Below the pieces are notes generated by a model. It was not told the origin of the DNA. It saw nothing but the letters and a program-made list of their open reading frames with translations, and made no database searches. DNA of 64,000 nt, taken from the IMG/VR virus record IMGVR_UViG_3300028610_001991; one strand, 5' to 3'. Numbering within the stretch: position 1 is the stretch's first letter; the number at the start of each line of letters is the position of its first letter. The translations under genes were made by a program, and so were the position numbers. Below, piece after piece: positions 1 to 64,000 of this stretch. The stretch comes from a virus.

Positions 1-22
1 TGGGTTTCCCTTAGTTTCAACA

Positions 23-316
23 ATGGCCTTTAGATATGCGGAGAAGTACTGCATGAATTGTGGTGGTAATTTTGGCATGACTGATGTACCTTACGTAGAT
101 ATTACTTCAAAACTAAAACCTTTTATTACTAAGGCAAATAAGCAGTTTGATAAGATATGTAAACATCTTATAGGTGGAGGTATGAGGTTAAGAAGTTGTG
201 AGAAGTGTAATGAAGGATCAGACCATTTACACCATGCAACTCCGGAAGAAAGTAAGAAATACAATAAGGCTTTAGATAGGCTGGTAGAGTTAAAAGGTTC
301 GTACGGATGGAGATAA
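23..316 (+). CDS. hypothetical protein with CxxC pairs (possible Zn-binding)
   Basis: ORF with CMNC and CEKC; tightly packed against the next gene. Confidence 0.55.
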   Translation: MAFRYAEKYCMNCGGNFGMTDVPYVDITSKLKPFITKANKQFDKICKHLIGGGMRLRSCEKCNEGSDHLHHATPEESKKYNKALDRLVELKGSYGWR

Positions 317-319
317 TAA

Positions 320-511
320 ATGTTTGACTATTGGTTTTGTTCAGTCTGTGGTAAAAAACGACTTGATAAAGATATTAGTGTAGCTGTTCACGACTATTCT
401 CCTAGTCATAAATTACCGAACGGAACATTAAAAAGAAATGTTAAATACTGTAATGATAATCTTGACTGTAAAGAAAAAGCAGAAGATATAGCGAAGTGGA
501 AACTATGGTAA
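320..511 (+). CDS. small hypothetical protein (CSVC)
   Basis: ATG follows the previous stop (GGAGATAATAAATG); overlaps the next gene. Confidence 0.5.
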   Translation: MFDYWFCSVCGKKRLDKDISVAVHDYSPSHKLPNGTLKRNVKYCNDNLDCKEKAEDIAKWKLW

Positions 512-783
512 CTAAACGTCCTTTGATAACAGACGATAATATCGCTACTGCTATGCATGTCTTAAAGCTAACACTGGATACACAACTGAAAAGAAAAGGA
601 AAACTATGCTGGTTATCTGCACATGAAATGTTAGGTGTTATTACAGAAGAGTACCACGAGTTAATCGATGCAGTAAAAAGTAACCTTGATTTTGATATAA
701 AGCGAGAATTACTAGATGTTGCTGTAGCTGCTTTATTTGCACTTGCTTGTATAAACAATGGAGTATTAAATAGGGGTAAATAA
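505..783 (+). CDS. MazG-like NTP pyrophosphohydrolase-fold protein
   Basis: ITEEYHELIDAV...RELLDVAVAAL matches the EExxE...ExxD metal-binding pattern of MazG-like all-alpha NTP-PPases; ATG at 505 preferred over GTG at 496. Confidence 0.7.
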   Translation: MVTKRPLITDDNIATAMHVLKLTLDTQLKRKGKLCWLSAHEMLGVITEEYHELIDAVKSNLDFDIKRELLDVAVAALFALACINNGVLNRGK

Positions 784-2103
784 ATGTCAAATGAAAAAGA
801 TATGGTATCCTCACCAGTTACTAAAGAGGAGCAGGCTGATTTAGATAAGGTAGATGTATTGTTTGAGGGTGCAGGGGATGAGGTTGATAAGAGTTTCCCG
901 AACCAGGAGCCAAAGCCCGTAAAGAAAGCAGAAGATCATTTTATAGTTACAGCGGACTGGCATGTTGGTCTTACTCGATACTCCAGAGATAATAAAAAAG
1001 GTGTACCTGAAAGACATAAAGAATTATTAGAAAGTATAGGTTACATATTTAAGTATGCTTATGATACTAAAGCTTCGTTTGTTGTCATTGCCGGTGATTT
1101 ATTTGATAATAATCATCCTTCACAGTTGTACTATGGTGATTTAATACCTATATTTAAGCAGATATCTGAATGGAAAATACCTGTGTTTATACTATCAGGT
1201 AACCATGATGCTATTAATACAATCCCACAGATGAATGCACTCAGAACCATTTTTAAATCTAAGTTTGATAATATAGAAGTCATAAATGAAATTGAGTTTC
1301 ATTCTGGAGTCTTACCTGGTTATGATTTCCTATTTATACCTCATGTTAATCGTTGTGAGTATTCAGTATTTAATCCGGAAGCTGAGAGAGGGTTAATATC
1401 TGAGAAACTTCAATATCTTAAACTAAACCCTAAGAGAAAGAATCTGGTGTTTGGGCATGCACTTGTGCCGGGAAGTATACAGGGTGCCGAGAGATTAGTT
1501 ATGCGAGGCGGAGAACAGACATTTGATTTGGAAATAAATGCCGAGGCATATTTTTTTGGACATATGCATACACCACAGGAAATGAAATGGAAAGGAAAAC
1601 CGTTATATTATCCCGGTAGTATACAGGCTATAGATATGGGTGAGCGTGAAGATGAAAAGGGTTTTATTGATGCTTCAATAACAAAGGATGGAATCAAGAT
1701 TAAAAGACTTAGTATACCTACTCGAAAATTAGTACAGATAAATATTGATAGTTATGATGATTACTTAGCTCAGTTTGAAACTGAAGGTGTTTCCTTGAGC
1801 AGTGCTTATGGTGATCTTAAAGATAAAATAGTAAAAGTTAAAATAAAAGTACCGACCACTCAGAAATCACAAATAAACGAGAGTAAGATAAAAAAGTTCT
1901 GTAAGAAAGCTTACTGGCTGGACATAGCTTATGATTTACAGAGGGAAACCGCCACTAGAAATGAAAATGTAACTATTGAAGCAGATCCTGATAAAGCATT
2001 AAGCGGCTGGTATGAGTCCAGAAAATATCCTAAAGAAGATTTTGCAGAAATATCAAAACGACATAATGAAATTATGGCTGAAGTAACAGCATTAAAGGAA
2101 TAA
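784..2103 (+). CDS. sbcD: SbcD/Mre11-family metallophosphoesterase nuclease
   Basis: ADWHVG, AGDLFD, SGNHDA, FGH and GHMH phosphoesterase motifs; upstream of SbcC. Confidence 0.93.
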   Translation: MSNEKDMVSSPVTKEEQADLDKVDVLFEGAGDEVDKSFPNQEPKPVKKAEDHFIVTADWHVGLTRYSRDNKKGVPERHKELLESIGYIFKYAYDTKASFVVIAGDLFDNNHPSQLYYGDLIPIFKQISEWKIPVFILSGNHDAINTIPQMNALRTIFKSKFDNIEVINEIEFHSGVLPGYDFLFIPHVNRCEYSVFNPEAERGLISEKLQYLKLNPKRKNLVFGHALVPGSIQGAERLVMRGGEQTFDLEINAEAYFFGHMHTPQEMKWKGKPLYYPGSIQAIDMGEREDEKGFIDASITKDGIKIKRLSIPTRKLVQINIDSYDDYLAQFETEGVSLSSAYGDLKDKIVKVKIKVPTTQKSQINESKIKKFCKKAYWLDIAYDLQRETATRNENVTIEADPDKALSGWYESRKYPKEDFAEISKRHNEIMAEVTALKE

Positions 2104-2106
2104 GGT

Positions 2107-2436
2107 ATGGGTTTCTTTAAGAAAATATATAAGACGGCTGAAACTTATTGGTTGAAAGAAAAGGTCGAGAATTTAGAGAAGCGGATTAAAAAGCTACAGG
2201 AAGATATACTTACGATAACCAAATTACAAACTATTCTGGCAGACACTTTTACAGCCCATGTAACTAAAACGAGTGTAGTGATGAAGAACTTAGCGGTATT
2301 TATAAATACTTTAAACATAAGACATAAGATAGATCATTTAAAGGCTAAGGATGTAACTGACAGTGTAATTAACTTAGATGAATCCATGAAACATTTAAAT
2401 TCTAAAGTTGATTTTTTTACCGAAAACAAGGAATGA
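2107..2436 (+). CDS. hypothetical coiled-coil protein
   Basis: ORF between sbcD and sbcC; heptad-like VENLEKRIKKLQED. Confidence 0.55.
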   Translation: MGFFKKIYKTAETYWLKEKVENLEKRIKKLQEDILTITKLQTILADTFTAHVTKTSVVMKNLAVFINTLNIRHKIDHLKAKDVTDSVINLDESMKHLNSKVDFFTENKE

Positions 2437-2525
2437 GTAAATGAGTAAGGATAAACAGCCTGAATTAGCTATGTACAGGGCTGCTCTTCCAGGTATGAAT
2501 TAAAAGACTATATAAAGAGGTAATA

Positions 2526-4634
2526 ATGGGACAATCGTTTTTGCAAGAAATATATATTAAGAATATGCTGTCTGTTAGAGAAGCTAAGATAGATTTAAGC
2601 AGGTACGGTACTGTAGGTGTTATAGGCGAGATAGATGATGATGCTGAGTTTTCTAACGGTGCCGGTAAGAGTTCTCTGGTTGAATGTTTTTTATTAGCTT
2701 GGTACGGTAAGGGTAGAGTTGATATATTTAACGCTATTAAGGATGATGCTGAGGAGGGTGAGATTCATCTCAAATGGATAGGGGATGAAGGCGGTAAGCA
2801 GATGCCTCTAAAAGTAATAAGAAAAGCAAACAGAAAGACAAGGGAGCATGTCAGAGAGTTATACATAAATGATAGTAAAACACCTTTCGGAGGAGGTAAG
2901 ACAGGAACGGATAAATATATAGAAAATGTTTTAGGTTTAGATTTTGATACAGCTATAGCAACTAATTTTTTTATGCAGAGAAAGGATGATGCTTTTACAT
3001 CACTTAAACCAGGCAAGAGAAAAGATTATTTAAAGAAGATTATTAATACCGAGCTGTATGATCTTGCGTATGAGAAAGTTAAACTGACAGTATCGGACTT
3101 AGAAAAAAGATTAGCTGCAGCTAGATTAGAAACGGAAGCATACCAAAAAGAATTAGATGAACTTAGTACTATAAATTTCGAGGATAAAGTAAAAGAAGCT
3201 AAAGCTAATATACAGAAATGTGTAGATGTAATGAAAGAGTACACCATTAAACTTGAAGACAATAAGAATAAGGTTAAGGGTATAGAGGGTGCTGTATTGC
3301 AGCAGGAAGATATGAAAAAAACAGTAGGTGTACTTAGGGACAGGTTAACCAATATAGATAATAGTAAAAAGGAATCTGTGGAAAATAGTGTTAATTTAAG
3401 AAACCAAGCAGCTATTATTGAGAATGCTAAAGTAGAATTAACTAAGTTACCCGATTATAGTTTTGATGAAGAAAAATTCAATGGGTTAGCTATAGAAGGT
3501 ACCAAACTCAATAAAGATAAAGGTGTGTATGAAGGTAAAATAAAGATATACGAAGAAATAACTAAGGAAATGCAAGGGTTAGCTGAAAATTGTGCTTTAT
3601 GCCGACAAAAGATAACTCAAAAGCATACAGAGGCTATAATTAAAGAGCAGAAAGTTTTAATCGACGATAATAACATTAAGATCAAGGAGATTGAAAGTTC
3701 TTTAACTAAATTACGAGAAGAGTACACAAAGCTGAACGCTATTAAAATAAAAAAGGATATGGTTAATAATCAAAAATTAAAACTTGAAGGTATAGTTAAA
3801 AACGAAGACAATAATACAAGCATGCTTAACTTACTAAAGGAAACCATAAGTAAACTTGATGAAGAAAGAAAAGGGGTAGAGTTACAGTATAATTCCGGAT
3901 TAGAATCAATAAAGAACTCTCCTCAGATTGATGAAGCTTTTTTAAATAAAATGCAAAGGGAGTGTGAGGCCCTGGCTAAAGATATAGAAAAAACAAAAGA
4001 TATCCAGAATCAATACTATAGCTACGTAGGCTCCCTGGAGACAAAACAAGCCCGAATACCTGAACTTGATGATAAAATAAAAAAGATCGAGGATAGTACC
4101 AAAGATGATGCTTATAACGTGAGGGTGTATAAGATTTTAATGGAGGCTTATTCTAAAAACGGTATTCCTGCTTTGATAGTAGACAACATGTTTCCTATTA
4201 TTGAAGAAACTGCTAATTATATTTTATCTCAGTTTGATAATAAGCGTGTGATTGAGTTTAGTAGTTTAAAAGAGAAAGTAGGCGGAGGCTCATCGGAGAG
4301 TTTAGATATCTGGATACATAATTTAGTCAAAGATACTAAGAGGTTGTATGAAACGTATTCAGGAGGAGAATCAACCGGTATTAACCTATCCCTGCGAAAA
4401 GCATTAAGCGATCTTCTAGCTAAAAGGAAGTATAAAAGGTTACCGTTCTTAGTACTTGATGAGGTATTTGCGGCATTGGATCGTAGGCATAGGAACTTTG
4501 TCATTCAGATAATTAATTTATTAGAAAAAGATTTCAGTCAGATATTTATAATATCGCATACAGAGCTGCAATCAGCTTTCCCACAGATAATAAAGGCTGT
4601 AAAAAAGGACGAGGATACGGTGTATGTCCAGTGA
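2526..4634 (+). CDS. sbcC: SbcC/Rad50-family SMC-like ATPase
   Basis: Walker A NGAGKSS, long coiled coil, central Zn hook CALC, signature YSGGE, Walker B LVLDEVF. Confidence 0.95.
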   Translation: MGQSFLQEIYIKNMLSVREAKIDLSRYGTVGVIGEIDDDAEFSNGAGKSSLVECFLLAWYGKGRVDIFNAIKDDAEEGEIHLKWIGDEGGKQMPLKVIRKANRKTREHVRELYINDSKTPFGGGKTGTDKYIENVLGLDFDTAIATNFFMQRKDDAFTSLKPGKRKDYLKKIINTELYDLAYEKVKLTVSDLEKRLAAARLETEAYQKELDELSTINFEDKVKEAKANIQKCVDVMKEYTIKLEDNKNKVKGIEGAVLQQEDMKKTVGVLRDRLTNIDNSKKESVENSVNLRNQAAIIENAKVELTKLPDYSFDEEKFNGLAIEGTKLNKDKGVYEGKIKIYEEITKEMQGLAENCALCRQKITQKHTEAIIKEQKVLIDDNNIKIKEIESSLTKLREEYTKLNAIKIKKDMVNNQKLKLEGIVKNEDNNTSMLNLLKETISKLDEERKGVELQYNSGLESIKNSPQIDEAFLNKMQRECEALAKDIEKTKDIQNQYYSYVGSLETKQARIPELDDKIKKIEDSTKDDAYNVRVYKILMEAYSKNGIPALIVDNMFPIIEETANYILSQFDNKRVIEFSSLKEKVGGGSSESLDIWIHNLVKDTKRLYETYSGGESTGINLSLRKALSDLLAKRKYKRLPFLVLDEVFAALDRRHRNFVIQIINLLEKDFSQIFIISHTELQSAFPQIIKAVKKDEDTVYVQ

Positions 4635-4824
4635 TGAGGAAGAAAAAGAGATTAAAAGATTAACAGAGGAAGCCCGGCGGTATATTATTATGAGATATGT
4701 GGTAGACAGGAAACAAATTCCTGATGTATTTACTTGTGATAGCTGTGGGGAAGCACACATCTGTAGTAATGCTTTTGATTTAGAAAATGTTAACGATCGG
4801 TGTATCGTAGAGGAGGGTAGGTGA
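4624..4824 (+). CDS. small Cys-rich hypothetical protein
   Basis: Overlaps both neighbours; CDSC...C...C. Confidence 0.5.
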   Translation: MSSDEEEKEIKRLTEEARRYIIMRYVVDRKQIPDVFTCDSCGEAHICSNAFDLENVNDRCIVEEGR

Positions 4825-5288
4825 AAACACATAAACAAATAATTAAGCAAGCACGTGCTCTTAATGCAGAGGGTTCTATATGTGGGATACCCTTTGAAAA
4901 ATCGAGCGGCACTATATCCTCTTTGCCTACTAAAGGGCAGGTATGTCTTAATTGTAAGAAACAACAATCAGTATGTACCTGTGCTAAGGAGGGTAAAGGC
5001 GCTAAATTTAGTGAGGGTAAGTTAAGATACGATTTATTACCGGATAGAGAAATACAAGAAATTGTGCAGGTATTAACAGATGGCGCTAAACGTTACGCAC
5101 CTAATAACTGGAAACAAGTTTCTGATCCCATTAATGTATACTATGCTGCATTAGAACGACATATTAAAGCGTGGAGGTTAGGTATATTAAAAGATTCTGA
5201 TTCTGGTAGAACACATTTATCTCACGCAGGGTGCTGTTTACTATTTTTAATGTGGTTTAATAATGAAAATGAGCTTAGTACTAAATAG
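4821..5288 (+). CDS. dATP/dGTP diphosphohydrolase (DUF5664-type) domain protein with N-terminal Cys-rich segment
   Basis: GAKFSEGKLRYDLLP...GAKRYAPNNWK...YYAALERH...DSDSGRTHLSHAGCCLLFL is the typical DUF5664 pattern. Confidence 0.85.
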   Translation: MKTHKQIIKQARALNAEGSICGIPFEKSSGTISSLPTKGQVCLNCKKQQSVCTCAKEGKGAKFSEGKLRYDLLPDREIQEIVQVLTDGAKRYAPNNWKQVSDPINVYYAALERHIKAWRLGILKDSDSGRTHLSHAGCCLLFLMWFNNENELSTK

Positions 5289-5326
5289 TATGGCTTTAAT
5301 TAATTTGGATGATCTGGAGAAATAAT

Positions 5327-5464
5327 ATGCCAAAAATAACAGAAGTAAATATAATGTTTCCTACTGAGTAAGATGTACACAGAAAGAGACGCGTAGGGGT
5401 ATCTGTGAAATTTTCCTGTAGGGATAAGTGGGAGTTAGCAAAATACATATTAGAAAAGGAATAA
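5327..5464 (+). pseudogene. small ORF interrupted by an in-frame TAA (5369-5371)
   Basis: GGAGA RBS plus ATG; frame stays open for 30 codons after the stop and ends next to the thyX RBS. Confidence 0.35.
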
Positions 5465-5466
5465 TC

Positions 5467-7575
5467 ATGAAAGTAATTGAACCTAGTTATGAAATTATTA
5501 AGTATGATGGAGGCAGTGAGGAACAAGTCTTAAAGCACCTGGAGGCTTGTGGGAGAACTTGTTATAAATCAGATCATAAGATTAGACAAGGATCAGCAGA
5601 GACATTTGTTAAAGGGTTAATGAAAGCAGGCCATGAGGCAATGATAGAGCATGCTTCTATAGCTACGGGAATGAGTACTAAAAACTATGAGTTTTTGAGA
5701 GATTATAGGTTATTTAATGGTACAACAAAACATATGAGCGATCCTGATATTGGTAAAGATAATGTTTTATCATTTAAAAAGGATTGGTATGCAAAGACTG
5801 CTCTTAATTTTATGAACTTTTCTTATCACGATAATATAGGGTTTCTTGTTTCTGGTAATTTCAGAGCTTGGAGAAATCTACTTCATGGGTTTAAACTAGC
5901 GCCTGATTTATTATCTACTTTTGTAAGGTTTTTTCCTGTTATGTTTTCTGATTTTGATATTCCAAAAGGAAACTCAGGTAACAGAGAAGTAGTTGGTATT
6001 ATGTCTGGTCTGGATAAAATGCTCCCAGCAGTAAAGTTGCTGCATAAGTATGTCTCTGTTCGTTTTATATGTAATCGGGGTTTTTGTTATAGTGAAGATA
6101 CTAAAGTGTTAACCAATGAAGGGTGGAAGTTTTTTCCTGAGTTAAAAGGAAATGAGATGATTTTAACTAAAGACGATAACAATAATATTGTAGAAGAACC
6201 TATAAAAGAAATTGTTATAGAGGATTGGAATACAGACTTACTCAGTTTTAAAAATACCGAGATGGATTTGCGTGTTACGCCTAACCATAATATGTGGGTT
6301 CTTGATGCTGAGAGTGGTGGTTATAACTATGAAAAAGGAAAGTTTATTAAAGCCAAGGATATGACCAATTCTAAGTACAAGATAGATAGGGGCGGTAATT
6401 GGAAAGGACAGATAGTGGATAGAATAAATCTACCGGATGAGATTGAGTTTGTATCTTCTTTTAATAAAAAGAAATGTAAAGGATTTTCAGTCAGCCCAGA
6501 GCCTTTTTTGGAGTTATTAGGGTTATGGGTTACGGATGGTACAATATATCCACCGAAAAATGGGAGGGGAAGAAGGGTATCCATACGACAGACTAAGCCT
6601 ATAGCACATAGAAGAATAATAGAATTACTTGATAAATTGAATTTTAAATACTCAACACATAAAAATGATATTAGGATAAATTGTATTCCTTTATGGCGGT
6701 TTTTAATGGATGAGTTTATGCTACCTATTAGTGGGATAAAGTCTTATTTTTTAACCCTTCCGGTTTGGCTTAGAAATTTAGATAGTAACTTACTACAATG
6801 TTTTATTAAAGGAGTATTATTAGGAGATGGGTTTGAGGATAAAAGCAGAAAATTAGTATATTCTTCTTCTCTAACCTTTTGTGAAAACTTAGTCGAGTTA
6901 GCTTTAAAAACAGGTAGGTCTGCCTCCATAAGGGAATATCGCCCTAAAGGACATAAAAGATATTGGTCGGATGGAAGAATAAGCATATGCCAAGCAAGTT
7001 ATGTTGTTAATATAGGAAAAGAACCTTATGGGGTTTTAACTAAACATTCCGAAGTAGCTAAGATAGGAGAACCAGAAGCTTATCTTGGTCTGGTATGTTG
7101 TGTAGAATTAGAGAAACATCATAGATTATATGTTATGAGAAATGGAAAGGCTTGTTGGTCAGGAAATACACATGAATTGGTACGTATGAGGCCATGTAGT
7201 TTTGCACAAGAATCAACCAGATACGTAGATTATTCTGATGAAAGTGATCGTGGTAAAGGTGAGATGAAAGCAGTTAAACCAGAATGGTTTACTCAAGAAG
7301 ACCGGTTAGAGACGTGGATGATTGCTATGGAGCAGGCAGAAATTAAATATCAAGAATTACGTAAGCTAGGGGCTAGTCCTGGTGAAGCAAGAGGTGTTTT
7401 GCCAATCGATGTCAAGACAGAAATTGTCATTACTACTAACTTGGCTGAGTGGTATCATATATTTAAATTGAGAACAGCAAATGCCGCACACCAGTCTATG
7501 CGACAGTTAATGCGACCGGTATGTGAAGAGTTTAAAGATGATGAACCGGAAATCTTTGAAGATATAACCTGGTAA
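5467..7575 (+). CDS. thyX: flavin-dependent thymidylate synthase ThyX precursor containing an intein
   Basis: EACGRTCYKS, GHEAMIEHAS, then after the intein THELVRMRPCSFAQESTRY, EARGVLP and NLAEWYHIFKLR; ATG 5467 follows AAAAGGA. Confidence 0.93.
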   Translation: MKVIEPSYEIIKYDGGSEEQVLKHLEACGRTCYKSDHKIRQGSAETFVKGLMKAGHEAMIEHASIATGMSTKNYEFLRDYRLFNGTTKHMSDPDIGKDNVLSFKKDWYAKTALNFMNFSYHDNIGFLVSGNFRAWRNLLHGFKLAPDLLSTFVRFFPVMFSDFDIPKGNSGNREVVGIMSGLDKMLPAVKLLHKYVSVRFICNRGFCYSEDTKVLTNEGWKFFPELKGNEMILTKDDNNNIVEEPIKEIVIEDWNTDLLSFKNTEMDLRVTPNHNMWVLDAESGGYNYEKGKFIKAKDMTNSKYKIDRGGNWKGQIVDRINLPDEIEFVSSFNKKKCKGFSVSPEPFLELLGLWVTDGTIYPPKNGRGRRVSIRQTKPIAHRRIIELLDKLNFKYSTHKNDIRINCIPLWRFLMDEFMLPISGIKSYFLTLPVWLRNLDSNLLQCFIKGVLLGDGFEDKSRKLVYSSSLTFCENLVELALKTGRSASIREYRPKGHKRYWSDGRISICQASYVVNIGKEPYGVLTKHSEVAKIGEPEAYLGLVCCVELEKHHRLYVMRNGKACWSGNTHELVRMRPCSFAQESTRYVDYSDESDRGKGEMKAVKPEWFTQEDRLETWMIAMEQAEIKYQELRKLGASPGEARGVLPIDVKTEIVITTNLAEWYHIFKLRTANAAHQSMRQLMRPVCEEFKDDEPEIFEDITW
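6085..7167 (+). mobile_element. intein (361 aa) with LAGLIDADG homing endonuclease
   Basis: Starts CYSEDTKVLT (Cys1), block B LRVTPNHNMWV, LAGLIDADG motifs LLGLWVTDG and FIKGVLLGDG, ends WSGN before Thr+1; removal restores CNRGF-THELVR. Confidence 0.93.
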
Positions 7576-7726
7576 TGCAATATAGAAAAGTTGGTTCATT
7601 TTAAGTGCGGGTTTTGTGATAAGTGGTGGACAGTAGGAGACGCACCTTCGGATCCCGAGCGTAGAAGATTCTACTACCGCCCTTGGCGAGGTAAGAAACA
7701 AAGATCAAAAAAGAAGGGGATTAACA

Positions 7727-8002
7727 ATGGATAGAATTTTGGATTTAGTTATTAGGCTGATTGAATACCTTAAGGGCTTTTATCTGTATGACATTGGAAT
7801 GTTTAAGTATCTACTGACCCACTGGTGGAATTACGTTGCACTGTGTATCCCGGTGTTAGCTTACCTGTGCTTCTTCGTTATAAAGTGGGTAGTATTGTTT
7901 TTCCCTATTCTATTACCGTTTGGGAGAATAATATATGCTCTTCAGCGGAGTGTATCGAATGTAATTAGTAATAAAATAACTAATAAGTTCGATAAGAAAT
8001 AA
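7727..8002 (+). CDS. hypothetical membrane protein
   Basis: Hydrophobic stretch YVALCIPVLAYLCFFVIKWVVLFFPILL; AAGGGG RBS. Confidence 0.55.
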   Translation: MDRILDLVIRLIEYLKGFYLYDIGMFKYLLTHWWNYVALCIPVLAYLCFFVIKWVVLFFPILLPFGRIIYALQRSVSNVISNKITNKFDKK

Positions 8003-10018
8003 ATGGTAATAACAAAAGACCGGGTAACACTGGTTGGACAGAAGTTTGACATCAAGGCTAAAAACGGGAAGTATGTAACCTGGGAAGTATTTGATGAGGA
8101 TCTTAACCCTGTTTTACCTTCTGTGTACCTCATGAATACTAAAGCTAAGCAGAAGGGGTGCATACAGTTGAACCCATTAAAGCTGTTAGAGGCAACTAAC
8201 AAGATGGATACAGTTATGCCACATATCGGAGATTGAACTTGAAAACAGAATACGAATATATTTATTTTGAACTTAAAGAAAAGAAACCTAAAACAACTAT
8301 TTGGTCCTGTCTAAACCGGAAGAGTGGAGATTTGTTAGGCGAGATAAAGTGGTACCCTGCCTGGAGACAGTATTGTTTTTTACCGTGTCAGGCTACGGTA
8401 TTTAGTCATGGTTGCTTAAAGGACATTAACAGCTTTATTGAGCAACTACATGAGGAGAGGAAACGTGCATAAATTTTTAAAGTCTGTGGTAGCTGCTGCT
8501 ACAGTCACGGCTAGTAAGGAAGGACAGAGGAAAATTGAAATTAATGTAAAAGTACCAAAAGTAGTTAAGGCGTATGTTGATCTACTATTAAAAGCAAATG
8601 AGACATTAATGAAAATTAAAGCAGAGCTAGGTGTGGTAAATCCAGTTTATGAACTTATGCGTTTATTACAAAAAGAAAATGAGCAACTACAACAGAAGTT
8701 TTTAAAATTGGAGAAATAACAAAGGAGATGGAGATGACAAATCAAGAATATATTGGAAATATATCTTACATATTAGCAGAGACAAATACCTATATGGATA
8801 CTAATATATTAATTGATCTGCTAAATACTAATGGTTTCGAGCAGCAGCGGGGCGGTCCTTATATTAAAGGAGGCCGTGGTATATTTAAACTATTATCAAG
8901 CACATATGCTCATTTTGAGGGAAATAGTTTTACACAGAACAATATAGCGACACGTTTCGTTGAAGTAGGGACGCGAGAGCCAGCTTGGGTTGAATAGGGG
9001 AAAAGATTGACAGAAAAAACATTAAAAGCATTAAAGATACTACAGGATAATCCAAACATAGCAGCAAGAAGATTTGCTAAATTAATGTGGCCGGATAGTA
9101 TTATGCATCGTAGAGTTTCAAATACAGGAAACGGCGCTACTACAGGTAAAGCAGGATGGTTATGTGGCGGTAGCTATTTAGCAAAACTTTGTAATAAAGA
9201 GCTTGTGTACAGATACCTTACTAGTAACGGGTATACTTGGACGTTTTCTCTTTCGCGTAAAGGAGTGGAGGTATTGAATGGGTAGAATAATCAAAGTCCC
9301 AATACGTAGAGGAGAGCTTGCTTTCTCTTATAACGTAAGTGTAGACTCAACCGGTATGTTCACTACGACTATACCTAATGAAATAGCCAAACAAATACAA
9401 GATGCAGGTATCAGGCTTGATTGTAATAAGCTCAGTAATCCGGGGCACTTTACATCTGATACACTAAAAGGAGTACAGGCTAAGGTTAGGGCTATTGTAG
9501 ATGAGTTTTCAAGTAGAGAACTTATAGAAGAGAAAACGGTTCTTCAATATAAGATAAAAACCCGATGTACTTATTGTAAAAATCCTAAAGGAGGGTTTGT
9601 ACCGAATGGTTCTCCTGAGTGGGTGGGGTCAGATGATTTTAAGTGGTATAGCGGTACTGAAGATTTACACTCAAGTAACCGACAACCATTTGGATTGGAT
9701 TTATATGTTGCTCCTAGGATAAAAAGGGTATATAAGTATCTCAGCGGTAGAGAAGTAGTAGAATACGATCGAATAGAAGACCAAGATGTTGACCCTAAAA
9801 CTAATCTCTATTGGTTATTAGGTATACACACTATGACTACTGACCATTGGGACGAGTTAGATGAGATTGAATATACAGAACAAAGGGCGTTGTTTTTTGT
9901 TGATTTTATAAAATATATCTGTAGTATAAATGAGAAATTAATAGATTTAGTAAAACCAGAAAATCTGATTAAAGCACTTGATAACCCTACTAAAGCATTA
10001 CCTTTTGAGGAGAAATGA
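8003..10018 (+). other. run of six small/medium hypothetical ORFs (8003-8236, 8233-8472, ~8450-8719, 8728-8997, 9007-9285 possible winged HTH, 9278-10018)
   Basis: Abutting or overlapping plus-strand ORFs with AGGAG/GGAGG RBSs; no recognisable family motifs. Confidence 0.6.
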
Positions 10019-10780
10019 GTGAAATTAGAGGCAGTTAATTCTATGCATGTCATGACAGCACTGATGTGCTACTTTAGATATAAAAGAAATGCATTAGTAG
10101 CTAGTGAGGTAGATCTTTATTCTTATGGTAAAAGTGATATTGTAGCTGATACTGGTAAAGTCACTTATGATGTTGAAATTAAGACGACAATTAACGATCT
10201 TAAACGTGACTTTAAAAAGTATAAACATAGTATGTTAGACTATGCTGCAGGTAAGTCTAGCTACTGGGTGCCGAATTATTTTTATTTCTGCTTACCTGTT
10301 CTGTTAATAGATAAAGCAAAAGTAATTATAAACGAGCAGGGAAATAAATTCGGTATACTTTCTTATGATTATGAAAATTCTAGATTTTATATACCAGAGA
10401 AGTTTATTAAATCAGTACAGATAGGTAAAAAGATACATAATAGGTATGATACCGGAATTAGAAAGAAAATAGTAAAGAGGTTATCGTCTGAGTTATGTAT
10501 TATATATCAAGATAAGTATGATATACGGAAGGAGGAAAAAATGTTCCTAGGATTCAATGCAGATAAAATTACGCTGGATAACTTTGAAGGTGTATTTAAG
10601 TGTAGGAAGAAACCGATAGTTATACATGCTTTACAGATTAACTTTCCTGAAGGATTCATAGTGACCACCCCTTCAGGAAAAGTAAAAGGAGAACCGGGTG
10701 ACTATCTTATGTTTGGGCCTTCAGGAGAAAAGTATCCCTGTAAGAAGGATATATTTGAAAAAACATACACTAAGGTATAG
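10019..10780 (+). CDS. PD-(D/E)XK nuclease (MmcB-like) fused in frame to a PGDYG-like domain
   Basis: SEV...SDIV...YDVEIKTTINDLKRDFKK...PNYFYF nuclease pattern; C-terminal RKKPIVIHALQ...GEPGDYL...GEKYPCKKDIFEKTY. Confidence 0.7.
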   Translation: MKLEAVNSMHVMTALMCYFRYKRNALVASEVDLYSYGKSDIVADTGKVTYDVEIKTTINDLKRDFKKYKHSMLDYAAGKSSYWVPNYFYFCLPVLLIDKAKVIINEQGNKFGILSYDYENSRFYIPEKFIKSVQIGKKIHNRYDTGIRKKIVKRLSSELCIIYQDKYDIRKEEKMFLGFNADKITLDNFEGVFKCRKKPIVIHALQINFPEGFIVTTPSGKVKGEPGDYLMFGPSGEKYPCKKDIFEKTYTKV

Positions 10781-10798
10781 GTTAGGGAGAGATAAATA

Positions 10799-11605
10799 AT
10801 GGATGATAATTTAAAGAAAGGTATTATACTTGCTTCTATTCAGAAAATGTTCGGTGATAATACTTTTAATATTTGTACAATAGATAACTGCTCGGCTTTA
10901 AGTAAGCCTAAAAGAAAGCCTGCACAGTATGTAGAACTTAATGCGCTTCATTGTGTTAACTGGAAGGATATGACTCCTACTGTATATGCTTTTATCGTAG
11001 AGGCTGTTGAGGATATATTTCAGATAAAAGTATTTAAGGAAAAACCGACAGAAAGAAGAAAACATACAATACAGATGAGGATATATAAAAAGCTAAAAGA
11101 GCTTAGAGTAAAAAGACATGTGTAGTTATTGTAAGTGGGAAAAAGTTCGGGATAAGTGTAAGGTTATGCTTGACGATCCTGATTTCTCTTTTGCTTATAG
11201 CTCGCTTGAAGGTATACAAGAGTGGGTTGAGCTTAACGAGCATGTAACAGAGAGTCAAGAAGATGCTGTTGAAAATATAGCTAATAGTGTATACGGGAGG
11301 ATGTGATGGTTGAAATAGACTATAGAATTGAAGTTATTAAGGAATCTACTACAGGCGATACTTACATATTAGTGACTGCTGGCTTAAAATATGATAGGTA
11401 TTATCTTAGTAAGTATGGAAAGTACAAAACATTAAATGACAATAAGCAGACTGATTATAGTGATTTAATTAAAGTATCCCCTGCTGTCCTGCAGAGTCTT
11501 GCTAATGCATTATGTGGTTTCGGTTATATTAAAGCTAGTGGCGCTACTCTTGCAGCAAAAGATGAGCATATAAATGATTTAAGAAGCATGTCTGACAGAC
11601 TATAG
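10799..11605 (+). other. three hypothetical ORFs (10799-11125, 11118-11306, 11303-11605)
   Basis: Overlapping start/stop arrangement with RBSs. Confidence 0.55.
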
Positions 11606-11820
11606 GCAAATCGTGTAGGCTCTGATAGACTCATTGACTTTATAGATAAACTGATAGAAATAAAGGAGGAGGATAATGAAAAAGCTAAATAGATGTTCAG
11701 GTTGTGGCCGCCAGCATAAAAAGAGTCATGAGAAACGAGTGCGAAAAAATAATAAGTACGCAGAGGGGTGTGTAACTTATGAGCAGCAAAGAAATAAAAT
11801 ACTAAAAGAGAGGGTAGGTA

Positions 11821-12546
11821 GTGGGTAAAAAGACATCATATGTCATCAACATTTCTAAAAATAATTACTATAACAAACCAAAAGAGAATTGTATTGAAAC
11901 CCCTTTGTCTTTAGCTGATTTTATATTTAATATGTTTGATGATACAGTTATGTTAAGAAATGAGTCCAGCTCTGATACTCTGCGCGTATGGGATATTGGC
12001 TGTGGTAAAGGTAATTTAAGCAGGCCATTTAAGAAAGCAGGGTATAGATGTACCGGTATAGATATAAATTACTGGTATAAGGAATTTTATCCGGGTAAGT
12101 TTATCCCCTGTGATTTTATTGCTCAGTCTACTGAACTTTTACAAAAGTTCAGTAGCAAGTACACGGATCATCTTATTCTTTGTAACCCACCTTTTAACTA
12201 CAGGGATGGTTCTACTCCGGAGGAAGTGTTAACTTACTGGAAGGGACAGGGTTTTGAAAAAGAACCCCTATACCCCCATGTATTTTTACATAAAATATTT
12301 GAAGTATTCGGGACTAGGGCTAAAGTTGTACTGTTTGTACCGATGGGATTTTTAAGGAATCAAAGGATACTAAAAAAAGGTAACTTTTCTGAACGATATC
12401 AGTGGTTAGTAGACACTGAAGAGCAAATAACCAGTATCCTTACTGTACCTATGAATATGTTTGAAGGTGTTCTTGTTCATAGCGATATTTTGTTTTGGAA
12501 TATACAAGGTATGCGGCCCCACTACATGTACGAGCAAGCAGAATGA
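11821..12546 (+). CDS. amino (N6-adenine-type) DNA methyltransferase
   Basis: SAM-binding WDIGCGKGN and catalytic NPPF. Confidence 0.88.
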   Translation: MGKKTSYVINISKNNYYNKPKENCIETPLSLADFIFNMFDDTVMLRNESSSDTLRVWDIGCGKGNLSRPFKKAGYRCTGIDINYWYKEFYPGKFIPCDFIAQSTELLQKFSSKYTDHLILCNPPFNYRDGSTPEEVLTYWKGQGFEKEPLYPHVFLHKIFEVFGTRAKVVLFVPMGFLRNQRILKKGNFSERYQWLVDTEEQITSILTVPMNMFEGVLVHSDILFWNIQGMRPHYMYEQAE

Positions 12547-13469
12547 GAGTAGGTTTATATGCTCCTGACTCTACGATACCAAACCTTGCACTAATGAAAT
12601 TATCGGCGTACCATAAGCTGAAACATGATATGGTAAGTTGGTATTCTCCTACAGACACTTACGATAAAGTTTATATATCTAAAATATTTACTTTTACGAA
12701 ATTAGATTTTAATGAACAGCCTTTTATTAAAGGTGTAGAGTACGGGGGATCAGGATATAGTTTAAATACAGAACTACCTTTGGTTATAGATGATATTTCT
12801 CCCGATTACTCTATTTATCCAAAATTTAAACAGGCCTTAGGGTTTACTACACGAGGCTGCATACGAAAATGTTGGTTCTGTAGTGTATACGAGAAAGAGG
12901 GTATGATTAAACCATATAGAAGTATAGAGCAGATAGTGGGTGATAGAAAAGAAGTTCTACTCTTAGATAATAACATACTAGCGCATGAACATGGTATAAA
13001 ACAAATAGAAAGACTAACAGAGATGCAAGTAAAGGTTGATTTTAACCAAGGGTTGGATTTTAGGTTAATTGATAAGGCAGTTGCCAGGTTACTTGCTAAA
13101 ATAAATTGGTTAGTTCCATTGCGGATTGCATGTGATAGTATAGATTATATAGGTAAGGTAGTTGAAGTAATAAGTTTATTACGCTGGTATAATGTTACCC
13201 CGAGTAGGTATTGTGTTTATGTATTAGCAGTAGACTTTTTATCAACATGGAAACTGATATGCATCTTAAAAGGTTTATTTATTGATCCTTATGTTCAGAT
13301 ATATAAAGACAGAGATAACACAGAGCCTGAAAAAACAGTTAAAGAGTTAGGGATGTGGGTAAATCAAAAGCGTATGTTTCGCAGTATGTCCTTCTATAGT
13401 TTTCTTAAAGTACGAAACAGCTTAAAGTATTTTGAAAAACATATAGGTACAATAAAGGCATGGAGTTAA
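12543..13469 (+). CDS. phage-type radical SAM protein
   Basis: TTRGCIRKCWFC (CxxxCxxC), NLALMKLSAYHK, LLDNNIL, DFNQGLD; ATGA overlap with the MTase stop. Confidence 0.88.
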   Translation: MRVGLYAPDSTIPNLALMKLSAYHKLKHDMVSWYSPTDTYDKVYISKIFTFTKLDFNEQPFIKGVEYGGSGYSLNTELPLVIDDISPDYSIYPKFKQALGFTTRGCIRKCWFCSVYEKEGMIKPYRSIEQIVGDRKEVLLLDNNILAHEHGIKQIERLTEMQVKVDFNQGLDFRLIDKAVARLLAKINWLVPLRIACDSIDYIGKVVEVISLLRWYNVTPSRYCVYVLAVDFLSTWKLICILKGLFIDPYVQIYKDRDNTEPEKTVKELGMWVNQKRMFRSMSFYSFLKVRNSLKYFEKHIGTIKAWS

Positions 13470-13489
13470 TTAAGGGTAATATTTAAATA

Positions 13490-13795
13490 ATGCTATTAAA
13501 CGTAATGCAAATACCGGCACCGTATAATTTTGTAGTTCAGGTGAGATTTAAAGATCAGCCTATTTATGAATCTTATTTTGCAAAACTGGTATCTTTAACT
13601 GATAAAAAAATAGCTAATAGGGTTGAGCTTATTGAAGGTGTACATCTGGAATCTGAAAATATGAGAGCAGAAAAGTTTAAGCGAATGCCCTTTGAAGTAG
13701 GGTACGATAATGTAATAGGCTTTTTAGTAATTAGAGTTGATGGTGAGATACTTGCTAGTGCAGGCGATATGAAGAAAGCAATCAGGAGTGAATAA
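13490..13795 (+). CDS. hypothetical protein
   Basis: 101-aa ORF in operon orientation. Confidence 0.5.
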   Translation: MLLNVMQIPAPYNFVVQVRFKDQPIYESYFAKLVSLTDKKIANRVELIEGVHLESENMRAEKFKRMPFEVGYDNVIGFLVIRVDGEILASAGDMKKAIRSE

Positions 13796-13889
13796 ACGAA
13801 TGATAATACTATTAGGTTAGTAATAAGGATGATTGTAGGTTTCTGTTTCTGGGTTCCAGCAACAATGATATTTTAAAGGACAAAATTAA

Positions 13890-14975
13890 TGAGTGATAAT
13901 AAAATAATGAATAAAAAAGAAATATATATAAAACTTATAGAAGATTATTGCAGGTTATTGCGTAAACCGGATAAAACATTTATAGAAAAAATGCAATTTG
14001 ATAATGCACGAATATTGTTTTTTGATTATTTTTTAAATTATAAAGGACAAAGTAGATGAAAAGACCATTCATTCTTAATGTACCAAACAATAGAAAAAAT
14101 ATATGTTATAGATATGGCTGTAATCATTGGTATTTATGTTTAAAATATGACCCTAAAAAAGAAGGAAAAAATGATGAAGATATGACAAAGTGTATTGGTT
14201 TTATTGGAATAGGTGAAGAAGAGTCATATAAAAAATACAATATAGATTAAAGGACAAATCAAATGGCAAGTGAATCATTTAAAGCTAATCATTTAGCAGA
14301 TTATTATATAAAACAAAATGATGAATTAAAAGAATTTATAAAAGCATGGGCTTTAAGTTGGCAATACCATAGTAATTTTGAAATAGAATTATTTAAAGAT
14401 CAAGCTATAATTTTATTAAAAAAATATGAGGACAAAATAAATGAATAATGGTTGTAAAAAGTGGTTATTTAAATTAAATGGATATAATGGGCCGTATGTG
14501 ATACATGGTGATGAATGGGATTATGTAGGAATAACACTTGAAATACTTATTAGAGCTATGTGGGCGATTAATCGGGAATGAGTGATAGGGGGGCAGTGTG
14601 AGAATATTTAAAACGATTTTATTTATAGGTTTTGAAATAAAACAATTGATTAATAAATTACTATATTTAGCAGGACTGAAGAAAAGAATAAAAATAATAG
14701 ATAAATGTATTTATACAGGGCATAGTGTTCCACGTAAATTTAGTGGACTAGTTAAAAATTGGCACTATAAATATAAATGGAGATGGAAAAAAATGGACAA
14801 TTTTTATTTGATAAAAAAACATATAGTATACATAACTGGAAGTGGCTCATGTAAGTTAATTCCCACTATAGAAATCTTTTATGCTCCTCATAGAATAATT
14901 ATAGCAATAGAATGGTTATGGGGAGGTATTGGGTGGTGGATTAATAGAAAAACAAAGGTAAATAAGGAGGGGTAG
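13890..14975 (+). other. very AT-rich block of small hypothetical ORFs (13890-14059, 14056-14250, 14263-14448, 14598-14975)
   Basis: Visibly lower GC than flanks; gene junctions carry a repeated (TAA)AGGACAAA motif. Confidence 0.5.
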
Positions 14976-15256
14976 TGGATACTACGGATATAAAATTAAT
15001 CGGAGATATACTGCAGGAAGTTAAAGAAAAAAACATAGCTGCTATTATTGTATGGGACGTTGCGTCTAATAAGTTTAAGGTTTTAAAAATGCCTGTCGAT
15101 AAAATACATAATTTAAGACAGAAGATGGGAATAGATAACTAACTTGGTTTGGTCAACCTCACGAAAAAATATGCACATGACCATTTATATATCAGTAACA
15201 TACTAAAAATGAGTATGCACTGAACGCATAATTAAAAGCATAAAAGGAAAAGGTTT

Positions 15257-17476
15257 ATGGAAGTTTTTTTTACAGGTGAAATTAGACACATCATTTTTAA
15301 CGCTCCGGACACAGGCTTTACTGTAGCTGTAGTAACTGTCACTAATGTTATATCAGGCGAAATTCAAACAAAAGAAGTTAAAGTGAGTGGGGAGCTGCCG
15401 AAAGTATCAGTTGGTGAAGTTCTTGAGATAAAAGGAGAATGGGTTGAAACAAAATACGGTCAACAGATAAAGATAGTATCTTATAATTATTCTCACCCTA
15501 CTACAGAACATGGTATTTTTAATTTCTTAAAGTCCGGACTAGTTGAAGGCATAGGCCCTACCTTAGCTGCAGAAATAATTGATAAATTCGGGACCGAGGC
15601 TCTAGATATCCTAGACAACGATATAACTAGATTATCTGAAATAGAAGGTATAGGGGTAAAAAGGATTACTACGATAAAAGAATCCTGGCTTAAACATAAA
15701 AAGATACGAGAGGTTATGATTCAGCTGCAGGCGTATGATATCTCTACCGGTTTTTGTATGAAAATCTATGATAAGTATGGAGTTGACTCACTGAATGTTA
15801 TACAGAGAAACCCGTATAGGTTAGCTTATGATATAGAAGGAATTGGTTTTATTAAAGCAGATAAAATTGGTTTAAGATTAGGTTTCCCTACTGATTCTCC
15901 GGAAAGAATTAAAGCAGCTTTACTATACACCTTAAATTTAAAAACAAGCGAAGAGGGTCATGTATGTTACCCTTACTCTCTACTGATTGTTGCTACTATG
16001 GAACTACTCAATGTAGAAGAAAAACTAGTATATAGTGCTTTTACCGACTTAGTAAAGGAAGAAAAAATCATTTATGAAAAAGTAGAGGATAGGATCGGTG
16101 AGCAGTGGTATATATATCCAATAAAGCTCTATCGTTATGAAAAGCAAGCAGCTGTCTTTTTAAAAAGTATTATGGATCAAACAAATAGTACATTCAGAAT
16201 AGAAGATATAAGAGACGAAGCTGATGTAGCTAATGAGGTGTATAATATAGCTGAAGGGTACGATATAAAACTTACGCAGAAACAAATGGATGCTGTAGTT
16301 AATTCTCTTACAGGAAAAGTTTCAATAATAACAGGTGGACCCGGAACAGGTAAAACAACAATTATTAAGATAATTATAAGATATTTAAATAAGAATTTTG
16401 GTGATGTATTAATTTCCATGGCAGCGCCTACAGGTAGAGCAGCTAAGCGAATGAAAGAAGTAACCGGCCATTCGGCTTCTACAATTCACAGACTGTTAGA
16501 GTTTAATCCTGGTGTTAAACGATTTATAAAAGATGAGGATAACCAACTTTTATGTAGGTACTTAATAATAGACGAGTCCTCAATGATAGATATTTCTCTG
16601 ATGTACTATTTATTGAAAGCAGTACCCGAAGATACAGTAATAATTTTTATAGGTGACATGTATCAATTACCATCTATAGGCCCTGGAAATGTGCTGAGAG
16701 ATATGATCGGCTCTGAAATAATACCTACTGTTACACTGGATGTTGTTTTTAGACAAGCAAAAAATAGTATGATATCTGTTAATGCTCATCTTATTAATGC
16801 AGGTAAAATGCCGCACTTAATACCTTTTAAAAACGGAAATGAATCCCCCTTTTATTTTATAGAAGAAGAAGATCCAGAGAAGATAAAAGATAAAATAGAA
16901 ACTCTTGTAAGTAAATACCTGCCTGAAAAGTATGGGTATGATCCTATGCGAGACATACAGGTATTAAGTCCCATGAATATTGATAAAATTCTTGGTACTA
17001 CTGTATTAAATCAAGAACTACAGCAATTATTGAATAAGTCACAAGTAGAAATAAAAAGAGGCTACCTTCTATTCAAAGAGGGTGACAAAGTAATGCAGAT
17101 TAAGAATAACTATGATAAAAATGTGTTTAACGGGGATATAGGTTACATCGATAGTATACGTGATAAAAAAGTCTATGTTAACTTTGATGATGGTATAGTT
17201 ATTTATGAAAATTTTGATTTAGATGAACTTCGCCTTTCTTATGCAGTTTCGATACATAAATTTCAGGGTAGTGAGTATCCTGTAATAGTATTACCTATCA
17301 CTAAACGACATTATAGACTATTACAGCGTAATTTAATATACACAGGTATTACCAGGGGTAAAGAGCTTGTAATTTTAGTAGGATCTTCGTATTGGCTGCA
17401 GATAGGTATAAATAATAATAAAATACAGAAAAGGCACACTTTTTTAAAAAAGAGAATTATTTCAGAATCTGCTTGA
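15257..17476 (+). CDS. recD2: RecD2-like SF1B DNA helicase
   Basis: N-terminal OB/HhH (GIGPTLA, GIGVKR, GIGFIKAD), Walker A GGPGTGKT, APTGRAAKR, TIHRLLE, DESSM, GDMYQLPSIG, FRQ, YAVSIHKFQGSE, YTGITRG. Confidence 0.95.
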   Translation: MEVFFTGEIRHIIFNAPDTGFTVAVVTVTNVISGEIQTKEVKVSGELPKVSVGEVLEIKGEWVETKYGQQIKIVSYNYSHPTTEHGIFNFLKSGLVEGIGPTLAAEIIDKFGTEALDILDNDITRLSEIEGIGVKRITTIKESWLKHKKIREVMIQLQAYDISTGFCMKIYDKYGVDSLNVIQRNPYRLAYDIEGIGFIKADKIGLRLGFPTDSPERIKAALLYTLNLKTSEEGHVCYPYSLLIVATMELLNVEEKLVYSAFTDLVKEEKIIYEKVEDRIGEQWYIYPIKLYRYEKQAAVFLKSIMDQTNSTFRIEDIRDEADVANEVYNIAEGYDIKLTQKQMDAVVNSLTGKVSIITGGPGTGKTTIIKIIIRYLNKNFGDVLISMAAPTGRAAKRMKEVTGHSASTIHRLLEFNPGVKRFIKDEDNQLLCRYLIIDESSMIDISLMYYLLKAVPEDTVIIFIGDMYQLPSIGPGNVLRDMIGSEIIPTVTLDVVFRQAKNSMISVNAHLINAGKMPHLIPFKNGNESPFYFIEEEDPEKIKDKIETLVSKYLPEKYGYDPMRDIQVLSPMNIDKILGTTVLNQELQQLLNKSQVEIKRGYLLFKEGDKVMQIKNNYDKNVFNGDIGYIDSIRDKKVYVNFDDGIVIYENFDLDELRLSYAVSIHKFQGSEYPVIVLPITKRHYRLLQRNLIYTGITRGKELVILVGSSYWLQIGINNNKIQKRHTFLKKRIISESA

Positions 17477-17514
17477 TTTTTTTCTGAAAATATGTTATTC
17501 TACTCATATGAGTA
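17473..17514 (+). promoter_or_regulatory. sigma70-like promoter with adjacent perfect 14-bp palindrome (candidate operator)
   Basis: TTGATT-17 bp-TATTCT with TG extension; TACTCATATGAGTA at 17501-17514 just upstream of the RHH gene. Confidence 0.6.
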
Positions 17515-17526
17515 AGGGAGTACTAT

Positions 17527-17721
17527 ATGAGTAATATTAGACTAAATGTAAATCTTGATAAAGAGCTGTATAAGAAACTTAAGCTAAAATTAATGCAAAG
17601 AGACGAAACCATTACAGACTGGATAATCAGACAGATTGATAGTTACGTAAATAATGGGATTAAAATAAATTCGGATATAAGTAGTCCTCCTGGAAATATC
17701 GATTTCGGGAAGGATGTCTAA
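17527..17721 (+). CDS. ribbon-helix-helix DNA-binding protein
   Basis: IRLNVNLDKELYKKLK...ETITDWIIRQIDSYV fits the RHH strand-helix-helix pattern. Confidence 0.7.
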   Translation: MSNIRLNVNLDKELYKKLKLKLMQRDETITDWIIRQIDSYVNNGIKINSDISSPPGNIDFGKDV

Positions 17722-17797
17722 CTATATCACTGGTGATTATATATTGGATAAATATGTATATGACCGTATAAACAAATTTAATCAGAGGAGGAAAGTT

Positions 17798-18910
17798 ATG
17801 GCTGAAAAAAAAACAGTGCCTAAGCTCACGATACCACTTATTTCGTGTGATTTTGGTTATGGTATTACGAAAATCTTTAACGGGGTTGATGATCCGCTGG
17901 GTATCAAATCACTAGTAGGGGATCCTATTGGTTTAATCAAGTTTCAAACAAAAATTAAAGAAAGTAAAAAAAAGGGAAAATATGATTTAGACTGGATATC
18001 CTGCAGATACCCTAAAACTGATAAACGCTATTTTATCGGGGAATTGGCCCGGAGGCAGTCTGCACATGTTTACTACATTACAGATCAAGATAAACTATCG
18101 TATGATAGTACGAAAGCTCTCATTGATACCGGTATTGCTTTAATGCTCCCTGAGACAGTAAAAAATAAACCTATACCTTTGGCTTTAAATGTAGTGACAG
18201 GATTACCAGTCAGCCAGTATGTTAAAGTACAGCAGGAAGGATTACGTAAATCACTTTTAGGTGAGCATAGTATAGAGTTTGACTGGGATCGTGATAATTC
18301 CTTTAAACATGGATATAAGTTTAAAATTAACGAGATATCTATTATACCTCAACCTGTTGGTACTTTCTATAATATTATCCTTGACAATAAAGGTGATTTT
18401 TTGCCTGAGTATGAAACACTGGCATCCGGGAATGTAGCTCTTATAGACGTAGGGTACGGCACGACAGACTTATGTGTACTAAAAGGTATTGAGTACATAG
18501 AAAAGAGCAGCAGAAGCTCTAATACGGCAATGAGTAGTGTATTTAGCTATATTAGCAGTAGACTAGCTGAACATTCCGGAATTGAAATACCTGTATGGAA
18601 GATAGAGCCTGTTATCTCCGGGGATAGTAAAGAAATGCTTATCAGGCTGGAAGGTAAGACATACAAATTAGATAATATCTACCAGCAAGCTATTGATGCT
18701 ATTTTTGAGGAACTAATGGCAGCAGCTAAAGGATTGTGGAGAACAGAACATCAGATCGACACTTATATTATAATGGGCGGTGGAGCAAAACCATTTGCAG
18801 AAAAATTCAAAACTACTTTCGGGACTAAAGGTAGTGTAATAATAGCTGATGATCCTGTATTCTCTAATGTTAAGGGTTATTATAAATACGGAAGGAGGTT
18901 GTTTAAATGA
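17798..18910 (+). CDS. parM: ParM/StbA-family actin-like ATPase
   Basis: Phosphate-1 DFGYGITK, NVVTGLP, IIPQP, phosphate-2 DVGYGTTD, adenosine MGGGA, NVKGY; ATG 17798 follows AGGAGG. Confidence 0.9.
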   Translation: MAEKKTVPKLTIPLISCDFGYGITKIFNGVDDPLGIKSLVGDPIGLIKFQTKIKESKKKGKYDLDWISCRYPKTDKRYFIGELARRQSAHVYYITDQDKLSYDSTKALIDTGIALMLPETVKNKPIPLALNVVTGLPVSQYVKVQQEGLRKSLLGEHSIEFDWDRDNSFKHGYKFKINEISIIPQPVGTFYNIILDNKGDFLPEYETLASGNVALIDVGYGTTDLCVLKGIEYIEKSSRSSNTAMSSVFSYISSRLAEHSGIEIPVWKIEPVISGDSKEMLIRLEGKTYKLDNIYQQAIDAIFEELMAAAKGLWRTEHQIDTYIIMGGGAKPFAEKFKTTFGTKGSVIIADDPVFSNVKGYYKYGRRLFK

Positions 18911-19302
18911 ATGAAATAAAGATAAAAAAGGTTGAAGGCGGTTACTCTATAGAGGCTGTTACAGAATTAGAAGAAAAGGAGATAAAAGAAAATGAGTTAA
19001 ATAAAGAGTTTAAACTTCAGGAGTCTGTACATGCTACTATAGAGGATGCTTTTGCTAAACAATTGGAATTATTTGAAAAGCGAACCGAAAAAGGTAAAGG
19101 CACTGAATATGGAAAAATAACTATTCTGAGAACAGCAGATATACCTACCGATGTCTTAAAGAAAAAAGCTACAGCTGAGGCAACTGTTGAAGCAGCAGTA
19201 TTACCGGAAGAGGTAAAAACGGTTAAACATGAAGATGTGATACAGTTTGAAAAAGGTGCTGTTGAGAAAATAAAAGAAGCAGAGAAAGAGCAACTAAAAT
19301 GA
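18907..19302 (+). CDS. highly charged hypothetical protein downstream of parM
   Basis: ATGA overlap with parM; E/K-rich. Confidence 0.6.
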   Translation: MNEIKIKKVEGGYSIEAVTELEEKEIKENELNKEFKLQESVHATIEDAFAKQLELFEKRTEKGKGTEYGKITILRTADIPTDVLKKKATAEATVEAAVLPEEVKTVKHEDVIQFEKGAVEKIKEAEKEQLK

Positions 19303-19583
19303 AGAAAAAACTAATAGCTATACTGGCTATTGCCGGAGCTGTTCTTACTGCTGTTCTCCTCATATTAAAGGAAGTTTTAAAAGGTAGGGTTACATATAAT
19401 CATCTTGAAGATCTTAAAACCGGTATACGTGATGAAAAGAAGAAAAATGTAGATATTATCCGAGATAGCACAAAAGCAGTAAAACTACAGGATAAGATTA
19501 TTAAGGAAAAAGCAAAACAGATCAAAGAGATGAATATGAATGAGCAGTTAGATTATGCTAAAAAGTTAGGGCTGGTTAAATGA
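19299..19583 (+). CDS. single-TM coiled-coil membrane protein
   Basis: MKKKLIAILAIAGAVLTAVLLIL followed by a charged helix. Confidence 0.6.
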   Translation: MKKKLIAILAIAGAVLTAVLLILKEVLKGRVTYNHLEDLKTGIRDEKKKNVDIIRDSTKAVKLQDKIIKEKAKQIKEMNMNEQLDYAKKLGLVK

Positions 19584-19858
19584 GAAGATTCTTTAGAGAG
19601 TTATTTAAACCGGCATTAAAGTGTAAAAGAGTAGGGCATAAGATTACTGTAGAATATTTGAAAATAAGAAAAGAAGGTAGCTTCGGGTGCGCAGTTGAGG
19701 ATTTTAACGCTAAAAGAAAAATATGCGGAAGATGCGGTAAAGTTATTAAAAAACCTTATAACCTTACAGTGCTTGATTTCTATACTAGCTGTAGTATGCC
19801 TGACTACATGTGGGATGAAATGAGAGAGAATGGGTATTTAATTTTAAAATATTATTAA
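19580..19858 (+). CDS. small Zn-finger-like protein (DUF1660-like C..GH...CxxC)
   Basis: CKRVGH...CGRCG. Confidence 0.5.
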   Translation: MRRFFRELFKPALKCKRVGHKITVEYLKIRKEGSFGCAVEDFNAKRKICGRCGKVIKKPYNLTVLDFYTSCSMPDYMWDEMRENGYLILKYY

Positions 19859-19869
19859 AAGGATAAACT

Positions 19870-20070
19870 ATGGACACTAGAACAGGCAACTTAATTTCAA
19901 TAAAAGAGCTTGAAGCTCTTAAACAACAGGATCCGGATGAAGCGAAGTTTTTTAAAGAGATTGAAGCTACAAGAGAGCAAGCGAAAAATATGAGAGTTGG
20001 CCGTAATGATAGATGTCCTTGCAGCAGCGGAAAGAAATTCAAACATTGTTGTTTAGTAAGGGCTGGGTAA
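19870..20070 (+). CDS. SEC-C motif (metal-binding) small protein
   Basis: [19 protein letters not shown]. Confidence 0.85.
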
Positions 20071-20276
20071 TGTGTATATTTCATAAATGGGTGCTTGCTG
20101 AGATGACTGAAGGTATGAGGAAGAGGGGCTGTACAGGTAGAAGGGTTTGTATGAAGTGCGGTCGCTTGGAAATAAGGAAATCAAGCTTTTACTTTGGCGG
20201 TAATTGGTTACATAATAGGGATGTTGATCCTAAACAAATAAGAGTATTAATACCCCGGCCGGTAGAAAGCGATTAA
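20070..20276 (+). CDS. small Zn-finger-like protein (DUF1660-like)
   Basis: MCIFHKW...VCMKCG; ATG overlaps the previous TAA. Confidence 0.55.
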   Translation: MCIFHKWVLAEMTEGMRKRGCTGRRVCMKCGRLEIRKSSFYFGGNWLHNRDVDPKQIRVLIPRPVESD

Positions 20277-20296
20277 TAGGTATATCTGTTTATAAT

Positions 20297-20446
20297 ATGA
20301 AAAATCTACTATGTCTCTTACTCGGTCATATAATTACCAATATAGATTATATTAATTTTGAAGCCGACTGTGGTAGATGTGGTAAAAGGTTAGAGGTATC
20401 CTACGATATGTGTTACGGTGAAACTTATGTTGTAAGAGAGAAATAA
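20297..20446 (+). CDS. 49-aa Zn-finger-like protein (not in ORF track)
   Basis: MKNLLCLLLGH...DCGRCGKR; stop overlaps the udg ATG. Confidence 0.5.
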   Translation: MKNLLCLLLGHIITNIDYINFEADCGRCGKRLEVSYDMCYGETYVVREK

Positions 20447-21066
20447 TGGATAATATAATTTATGGTCCTGATTGTATACGCTGCGGACTACACCATACTA
20501 GAAAAAATGTAGTGTACGGTAAAGGTAATCTCAAAGCTAACATCTTAATGTTAGGGGAGGCACCGGGTGCCGTGGAAGATGAGCTAGGTTGGTGTTTTGC
20601 TGGTAAATCGGGAGGGTATCTTGATACAGAAGTACTTGAATACGCCAGTTTACGCTGGAATATTCCTGCAACGGCTAATGTATGGATTGATAATGTAGTT
20701 CGTTGCCGACCCATAAAATTTGAGCACGGTAAGGTTAGAAACAGACAACCAAATGGTATTGAATTACAAGCCTGCGGGGTATACACACGTAATTTAATTA
20801 GTGTAGTTAAGCCTTATTTAATTATATGTTTGGGTGCAGTACCTGCCAGGTATATCATACATTTATCAGGAGAAGATATTATATGGAGGAGAGGCGAGTT
20901 GTTTTTTTGGGAGGGTAGGGCTGTGCTGCCTTTACACCATCCTGCAAAATTCTGCTATGATTACGAGACAACCAGAAAAGAAACAAGACTCCATATAGAC
21001 AATAATAGAAAGTACATAACAATGGCTTTAAATAATATAAATATATCCCAGGAGATGATTAGATGA
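20446..21066 (+). CDS. udg: family-4 uracil-DNA glycosylase (Fe-S type)
   Basis: CIRCGL, GEAPGAVED, FAGKSG, NVVRCRP, C in ELQAC, CLG, LHHPA. Confidence 0.92.
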   Translation: MDNIIYGPDCIRCGLHHTRKNVVYGKGNLKANILMLGEAPGAVEDELGWCFAGKSGGYLDTEVLEYASLRWNIPATANVWIDNVVRCRPIKFEHGKVRNRQPNGIELQACGVYTRNLISVVKPYLIICLGAVPARYIIHLSGEDIIWRRGELFFWEGRAVLPLHHPAKFCYDYETTRKETRLHIDNNRKYITMALNNINISQEMIR

Positions 21067-21482
21067 AAAAGTTAATTATTGTAGTTTTATGTATGTGTAT
21101 GTTTTTACTTATAGCAGAAGAAAAACGAGTTATAAAGTTATTTGAAAATGGTGTGAGAGATTTTACGTATACTAACTCTTTTTGGCTTGTTTCTCCTTTT
21201 GTCTTTACTGAACTGTTAGCGGCTTATTCAGTACAGACAAACTACTTGCAAAAAAGTACAAGCCAGGATAAAATAATAAATGCTTTAATAACTCAAACTA
21301 ATTTGGATCTAAAATTAATTAGTTATACTGAAATGCAAAATAAGCAACTAAACACTGAACTTCAGAGTAAGAAACTCCAATTAGTGTTGTGGACAGGTGG
21401 AAGTTTAGTGGTAGGGATAGGATTAACTGCTTTAATATACAATATAGCAGGTAACCATATAAAATCTATTAATAAGGAGTAA
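21063..21482 (+). CDS. membrane protein with N-terminal signal/TM and C-terminal TM
   Basis: MKKLIIVVLCMCMFLLIA...LVLWTGGSLVVGIGLTALIY. Confidence 0.6.
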   Translation: MKKLIIVVLCMCMFLLIAEEKRVIKLFENGVRDFTYTNSFWLVSPFVFTELLAAYSVQTNYLQKSTSQDKIINALITQTNLDLKLISYTEMQNKQLNTELQSKKLQLVLWTGGSLVVGIGLTALIYNIAGNHIKSINKE

Positions 21483-21486
21483 GTTT

Positions 21487-22389
21487 ATGTCAGAAAATGA
21501 AGTAAAAAAAGAGGATGGATCGTCTATACCCATGGATGCAAGAATGGATATACCGGAAGACGCTCCAGGAAATTTAGAGCCGAATATACCTCAGCCTGAG
21601 CCTGAGTTCCTGCGGCCTGGTGTAAATAAGTCTGAAGGAGGTGTACCACACCCTGAGTTCCCGGCAAACGATGAAAATAAACCTGAAGAAAATATACCTC
21701 AGCCTGAGTTTACAAATGAATCAGTAGCAGCTGTACCCCCTCCCCCGCCGCCGCTAATTAATGCAGCAGAAGATAAATTTATACTGGATGAGCCTGTAGT
21801 AATAGACGACTCTGCAGTAACAAATGAATCTGTAGCAGAAGATGAACCTGCAGTAACAGGTGAACCTGTAATAACAGATGAGCCTGCAGTAACAGGTGAA
21901 CCTGTAATAACAGATGAGCCTGCAACAGGAGATGTACCGGCAGCAGGAGATGAGTTGCAAGAAGCTGATGCCCCTATCATGAGTAAAAAACAATTGCGCG
22001 GCCTTGTAAAAGAAGCAGGTATGAAAATCCCAGGATACAAAAAATTATCTGCAGAAAAATTACAGAAGGCAATTCATGAGTATGTTCCTCCGGTAGTAGT
22101 AACAGATGAGCCTACAGCAGATATTAAAGATGAAGTACCTGGCGAAGTACCTATTGAAGATACTGAAGAGGGAGCACCTAATGAAGAGCATAAAGGTAAC
22201 TCAGAAATAAGGCACCTTAAAAAAGTTGTAAGAGCAGAGTTAAGTAAAAATTACGCTGAGCGTATACTTACTGCGTTTGATACAGCACTTAAGGAAGAGA
22301 ATGATGGTTATCCGAAAAAGATATTACTTGGAGCTATAAAACATATTCTTAATCCTAAAATTGCTGCTAGTATTGCCCCTAAACTGTAA
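21487..22389 (+). CDS. acidic Pro/Glu-rich low-complexity protein with internal repeats and a HeH/Rho-N-like helical motif
   Basis: EPAVTGEPVITD repeats, poly-Pro; MSKKQLRGLVKEAGMKIPGYKKLSAEKLQKAI. Confidence 0.65.
   Translation: MSENEVKKEDGSSIPMDARMDIPEDAPGNLEPNIPQPEPEFLRPGVNKSEGGVPHPEFPANDENKPEENIPQPEFTNESVAAVPPPPPPLINAAEDKFILDEPVVIDDSAVTNESVAEDEPAVTGEPVITDEPAVTGEPVITDEPATGDVPAAGDELQEADAPIMSKKQLRGLVKEAGMKIPGYKKLSAEKLQKAIHEYVPPVVVTDEPTADIKDEVPGEVPIEDTEEGAPNEEHKGNSEIRHLKKVVRAELSKNYAERILTAFDTALKEENDGYPKKILLGAIKHILNPKIAASIAPKL
21844..21930 (+). repeat. 36-bp in-frame tandem repeat
   Basis: GA(A/G)CCTGCAGTAACAGGTGAACCTGTAATAACAGAT twice plus a partial third copy. Confidence 0.85.
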
Positions 22390-22394
22390 AGATA

Positions 22395-22643
22395 ATGAAA
22401 AAATCAATTGAGGATGTTTTAAGAAAAGAACTAGGTAGTATTCATGACTCTGGTAAGTTAAGAGATATTGTAATTATTCTTAGTGGTTTATTACTACAGG
22501 ATATGAAAGCGGTATCTGAAAAATTTACAGAACTTAAGAGACAGTTACAAGAAAGCCCTAATAAAGAAGATGCATCTTTTATACGGTTTTTAACTGTACT
22601 ACTATCTCTTGCTATAGGTAATATGGCTAAAAGAAAAAAATGA
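22395..22643 (+). CDS. hypothetical protein
   Basis: ORF in operon. Confidence 0.5.
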   Translation: MKKSIEDVLRKELGSIHDSGKLRDIVIILSGLLLQDMKAVSEKFTELKRQLQESPNKEDASFIRFLTVLLSLAIGNMAKRKK

Positions 22644-22933
22644 AAAATTATCTAGGCACTAAAGACGTATATAAGCTTTTACGCATTAGTAAATCAGCCA
22701 TTAATAACTACGTAAAAACGGGCGTATTTAAAGCAAAAAAGAAAGATCCTTTTGGAAAATCGATTAGGGTTTATACATGGGAAGATATACGGCAATTAGC
22801 TTTATTAAGGTACGGACCTATAGTTACTAAGGAATTTATAATCAAATGTCCTTACGGTACCTGTAAAAAGCCAATGAAGGTCTCGCTATTATACTTAGCA
22901 TATGAAGAATTAAAAAGTAAAAAGTATATTTAA
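22640..22933 (+). CDS. MerR/excisionase-type HTH DNA-binding protein
   Basis: YLGTKDVYKLLRISKSAINNYVKTGVFKA...RVYTWEDI. Confidence 0.75.
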   Translation: MKNYLGTKDVYKLLRISKSAINNYVKTGVFKAKKKDPFGKSIRVYTWEDIRQLALLRYGPIVTKEFIIKCPYGTCKKPMKVSLLYLAYEELKSKKYI

Positions 22934-23187
22934 TGGAGAGTAATATGGAAGATCTACAAAAACAGATTGAAGATTTAATTAATAGAAATTGTGCTGAAAA
23001 TGAGAGTAATACACCTGATTTTATTTTAGCTGAGTATCTACTCGATTGTTTAAGAACATGGAATAATACAACGAAAAAAAGAGATAAGTGGTACTCAGTT
23101 AATTTAGAGCCTGGTAATAGTAGTTTTGCTTGCTGTACCGACTCTGATAAAGCAGTTAAAAATGCCCATCATGAAGAGGTACACTAA
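22933..23187 (+). CDS. hypothetical phage protein
   Basis: LINRNCAENESNTPDFILAEYL. Confidence 0.55.
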   Translation: MESNMEDLQKQIEDLINRNCAENESNTPDFILAEYLLDCLRTWNNTTKKRDKWYSVNLEPGNSSFACCTDSDKAVKNAHHEEVH

Positions 23188-23189
23188 AA

Positions 23190-23740
23190 TATACACAAGG
23201 GCAACGATACTGACACCCTTGCAAGAAAACGGACAGTAGAGGAAAAACTTCTTCTGGTATCACGGCAGTCGAGAAGCCAAGTAAACAGAGAGGATAAAGG
23301 AGGTTAAACCCTCCTCCACGCGAGAGCCGCGTTAGGATCAACTGGTGGTTGCTGAGGGATTGCGCATAACCGATGTAATTGACTGCCACGTTTTATTATC
23401 TAGTAGAGCGGACGATATCCATCCTTACTAACGTAAGGAGACAGAGGCGAGTTCATAGAAATATGTTCCGGATTTTCTATGCTCTATAAAGATAGAGGCT
23501 TTTGTGGTTTAGCCTACTGTTCAATTAAACACTCCCTCTTCAGAAACGTGGGCTACGTTTTTGGCGGTTTTCAAGGTTTGTCTGTATCAAACCTTGGTTA
23601 TGGAAAAAGGGAGATTTGTAACTTCCTACTATGATGGCTGAGGGTGTCTTGCTGCCGGTGAGGAGTTCTGCAGAATTTCAAGACACGGATGGATCTACTG
23701 GGAAACCGGGGAGAATGCGGCCCGATGCCATGTCTTTATT
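23190..23740 (+). ncRNA. putative large multi-domain structured ncRNA (~550 nt)
   Basis: Intergenic, GC-richer than flanks, more than 12 hand-identified helices including nested long-range pairings (see findings). Confidence 0.75.
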
Positions 23741-23749
23741 TATGTTATT

Positions 23750-23992
23750 ATGATTATAAATAAGAAACGTATCTTTTGGATCTTAATATGTGGTTTGTGG
23801 GTATTTAATATTTATATGCTCTTTTTTAGAAGAACACAGCCGCAAGAACACGTTATTAAGTTTACCAATATTGAGGATTTACGAAAAGAAGATCCTGAGG
23901 ATCCTCGCATAAAAGAATTTGAAGAAATAATTGAAGAATGGAGGCCAATAATTGAATTGAATATTAGAGCATGGATTAAATCAAATGAATGA
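23750..23992 (+). CDS. small single-TM protein
   Basis: IFWILICGLWVFNIYMLFF. Confidence 0.45.
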   Translation: MIINKKRIFWILICGLWVFNIYMLFFRRTQPQEHVIKFTNIEDLRKEDPEDPRIKEFEEIIEEWRPIIELNIRAWIKSNE

Positions 23993-24012
23993 GGAAATTA
24001 TATGAGTCACAA

Positions 24013-24041
24013 TTGCTTTTACTTGATTTATGTTGTATACT
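24013..24041 (+). promoter_or_regulatory. sigma70-like promoter
   Basis: TTGCTT-17 bp-TATACT upstream of AAGGAGG RBS. Confidence 0.65.
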
Positions 24042-24067
24042 TTATTATCTTATAAAAGGAGGAAACT

Positions 24068-24226
24068 ATGACTGATGAAGAAAAAAACGATGACGCTCTG
24101 GAAGAAACTGCAGACGATACTGTAGAGGAAGGAACTACAGACGATAAGTCTGCTGACTATGATGATGAGTCTGCTGATGATGAGTCTGCTGATGATGATG
24201 ATGAATCTACAGATGATGATGAGTAA
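24068..24226 (+). CDS. 52-aa extremely acidic micropeptide (not in ORF track)
   Basis: AAAGGAGGAAACTATG; MTDEEKNDDALEETADDTVEEGTTDDKSADYDDESADDESADDDDESTDDDE. Confidence 0.75.
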   Translation: MTDEEKNDDALEETADDTVEEGTTDDKSADYDDESADDESADDDDESTDDDE

Positions 24227-24249
24227 ATAGAACAACGAGGAATAACATA

Positions 24250-24612
24250 ACATTTTTACCCAGTCGTTATAGACGTAGGTTCAAACCAAACTGGGTAAAT
24301 AAAAGCTGTGACTGAATAACTGATGTAGTGTGAGTAAGGTATATACCACCCTGAGGAAATGCAGGGTAAAAAGCTTACTTAGCTTGGTATGGTAGTTCTC
24401 TGTGGAAATTAAGGTATTCTCTTTTATAAATGGACCAATTTATAAAAGAGAAGTCGGCACGTATGGATATACTCTACTCTACCGTGTCCGTGGGGGTAAA
24501 GCCCTTCTCCATTTATTTCTGGGACGTACGCGACTTCCAGAAGGATGACTGAAAATTTAACTGCAGACTTAACTTGTAGGTAAAATGACAATCCTATCGG
24601 CTTTTTATTCTA
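24250..24612 (+). ncRNA. second putative structured ncRNA (~360 nt)
   Basis: Intergenic with multiple helices, including a perfect 15-bp inverted repeat and a closing long-range stem. Confidence 0.6.
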
Positions 24613-24628
24613 AAGGACAACACTAAAA

Positions 24629-24856
24629 ATGGAATTAATAACTTATAACAATAACAGACCTTTTATTAAAGACACAAATATATCTCTAGCAGAGATTGCT
24701 AAAAGCTTACAGGGAGAATTGTCGATCGATAACATTTTAAAATCGTTCCCTAGCTTAACCCTTAGTCAAGCAATTGTAGCTTTTCTCTTTTGGAAAAACA
24801 GTAAACATGAAAAACTGTTTACTGAAAATAGTGAAGCTGTAGCTAATATAGCTTAA
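24629..24856 (+). CDS. DUF433-domain (antitoxin-like) protein
   Basis: RPFIKDTNISLAEIAKSL...SIDNILKSFPSLTLSQA resembles the DUF433 pattern GxPxIxGTRI...EEILxxYPxLT. Confidence 0.65.
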   Translation: MELITYNNNRPFIKDTNISLAEIAKSLQGELSIDNILKSFPSLTLSQAIVAFLFWKNSKHEKLFTENSEAVANIA

Positions 24857-24883
24857 ATATATAATAAATAGGAGTAGAAAAAG

Positions 24884-25162
24884 ATGTCAGAAAACACAAA
24901 CATTTATGTCGGGAATATCCCTTATTCCGCAGACGAAGGATCGTTGAGGGAGCTATTCGTTAAACACGGAGAGGTAGAATCTGTGAAGGTAATAACTGAC
25001 AGAGATTCTGGTAAATCTAAAGGATTTGCCTTTATTAACATGATGGATGAAGAAGGAACTCAATCTGCAATTAGTAATCTACACGAATCTGATATGGACG
25101 GTAGAAAATTGGTTGTAAATATTGCCAGGCCCCGTAAACAGCAGGAAAATAGAAGCTATTAG
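24884..25162 (+). CDS. single-domain RRM RNA-binding protein
   Basis: RNP2 IYVGNI, RNP1 KGFAFINM, DRDSGKSKG, LVVNIARP. Confidence 0.95.
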   Translation: MSENTNIYVGNIPYSADEGSLRELFVKHGEVESVKVITDRDSGKSKGFAFINMMDEEGTQSAISNLHESDMDGRKLVVNIARPRKQQENRSY

Positions 25163-25373
25163 AGGCGGCATTTATCTTTAGGTAAAGAGCTTAAACCCAG
25201 CTATAAGAAATTACTCACACACAAATTTATCAAGGATATATCAAGACAGTATTACCATGTTTGCAAACATAGGTATGTACCCGGGACTATCAGATACAGC
25301 ATCTGTAAGAGTAACTGTATATGATAGTTCCGGCTGTGTTGATATGTATCTCTACATTGAGCCTACTGAATAA
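25163..25373 (+). pseudogene. start-less degenerate paralogue of the 25694-25972 gene
   Basis: Nucleotide alignment by eye with 25701-25920 (CATTTATCTTTA.GTAAAGA, TATGATAGTTCCGG, TCTACATTGAGCCTA); internal deletion. Confidence 0.75.
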
Positions 25374-25380
25374 TTATACT

Positions 25381-25471
25381 GTGGGCTTCCCCTGGCCACT
25401 GACAATGGAAGCATCTGTACGGGCAGCCATGAAGTTTCCCCAGCCCGTGAATAACCGGATATCAGGGTGGC
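25381..25471 (+). ncRNA. small structured intergenic element
   Basis: GCCACTGA(25395)/TCAGGGTGGC(25462) closing stem; ACGGGC(25419)/GCCCGT(25443) inner stem. Confidence 0.4.
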
Positions 25472-25497
25472 TTACTATATAATTATTTAGGACAGAA

Positions 25498-26640
25498 GTG
25501 AGGATTTATTTTATGAGTTGTGACCATCACATAGAAAAGAGAAATTTTATATGTATTAGGGATTCTGCTATTGTTTATAAATGTAGCTGTGGTATGTATG
25601 TTTTTAATTCTACTCCAGAGGGAGTAGTAGCTGAGGATAGTGACCGTATGACAGATACTTTGCGGAATGTGCTGCAGGCAGTAAAAGGTATGTTTGGTGG
25701 GTAGACATTTATCTTTAAGTAAAGAACTGAAACCTGGCTATAAGAAACTTCTCAAGCATAAATTTGTTAAGAACATATCCAGACAATACTACAGTGTTTG
25801 TAAACATAGATATAAATCAGGCACTATTCGTTATAAAGCGGATACATTTTCCGGGATTCGGGTAACCGGTTATGATAGTTCCGGTTGTGTTGGTATGTAT
25901 ATCTACATTGAGCCTAAAGATAAAATTGAAGATGTAAAAAGATTTATAGAAAAAGAATGGAGGGTAGTATGACTGACGAAGAAGAACAAGAAATTGCTTT
26001 TCAAAAAGAATTAGATGATAGTCCACTATCAGGTCCTCCTCAGAGTGTAAAGTGCGGTGGTAGTGGGTCCGGTTTAGCAATAGCAATAATGTTGGGAGGT
26101 ATGGCTTTAATTATATTAAAGCTGTTTTCCTGGTGATATATTCTACCCAGAGACAGGAGTATAAATGTTTAACCCAAACGGTAAACGCAAGATGTTTGAA
26201 TATATGGGAGAAAACTCAGCAGGATCGATAATAGAAGAAAGATGGATTGATGTTGAAATCCTGGACTGTGATGAGGATGAGAAAGTTTATGTAGTTCGAC
26301 ATGAGTATGGTTCAGTGGAGAAGATCGAAAAAAAGAATGGGGATGAGTATCAGTTCTATGATGAGAGGGAGGTGTAGTGGATGATAAATCTATTTTAAAA
26401 AGGGTAATTGATCGGTACTGGATCCCAAAGGTAAATATGTGTGGTGAGTATAAAGGTGTTGTAGGATTCATAGCTATAAGAAGAACTCATAATCCTAAGA
26501 AGTGGAGTTGTTATATAGCAGGGGTACCAGGCAGCGATACTGATAATGATATTTGTTTGGTGGTAGAGCACGGTACTAAGCTGCAGCCTCGTGCTGCGGT
26601 AGCTATGTTTCCGTCTCTTGATATAGCTGATTATGAGTAA
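25498..26640 (+). other. five small hypothetical ORFs (25498-25704, 25694-25972, 25969-26136 with C-terminal TM, 26165-26377, 26377-26640)
   Basis: Overlapping start/stop junctions and RBSs. Confidence 0.55.
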
Positions 26641-26724
26641 GCCAGAATGGTGGAATAGACAGATACGCTTATCTCAAAAGCAGACGGGGGTAAACTCATG
26701 CCGGTTCGAGACCGGCTCCGGGCA
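26641..26724 (+). tRNA. degenerate tRNA-Leu(CAA), probably a pseudogene
   Basis: D arm GTGGAATAGACAGATACGC, loop CTCAAAA, long variable arm, T arm GCCGG-TTCGAGA-CCGGC; mismatches in acceptor and anticodon stems; no CCA. Confidence 0.65.
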
Positions 26725-26774
26725 TATTATATTATTTCGTATTTTAACCTTCTCTTGTCAACAAGTAGTGGCTT

Positions 26775-26805
26775 GTGGGTAATATGATAGTCCCACCGGT
26801 TTTTA
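26775..26805 (+). terminator. possible intrinsic terminator at the convergence of the two gene blocks
   Basis: GTGGG...CCCAC hairpin followed by GGTTTTTAT. Confidence 0.35.
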
Positions 26806-27123
26806 TATAATTATATGTTTAATATTTCGGTTATTTACAAAATGAGCTTCGTTATAATAAGTAAATAGTTCTTTTGCGTATTTCTTCAATTGATATCTTT
26901 TATAGACATCTGTCAGTCTGCTATAAAGAAGTTTCACCTCGGAGTATGTCAATTCTTTGATGTGTCTTTTGTATATCTCTCCTGCAAGCACTTTTTCAAA
27001 TACCATATTTCTGAAATGATTGGATAATAGTTTTAAAATGAGGTTATTATTTATTTGCACGGTTTCTTCCTTTTGAAATAAAATCATCTCTATTAAATTG
27101 CTCAGGAAAATCTCTTTCAGCAT
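26803..27123 (-). CDS. hypothetical protein
   Basis: Last ORF of the minus block. Confidence 0.45.
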   Translation of the reverse strand: MLKEIFLSNLIEMILFQKEETVQINNNLILKLLSNHFRNMVFEKVLAGEIYKRHIKELTYSEVKLLYSRLTDVYKRYQLKKYAKELFTYYNEAHFVNNRNIKHIII

Positions 27124-27838
27124 TATACTTTAATCGAAACTTTTCATAGGAATCTTTACTGTTAATATAATCGTACACATATGTTTTGTAAGAATCTCTT
27201 TTATATTTAAGTCTTTTTATATGAGTAAAGTCCTTTTTATTAAATAGATCAGGAAAATCTATTTCAGCATTATGCTTTAAACAAATCTTCTCAACCCTAT
27301 CAGAACTTTTACGATAATCAGTCGTGTATTTTTTATAACTACTTCTTTTATGTTTAAGTCTTTTTATATGAGTAAAATCGTCTTTATTAAATAAATCAGG
27401 AAAATCTCTTTTCGCAGCTCTTCTATACCCTATAGTCTCAAGCATTGTAGTTGAATTTTTATATGCTTGTTTATATTCTTCGTAAGTATCTTTAACATAT
27501 TTACGTAAATAGTTAAAATCATTTGTATTAAACTGATCAGGGAAATCTTTCTTAGCATTATCTTTTAGAGAACTTCGTTCACTATACTTAATACTCTTAT
27601 TATAATCTATAACGTATTTTATATAAAAATCCCTTTTATGTTGTCCTTTATTTGCCCACAATTTAAACTCGTTTGTAATTAATCTTTTTAGATATTTGAA
27701 AGAAAGTATATGATTCTTATTTAACATAGCTTCTGATTTATTCCGAGGTACAGTATAATTGACAAGATTATGTGAGTATTTAATTAAATTAGTTATATAT
27801 ACTAATGATTTCTTATCTTCTTTATTAAACTGTCGCAT
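27047..27838 (-). CDS. basic protein with four ~45-aa tandem repeats (A-x-x-DFP-x-x-FN-x-x-DF)
   Basis: NAKKDFPDQFNTNDF, AAKRDFPDLFNKDDF, NAEIDFPDLFNKKDF, NAERDFPEQFNRDDF. Confidence 0.75.
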   Translation of the reverse strand: MRQFNKEDKKSLVYITNLIKYSHNLVNYTVPRNKSEAMLNKNHILSFKYLKRLITNEFKLWANKGQHKRDFYIKYVIDYNKSIKYSERSSLKDNAKKDFPDQFNTNDFNYLRKYVKDTYEEYKQAYKNSTTMLETIGYRRAAKRDFPDLFNKDDFTHIKRLKHKRSSYKKYTTDYRKSSDRVEKICLKHNAEIDFPDLFNKKDFTHIKRLKYKRDSYKTYVYDYINSKDSYEKFRLKYNAERDFPEQFNRDDFISKGRNRANK

Positions 27839-29330
27839 GTCGCCTCTTTAATATATCCATTAATCTATTTAGTTCAGGGTACCTAGATTTAATAAAATTA
27901 CCATTTCTAATCATCATATTAATTTCTTTAATAATGGCTCTTGCTGTTTTCTCGTTTTTGATTTCTTTGATAACTTCAGTTAATTTTTGACGAGAATTGA
28001 TAGCTTCTTGTATATGGGGTAGTAATTCTTCATCCATTTGGTATGTACATCCGTCACCTAATTTATAAACTGCTATCTTTTGTCCTACTCCTAGTTTAAT
28101 TTGTGAAACTAAATTGGTGTTAGAAGCACTTGATATAAATCTTAATATTTTAGTAATTGCATGATGGGCACTTGCAAAATCTAATATAATAGCTTCTTCC
28201 TTACCTAACATAGCTCTCAAGGCACGACCTAGTCTTTGAAGAAATGTGGCAAAATTACTAACTGGTGTCAAAAATAGAATACCACCGACTGCTGGGGCAT
28301 TGTAGCCTTCTGATACTATATTAAGGTTTACTAAAACTCTGATCTCTCCTTTTTCTAATCTTCGTACAGCTTCTTCATTATGACTGTCCGAGTACTCAGA
28401 TAAGATAACTTCTGCTGGAATACCTGCTTCATTTAATCTATTAGTAATATACTTGGCGTATTTTGTATTACCTGCAAATGCTATAGCTGAGGATCCTTCT
28501 GGAAAATACTTATTAACATTATTTAAAATAGCCTGAACACGTTCTTCTATAAAAAGGGTTTTATCTCTATCTTTCTTTTTGTACTTTTTCTTCTCAATAT
28601 ACATCTCGTCTTCAAGTAGCGAGTCTGTGTTATCGTGACATTGGATAAATCTATAATTAGATACCCATCCCGCCTTTATAGCTTCTCCAAGTGTAACATT
28701 GATTAAAGCTTTATTATTAAACAAACTGGTAACAGATTTATTATCCGCTCTGTCAGCTGTTGCAGTCATTCCTAATTTAAAACTATCAAAATAAGATAAA
28801 ATGTTAAGCCATGTGTCCGCTACTGAATGGTGGGCCTCATCTGCAATTACTAATTCAAATTCGTCTTTCTTAAATCCGTGTTTATATCTATATAGGGTGG
28901 GTACCATAGCAATAGTGACAGATTCATTGAATCTATAGTATGTGCCACTTCTCATAACAGAACTCTCTATACCTAAGATAAAGAATAGTTCTTCCCAAAG
29001 TGAGTACATTATAGATTTACGATGTGTCAGTATAAGTGTTTTATGTGATTTATTTTGTTTTAATAACCATTGGATGACCATTGCGGCTATTCGTGTTTTA
29101 CCAAAGCCAGTGGCTCCTAAGATAAGAGCACCATGCCCTATTAGTCCTTTATGTTGTTTATTTCTTTTCTTATAATAAGTCTTATATTCTTTAGTAAACC
29201 CTGTTAGTGCCTTCTTTTGTTTAGTGTAAGGCGGTGGCACAACTCCTTGTTTTTTGTAATAATCTAAAGCTTGCTCTTTTAAAGCATCTTTTTGTCTTTG
29301 ATTTGCTTCTTTCCATGTTTTTTGTTTCAT
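27825..29330 (-). CDS. superfamily-2 DEAH helicase (ResIII/RadD-IRC3-like)
   Basis: GATGFGKT, ADEAHH, GMTATADRAD, SEGYNAP, LQRLGRALR. Confidence 0.92.
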   Translation of the reverse strand: MKQKTWKEANQRQKDALKEQALDYYKKQGVVPPPYTKQKKALTGFTKEYKTYYKKRNKQHKGLIGHGALILGATGFGKTRIAAMVIQWLLKQNKSHKTLILTHRKSIMYSLWEELFFILGIESSVMRSGTYYRFNESVTIAMVPTLYRYKHGFKKDEFELVIADEAHHSVADTWLNILSYFDSFKLGMTATADRADNKSVTSLFNNKALINVTLGEAIKAGWVSNYRFIQCHDNTDSLLEDEMYIEKKKYKKKDRDKTLFIEERVQAILNNVNKYFPEGSSAIAFAGNTKYAKYITNRLNEAGIPAEVILSEYSDSHNEEAVRRLEKGEIRVLVNLNIVSEGYNAPAVGGILFLTPVSNFATFLQRLGRALRAMLGKEEAIILDFASAHHAITKILRFISSASNTNLVSQIKLGVGQKIAVYKLGDGCTYQMDEELLPHIQEAINSRQKLTEVIKEIKNEKTARAIIKEINMMIRNGNFIKSRYPELNRLMDILKRRHATV

Positions 29331-29343
29331 ACTATTTCTCCTT

Positions 29344-29562
29344 TTAGTTTATTTGTGCCTGCATCTTTTCAGCTGTGTTCTTAAATAACGTTATACCGTC
29401 TCCTCGTGGTACGTTGGTTACCCAATGACACTCAGCATAGTCCTGTGGCAGTGTAAAAGCTATTGCCATGGCCGGTCTTTCTTTCAGTTTAAAATGCTCA
29501 GTTATCACTTGTTCTAATTTTTTAGATAATAGAGTCAAATCTCCGGTATTAGATATACTCAT
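29344..29562 (-). CDS. hypothetical protein
   Basis: GAGGAGAGA RBS plus ATG. Confidence 0.55.
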   Translation of the reverse strand: MSISNTGDLTLLSKKLEQVITEHFKLKERPAMAIAFTLPQDYAECHWVTNVPRGDGITLFKNTAEKMQAQIN

Positions 29563-29571
29563 CTTCTCTCC

Positions 29572-29748
29572 TCAGAACCCTACATAATTTTCTAAACAGA
29601 AATCAATCATTTGTCTCACTAGTTTTGCCTTAGACAAGCTATACTTCTTTGCAATTATACTCAGTTTTTTCTCCGTTGCACGAGAAATATAAATCGTCTG
29701 AATAAACTTATCTTTTTCTTTACTTAGTTTATGCGGTTTAAATTTCAT
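29572..29748 (-). CDS. 58-aa RHH/CopG-like DNA-binding protein (not in ORF track)
   Basis: MKFKPHKLSKEKDKFIQTIYISRATEKKLSIIAKKYSLSKAKLVRQMIDFCLENYVGF; ATGA overlap with the upstream gene. Confidence 0.65.
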   Translation of the reverse strand: MKFKPHKLSKEKDKFIQTIYISRATEKKLSIIAKKYSLSKAKLVRQMIDFCLENYVGF

Positions 29749-30668
29749 TCTCCAAACCCCTCGCTTATTTTGCTAAGTTTCTTTTTATCCTTCTCTTCTT
29801 TTTTAATTTGTTCATTAAATCTATCTTCATTCATTACAGATAATACTTCATCATCAATGAGCTGGTGTAGTATACTTGGATTAAGAGCGTCAACTTCCCA
29901 GGAGGTATTTCCGTATTTATTAACATAATCCTTAGCTCTGGGATCAGATAGTTTTGCAGGATTTGGTGGTGGGTTATATTGTTGGATCTGGTCCCAGGTT
30001 AAACCTATATGTTTTATTGTAAAAGCAGGATCTGACCATTTTACTATATCTTTTTTAAGTATGTAGGGGTCAAAATAGGTTAACCCAAAATCTTTTAATC
30101 TATCTCTAATATCTCTAACCATGTCAAGTCCGGAGGGATCGTGATCTCCAAGATAAAATATAATAGAAGGTTTACAGGCATTTTCAATACGTTTATAAGC
30201 ATCATACATAGCTGTGACAGAGCTATACCCTCTATTAACCATAAGATTAATATGATAGTATGAAGTTTTGCGCTGTAACACACCGCTGAGGGCATCTTTT
30301 TCCACCCACAATTCTATGTAGTAGTCTTGGTCTTTTTGTCTGTTAAGTCGGTATGTTTGAACTGTATCATTAAGTGCATCAGGAATATCATATACCCAAT
30401 AAGGAAGTTTTGGCACACGGATCCGATCCTCTATAGCTCCCCAATCAACTACACCGGCCATGCGCCCCTTCTTTAAAAGATTGCTCAACTTGGCGTATTC
30501 TTTTACATTGTTTGGGATAACATCTCTAGATACCAGTTGGTAATAAAGCTGCCGTAATGTGAGCTTGTATCCCTGTTCCTGGTAATCTTCTATAATCTCG
30601 TTAACAGTTTCAAGTTGAGCTTTATTAGCTTTATTAAGTCTTAGTTTTGTGTCGAATGTTTGTTTCAT
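29745..30668 (-). CDS. wHTH-TOPRIM protein (Topo VI-A/Spo11/JetD-like)
   Basis: LTLRQLYYQLV, IELWVEKDAL, NRGYSS, YLGDHDPSG (DxD), EVDAL. Confidence 0.8.
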   Translation of the reverse strand: MKQTFDTKLRLNKANKAQLETVNEIIEDYQEQGYKLTLRQLYYQLVSRDVIPNNVKEYAKLSNLLKKGRMAGVVDWGAIEDRIRVPKLPYWVYDIPDALNDTVQTYRLNRQKDQDYYIELWVEKDALSGVLQRKTSYYHINLMVNRGYSSVTAMYDAYKRIENACKPSIIFYLGDHDPSGLDMVRDIRDRLKDFGLTYFDPYILKKDIVKWSDPAFTIKHIGLTWDQIQQYNPPPNPAKLSDPRAKDYVNKYGNTSWEVDALNPSILHQLIDDEVLSVMNEDRFNEQIKKEEKDKKKLSKISEGFGE

Positions 30669-31749
30669 TAATCACCTCCCGGAAATATGGTAAACATTTG
30701 ATGCATGCAGCTACATAATGTTGGCATAAATGTTCTAGCCAGATGAAATAGTTATTTTGTGTTATTTTACCACATATATGACATTCTTGTTTATCGCATG
30801 TATTGTGTTCTACAAGTATATTCATAACTTATGCTCCTCTCTTGAGTGCCTCTTGTTCTTTGTTATCTTTATCGTTCAAAAACATTATAGAGCCGCTCAT
30901 CTCTATATCTATTGAATGATTGTATTTATTAAAGTGCTGAGCTGCTAAGCCAACTGCATTTCTACTATCAACATCAAAGTCACAGTACCTGCATTTAGCG
31001 TGGTAAAACTTAGATAACCATTTATGCCGTTTATATTTCATAGTCCCTTGTTTCACCATAATTCCCCTGTCATAGTATAATCCCTATACTCCTTGTCACA
31101 TTTATCAGAGCATAGGTACTCATGATCATAACAAATACCACCACAGTTAGGGCATTTACCGGTGAGTTCCCCTCTAGCCTCATCAGCCGGTACGTAAGCA
31201 GATATAATACATAAACAAAATTGAAGTACAGTAGGGTCTACAATACTACTGTCCCAGGGATCAGTAAGCCACCAGTGAGGATATTTGTTCTCGATCTCCC
31301 ACCTATCTATTGTATGGACAAGGCCGCGTACACGCTGCAGTTCTGGAAATACTTTTTTCATTTCTAGTGTAGCTTCAGCACATGTTCTTAGTACATGGTT
31401 AGGGTCTTCACTAATATTCTTTTCGATCCAATCCTGATATTCTTTTACACGGGCACTGTGCTGTAAAGCTTTGGTTATATTATCTATCATTTATTACTTC
31501 CTCCAATTTAACCTGAATTGCATTCCGGTATTCATTTAATAAATCAAACTTTTCTCTTGTTTCCTCAAACCACGTATCCGGAGGATGTTCTATTTCATCT
31601 TTATCAAAATACTCTGAAAGTATCTCATTAAGGGATGAGTCCAGGGAATCAAAGATTCTCCTTTTGTTCTTTTTAGATATTCTCACTTTATATATCTCCA
31701 GGAATAAGCACATGTAGCGTATAGTACATATCTTCGTAAGTACGTACAT
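30634..31749 (-). other. four small hypothetical ORFs, several Cys-rich (30634-30825, 30829-31059, 31053-31490, 31480-31749)
   Basis: Packed minus-strand ORFs. Confidence 0.5.
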
Positions 31750-32191
31750 ATAAATCTCTTCTATCTAATAATCTAATACGATTACTTTCAGAGTATAATC
31801 TATGATGTAAATAAGCTTGTGCTATTTCTACTACTTTAACATAAGTTAAATTATCATCTGACACATAAAGTTCAGCTATAGACTGTGGAGTAATATTACT
31901 GTTTGAAAATACTACAGTGTGAAAGCTGAAATAATTAAAATAGTTAGATGGTGTTATATACCCTGTCATTACCAAATACTCAAATGGTAAATTATTAGTA
32001 AAATAATAGTTAGAAATATAAGTGATGGTATTGGTGTAGTAGTTTTCTACAGTATTTGAGTAGTAGTGGTGGTGCTCTATAGTGTTGGTGTAGTACTTAT
32101 TTACTACCTGTGGTTCCAATGGTTCCATAGGATTGTTAGTGCAGCACACAAACAAGAGTAGTGATACTAATAATATAATTAACTTTTTCAT
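31688..32191 (-). CDS. putative lipoprotein with Y/T/N-rich repeats
   Basis: MKKLIILLVSLLLFVCC signal; YYTNTI, YYSNTV, YYTNTI, YFTNN. Confidence 0.6.
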   Translation of the reverse strand: MKKLIILLVSLLLFVCCTNNPMEPLEPQVVNKYYTNTIEHHHYYSNTVENYYTNTITYISNYYFTNNLPFEYLVMTGYITPSNYFNYFSFHTVVFSNSNITPQSIAELYVSDDNLTYVKVVEIAQAYLHHRLYSESNRIRLLDRRDLYVRTYEDMYYTLHVLIPGDI

Positions 32192-32676
32192 AATTCCTCC
32201 TTCCAGTCCTCTGGATACAATATAAACATTTCTTCTCCTTCTTCTTTTCTAAGAAAAACCCGATTAATACCTGCATTGATTATAAATCTTTTGCATAGTA
32301 TACATACCTGAGTATGGCCGTAAATATACAAATCTCCATCGGTACAGTTAACCTCCCCTGCCTGTATAATAGCATTTTGTTCTCCATGTACAGACCTACA
32401 GCTTTCGTATCTAGTTCCGGAAGGGATATTGTTCTTTATACGGTAACATCCTTTATACTTTTCATCGCAAGGCTTACAGCCTGCAGGTGTATTGTTATAG
32501 CCAGTCCCTTTTATTTTTTTATGTGAATTTACAATAACCGCACCTACATGAGCACGAAGACAGTCAGAACGTAAAGAAGCAGTTCTAGCTATTTCCATGA
32601 AGTACTCATCCCAGGATAGTCTATTCATAAGATTTATCCTTAAAAACAGGATCAAAAACACCCATATCAAAATCAT
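32188..32676 (-). CDS. dCMP deaminase (ComEB-like)
   Basis: SWDEYFM, RSDCLRAHVGAVIV, GTGYN, HGEQNAI, CILCKRFIINAGI. Confidence 0.92.
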   Translation of the reverse strand: MILIWVFLILFLRINLMNRLSWDEYFMEIARTASLRSDCLRAHVGAVIVNSHKKIKGTGYNNTPAGCKPCDEKYKGCYRIKNNIPSGTRYESCRSVHGEQNAIIQAGEVNCTDGDLYIYGHTQVCILCKRFIINAGINRVFLRKEEGEEMFILYPEDWKEEL

Positions 32677-32908
32677 GTATTAACTGTGTAACATTGTAAA
32701 ATATGTACCCCGATACTTCTTTACAAAAACCTATTTCTTTAAGAAACACCTCCTTTCCTTCTGAAGGAAAACTAGCATTATTTCCGTTTTCAAATATAAC
32801 AGAATTACCTGGATACCCTAAATCATATTCATCATAACAAACACCAATGGTGCCTGCTTTGTTGTCTAAGGTACCTATTCCTAGTTTAACAACGGCCCCT
32901 GTCTTCAT
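32621..32908 (-). CDS. hypothetical protein
   Basis: ORF in operon. Confidence 0.5.
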   Translation of the reverse strand: MKTGAVVKLGIGTLDNKAGTIGVCYDEYDLGYPGNSVIFENGNNASFPSEGKEVFLKEIGFCKEVSGYIFYNVTQLIHDFDMGVFDPVFKDKSYE

Positions 32909-33713
32909 TTATTTCCCTTCTCAAAGTACTCTAAGAACTTAATCATAAGGTTAGACGCTTGAGTATCATACAAGTCTTGTGCTTTTAAAAACTCCATAGC
33001 TATTTTTTCCTGTTCAACTTGGAGTGGTAGTTTTCCTGTATTACTTATGCTCGTTTTCCACTGTTTAGAAAAAGACCACGCTACCGGTTTATCGTGTGTG
33101 CGTATATAAGCTTCCAGACCATCATGTAACCCTTTTGAATAGCTAAGTACTACAGTGTTAACGTATCCTATTGGTAAATAGGCTTTTTGTTTAATTTCTG
33201 TTATTATCCAAATGAATAAAGCTATTATTGCTAAGGTGCAGATTACTGCTGTTACTCTAATAACTTTATGGCTTATCTTTATAGTATTCATTTTATCTCC
33301 TTATAATGGTTTATACACTTTAACATATAGTTAGATGCAATAGGGGTCGATAGTCCTTGTTTATCAAGAAATTCCATAGCTATTTTTTCCTGGTCTAACT
33401 GTAGTATTGACGTTTGTATGTTGTCTGTTCGTACTACCCATCGTGACCATTGCGTAGGCGTGCCTCTATACCTAAATGTTCTTGTATATGCTTCAAACCC
33501 ATCATGAATCCCCAGGGAGTAACCAGTTATCATAGCCATCGATTTAACACTTACAAATTTTAAGTGTTCTATCTTTCTGTTGCATTCTTTTATTTCCTTG
33601 TTTTTACTCATTCTGCCTAACGTTATCCCTAGTATCACACAAAGACTTATTATAATAGTGGTGTAAGTTGTTTCTACTATTGTTTTTTTGTTCATATATC
33701 CTCCAATAAACAC
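32905..33713 (-). other. tandem pair of paralogous single-TM proteins (32905-33291, 33288-~33692)
   Basis: Shared YSxGxHDGxEAYxRT and QEKIAMEFL. Confidence 0.65.
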
Positions 33714-33930
33714 AGGCGATTATAATCAAAATATTTATACTCCCACCCTGGTCCATATTTTTTAAGCTTCTCGTGGATATGATCTTTCTTAATTTCATTA
33801 GTAAGTATTTTATCCTCTATACTATCGGGGCCTATTGTAGCATGAGAAACCCTACCAATAAAATAAAGATAAAAAAGTATAGAGGTAATACACACTATTA
33901 TCACTAATAAGTTTTTCACGTAGTCCTCCT

Positions 33931-34215
33931 TTAAAATTGGTTTATTTTTTTATTAATTTCTTCTTTTGATAGCTTAGGTACCTCTTCTGTTGTCTCTATA
34001 TCAGTTTTAGGTGAATTAGGTGTATTAGGTTTTTCTGACTGAAAACGTCCGGGTTTAATACCTTGCGCATTTGAAGAAAAGATATTTTCGATATAACTAT
34101 CAAACTGGATTGCTTTCCGAATAGCTTCTTTTATTTTATATGTCTTATTAACGGAACCAATATGTTTGATAATATCTTTATCTCTAACAGCATGAAAAGC
34201 GATTGTAAGTCTCAT
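33931..34215 (-). CDS. ParR-like/RHH DNA-binding protein with C-terminal tail
   Basis: RLTIAFHAVRDKDIIKHI...KIKEAIR, then a low-complexity linker and terminal helix. Confidence 0.45.
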   Translation of the reverse strand: MRLTIAFHAVRDKDIIKHIGSVNKTYKIKEAIRKAIQFDSYIENIFSSNAQGIKPGRFQSEKPNTPNSPKTDIETTEEVPKLSKEEINKKINQF

Positions 34216-34559
34216 TACTTTTTAAGTATTTCCCCATTCAACGAAACATTATTAATATTATTTCGTTGAAAAATATCTTTAATTCTGCTTTGCTCAACTT
34301 TACATTTGGCTGCTAGTCTTAAGTCTCCTGCTTCCTCCGCTTTTTCTTTTAAGGTATGTACCTCCCTACAGTAATTAGCTATTCTAAGGGAGTCTCTGTC
34401 CGTAAAATAATCTAGTATTTTATGCATTTGTGTTTCTGCTTGCGCATACATTTTTTTAGTTAATTTCCCAATACCCGGGATTTCCTCAAATAACCAATGT
34501 ATGAGCGAGATTACTTTAAGGATAAGTAAACTAATATAAACTAATACAATCCGATACAT
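34215..34559 (-). CDS. hypothetical protein
   Basis: ORF in operon. Confidence 0.45.
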   Translation of the reverse strand: MYRIVLVYISLLILKVISLIHWLFEEIPGIGKLTKKMYAQAETQMHKILDYFTDRDSLRIANYCREVHTLKEKAEEAGDLRLAAKCKVEQSRIKDIFQRNNINNVSLNGEILKK

Positions 34560-35193
34560 TTAATACCTCCATGTTGTTAATTAATACTCTTCTGAGCTTA
34601 CCGTAGAAATTGTGTATAGCCTCTTTACTACAGCTAAACTCTTTACTTAGTTCTGCTTGTGTGACAGCAGGGTTATTTTTTAAGACAGCTAGTGTCTTCT
34701 TAATCTTTATTTTCTGGTTTTTCCACCTCCTCTGATCAGTTATCAATATGTTCTCTAAAGTAGTTAGTATATAAGATAATTCAATTTTATTAAAAAACTT
34801 CACAAACAAATAGTTTGATCCAAAATAAGTATCAATGGTATTATTGAGCTCAGCAGGGTCTCTGTATTCAACATAATTTTTATCATTATGTAACTCCCTC
34901 AACTGGTCTCTACACTCACAGTAAGCTTTAACCTTTATACATCTTTTTATAAAATTGTATATCTCTTTGTTACTTTTCTGTGTATCCACTAGTTTTGTTA
35001 TAATAGATACAAAGTATTCAGAAACACTAGAAATAATAACGTGCCTATCCACATTAAAGGTATTATACTGCAGGCAGGCATAGTCAGCGTAATAGTTAAT
35101 AGAAGAGTAAAAGGCAGAGAATAATTTAGAGAAATACATCTCTTTTTTACTGCTCCTATAGTTATTTATAAGTTGTTTTAAATTGTGATACAC
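34531..35193 (-). CDS. sigma-70-like factor / C-terminal HTH transcription factor
   Basis: Region-2-like helices at the N-terminus; HTH NPAVTQAELSKEFSCSKEAIHNFYGKLRR; about 220 aa. Confidence 0.45.
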   Translation of the reverse strand: MYHNLKQLINNYRSSKKEMYFSKLFSAFYSSINYYADYACLQYNTFNVDRHVIISSVSEYFVSIITKLVDTQKSNKEIYNFIKRCIKVKAYCECRDQLRELHNDKNYVEYRDPAELNNTIDTYFGSNYLFVKFFNKIELSYILTTLENILITDQRRWKNQKIKIKKTLAVLKNNPAVTQAELSKEFSCSKEAIHNFYGKLRRVLINNMEVLNVSDCISLY

Positions 35194-35209
35194 ACCTTTC
35201 CTCCCCCTA

Positions 35210-36541
35210 TTAATCTAATGCTACTACAGAACTCTCCATATCTTCATCAGATACGAAACCTTTCTTTTTCAAATACTCCACGCCCCTGGGAGTAATCTGT
35301 CTTCCTGTCTTTAATCTATGTATATAACCAAGTCTATATAGTTCAGGCTCAACGATCTTCTCTATATGTCGTGGATCCTCATACGTAAATTGCGCCATAC
35401 TGTTAAGGCCGACTGTTTGTGGGTATATACTAAAGAGATGCTTAAGAATCTTTATATCTGTTTTAGTATACAGTCCATTTTCATCTAAGTCAAGTACATC
35501 AAAAGCTTCCTCTGTAATACCTATATCAATCTCTTTTTTATTATTCTTTATAGCCACCTCTCTAATTGTCGTAGAACATAAGTTAATGGCTATCCTCGGC
35601 ACCCCTTTTGACCTTCGGGCTACTTCCAGCGCAGCTTCATCCGTTATGCTTTCAACAAAGTCTAGTTTAGATATACAGAACTTCACTACCTCCTTTAATT
35701 CTGAAATGGTATAGAGATCAAGAACAAGCTTGTACAAAAATCTATCGTAAACTGGATTAAGTAGACCCCCAGGGTCAGTAGTAGCTCCAATAATCGTAAT
35801 TGGAGTAAATCCAAACCTCTGAGAGTGGTTTCCTTGTTTTACAGTTATAGTTCGGTCCTCTAGGCATGTTAGCAAATTATTTTGAGCTCTTGGCGCTATG
35901 GTGTGGATTTCGTCTATGAATAAAATATTTACGCTATTACGTTTGGAGCATCTTCTTACTAGGTCTAATACATCCGTATCTTTTTGAATATTGTTACCGA
36001 TGGTAGAAATTACATCTACACCAAGCTCATTAGCAATGATCTGAACTAAGGTTGTCTTACCTGTACCGGCCGGTCCGTTAATAAGGATATGCCCTAAAGG
36101 CTGATTTCTGGCTTTAACTGAGTCTATTGCTATCCTGATCTTCTTAATCGAGTCAACCTGGCCAATAAAGTCATCAAATGTTAGGGGCCTTAACTCATTT
36201 ACTGGCTCTAGATTTTCTATTGTTTTTACCGTTCTTTTAGCTTCTCTTTCAGCTTTTTCCTTTTTGCCTTTTTCTCCATACTCAGTATTTTCTTTTCTTC
36301 TTTTGTCCATACAGCCTTTGCACACACTACCCCATCGGTTACGCTTATAAGTATTTAGTAAAGGGGCCATTATTACATCGTCATCTGATACTTCTCTACC
36401 ACATTCTTGACATTTTGTTGTATTTACTGTCACAGACGGGCCTTCTATTTTTGGATGAAGGAAAAGATCAGATGATACTTTTGATGCATCTTTATCGAAA
36501 CTATCACTAAAGGCATGCCCTGCAGTTTCGCCCATTTCCAT
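35210..36541 (-). CDS. ruvB: RuvB Holliday-junction branch-migration ATPase with ~110-aa Zn-finger N-terminal extension
   Basis: LRPLTFDDFIGQ, GPAGTGKTT, LFIDEIH, IGATT, YDRF, RSKGVPRIA, VEPEL...GRQIT; extension has CQEC and CKGC. Confidence 0.92.
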   Translation of the reverse strand: MEMGETAGHAFSDSFDKDASKVSSDLFLHPKIEGPSVTVNTTKCQECGREVSDDDVIMAPLLNTYKRNRWGSVCKGCMDKRRKENTEYGEKGKKEKAEREAKRTVKTIENLEPVNELRPLTFDDFIGQVDSIKKIRIAIDSVKARNQPLGHILINGPAGTGKTTLVQIIANELGVDVISTIGNNIQKDTDVLDLVRRCSKRNSVNILFIDEIHTIAPRAQNNLLTCLEDRTITVKQGNHSQRFGFTPITIIGATTDPGGLLNPVYDRFLYKLVLDLYTISELKEVVKFCISKLDFVESITDEAALEVARRSKGVPRIAINLCSTTIREVAIKNNKKEIDIGITEEAFDVLDLDENGLYTKTDIKILKHLFSIYPQTVGLNSMAQFTYEDPRHIEKIVEPELYRLGYIHRLKTGRQITPRGVEYLKKKGFVSDEDMESSVVALD

Positions 36542-36544
36542 GCG

Positions 36545-37549
36545 TTACCTCCTTATTATAGATTTTTTCTTAGATGTACTATAGTCTTGTTTACAGCTAT
36601 AACATTTCCCTTTATACTTTTCTCCTTTCTGATGTATAAGTTCAAATTCTGTTTCGCATTTTAAACAATTAGCCTTTATCTTTTTTGGTGTGTGGTCCAT
36701 TTCAAGTACAATTATAATTTCTTTGTTCAATGCTTCTTCTTTTTATAATAAACTTCAAACGGATTGAAAACTTGAAGTATATCACCGTTATCAAAACATA
36801 CTTCCCAGAAACGACCTTCACCGACTTCATTAATTGTTTTAACTGTTGTCTTTGGTTCAGTTACCCACTGGCTTTTACCTACTCTGGCTTCCATGTAGTC
36901 TTCACCCGGGCCGGCATAAGTGCCGGGAGTATAATTCCACCTGATATACTCTATTTCCATGTTACCTCCTAGGGTTTTTAATATTCTTTTTAGATAAATT
37001 CGGTAATAATTCTTTACAGTTGTTTTCACCTGAGTGCTGATTTACTCCTTTTTTTACCGCTACCTTCCACTCCATAATTGTTTTTTCTAATGCTGATTTA
37101 AAGCAGGGTAGTACCTTCTTTTTCCAGAAATCTGTTTCTAAAGGTTCAAATGGTGTGTCTTCTATACGCTCCTTACACTCATACAGACTACACGAAGAAG
37201 GTATAGGGTTGCTCATATAAGATATAAACTCAAATGATTTAAAATCAATGCGATTTATATGTATTGTTATAGCTGTACCACTCTTTTTGTCTAGTAGATG
37301 CCCTGTCATTAAGTGTGGTTGAACATAGTTCCATATAATCTTTTTAATTAAATGTTGCATAGCTTTTCCTATTAATGGTAGATTTGCCCTGTTAAGTCTG
37401 CTATATCAGAGGCAAGATCAGCAAATGCTTTTTCATCGTAAGCCAATGCATGTTTCTTGCTATCTACTTGTTTATTAGCAGCAAGCATACCCTCTCTGCG
37501 GGTAATTAATTCTTCTAACTGAATACGAATATCTAATAGTCTTTCTTCC
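36545..37549 (-). other. small hypothetical ORFs (36545-36730 Zn-ribbon, 36727-~36961, 36962-37360, ~37370-37549)
   Basis: Packed minus-strand ORFs. Confidence 0.5.
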
Positions 37550-37550
37550 A

Positions 37551-38150
37551 TTATAAACTTCCTCCTTCTTTAATAATCTGGGTTACTGCTTTTTCAAAAG
37601 GCATATCATACTTAGTGATGCGTTTATGTAAAGTTTGATATTTAATATTAAAATAAGTAGCCCACTCTTTTATGTTTTTTGTTACGCCCCTGTATGTTAT
37701 CATTTTTTTATTATGCGTCACCCCTCTACGTGTAAAGTTTAGTTTTGTAGTAAGTGCTTTTTCCACAGACCACCCTTCTTTTAGACGTTTAGATAAGGTA
37801 GCTACGTTAATATTATAATTTTCAGCCCATTCTGCTAAGCATAATGCTTTACCCTTATACTTAATAAATCTATTTTGTCTCGTATTTCGCTGTTGTTCTT
37901 TTGTGGTTGCCCATTTACAGTTTTTTTTACAATAAGACTTACTATTGTCTATACGATCTAATGTCATATTTTTAGGGCGTTCTCCCATATCTTTAAGAAA
38001 CATTATAAAAGAAGTCAACCAATGTGTACATACTGTAATACCTCTTCCCCCGTACCTATGGTAGTCTTTTCTTTTAGTGTCATTGCATCGCCGTTTCATA
38101 TTAATCCAAGTAAAGTACGTAGGTGTATTTCTGTAACCATGTTTTTCCAT
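37551..38150 (-). CDS. free-standing HNH homing endonuclease
   Basis: WINMKRRC, YGGRGITVC, FLKDMGERP, TLDRIDN, NCKWAT..EQQRN; repeated C-terminal HTH modules (LAEWAE, IKEWATY). Confidence 0.9.
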   Translation of the reverse strand: MEKHGYRNTPTYFTWINMKRRCNDTKRKDYHRYGGRGITVCTHWLTSFIMFLKDMGERPKNMTLDRIDNSKSYCKKNCKWATTKEQQRNTRQNRFIKYKGKALCLAEWAENYNINVATLSKRLKEGWSVEKALTTKLNFTRRGVTHNKKMITYRGVTKNIKEWATYFNIKYQTLHKRITKYDMPFEKAVTQIIKEGGSL

Positions 38151-38194
38151 AAGGGCCTCTTTAAAACTGTATAACTGTTATAAACATTATAACT

Positions 38195-38314
38195 TTAAAA
38201 TAGATGTATGTCAGATTGATCAAGTAATTTAAGTACCATTGCACTGGAATCTTTACCTCCGGAGAAAGAAACGAGTATCTTATCATAGTCATTAAGATCG
38301 TTAAAAAGCTGCAT
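38195..38314 (-). pseudogene. 39-aa N-terminal stub of a PAPS-reductase-family (PP-loop) gene
   Basis: AGGAGAAGTTATG; MQLFNDLNDYDKILVSFSGGKDSSAMVLKLLDQSDIHLF*; truncated where the HNH leader begins. Confidence 0.75.
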
Positions 38315-38328
38315 AACTTCTCCTATAC

Positions 38329-40170
38329 TTACTTTCTCTGCTTTTCTTTTATTTTATAAGGTTCACGGCGTTTTTCTATAAATATATCATGTTTCTTTTT
38401 ATAATAAGTATTATAAACTTTTAAATAATTTGAGTATAGCTTTGCACTGCAAGTATCAATATGCCGTCTCAAGTTTCGTATTTCCCCAATTGCTTCTAAT
38501 ATACCTGGTTGTGCTCTCATTGCTTCAACGATTAACTCTTCGCTACGTATGTCATAATACTTATCAAGTAGTGCTTTACCCTGCTTAGCATCCGGATTAA
38601 GGATTACTTCTGCAACCATCCCTTCTAGTTCTACTATTTGTTTACGATCGTAGTATATCTCCTTCTGCATGTTACTAGTTCGTTTAGTTAATACTGATAT
38701 TTCTTTTTTCTGATGAAGGTAAATATAACCAATAGAGATGTACAACCCAGTCAGATAAATAAAACTTATGATAGTTATTTTCTTAATCATTTCTTATATT
38801 CCTTTTACAAAAATCATAATAGTAATCAGCCTCTTCACTACACCCTTGTACACCACATATCTGCTCTATAGCTGTTTCACTTATTCTGTGTTCATCAACA
38901 AGATGTGCGTGGTTAGAACATAGTTGAGTCCAGTACCTAAAAGCGGTACCTTTTTCTTCTACCCAGTCATCAAGTATAAGGTCAATTTCTTTACCTTTAA
39001 TTTGTAATAACACTCAAAGCCTCCTTAAACTCTATTAGCTCATTTTTAATTAAAGGGTTGCAGTTATTACATATTTCAACGTGATACTCCTTGCCTACTT
39101 TAATCTCAAATGCCTCATTTTTTTGTGGGTATAGCCATGTAATAACACGACCACACCGGTTACATAGCACAGGTGCGGATACTCTACTGAGTATCTTATG
39201 CTCGCATTTCCCGCAATGATGCAAAGACCATATTGCATCAGGATCTATTTTATTTAATTCTATACGTACACCGATACGATCTACAAGAAATACTAGTTTA
39301 GGCATAGCAACGCGACTAATTATCCTTGCACATTTTTCACAACGTAGGGTTATCTGAGCAAGATGTATAAACATAACGCTTATATAGGGTATTTTAGGCT
39401 GATGCTTTTCTTCTGCTATAAGAAAATATTTATCTCTCTTATAACGAATATATCCGATTACTTTATTGTTATACTTCTGTTTTAAATACGCAGGTAGGTA
39501 TGTAATCATCCCTTTTCCTCCATGCTTGTTTAACTAAACCTTCAAATGTCCAACCTAATTCAAGATGTACTTTAATATCATATTCTTTGAAGTTATCTTT
39601 ACCCGTATTATTCCTCGAATGAAAACTGATCTATCGGATAAGGTATATCACCTCCTATAGGGAATCCCCAGGCATCAATGAATTTAGGAAATTTATTATT
39701 AGTTTCGTGATACACTTTTAATGCACCTGCTAGACTGTCATCTTTATAAATACTCATTGTTCCTTCTTCACCTTTGTCAACAGCCACTTCAAACCAGATA
39801 CCTTTCTTAAGACTAACTGGTTGATTATTACATGTTAGATTAGGTGTTATTTTTATCTGCATAGTTACCCCTCAGTAAATATAGCTTTCTCGATACCATG
39901 ATGTATAAATACAACTTTTTACTGTGCTAATTCCTTTTTGTTTATGCTTTTAAAAAGTTATTGGTAGCTTTTTGCTTAGTATTTCAAATGAGAAAAATGG
40001 GTTAGGACATTATACATCCTCAATGTTTCTTCTATTTTTTGTTCAAGCATATCAAGCTCAGCAAGTAAATCATAAAAATGTATCACTTTATCCATTATTT
40101 TTATCTCCTCAGAGTTTTTTTTAAAGTCTTCATTATTTCTTTGTCGGTGAATTACAGTCAAGATAATCAT
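38329..40170 (-). other. five hypothetical ORFs (38329-38790 TM, 38783-39013, 38997-39509 Cys-rich, 39608-39862, 39976-40170)
   Basis: Packed minus-strand ORFs with RBSs. Confidence 0.5.
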
Positions 40171-40174
40171 CCAC

Positions 40175-40852
40175 TCATCTAATTACTTCCTTAATAAAGC
40201 GTATTTTATTAGGGGAATAACACTTCCTACAATTGATACAGCCGCCCTCCTTAACACCTTTACAGTTAATTTTTATACGTTTATGGCCTGCAAGAAAATC
40301 TTTGGTATACACAGAAAAGATTTTGTCAAATTGTTTAGGTACAACGGGCATAGGATCGTTAATTGTGGGATTAGAGTAGATATAGATTATATTTTTAGGC
40401 TTAAACTTTAAGTGCTGTGCTGTAACAATATCTAAGCGTTTTGTCCAAAAACCGAATATTGTTTTTGGATTTTTACGAGCAATATTTAGATAGTTTTTCA
40501 TATGAGTTAGGTTTAACAATTCTCCATGAGCACTAAACCGGAGTATAGGCTTACAAATTACAGGTAATATATTTTCCGGAAGAACATTAGATGATAATAA
40601 TTTAGAATTATATTCAAATGCTAATACGCAACTAGCTCTTAGTCCTTTTAACATTTTTCGGGAATAACAATAAGCACAGATAGTATTTGTTTGAGAGCGG
40701 TTACAACAAAATGGATTTGTAAGCGAGTTAGTATTTATTGACCACATATTTCTCATCTTACCACTCATATCTTGTGTTACCCATACCCAGCTATTCTTTT
40801 TTGCGTATACTAGTGCATGTGCTATTTTATTAGGTATTAAAACTTGTTGCAT
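40175..40852 (-). CDS. Gp88-like Cys-rich phage protein
   Basis: CAYCYSRK, LRFSAHGEL, FGFWTKR, CINCRKCY. Confidence 0.55.
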   Translation of the reverse strand: MQQVLIPNKIAHALVYAKKNSWVWVTQDMSGKMRNMWSINTNSLTNPFCCNRSQTNTICAYCYSRKMLKGLRASCVLAFEYNSKLLSSNVLPENILPVICKPILRFSAHGELLNLTHMKNYLNIARKNPKTIFGFWTKRLDIVTAQHLKFKPKNIIYIYSNPTINDPMPVVPKQFDKIFSVYTKDFLAGHKRIKINCKGVKEGGCINCRKCYSPNKIRFIKEVIR

Positions 40853-41586
40853 ACGGTCTCCTTAGTTTGAGTTTAATTTTTGTGAGTCAACTTCTTTTGC
40901 AGACTGACAATAAGCCGTAGGTTTTACTGTGAAAAAGTTAGCTGTAGAGCCTACTTCCTGTACTGGATTTCAATGCTTCCTTAGCTGCCTCTACCTCATT
41001 TTCAGCGTCAACATCTATCTCCCAAAATACTCTATATTCCATTATATTTACTCCTCGAAATCAAATATTTCTATCTCAGCTTCTTTATTATCATAAAGAT
41101 AATCTCCGAGAGAGATAAATAGCTCTCCGTCTGTAAGTTTTTTAGCTAATTTTTCTTCGTCTATTTTACTTACATCAATCTTCTCACTCTTTATATTTGT
41201 GGCTATGGTTATTTTTGCACCGCGAACCCAACCTTGAAAACAAAAATCCACTAATACACCTCCTGCATGTAATGATTATGATCATATTCTTCATCAAGAA
41301 AATTAATTACTTCGTCATATTCTTCTTCAGTAAGTTCTTTCACATTTTCGTCATCATCGTTCAAGCTATGTCCGCCTCCACCATTATCACTAGTTGCTTC
41401 ATATTCATAAGTGAAAGGAATAGATAATTCTCTACACAAGACTGTACCAGAAGCTTCAATGAGAATATAGTTATTATGTTCATTCACATGATCAATATGC
41501 TCAACAAATGCATCAAGACCAACATCATCTACTTCAAAATCAACATCATCTACTTCTATTTTTGTTATATTCATAGTTTACCTCAC

Positions 41587-41630
41587 ACAAAAATAAGGAG
41601 CTGCGGAAGGAGCAAGACCACAGCCCCTAT
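41587..41630 (-). terminator. intrinsic terminator
   Basis: Minus strand GGGGCTGTGG...CCGCAGCTCC then TTATTTTT, after 41635-41994. Confidence 0.55.
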
Positions 41631-42027
41631 AAAACTAAGCTACTTTCCCTAGTAATTTAATTACTTCTTTAGCGTTAGGACTATTTTTCTGTACAGCATC
41701 TTCTATCGCTTTCCAGATAGGATCAATACTAACAGTTACATAGGAATATGCGTTTACCGGCACCCTTTTAAATGTAATATTAAACAGAGAGGTTAGGGCT
41801 TTATGGATTTCCGGTATACCCTTAGTAAACCCATTAGCAACAACAATCTTTTTTGTGCTGTCATAAATCTTTTTTGCTGCATTCTCTTTTGCCAGTTCAG
41901 CTTGTAATGTCTCATTGGCTTTTAGGTTAGCCTTCACCTCATCGTTAGCTTGTTTGCTTTTAAGATAAAGTAGTACCTCGTTCCATGTTAACATATGTTC
42001 TCCTTTTATAAAGTTTGTAAAACTCTT

Positions 42028-42061
42028 TGTACTAAAGCTGACTTTCGCCAGCAAAGTCTCA
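42028..42061 (-). promoter_or_regulatory. conserved 33-34 bp motif, copy 1 (putative phage promoter)
   Basis: TGAGACTTTGCTGGCGAAAGTCAGCTTTAGTACA, upstream of RBS and ATG 41994. Confidence 0.65.
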
Positions 42062-45000
42062 GTAGCGAAAGATAATTCGTTTTTTTATCTTTTTTTACCT
42101 TTGAAAGAAAGAGTAAATTCTGCTATTTTGTATTCAAAATTACTTGTTACATGTTTAATACTTTTGCCGGTAAGTAGTTTTTTAAACTCTTCTTCAGAAA
42201 GTATAAAGTTTGTTTCTTCTTTATCAGGGATATAACCTATGGTCATTTTATGTATGATCCTCATTACAAAATTCCTCACTGACCTCTTGATTAACATTCC
42301 ATGAACTATCAACATATTCTTTATCATACACACTTGAAGTATTAACGGTGTTCAGCTTTTTCTAATGCGCTTTTAAGATTATTAGCTGATACTGTTATTG
42401 TACCGACAATTGTATATTCTACAGCTATTCGGTATATTTTCATCAATACACCTCACTGAATTGTGTATTAGGATCATCTAGTTCAACTTTAAGTTTATAA
42501 TAATATTCAACATCTTCTTTTGTAGGATCACAGTCTTTTTGTATATCATTATCCAGTACATCTACATCCAGATCAGAGTTTGTTGAGTATACATTCTGAA
42601 CAAGACCACCTTTAATAACTATAATTACCCTATCTTTCATTGTTCCTCCTTATTGTCTTTCCAAGTAACATCAGTATCGTAGTCTTTAAATATACCACCG
42701 TCAGTAGGCACACATTCATTAACATTGAATGCAACTGCGTAACCTAAGCCGTCATCTGCGTATGAAGCTTTTCCATGTGTACCTCCAAAATGGTCAGTTA
42801 TAAGTTCAGCTAAACTAAAAAGAAAATGTAGGTATGAGTCTTGATCATCAATAATCTCCCGATCATGAGTTGCTTTGTGAATAATATCTCCCATTTCTTT
42901 GTCAGTGATTATTTTGCTCATTTCTTTTCCTTTGGAATAATTGTTATTTCATCCTCTGTTGCAGTTATTTCCATATCGTCTTCTTCTTGAATAATCTCAC
43001 CGGAAGTATAACCCTTTACAATTAAATCGGCAATATGTTCTTTAGAAATATCTGTGAGTTCATCTATATCTGTTATAGCTAAGCTCCACCAACCTGTTTT
43101 CATTTTTCTACATTTCCCCATTTAATACTCCTGTTTCAAAAGATGTTTCCAATGGAAATAAATCTGGTAAATCACATTCACATACTTTATCAAATATAAC
43201 TGTAGCACCCCTCACTACAAAATCTTCCACTGGTGATTTAAAATCTTCTGTAAAAATTATATCTTGTTGATAGATAAGACTGCGTACTGCACAATGAATA
43301 ATTCTTATTTTCATCAGTCCTCCAGTGTATGCTCTAAATATGTTATCATATCAAATTCTGGATTAATACCGTATTGTTTACCCAGCTCTCCTTCCACATC
43401 CAATTCGTCTTTAGCTTTTATTTTTTGTATACCTTTAACAACTCTTTTTGCACTTTTCTCTTTCTTATAAACTCCTGCAATATCACCATAAGTGTCAGGA
43501 TAACCTTCAATTACAGTTATAACAATATAAACTTTCATCATTCCTCCTGTGTGTCCGGTACTTCAAACACTCTTGTTCGAGTAACTAATTCAGTTATCAG
43601 TTCTTCTTTTGTATCAAATTCAGCACACCCTTCTATCTGTACAATAGTCCAATTACGGCCAAGAACAGGATAACAGTCTTCATTGTTTTCTCTTTGAAGA
43701 TCATCAGTATTACTAGTCCTATATCTTTCTAATATGTTCTTTAATTTACTTGCAAGCGCACTTTTAGTATTAAATACTATTTCAGAACACTCACTCCATA
43801 GTAACTCTTGATACTCATTTTCACCGTCCTGCGTTTTTACAGTAATTAATAAATATTTCTTAGCCATTATACCTCCATAAAATAAGTTGCTTCATTAAGC
43901 TCATTTACTAATTCAGTTATTTATCCTCAAATGTAAATTGGTCACTTTGTAAGATTTTAAGATCACTCTCAACCGCATCCTCTTCGTTTATTTCCTCCGT
44001 AGTTTCTTCCAGAGTTATAAATGTATTTTTTAAAGAGCTGTGGTTTTCTGAAAATATATCCCGTGCAATACCTTCACTGTTTTCGTTGATCAGTGTTTCG
44101 TCTAATAGTTCATTACCATCACAAGCATAGAGGTATGCTTTCCATGCTTTTACCAGTACCTTAGACATTACCTGCCCCCATGGAAGACATAACTATAATA
44201 GCTGCTTCTTTACGTGAAATTCCGCGTTTCTCATTTTCCTGTTCACATACCTCACAAGCTTTCTTGTATGTATCTCCCCAGTACCAAGGCTCTGCACAAG
44301 AACCATTACCCTTCATAATTTCTTACATTTGAATTTTAATTCTTTCATACTCTCAGCTCCTTTTAATTAAAACAGTTAAACCTTAGTGCTTTCTTCTTAA
44401 TACCTTCACCAATATTTGTATACTCTTTATCCATTATCTGTTCAGAGTTAAGCTCCTGTTCAGAGTCGTCAACATGATTGCGGATATAGAATATCTCACC
44501 ACCATAATTAATTGTCTTACTGCTTCTTAGCCCGCCGTTAAGCATTAGTCCAAACTCAACACCATTTTCATACCCATAGTCTCCGGCTTTATTACATATC
44601 TCTTTTAGCTGATCCAGTGAATTAACAGTAATCTGTCTTTTGAAATATTCTGTCATCTGGGCATCAGATAGTTTTGTCCAGTACCCAGGGCTAATTATAG
44701 GAAATAGTGCTTTCAGTCTGAGTATAATTTCTCGTCTACTGTACTTACTTAATTTTTTCATACTTTGCTCCTTTACTGCACTATATTAAGAACATGCTGC
44801 CTAAGCTTGCCTGGTATAGCATGCCCGCTGTTTCTACTACATTTAACAGTATCATAACCGTCTGATTCATTAGCTAGTTCTGCTGCCACACCGTGTTTAC
44901 TGATACGGTTTATTATAAATCCGTCATCTACTCTTTTATGTTCAAGTTCTGCTTTACAAACAGGACATTCATACTTCATACTCACCCCCTCAAAACATAT

Positions 45001-48000
45001 CATTTTCTAATAAACCTTTGTCTATAAACTCAGTAATATCTTTATTGCATTTCGGACATTTAAAGATACCGTAACTATCTCCAGTTAAACCTTTAATACT
45101 GATTTTGTGTTTACAGTGAGGACAGTCCATAAAGGGACGACTTTCAAGACCTAAGTTTGCATTAATAATACTGGTAATAGTAAATTCTTCTGTCCACTCT
45201 TTATGGCACTCATTACATATAACATTACGCCAAGCATTAATATAACTAAAACCGGTATCACTGCCAGTGGTATTTTTGCTTCCACAGTAAAGACAGGTAT
45301 TTGGCATTTTCAAATATTCTTCTATATCAATATCCATACCGGCCTCCCTTTTTCTAATTTTTATACATTAAATCTTCCGCTACTGATAAATCAAACTTAC
45401 CCTCAAACCAGTGCCATATTTCTTCCCTGTGTGTACCAACACCAAAATGTAAAAATCTCTGTTCTATCTCCTCGTCTTCATTTATTGGTATATCACCTAA
45501 TCTTAACCATAGCTTTTTTGCTTTCGTATGCATCATTTGCTGTCTGTTATATCCCAGTCTTTTATTTCAGTATCTTCGATTTCAGCATTATCAGTATTAC
45601 TGATGAAGTCGTAATCCATTTCCTCAAGCACTTCGTTAATATCGATACCTTTGTTTGCTCTGATTATTAATCGTACCTTTACATCAACATATACTTTTCT
45701 CATATTTATCTCCTACATTGATTAAATTATTCGCAACTTCCACAATGCTGCCAATCACAGTGATAACAGTTATTCCCGCAATAACCCATACGCTCTCCGT
45801 CTAATTCATATCCACAATCAGGACATATGGATACATTACACTTTAAACAAAAAATAGAACAACGGTCTGCTTCATACTTAGTTCCACATCCTTTACATAT
45901 AATGGTTTCTTCATCCATCTTATTTGTTCCTCAATACTGCTTCTAATATTTCAACAGCTTCTATGGAACCCCATTCTTTCAGTTCATTAATTGCATATTT
46001 AATACCGTCTTTCAGTTTATCAACTTTATTATCCCAGACAATTTCCGGATGTTCAACATACCCGTCAGTATGTATCCTGAAACTACCACCACCAAATTGG
46101 CCAGGATGCATTTTGTCACAAGTAAAAGCATTTCCAAATATAAGATAAGGAAGTTTATTTTTCTGTATAAGTTTACCCAATGCTGTTAAAAAGGGTTCAG
46201 GCAAATTGTTTTCATCTCCGCAGCCCCCCGCATACATGTAAAAACTTTTGTGTTTTTTATAATATTCAAATGTAAATCCGTGAATATTACATTCATCTTC
46301 AGATTGCTCTGCTAGCCTTATCAGTATATCCGCTTCCTCTTTAGTTGCTTTTAATGCCTGTGCTGGCGTACATTGCACATAGTTATTAGCCATCAGTCCT
46401 CCCCATTTACATGGTCAAGAAATTCTCTGTGTGTTGAGTACCTTTCAAATATCTGTTCAAGTATATCAGCTTTCAATATCCAGTGTCCTTGTTCTACCTT
46501 TTCCCCGTGCTTAATTATTTCAACACTTTGATCATGGAATAAATCTAATACAGCCCGCTGTTCCTTTTTAGTTAGCTTATATACTCTCATAAGACTTGTT
46601 CCTCAAAATCAAATATTTCAATTTCTTCATCGCTGCTGCTGTATAGACAATCACTAGTCATGTTTTTCCTCTACAACATGACCACATTCACCACAGCAGT
46701 AACAAGAGCTATAGTCTTTTCCAATGCTCAACTTAGCATAACACTTACCATCCCAAGCCCTAGGCTCAACATAGCGGGTATATATTTTATCAACTTTATC
46801 TGGATATTTTTTGCATTTTGGACAGTATAAGTATTTCACTATTCACCTCTCGTTACTAATTGCTTTTTGTCAACACCGGCAGCAGCCAGCATTTTCTGCA
46901 TAAAGGCTACTTGTTTATAACTGTCAATTTCTTCTGTACCTTCTGGAACAAGACCGAAATACTCACCTTGAAAACCGGCCATAACTTCACCTGGCGAGTC
47001 TTTATAATCATCAAAGTCATCACTCTTAACTGCTCTGCAAAATAATTCAGGCCTGAACCAGTATTTAACGGGTAGCTTTTGTATATTACCGACACTGATT
47101 TGAACATACCCAAGATTATGAAAACCACTTGTATCTCTCCATTTCCAGTTTTCCCGTACAATGTTCATTACAATTCGTGCTTTATTGATAAACTGTTTTG
47201 TATATTCTGCAGCATAACCGGCATATGTTTTCTCAAAACCAAATACACGGCGTGTATCATCATCAACATCTTTCAATATTTCCCGATTTATCTCGTTCAT
47301 TAATTTTGTCTTTGAGTTTATAAACGAAATAAATGTCCAGTGTCTTATACGTTCTTCCAAATCTTTAATATCCGGTAACACTCTACCTTCACGAATATAC
47401 ACTTGTGGACAAAGCAAAAACTCACCTTCATCACGCAAGGTTATTTTTGTATTCGGTAACTCTTTAGATATTTGAATGAGTGTTAAATATACCATCATAG
47501 CATTTAGTTCATTACCGCCGACTTTGGTAGACCCACTTGTTTTACTCCGGTCATCATCTTTGAGATAAACTAACTTTTCCGATGCAAGCTGTTTCACAAT
47601 GTCAATATGATTTTTACCTTCACTCCCAAGCTCATTGTATCTCTTTTCAATATGTTCCTCGCTTTCAGCTTTTCCTTCACCTTCTATATTCCAGCTTTTT
47701 TCTTTCCAGTAAGGATAATAGCCGTACACATCAAGGTCGAAATTTTCGCAAGTCCATAGCTTACCAACCTCTCCCGTGTTTAATCTTTGTGAATTATCAA
47801 ATATGTAAAGTGCTTCTCTATCAGTAAAACTCTTTCCGTTCAACTTCTCAATATCATAGTGTAATGTTCTTCCCATCCTTTACCCCCTAATTTAAAATAC
47901 TTGATTCTTTTGCAATTATTCTAAGTTTATTACCAGTTAATTTCTTCCGTAACCATTTATGATATTTTTTTATCATCAGTAGTATTAATACCGAACTGCT

Positions 48001-48678
48001 CAGGTATTGAAGTACCTTCCATATAAACTGCTACATACAATCCTATTTCATATAGTTGAGTAATAACTTTGATTCTCTTCTTTTTATCTACGTAAGTCGT
48101 TACCATACTTGCTCCTGTTAATCTTTTTATTTAAGTCTGCCTCGTCAATTAATACTTCTTGCAAATCATCATCAAGCCACATCAAACAACCTTCTTTTTG
48201 ACATAGAGGACAGTCCTCCCTACCTATATCAACAAATAATTCTGTATCACAATTATTGCATCTTACATAATCAGCCCAATTTTCACCCATTTTTATGCTC
48301 AGCTAAGTAATCATCCACTTTTCGTAGGTGATAAAATACATGGTTTTTATCTGGTAGATTTTCAATATTCTCATATTGCGGGTCATCAGTATCAATACCA
48401 GTTATTTCTTCATAATGCGCACATTCTTCTGAATAAGAATAACTGATAATCTCGATTATAGATTTTATAATATCATTTGGTATTTCCATCATTATCCTCC
48501 GTGTAATAACCCTTATCATCAGTATTAACGAGTTGACCCTCAAAGTATGTGTTATTTTCATAAAACCCAATAACTTGAAATTTACCGTTTTCATCAAGTA
48601 TAAGAAGTGCTCCGATAGAGAATATCTTGTCACCAGCTTTTAAGTAATGTTTTTTACTTGTCATACTTTTGCTCCTTC

Positions 48679-48711
48679 TGTACTAAAGCTGACTTCCGCC
48701 AGTTTGTCTCA
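48679..48711 (-). promoter_or_regulatory. conserved motif, copy 2
   Basis: TGAGACAAACTGGCGGAAGTCAGCTTTAGTACA, directly followed by GAAGGAGC and ATG 48664. Confidence 0.65.
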
Positions 48712-49847
48712 AGCCAGCAGAAATTGCTTACCGGTTTTCTTACTGTAACCGAATAAACAACCGTTACCATTGCCTTCTTCATCACAACTGGCATATATAA
48801 CTACGCCATTATCAAACTCAATAGCTGTTGTCGGATTATATGTATCGTTTTCCCAACCTTCATTTGCTAATTCTTTATCGGTCATTGGCCGTACCTTTAT
48901 ATGTTCTGGCTATTATATTTTCCACTATACTAACTCCTTTAAATCGGGTATTGTAACTTGGTCAGGGTTTTCCTTTGTTCCTACAAATACTGAATACCCT
49001 ATATCGTCAAGTTTATAACCAATCCCTAATAGAAAATCAACTGCTTCTCTTTTTGATTTAAACTTTCTTATATTACCGTTTTCACTGTCAAGAAGAAATT
49101 CTTTAGAGTTTAATGTGATGTTCTCAATGTGTTTGCTTATAACAATATTAAGCACTTATTGCCTCCCTTATTTCAAGAGGAGCATTACCTTTTATCTGTG
49201 CTTTGAGCTTTTTATTATGTTCCTCTAACTTATTTTTTATCTCACAGTTAATCTCACCTTTAGCTGAAGGAAGTAAATCGCTCTTTTCAAAATCATATCC
49301 GTAGTATCCCCAGCAACCACCTTTCTCATTACCTTCCGGATCTTCAATCATATACCCATATACATCGCCTGCACAGTACTGGTCATAGGTTTCTACTTCA
49401 GCAGTTAATACCTGTTTAGCTTTCTCAAGCATAACTTTTGATACTCTTTTGGAGCTACATTTACCGTCTTTATAACTGCCACAACATTCCAGTATTTTCT
49501 TTCTGGTAGTATAGGTAAACCCTATCTGCCCACTGTCAAAATGTGCGTGCCCCTGTGGTAGTCCGCACCCATAAAAATTACCGATTTTAATATGAATACC
49601 GGAATGGTCATACATATAAAGCGGAGAAATCAAGACAGCTCCTTCCTCAACAAGATACTTATACAATTCTTCCCAACTGTCAAACATATCAGATGTGAGC
49701 TTTGTTTTATCTCCCAGTGTGTGTCTCCCATGAAAGCAAACCATAACCCCAAGATTATCCCATTCTCGTGGACTTTCATTAATAGTGTCATCAGGATAAA
49801 TGTTAATCTTATAACCTTTGTGTTCAATTGTTTTTATACTATCCATA

Positions 49848-50555
49848 TTATGCTCCTTTGTTTTTGTTATACCATTTAATAAACTCAACCACTGCTTTGT
49901 AAACTGCTTTTTGTGTACTTTCACCATGTTCCATTACAATAGTTTTATTTGAGCGCAATTTAAGTATATCGCAATGACATTTGGTTATTCTAACCATATA
50001 ATCACGCATATCTTGTATCTTCTCTGCTACAGGCATTAACCAACCCCATGAAGTATCATAATCATCATGCCTAAAATCCGTGTATTCCACACCCATAAAC
50101 TCTGCTATAAGTTTATTATCTTTGTTCATATTAGCTACTGTTTGTTTATACCACTTAATAAACGTAACTACGGTTTCAAAAGTAGCTTGTAGCTTATTTG
50201 TACTTTGACACCATATCCACTTTTTTAATATGACTTCTTTTGTTCCACCATCATCTAAGTCCTCATCATAAAAAGTATCTACTCCACATCCATTTTTTCT
50301 TATATTTACAACAAAAGAAGTATACTCATTTATTTTTAATGTTTCTATCTTCTCAACTACCGGCATTAACCAATCCCATGAAGAGTGGTAGCTTGTTGAT
50401 TTACAAAAATCTTGTATAACCTTTTCAGGAGTAGAGCCTGTAACTGATAACCAGGGCTGTTTTGACAGGCTATAACAATCGGGATTTACTAATGTGGGTT
50501 TCAAACCCATAAACTCTACTATTAATTTGTATTCAGCTGTATTCATACTATCCAC
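49848..50555 (-). CDS. protein made of two tandem copies of a phage domain
   Basis: KLIVEFMG...SWDWLMPVVEKI...VVTFIKWY repeated as KLIAEFMG...SWGWLMPVAEKI...VVEFIKWY. Confidence 0.7.
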   Translation of the reverse strand: MDSMNTAEYKLIVEFMGLKPTLVNPDCYSLSKQPWLSVTGSTPEKVIQDFCKSTSYHSSWDWLMPVVEKIETLKINEYTSFVVNIRKNGCGVDTFYDEDLDDGGTKEVILKKWIWCQSTNKLQATFETVVTFIKWYKQTVANMNKDNKLIAEFMGVEYTDFRHDDYDTSWGWLMPVAEKIQDMRDYMVRITKCHCDILKLRSNKTIVMEHGESTQKAVYKAVVEFIKWYNKNKGA

Positions 50556-52305
50556 TTACAGCCTCCTTTAGTTTTATATACTCATTGGCATATATACTCT
50601 CTATTACTTTGTCGTAAAAATAGTCTTCATCAAGATATTCTGTATCGCAGTAGAATTGTAAAATAGCGCCCAAGTGATGAGTACCTAAATTACTATAATT
50701 CTCTGTTTTATTTTTCCAATCTAAAGGTGAGTTAGAATAACCAGGTATAAACCCGTCACAACCAGTATAGTGTGACACAAGATAGTTCAACCACTCATCT
50801 TTGTGTTTTTTCAGATAATTAATAATCCATTTCTGTAGAGAAGTTTTACTGTGTACGTGTATCTCAATATCTATTGCGTCATTTCTGAAATTATATTCTT
50901 TCGGAGAAATAACCTGCTGCATAACAATCTTTTTAATTGCAGGTATCCCTTCACTTAGAGTAGCTGATAAAATATCAACAAACCTTGTGCACACATCTTT
51001 TTCGTATGCTCTATAGTCTATATCCAGGTCATCATAAGTATATTCTTTTCCTTTTGGCGCATTTTCATTTAAGTATTGAAGTTCATCTTCATCACCATTA
51101 AATTCCCAGATAGTATTATAAAATCCACTGAATACCGGAGCCCATGTTTCTATTTTATTCATTTCTTAGTCCCTCCCTTTTAATCGTTTTATATTAAATC
51201 GTTTATACTCCTCAACAGAGTATTTATCTTTAGCTTTTCGTATTGCACCTTTCCGAGTATATGCTTTTATGAACTGACAGGAACAGCTGTCACCATAAAA
51301 GAAAGTCCATTCACGTCTATATACCCAGAGAGGCAGTACACGAAATAATCCCTGACCGTTAATAAAATGTTCATGTGTATAATCATAATTACAGTACACG
51401 TATAACCAGCCTTGCTCAATAGTAATTCTACCTCTGTGCAGTTTTAATTGGTCGATTAATATATAATGCAGAGCAATAACACACAGTAGTATAGTGATAA
51501 TCATTTGTTCACTCGCTTCTCAAATTGTTCTTGATTTTCAACATACCAAATACCTTTTAATCTTTTACAGATTTTACCAACATCTTGTTTTAATACACGC
51601 CCTAATGGTTCAAATAGGTATTCAGTATGTGTATGCCGACAATGCTCACATTCAACTTTTATTGGAAAATTATCCCTACGCCCAACATCTTGTTGTTTAA
51701 TTATATATCGATTCATTTACATATCCTCATTATATCAACAAACATTATACCAACAAGCATTATATCACCGTTCCATTTTATATTATCTGGATTATCCTCG
51801 TAATATATTCTGCCCCACTGCTCCTGTATGTAATTATAATCACCTTGAAAGATAATTCCATTCTTATCGATTATTGCATATTGGCCTTTCATACAATTTG
51901 CTCCTTGTTGTGTAATACCGAACATTCCTTTTTAGAAGGAATACCTTTCTTTTTACCCTCCAGAATATCGCATATCAGCCTATATGTATCTGTTGTTTGC
52001 TGATAATAGGTTTTTTCATCATCCCTACAGTTACCATCATGGATTTCCCGTGCATTCCAGTCTCTTTCATCAAGTATCTTCTGCTTTAATGAAACACAAC
52101 TATAATACCCTATAAATCCTTGTCTGCTGTAATGAGCAATAAACCCAGATTTAATATGCAGCCAGTCATAAGCTACCTCTGTTAATAGCTCAATATCAGT
52201 ACAGGCCAATACAATACTTCGTACAATCTTATTAATAATAAATTGTGGTTCTGGTTCTAACATTATCCTCCCGATCAGTCTTTAAAATTTTATAGCATAT
52301 CATAC

Positions 52306-52551
52306 TTATTTCGCAGGTAAAAACTTAACTTCTCTACCGTTAATATGTGTACCCTCAAGATGGCCACTTACAAGCACATGACTGCCCGTCTTTAAATAAC
52401 GAATACAGTTTTCTGCCAGTTGATTTGTTACACGAACATTAATGGTCTTGTTTTCCTTATTCCGGACATCAATTGTAAAAAAGCTGTATTCACCTTCGTT
52501 AGTTACATCACTTGCTAAATGCCCTTCAATAACTACAAGATTTAAGTTCAT
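52306..52551 (-). CDS. ssb: minimal single-stranded DNA-binding protein (OB-fold only)
   Basis: MNLNLVVIEGHLASDV...QLAENCIRYLKTGSHVLVSGHL; no acidic tail. Confidence 0.7.
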   Translation of the reverse strand: MNLNLVVIEGHLASDVTNEGEYSFFTIDVRNKENKTINVRVTNQLAENCIRYLKTGSHVLVSGHLEGTHINGREVKFLPAK

Positions 52552-53282
52552 ACTATGCTCCTTGTTTTTTTATTCCACCATTCATCATTTGCAAACGGTA
52601 AATCCAGCCATGTTTTATTATCAACATTACTTATGAATAACGAGGTATTGGTATAGAACGGATAATTATCTTTTAACCACTGTTCAACTCTCGGTGTATA
52701 GCGGACATACAAATCCGATGCATGAGTATCAAAGTCCTGCTCATTTACATCAGTATGTTTTATCAATTCGGCTTTTAAATCCACTGTACCCTCCTTTTCG
52801 CATTTAAGTATTTTACAGTAGCCTGTTTAAAAGTAAGTCCTTTATCCATGTAATACTTAGTCCGAACCAATTGAAAGAAATCCAACCGTGCAGTCAGGCA
52901 AGCGTATTTAAACTGCTTTAAAGTTAATCTATTATTAAACGAAACTGTTCCGAATATTATCATCAATCCCTCCGCAGTTCATTATAATTACCCACTTTCA
53001 TACACCCTCCAGGTTAGCCTTTAAAATTTCAATAATCCCCTTTACACCTCCACTAATACCGGACACATTCCCATTAATATGGGTCACGTTATGAACCTCA
53101 TTCAAGCAATCTGAGCATGGCAAGTCTTTATGTTTACAGTATAGGTGTGTTGGTTGTAATAATGTTAGCTGTCTTTTAATTCTCTCATCCATTTTATTTT
53201 TCATACACTCTCCAGATTAGCATCTTATAGTTTATATCTATTTATCTAATAGAAGTCCATTAGACCACTATTACATAAATAG

Positions 53283-53320
53283 AAAGGGAGAGAAAGGATA
53301 AACTCTCCCCCTCCCTTTTA
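53283..53320 (-). terminator. intrinsic terminator after 53345-53599
   Basis: AAAGGGAG...CTCCCTTT inverted repeat. Confidence 0.5.
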
Positions 53321-53344
53321 TCACTTAAGACTTAGTATCTAGTA

Positions 53345-53599
53345 CTATGCAGATACAGTCAGGACTTCGTTCTCTCCAAGTTTATCTATTTGTGTATCAT
53401 AGTTACCATCAGAGAACTCTTTTAGTACATCAGCATACCTAAGTATAGCTGCAATTTTAGCTTTACCTAAACTGAACCCACCTTTAGTAAAATTACCAGA
53501 GATACGTACTACAGGTGTACCGTTCATAGAATAGAACTTCTCTAATTTAGGCTCTATTATAGCAGGCTTACTTGACGTGGTTGTTTTAACAAGTTTCAT
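53345..53599 (-). CDS. hypothetical protein
   Basis: AAGGAG RBS; downstream of motif copy 3. Confidence 0.65.
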   Translation of the reverse strand: MKLVKTTTSSKPAIIEPKLEKFYSMNGTPVVRISGNFTKGGFSLGKAKIAAILRYADVLKEFSDGNYDTQIDKLGENEVLTVSA

Positions 53600-53723
53600 G
53601 TTATGCTCCTTTTAAAAATGTATATGTTAATTATGATGAAAACATAGCGTCACCATAATAATAACCAAAGTCGTAATTGCTTACAAACAACTGAAGTATT
53701 GTTGTAATAATTGCTGCACTTTA

Positions 53724-53756
53724 TGTACTAAAGCTGACTTCCGCCAGCAAGTCTCA
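53724..53756 (-). promoter_or_regulatory. conserved motif, copy 3
   Basis: TGAGACTTGCTGGCGGAAGTCAGCTTTAGTACA(TAAAGTGC). Confidence 0.65.
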
Positions 53757-54036
53757 AACCAAAGTTGACCATTGTTATCAACAACTTATGAACACTACTG
53801 GTACACTACCCCCATAGAAAAAGAGAGTAAAGTACAGTAAGTATATACATATAAAGAATAATTATAACATAATAACAGTAATATACACAGAGAGAGGAGG
53901 GAGGGGTACACATAAAGCCTACACTGATTTAGTATACTATACCTTAGTATAACCTATATCCATCCATACAGTTTATTAATATCTCCGGTATACCCATAAC
54001 CATCTATATTCTTATTAACATCTTATAAAAACATCC

Positions 54037-54178
54037 ATAGACAGCTTATAGACAACATGTGACTGTCTATAGATCAGCCTATAGACAGCTTATAGGCAGC
54101 TTATAAATAACCATAGATCAGCCTATAGACAGCTTATAAATAACCATAGATAGCTTATAGACAGCTTATAGACAACAT
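54037..54178. repeat. array of about 12 tandem 10-12 bp repeats (consensus ATAGACAGCTT)
   Basis: ATAGACAGCTT, ATAGACAACAT, ATAGATCAGCCT, ATAGGCAGCTT, ATAAATAACC units. Confidence 0.85.
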
Positions 54179-54432
54179 ACGACTGTCAACGCTAAGGGAA
54201 AAGCCGGTCAGCCGCCCCCACACCCCTGTCCTTCTGATCCCGCTATACCCTTACACTTTTTTTAGTGTTCAGCTGTAGATTAACCAATAGCTCAACCATA
54301 GTTCAGCCTACACCCTCCCTACCTTAGCATAAAAGGTAGAGAGGGAGATAAGCTTAGAGGAGGGAAGTATATTAACCGTTACTGTTATACTAACAGTAAG
54401 GTCATCTGTTATATAGTATATGTATTTTACCT

Positions 54433-55220
54433 GCGCTTTATGTACTATAGCTGACTTCCGCCGGTTTGTCTCAAACTGTAGCTCTACCGGCTATCAGCAG
54501 AAAATGATTCAACACGTCATTCTGCCGACTATCGGCAGTTTGCTGTGACACGTCATTTAGCCGCACTTTATGTACTATAGCTGACTTCCGCCGGTTTGTC
54601 TCATCCTTACGTCAATAACGTAAGGATGATTCAACACGTCATTCTGCCGACTATCGGCAGAATGATATGACACGTCATTATGGTCACTTCTAACATAAGC
54701 GTAAATAGAGTAAAACACACCTATTTATCCTGTATTTTGCTCTATTTATGCTTATAAGATGCTATTTAGCATACACTTAGCTACTATACTCTAATAATAA
54801 CAGCTTTAAGTCTATACTACGTTATAGAAAGATATCTATCTCTCTAATATCGTCCAGTATAATAGTATGTTTGTACCGTGGATGTATATAGCCTTTTTTC
54901 TTGTAATACCTCTTAAGTATCATTAACCTATCGGCCTGGATTATACCAATAGTCTCTTTACCCTTATTCTTAACCTCTATTATTTTGGTTAAAACCATTA
55001 TACCTCCTGTTGTATTATCAGCAGTTATGATAAATAACCGCACTTTATGTACTATAGCTGACCTCCGCCAATTTGTCTCATCTTTACGTTAATAACGTAA
55101 TAATGCTATGGTACGTCATTCTGCCGACTATCGGCAGAATGATATGACACGTCATTTAGCCGCACTTTATGTACTATAGCTGACCTCCGCCAATTTGTCT
55201 CAAACTGTAGTTCTGCCGAT
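54433..55220. repeat. modular 122-130 bp repeats containing motif copies 4-7 (54441, 54571, 55048, 55170) and palindromes
   Basis: Perfect TCATTCTGCCGA-CTA-TCGGCAGAATGA at 54639 and 55116 (partial at 54517); TCATCCTTACGT-CAATA-ACGTAAGGATGA at 54601. Confidence 0.9.
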
Positions 55221-55440
55221 AAGTATATATAGTCATATCTTCATTTTGTATCGGTAATAATAGTTCGGTAATAACCTTATAGCCTTATAGTGCTATTATA
55301 CGAAAACGCCCCGTCTTCTTGCGTCCTACGTCCAGACCTCTCCCAGGTTGAGAAGGCTTTGATATATGTCAATAGTACGGCAACTATAAGATGTCAGATT
55401 CTATTTAAGACCTATGCGGATAACCGATAACTACTTTATA

Positions 55441-55902
55441 CTATGATAGATGAGCCAATAACTTATATTTTGCTTTAAAGTTTAATATAGTAGACCCGGG
55501 ATGTACATGCTTTTCTCTAAGTTCTGCTACCTGCTTACCAATCTTACCATATCCGAATACAATATCCCTTCTAAGCTTTTCTAGTTTTCTCGGACTAACA
55601 CCCTTTTCCTCTTGTCTGAGTAGATATCTCTCTTTATCTCTTTCTGTTTTTGCCCATATTATTTCTCTATACACTGTAGATAAAAGTGTTTTTAGTTTAG
55701 TCCCCCTGTGTGTTACATAACCCACAGGTTTAATATACACCCTTTTTATCCGTATCTTTTCCTGTTCCTTCTTTTCCTCAACTCGTGCTAGTCTGTCTGA
55801 TTCAATTAACCTTTGTGCATTCAGTACATTAATAGTCTCAATTGCTTTTTCTCTTGTACCTGCTGTTGCAAGTAACCTTACTAATGTTTCTCTAAAACTC
55901 AT
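55441..55902 (-). CDS. basic hypothetical protein
   Basis: GGAGGGAAG RBS plus ATG. Confidence 0.6.
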   Translation of the reverse strand: MSFRETLVRLLATAGTREKAIETINVLNAQRLIESDRLARVEEKKEQEKIRIKRVYIKPVGYVTHRGTKLKTLLSTVYREIIWAKTERDKERYLLRQEEKGVSPRKLEKLRRDIVFGYGKIGKQVAELREKHVHPGSTILNFKAKYKLLAHLS

Positions 55903-55922
55903 ACTTCCCTCCTGTTATTAAA

Positions 55923-56348
55923 TTATAAAATACCACCCTTTTTAAATGAATAATAGTTTTCCTCATTTACAGTTACAATTAAATGGTCTAAGAAGTTAAG
56001 CCCTATGTACTTTGCAGCCTTATTAACGTTCCTGGTAAAAGTTATATCCTCCTGTGATGGTGAAGCATCGTCAGACGGATGATTGTGGATTATCACGAAG
56101 TTACGAGCATTAACTTTTAGTAGAGGTATAAATATATCTGCAGGAGTACACGCTATTGTGTTATAGCCTCCAATAGCGATATCCTTCTTTATAATCACTT
56201 TATTCTTGATATTCATACCTATAACTACCATCTTCTCATTATACTCAAACTCACCCTTTACAAACTCCCTGACTGACTCCGGTGTCTTGATAAATGTGTC
56301 AAAGTTGTCGCTGCACTGCAAATAAAAGTATTTAACTTTAAATTCCAT
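55923..56348 (-). CDS. radC: RadC-like JAB/MPN domain protein
   Basis: HNHPSDDASPSQED and LDHLIV. Confidence 0.9.
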   Translation of the reverse strand: MEFKVKYFYLQCSDNFDTFIKTPESVREFVKGEFEYNEKMVVIGMNIKNKVIIKKDIAIGGYNTIACTPADIFIPLLKVNARNFVIIHNHPSDDASPSQEDITFTRNVNKAAKYIGLNFLDHLIVTVNEENYYSFKKGGIL

Positions 56349-57281
56349 GCTTCCTCCTTTTTAAATATTTACACCTACTGATCGTGCCCAAAGATATAAG
56401 CTCTCAGCATTATAAACCCACTGCCTAAGTTCTTCTTTATCAAATCTAGTAGCATTAGGGCATTTCTCACGGATATGAGCTTTTATTTCCTCTTTATTCT
56501 GTTTAATAAACTCAGTTAGACTCATATTTCCTCCTTTTATATTTCTTTTTAATATGATACTTAGTTAAATGGGATGGATGCCCAAAATACCTTGGTAAAC
56601 CTGCGTGTAATGTCTGTTTTCTATGTTTACGAGCTAATTTAGATGCTTGCTGCTTTTTACCCGTGTATCACCTCCTCCTTTGTGTAATAGACTTGAACTG
56701 CTTCACATGACTTACTAAGCTTAATGAGTATGCCCCCGTTAATGTGGAGGCATAGGTCTGGACCGAATATCAATGTTGTATCTTGCCAAGGTGTTTTAGG
56801 TTTCATAAACTCACCTAGAGGATATACCTTTCTGTAGTAAAGGAAGAAAGGATTACCTGCAGCATCGTATTGCACTTCTCTCCAATGATAATTAGATTTT
56901 AATAGCATAACTTACCTAATGCCGGTTCAGGGGCATTTTCAATAAAATCATTAATTATCCCTGTGTCTATATACTCCTTTTCAAAGTATTCTGCTTTTTT
57001 CTTAGAAAGTTTACCTTCGATAAAATTTAAATACATTTCCTTAATGCCTTCACTAATTAAAGTATTATACTGATCTTTCTCTTTATTAAGCATAATTACC
57101 TCCTTTTATGCTACGCCTATGTCTTCAAGAAACTGATCCATTATACATTCTTCTACTTCTTCTGCGCCGGGACAACACTTAATTTTGCATATTTGTTTAT
57201 TATATTCTGAGCAGTACCACAGCTTAATGACATTTACTAACTCTAGTTCTAAACAATTACAACCCTTACATTCTTCTACTC

Positions 57282-57614
57282 TCATGCATGCCCTCCTGAT
57301 TTTACCTTATCTATTACTTCCTGTAATGTGTAATCATCGAAGTACATATCTCTTTCTACTGATAACCCGAATTGTGGAAACTTTAAAGCCTCAAGCTCAT
57401 CTTGACTTACTGATCCACATTCAGCCATCTGTGGATCTCCAAGATTTACAAATGCCTGGTAGATTCTATCTTTAGGATCATACTCATAGCAGTACCAGCT
57501 GCATGCACCACCGCCAAAGAACTTGACTATAATCTTGATGTCTTTAGCTTGTTTCTGCGAAGTGTCACCTTGCTTCTTAAAACCTTCTAATACTTCTTTA
57601 GTTAGTAATTTCAT
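57282..57614 (-). CDS. DUF2958 domain protein
   Basis: MKLLTKE...VKFFGGGACSWYCYEYD...ECGSVSQDELE...VERDMYF. Confidence 0.8.
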   Translation of the reverse strand: MKLLTKEVLEGFKKQGDTSQKQAKDIKIIVKFFGGGACSWYCYEYDPKDRIYQAFVNLGDPQMAECGSVSQDELEALKFPQFGLSVERDMYFDDYTLQEVIDKVKSGGHA

Positions 57615-60600
57615 ATTTCGCTCCTTAATTGATATTTCTTACCACAATCACAATTAACTAAATAATTAGCGTCCGGTTCTACAGCCCTACTCCCTCCACA
57701 GTAGGGGCATTCTACATCTACTATACTATCTAACGTCATGGGTACACCAACTACAGGAACCTTATCTTTTATTTTAATAACTTCACTTCCTGCAGTAAGT
57801 TCTTTCTTAGCCTTTTCATCCCAATACTCAGGAACCTCACCTTCCAGTTTATACGCATAGTCTGTAGCTATCTCATCCTCAGAATCATACCTGGCACATA
57901 ACTCATAGTAAGTTCCAAAATCATGCGGAAAGCTTTTGACTACAAGCGTACATCCTGTAGGCGGTTCTCCGTGTACACGAACTAACTGATTCTTAAATAC
58001 CCAGCACTCCTTTCTCGCACGAGCTGCATACTGATTAGATCCAACATTTACACAATCTTCACCATAAGGAGAAGTCCCTATGTTTAAAATCTCCATATTG
58101 TAGTTTATACTATTCATGCATAATCTCCTTTTTTAATTTATTAAATAACTCCTTTCCTCCTTGCTTTGTAAATTGTACTAACTGAAACCAGCCAAAGTGG
58201 CCATATGTAGGGTAATGTTCTCTATACTCAGCAATTAATCCGCACCGGTTACAGCACCTAAAGTATTTCATGTGTCCTGTAAATGGTGTTTGACTATATA
58301 CCCACTTATGCCCGAATAACCTACACCTAAGTTTTACTATGCTTGTAAATACCATACCTTCCTCCTTTTTAACTCCAATCCAATAAACACTCAGCCTCAT
58401 ACACACATATCTTTTCATTTTTGTTATCGTCTAAATACTGAAGTAGCTCTGCTACGTTACAGAATCTTTTGATCTCTTTCTCTGTAGATACCTCACTGGG
58501 TAATAACCTTTTCTTCGGATATGTAACAACAAAATAATCTTTCATACTTTCCTCCTTTACCTGTCTATTCGTTTTAAAAGCCAACTAACACGCTTTAGCC
58601 ATTTATCTCTTTTATGTACCATTAATCCTGTTGCGTATACGTATGTAAGGCTTGCATTCTGTGCAACTAACATGGCTTTACACTTATCATACCTATATGC
58701 CTTCTTTACGCAAAAGGATATTAAGCTATGAACAATAAGCCTCACGCTATAGCCTTCTGTAGCCCGTCAATAACAGCCTGTACCATCTTGTCATCATCTC
58801 CCGGTATAGCAACTACGCTCTTAGGGCCTTCATAGTTACTATAGAATACGTACTTCATCACACTAACCTGCTTCCTGCCTTTATAAGAGCCTTTTACTAC
58901 GAGTATGTGTGAGACTGATGATACCTCAATAGCCTGAATAATCTCCTGATCTGCATTAAGTTTGTACTTAGAAGTTTCCATTAAATCCTCCCTTGTAATT
59001 GGTTTTGGTGGACATATCATATCTTTAGCCTTATTCTACTGATAAGTTTCCTTACAGAGCCATAGGATGCTATTCTGCCATACTTAGTGATAAGCATGTT
59101 ATACACTAGCTCCGTATTCATCTTCCTTAGCTGGATATCCGTTAGCATCACTTTAAGCTTATCCGTTGTTGTCTGTCTCTTAAAGTTACCTCGACTTATC
59201 TCTCTAATAGCGTTTACCTTATTTCGGAAATACTCAAACTTACCGTCCTTCTCCTTACCTATGAAATCTGATAACCAATCATTAGCTGTCTGCTTACCAC
59301 ATGATATGTTGATTAGTGTTAGCTTAGGATTCTCTTTTATACGGCTCTCTATCCAGTCTAGTTTAGCCTCTTTATCTTTAACACTTCTAAGGTTCTCTTG
59401 CTGTGTTTCTTTCATGTTGCCTTTATGTCCGTCACCTATACTAACGAAATCAGCTATGCTCTCATGCTCTACAACTACATCCGCATGGCTATTACTCTCC
59501 TTTTTCATACTTTCATCCACCAACTTATCTAAGCTTTCTATCTGGTAGGAATCGAGCATATCCTTATTTTCGAGATAGCGTCTGTCTCCTCTGATTGTTT
59601 CTATTACAATCTTAGCTAAGGCCTGTTCTGCGCCCTTAGCATCCTCCTTGAAGCTAACTGTATCCATAACTTCTGCTATCTCTAATACATGTATGTTGAA
59701 ATCATTTAACCCTATTTCAGCTATAATCAAGTCTCTTACGAGTATGTCATCCATTAGGTATCACCTCCTTTTAACTACGGATTAACTCTCTAATAGTTTG
59801 ATTCTGAGCTTTAAACTCCCTGAGTTTATACAAATAGCCTTTACTTCTTACATACAGCTCAGCTAGTGCGTACTTCAGATTCCTCATAGCCTGTTTCTTT
59901 GTTGCTACTGTCATCTCCGGAACTTGACTAAGATCATTAAAGTCCACAGTAATCTCTTTATCTAATAGTTCCACTGTACCTGCTAACCTGGCAATCTTAC
60001 TGTCTAATACATCAGGACTAACACCATAAAACATCCTTCCCAGGATACTGTAAGTCCTCTGAATACATGGCTTTTCAAACTCATCAAAATCTCTAAATGT
60101 GACATCATTTAATAATTCTTGCATACTACACCTCCATATAGATTGGTTTATTAGAGAACATATATTTAATTTCCCTGTTCTCTCTAATAGGGGAAATGTG
60201 GGTAAACTTTGTTGAACTACCCTGTAGTACTGCTCTTGCTGCACTGATACCGGTTAACCAATACTTACCTTGTATAGCAGCAATAGCTTCTTCTCTAGAC
60301 ATTAACTCCTGCAGCTTACTCTCTTTCCAGCACTCATTCTTTTTAATATAAGCAATGTATCTATTCACTATGCCTCCTTTTTAGTATATAGTGGACGAAA
60401 CATACATGTAGATAAATCGTTAAAACACAGCACTCTCCAATACTTATGAGGATAGTCGTCAGGTACCCTTCCCGCTTCTTTTAGTTGTCTCATGTCTACA
60501 GCCTTGCAGTAATGACCACTCCCGTCCTCATGGTAGTTTAAACAATCGTTATGAGACATTTGTTACCTCCTTGTAAATAGGATTATGACTGAAAAGGTAG

Positions 60601-61591
60601 AAAGTCTTCTTCTTAGCAGAAACATACACAGGTGAAATAAAGCTAAAGTTAGTAGTAGTCTTTTTAGCATAGACAGCTTTAGCCATAAACTCTGTGCCTA
60701 TGAAGTGAAAATCTCCTGCATACAGCTTCGTTGCTGCCTCCTGCAGTGTCTTTATCCTTGACACTGCCCTCCTGTGCCAGCCCTCATGTTTTTTAGTGTA
60801 AATACTAAACATAAGCCATCACCCCCTTTATTTTTCTTTCTATTTGCATTAACTTGATTAAACCCGGCTCAGCATCGATCTTCTTCAGATTAACACTAGC
60901 TATAATCAACCTTCTTGCCTGCTCTAGCTGCTCTAGTCTCATCCTCTTATAATCAATAGCAGGCCTGTCATAGCAACGAATACACACACCCTCTGTACAC
61001 TTAAAACACTTAGCTTTTATGTTTAATTCATGCATTCTACTCACCTCCTTGAGTTAGTTCTGTAATACTTCTTCTTCCGGATAACCGTACAGCAAGATTG
61101 TCATCACCAACTGAATACAATAACCCAGGCATGTCCGGAACAACCTCAGCTAGTGTAAGATACTTTGGCCTAGGCATAAGCCTCTGTAGAGCCCTTTCCA
61201 TATCAAGCTGCGCTCTAACCTTACGATTCCACTGATAACTCTTTTTGTTAATAGCCATACTCTCCTCCTTTTAATTTGATTCAACTACTCTAAGCTCGCA
61301 GTCTTTAACTGAGCAAGCCTTACAACCAATACCTCTATGAATACAATACATAGCTTCAACACCAAATATGCCATCTTGACATTTTTGACATAAACCATTT
61401 ATACGAAACTCTTTAACGCTAAGAACATCTTTAAACTCAGTAACAGGATTAATGTCTTTTTTACATAAAGGGCATTTGCTTTGCTCAACATTGTTTACTG
61501 CATCCCTAAAGCCTACTTTCTTTATTAAATCTTTATTCATAACAACAGCCTCCGTACCTGCCTACCTTTCGGTTAGGACTTATAGGTAAAC

Positions 61592-61651
61592 TGCCAGTGA
61601 TGGGAATCGAACCCAATAGCCTTATTATTTCAGCTTCAACCTGACACTGGC
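61592..61651 (-). ncRNA. 60-nt tRNA-like element lacking an anticodon arm
   Basis: Acceptor GCCAGTG/CACTGGC plus discriminator A; T arm TGGG-TTCGATT-CCCA; one small hairpin TCAG/CTGA. Confidence 0.55.
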
Positions 61652-61943
61652 GATTAATGAACATTCTACTTACTTTTCTTTAATTTGTTTAATGCTCTCT
61701 GGATGTTTACATAAGTAACCAGTTTGTCATCCTTCAAATAAAATCTCATCTTGTTTCCGTTCTCTGTAACTTTTGTGATTCTTGTGCAATACCCAAGATT
61801 AATGTGATTCGCATATTCCATTTGTTTCTCCTTCGCTTAGGGTTAAACTCGGATCAACCAACTACGGATGGGTGCCCCTTATTCCCAAGCTGTTAAATCA
61901 TATTTATTTACTATTTAACTACCCTCCCCAGCGCACTTGGGTG

Positions 61944-62145
61944 AGGTTCGTTTTTATAGGGGGTCATGGTGAAACGTATCTAAAAATACGAAGGTTCGTA
62001 CTATAGGGGGTCATGGTGATTTATAGGAAGGTCGGGAAAAACGTATCTGAAAATATATCCGGTCTCTTTTTACTCTATAATGTATGTCCGGTCTTCTTTT
62101 ACTCTTTTTATAGAGGGTGGTCGAAAAAAGCGTATCTGAAAATAT
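61944..62145. repeat. short direct repeats at the strand-divergence point
   Basis: AGGTTCGT..TATAGGGGGTCATGGTGA twice (61944, 61992); CGTATCT(G/A)AAAATA three times. Confidence 0.7.
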
Positions 62146-62428
62146 GGCGGGCACTACTGTTACTCTTACTCTGGTCTTATTGTTATTCTCTCTGATAGTA
62201 TAATGAATGATCCTGCATTTTTTCTTTTGACTATGTACCTACCGGTCAAATTCAAACCGAATTTAAAATGATAACTATTATGTTAGACCTCTTTGTATAC
62301 TGCACACACTTACCTTATCCCTCCTACACTTTTTATGCATAAATATACCCTTTTATCTTATTTCTCTACGCTTTTACTGCATTTCTTTACACATCTGTTT
62401 ATTTCTCTACGTATCTTTTGTGCTATTA

Positions 62429-62457
62429 TTGACAATACTGTAATTATGTTATATAAT
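62429..62457 (+). promoter_or_regulatory. perfect sigma70 consensus promoter
   Basis: TTGACA-17 bp-TATAAT. Confidence 0.85.
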
Positions 62458-62536
62458 TTAAGTAAGTAGAGGGACGCTAAGGGAGGAAGATAATATGATA
62501 ACTTTAATGTATGTATATAAAAGATAGAGACCTCCC

Positions 62537-63601
62537 TTGAAAAAGATATCCAGAAGCGATATACAAAAATTATTTGGGGATGAGAATATTGACCTCCTTA
62601 TTGATAGTGGTATTAAAGCCGGTACTGATATACGTAGTATACGTATAGTTATAGTAGACTATCTCTTATGTAAGTTTTTTGGAGATAGTGATAGAGAAGA
62701 GTTTAAGGAATATCCTGTTAGCGGTAAGCTGCGTATTAGCGGTAAGCTGCGTGAAAATATAGAAATAGGGGAGAATAGGTATGGACGTAAAAAACGTAGA
62801 TTTTGAAAAGATAAATAGAGAAGCTATACTCAGTTTAGAAGAGGACAGTGAGAAAAGATTAGAGTATAGGAGTTCAACTGAATATAGGATATTGAAAAGA
62901 AAGATAATTGAACACTGTTATGCTGATAACCATATTGTAGACAATGAGTATGTAGATACTCTTTTTGATAATGTTACTAATGATGAGTTCGTATACTTCT
63001 TTGAATGTACTGTGTTTGATAAAAAAAGGACGGTGGTAGGTGTGTCTCCTTCTGAGAGCGTTATTGTTTATGGACTAACATTTATAGTGACTTTCGGTCA
63101 GGATGCAAGTTACGAAGTATATAAAGAGAGGAAAGATGAAACCAATAGTGTTTAAAGAAAGCAATGTTACATTTGCTAAAGATCAAAAGCAGTATTTACC
63201 TTTACCTGCTTTTAAGAATGAAAATGGTCATGTAATTTCATGCTGGAAGTTATCGCTAGTAGAAAGAATGAAATTACTATTTACAGGTAAACTATGGATG
63301 AATATACTTTCGTTTAATAAACCGCTATCTCCTATTTTACCAAGTGTTAAATATCCTTTTATAAAAGATAAAAATGATGGGTAAGCTGCATACTATACGA
63401 AGATATATACTGCGTGATCCTGAACGTTTTATTGATGGTTACTGGAGTGATGGTACAAAAAGATTTAAAGGTGTACGTTACGATAAAGGTAAAACATCAA
63501 CAGTAAACCGGTTCACTTACTCATATAGGTCATTTGTTAAACATATATTAGCTGGAGTAGGCATGTCCGACGACAGGGAGAGGAATAGCGATGGTACCTG
63601 A
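62537..63601 (+). other. four small hypothetical ORFs (62537-62806, 62781-63155, 63136-63384, 63374-63601)
   Basis: Overlapping junctions downstream of the consensus promoter. Confidence 0.55.
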
Positions 63602-63673
63602 TGGGTTCACAGCTTATCCTTTGCTAATGGGTTAATCGCCATTGTTAGGCAGGTTCGAATCCTGCCTCCAGCA
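63551..63673 (+). ncRNA. 123-nt enlarged tRNA-like element
   Basis: Perfect acceptor GCTGGAG(63551)/CTCCAGC(63666) plus A; perfect T arm GCAGG-TTCGAAT-CCTGC; variable-arm hairpin AATGG/CCATT; no canonical D or anticodon arm. Confidence 0.6.
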
Positions 63674-64000
63674 TATTTAGAGGGAAATAATGAAATTGAA
63701 AGACATACCGGCACTAGAGTGGCACAGTTTTAAGGTTAATAGTAGTAATGTTAGAAAATACTTAAATGCTGTTATAGATGAAAACGAAAAGCTTAAAGAA
63801 GCAGGATCAGCGTGTGTAGAGTTATTAAGAGAAATGACTAACCTATATATTGCAGCTGATCATTCTGATTCCATACTTGCTTTTACAATAGCGCAGCGCT
63901 TTATAGATTTAATAGGGGGGGAACGGATGGGAGCATTTGACGCATTTTATAAGGGCGAGAAAGCAAAAGAGTATTACAGGAAAGCTAAACTATTTGAAAA

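Follow-up and report, generated by a model that had tools for sequence, protein, structure and literature searches.

The locus and its surroundings

The sequence studied here belongs to an uncultured, A+T-rich phage of ~187 kb, of which we analysed a stretch of 64,000 nucleotides (hereafter the window), with a G+C content of 34.7% (0.347). The window amounts to a replication and recombination module, with genes for SbcCD, an ExoV/Dda-like helicase, a partition ATPase, a clamp-loader/RuvB-like ATPase, thymidylate synthase and UDG, and contains a block of small plus-strand genes between 20.4 and 26.7 kb. In this tightly packed block, gene calling leaves three gaps longer than 300 nt. The largest, at 23188-23749, is flanked by two small plus-strand genes, encoding an 84-aa protein (22933-23187) and an 80-aa ORF (23750-23992), respectively; the manA-like gap described below is another (Table 1).

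Table 1. Features of the candidate locus and its neighbourhood (positions refer to the window)
Feature	Position	Strand	Description
Upstream gene	22933-23187	+	84 aa, complete; conserved small phage protein family, ENxSNTPDFILAEY motif, phrog_31227
Candidate RNA locus (whole)	23188-23749	.	ORF-free, G+C-rich gap of 562 nt, no Rfam match
Putative domain 1	23222-23398	+	closures AAAACG/CGTTTT and GGCAGTC/GACTGCC; hairpins 23298-23315 and 23318-23332
Putative domain 2	23399-23712	+	local hairpins robust; long-range closure ambiguous
Downstream ORF	23750-23992	+	80 aa (58 aa according to one source); hydrophobic N-terminus; no Shine-Dalgarno sequence
Second ORF-free gap, manA-like	24296-24607	+	RF01745, sub-threshold; upstream of DUF433 gene
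RRM-domain RNA-binding protein gene	24884-25162	+	PF00076, E 4e-20
tRNA-like relic	26641-26724	+	RF00005, 19.3 bits vs. gathering score of 29; ARAGORN silent

Stop codons break all six frames of the gap, the longest stop-to-stop stretches being 78 aa on the minus and 65 aa on the plus strand, and a comparison with Pfam and PHROGs gave no match for any frame. A reassignment of TAG was considered and rejected; this codon is a normal stop in this phage. The G+C content of the gap is 0.44-0.48, compared to ~0.30 in its flanks and 0.347 in the window as a whole. Elsewhere in the 64 kb, only three places have values of at least 0.44 over 300 nt, with the tRNA-like relic at one of these. In genomes rich in A+T, intergenic islands of high G+C are a classic sign of structured RNA genes (the GC-IGR approach), and the gap is an island of precisely this type, non-coding and G+C-rich in an A+T-rich genome. 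We found no promoter or terminator bracketing it and, at its borders, neither a target-site duplication nor terminal inverted repeats such as a mobile element would leave. It also lacks iterons and direct repeats, and the 64-kb window contains no paralogues of the candidate RNA.

The 84-aa protein encoded upstream has 67 homologues and can be aligned end to end with 31. Since the gene is complete, the gap is not placed within it like an intron. In other phages, the homologues of this gene are directly followed by unrelated genes, without a comparable gap. A search for homologues of the 80-aa downstream ORF returned none except near-identical copies. For another ORF of the region (21487-22389, 300 aa), which is one of the few G+C-rich (0.45) stretches, the only homologue in a set of 5.8 billion proteins is its own strain variant. 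Its version in the ENA assembly is 288 aa long and 96% identical, in strains that are otherwise near-identical; the two lengths point to an indel between strains, probably in the acidic/lysine-rich repeats.

The gap matches no known RNA class

The initial annotation of this sequence had described a structured RNA of no standard class and had named Rfam as the place to check this; that it belongs to no standard class is borne out by the lack of any match in Rfam 15. The library holds 4227 families, among which the ROOL model was confirmed to be present and which should also include GOLLD. The whole window gave no match at gathering score, and queries of 1.2 kb and 566 nt, run with permissive filters at E<=10, returned only noise (PVT1_3, SCARNA3 etc.). 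ARAGORN predicted neither tRNA nor tmRNA in the 64 kb.

Several classes were considered individually and rejected. For ROOL, the region stays below the gathering score of 99.1 bits and is not matched even at E<=10, with the model in the library. The conserved 3' domain of GOLLD was not recognised, no Rfam 15 family matching the region at E<=10. OLE, RNase P, tmRNA, SRP and 6S RNAs gave no covariance-model match, and ARAGORN found no tmRNA. A group I or group II intron was discarded on three counts: no intron model matched, the upstream ORF is full length when compared to its 31 homologues, and there is no homologous downstream exon. The lack of an Rfam match, together with the silence of ARAGORN, separates the gap from ROOL, RNase P, tmRNA and group I/II introns as these are modelled. 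The gap is a non-coding G+C island that lies outside the known families.

Folding of the gap

All 15 pairs of complementary segments claimed in the initial annotation were located where they had been placed. Thirteen are exact reverse complements, while TAGTAG/CTACTG and CTGG/CCGG need one G-U pair each. The comparison with dinucleotide-shuffled controls that had been put forward as a check gave the gap an advantage: the plus-strand RNA of the gap has a minimum free energy (MFE) of -171.4 kcal/mol (z -3.05), and not one of 100 shuffles folded as well. The minus strand, however, reaches a z score of -3.08. Since the two values are equal, folding does not pick a strand, and the advantage of 20 kcal/mol seen for the plus strand is an effect of composition, as it is matched by the shuffles of that strand. 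The earlier argument that G-U pairs favour the plus strand was built on just the two pairs mentioned above and is not supported by z scores of -3.05 vs. -3.08, respectively, on the plus and minus strands. Taken separately, putative domain 1 (23222-23398) has z scores of -2.26 (plus) and -2.08 (minus), and putative domain 2 (23399-23712) scores of -3.02 (plus) and -3.64 (minus), the minus strand being the better of the two in this case.

It should be noted where these values lie with respect to the rest of the genome. Across 40 other 551-nt windows of the phage, scanned with 12 shuffles per window, z averaged +0.28 with a standard deviation of 1.25, with values as low as -2.8 and -2.6 in two of them. 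The adjacent coding control just upstream of the gap had a z score of -1.73. Thus, the gap folds somewhat better than its shuffles, with a signal that is modest, symmetric with respect to strand and situated in the tail of the phage background.

The robust elements of the predicted fold are mostly local. They comprise the hairpins 23298-23315 and 23318-23332, a set of three in domain 2 (23422-23439, p 0.98; 23454-23481, p 0.97; 23644-23686, p 0.79) and the 7-bp closure of domain 1, in which 23264-23270 pairs with 23381-23387 (GGCAGTC/GACTGCC, p 0.88). A CUGG-GAAA-CCGG hairpin (23698-23709) is found at the 3' end of domain 2. Other proposed helices fare less well in the Boltzmann ensemble. AGGGAG at 23608 favours CUUCCU at 23622 (p 0.94) over its claimed partner, CAAACCTTG is in competition with the pairing of 23592-23601 to 23634-23643 (p 0.80), and TAGTAG has three CTACT sites available as partners. 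Compared to shuffles, perfect 6-7 bp inverted repeats at spans of 150-400 nt occur at chance level (P 0.15-0.21), nor does the gap exceed background windows in their number. The ornate two-domain architecture originally described is therefore not upheld, its long-range closures being at chance level and several of its helices losing out to likelier alternatives. The one excess in the gap concerns local hairpins of 8 bp or more (3 observed vs. 0.25 expected, P 0.005), at a level equalled by 5% of the background windows.

Two smaller features can be recorded here. Each putative domain contains one copy of the motif TG(G/A)T(T/G)GCTGAGGG (23346-23358 and 23632-23644), which could be a recurrent structural module or due to chance. 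The 12-nt loop of hairpin 23454-23481, the most robust one, holds the self-complementary sequence UCCGGA (23466-23471), which could make a self-kissing contact; with ~8-9 palindromic hexamers expected by chance in 551 nt, we treat this as merely a lead.

Search for relatives

The gap is identical at the DNA level in two independent assemblies, one an ENA contig (187,021 nt) and the other a Logan run. Gene content is the same in the contigs of 187,060 and 187,021 nt, a third contig (JGI) encodes near-identical proteins, and protein clusters at 90% contain near-identical strains only. Beyond these, nothing similar was recovered. BLASTN with 'distant' settings against 50,697 GenBank phage records gave nothing real at E 1e-5 or at E 10, and BLASTN against the PLSDB plasmids gave nothing. 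Exact scans of IMG/VR with three 18-19-mers of the RNA had 0 matches in a searched set that did not contain the phage itself, while an 18-mer scan of 596 Gb of genome contigs yielded 12 matches, all due to chance, none of which extends past the seed. A single-sequence covariance model of domain 1 (R1), run on ~1.07 Mb of fetched loci and on four complete large phage records, found nothing below E 0.3.

We also gathered ~160 loci by way of synteny anchors in five neighbours, the manA motif, individual contigs and pattern matches. Neither blastn, nhmmer nor the covariance model of domain 1 detected anything similar to the candidate RNA among them. The 300-aa neighbour has no relatives; the ExoV-like helicase led to five distant loci, none with the RNA. 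The family of the upstream ORF gave 80 IMG/VR loci and three short contigs, with neither a comparable gap nor any similarity; a 39-nt match in one of these loci (L028) was rejected as a chance terminator hairpin. For the RRM protein, there was no locus in IMG/VR, and 0 of 58 JGI metagenome loci had the RNA. The manA pattern identified two true manA loci in IMG/VR (L151 and L152), with the target RNA absent nearby.

A related phage, with 88% nucleotide identity over the RRM gene, comes from the same ENA sample (ERZ27251120) and from JGI 3300009788. Both of its contigs (L091 and L092) begin at the position corresponding to 24860 of the window, at the RRM gene and 1.1 kb past the gap. This relative carries an extra gene for a D12-class adenine methyltransferase downstream of the RRM region. 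Further on, its identity to the window rises to 100% over 25501-25620, a sign of mosaic recombination. Since only identical copies of the gap were found and no homologue, there is no covariation across homologues to be scored. The candidate RNA is a singleton, and a class needs more than one member.

A neighbourhood that looks like a small RNA island

The second ORF-free gap of the block (24296-24607) aligns with the manA model (RF01745) over the full model length, with 26.3 bits (gathering score 55.2; E 3.6e-4) and a 173-nt insertion that holds a perfect 15-bp stem. As a positive control, the true manA RNAs in L151 and L152 score 62.5 bits with the same tool. The match is sub-threshold but statistically meaningful, and this gap probably contains a diverged manA-like RNA. 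At the other end of the block lies the tRNA-like relic, which has a good T-arm (CCGGTTCGAGACCGG) and closes the run of plus-strand genes before convergent minus-strand genes. The candidate had initially been compared with large phage RNAs found near tRNA regions. Support for this part of the description is weak, as ARAGORN finds 0 tRNAs in the 64 kb and the only trace is this relic, 2.9 kb downstream and with 19.3 bits. Large RNAs such as ROOL and GOLLD are borne by phages and prophages and are often located near tRNA islands (PMC12286853). With its manA-like RNA, its tRNA-like relic and its RRM gene, the neighbourhood of the gap looks like a small RNA island.

The block also contains decaying sequence. 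Right after the TAG stop of the RRM gene and in frame with it, positions 25163-25372 hold a start-less copy of the family of ORF 25694-25972, frameshifted in this phage. Its counterpart in the 88% relative is intact (L091, 304-590). The copy could be a decaying paralogue or, in the relative, possibly part of a read-through product in which RRM and this domain are fused across the TAG.

Interpretation of the gap

Taken together, the data make the gap a plausible orphan structured-RNA candidate. Of the RNA itself, we infer transcription, strand, ends, fold, partner and function. Our preferred reading, which we put forward tentatively and stop a little short of calling probable, is that the gap encodes a structured non-coding RNA specific to this lineage, or a pair of adjacent ones, which would be transcribed on the plus strand along with the early small genes of the block and act in trans. 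There would be either one RNA or two neighbours of ~175 nt and ~310 nt. We read it on the plus strand by inference, as a segment of a polycistronic transcript of small early-type genes, from which it would be released, or within which it would be stabilised, by its own hairpins. The manA-like RNA, the tRNA-like relics and the RRM protein gene would share a small RNA island with it. The RNA might act as a protein-binding scaffold or decoy, for which the phage's own RRM protein, encoded 1.1 kb downstream, would be the most obvious partner; alternatively, it might associate with itself in the manner of ROOL and GOLLD. A bolder version, in which the gap is the first member of a new class of large ornate RNAs from a marine-sediment phage lineage, joined to the manA-like RNA, the tRNA-like elements and the RRM protein in an RNP module and serving as an RRM-bound scaffold or decoy or assembling with itself like ROOL and GOLLD, appears unlikely to us.

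The presence of a pseudogene in the same block makes decay a serious rival. According to this explanation, the gap would be the non-functional remnant of a foreign gene, of a former tRNA/ncRNA island or of a mobile insertion, with a G+C content inherited from its origin and hairpins that are largely due to chance. The block does have further relics, in the form of the sub-threshold tRNA-like element and the start-less, frameshifted copy of the 25694-25972 ORF family; the long-range helices are at chance level, z is equal on both strands and merely at the edge of the genome background, no homologue exists among the sequences searched, and the homologues of the upstream gene in other phages have no such gap. 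A remnant of this sort has, however, left no protein similarity in any frame and no match to a tRNA or any other RNA family even at E<=10, and it would have to accommodate both the enrichment of local hairpins of 8 bp or more and an MFE that beats 100 of 100 shuffles. Phage genomes, moreover, usually purge 560 nt of junk fast. On balance, we find decay rather unlikely, if worth keeping in mind. A related question is whether the structured sequence might act in cis, as a long spacer in a polycistronic transcript that controls the processing, stability or translation of its neighbours (e.g. the ORF at 23750). Bacterial and phage leaders and riboswitches described to date are several times shorter than 560 nt, no riboswitch or leader family matches, and the downstream ORF is itself uncertain (80 or 58 aa, without homologues). 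These points lead us to see a cis element as improbable, even with a gap that has no promoter or terminator of its own, an ORF that begins right behind the structured part without a Shine-Dalgarno sequence, and a manA-like neighbour whose type is cis-regulatory in the Rfam classification.

The remaining explanations concern known classes and DNA-level function. A size of ~550 nt and a phage setting similar to that of ROOL would fit a highly diverged member of a known large class (ROOL, GOLLD, OLE or an ORF-less intron) that has drifted beyond recognition by covariance models. We hold this to be very unlikely, given that 0 of the 4227 Rfam families, ROOL among them, match the 566-nt query at E<=10 with permissive filters, that there is no intact tRNA gene and that the upstream gene is complete and uninterrupted by an intron. 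There is, finally, only a slim chance that the gap functions as double-stranded DNA, for example as a replication origin, an array of protein-binding sites or a recombination site. Perfect palindromes are expected to give the same fold signal on both strands, as is seen here, and the window is a replication and recombination module, but iterons and direct repeats are lacking, origins are usually A+T-rich whereas the gap is the G+C maximum, and its loops, at 4-27 nt, suit RNA hairpins better than protein-binding palindromes. The trans-acting structured RNA remains the reading that we prefer. The candidate is at present a single sequence with modest statistics, whose value is that of a lead to be taken up again once relatives of the phage have been sequenced.

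Comparison with known phage RNAs

The candidate resembles ROOL (RF03087, 574 model positions) in its size of ~550-580 nt, its location in a phage, its many hairpins, its lack of an associated protein-coding function and the tRNA-like sequence in its region. It differs from ROOL in having no covariance-model match, no intact tRNA island nearby, no family of homologues, no covariation and no sign of multimers. The manA motif (RF01745) is a structured RNA of marine phages, of ~190 nt and classed as cis-regulatory. Its probable diverged copy, 550 nt downstream in the next gap, would place it in the same genomic island as the candidate. The candidate gap itself, on the other hand, has no similarity to manA, and the true manA loci (L151 and L152) have no counterpart of the candidate nearby.

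Phage structured RNAs without a known function also include the stable RNA species 1 and 2 (rnaC/rnaD) from the tRNA region of T4, of ~120-140 nt, which are co-transcribed and processed with functional tRNAs in a cluster of tRNAs and small genes of a large lytic phage. In size, the candidate exceeds these fourfold, and the tRNA-like elements in its vicinity are degenerate.

GOLLD is a large RNA of phages and prophages, of unknown function, that is also found in marine metagenomes and often lies beside tRNAs (PMC12286853). Its length is often above 800 nt and its 3' domain is universally conserved, whereas the candidate gap matches no Rfam family. Both ROOL and GOLLD have recently been shown to form RNA-only nanocages, their function being still unknown (PMC12286853). 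Each independent class from a new phage lineage would help to show which features are common to the large RNAs of phages. If our reading is true, a class of this known kind, i.e. a large phage structured RNA, would be added from an uncultured, A+T-rich phage of ~187 kb. In that event, the nearby manA-like RNA and RRM gene would hint at an RNA-protein partnership of a sort that the known classes lack.
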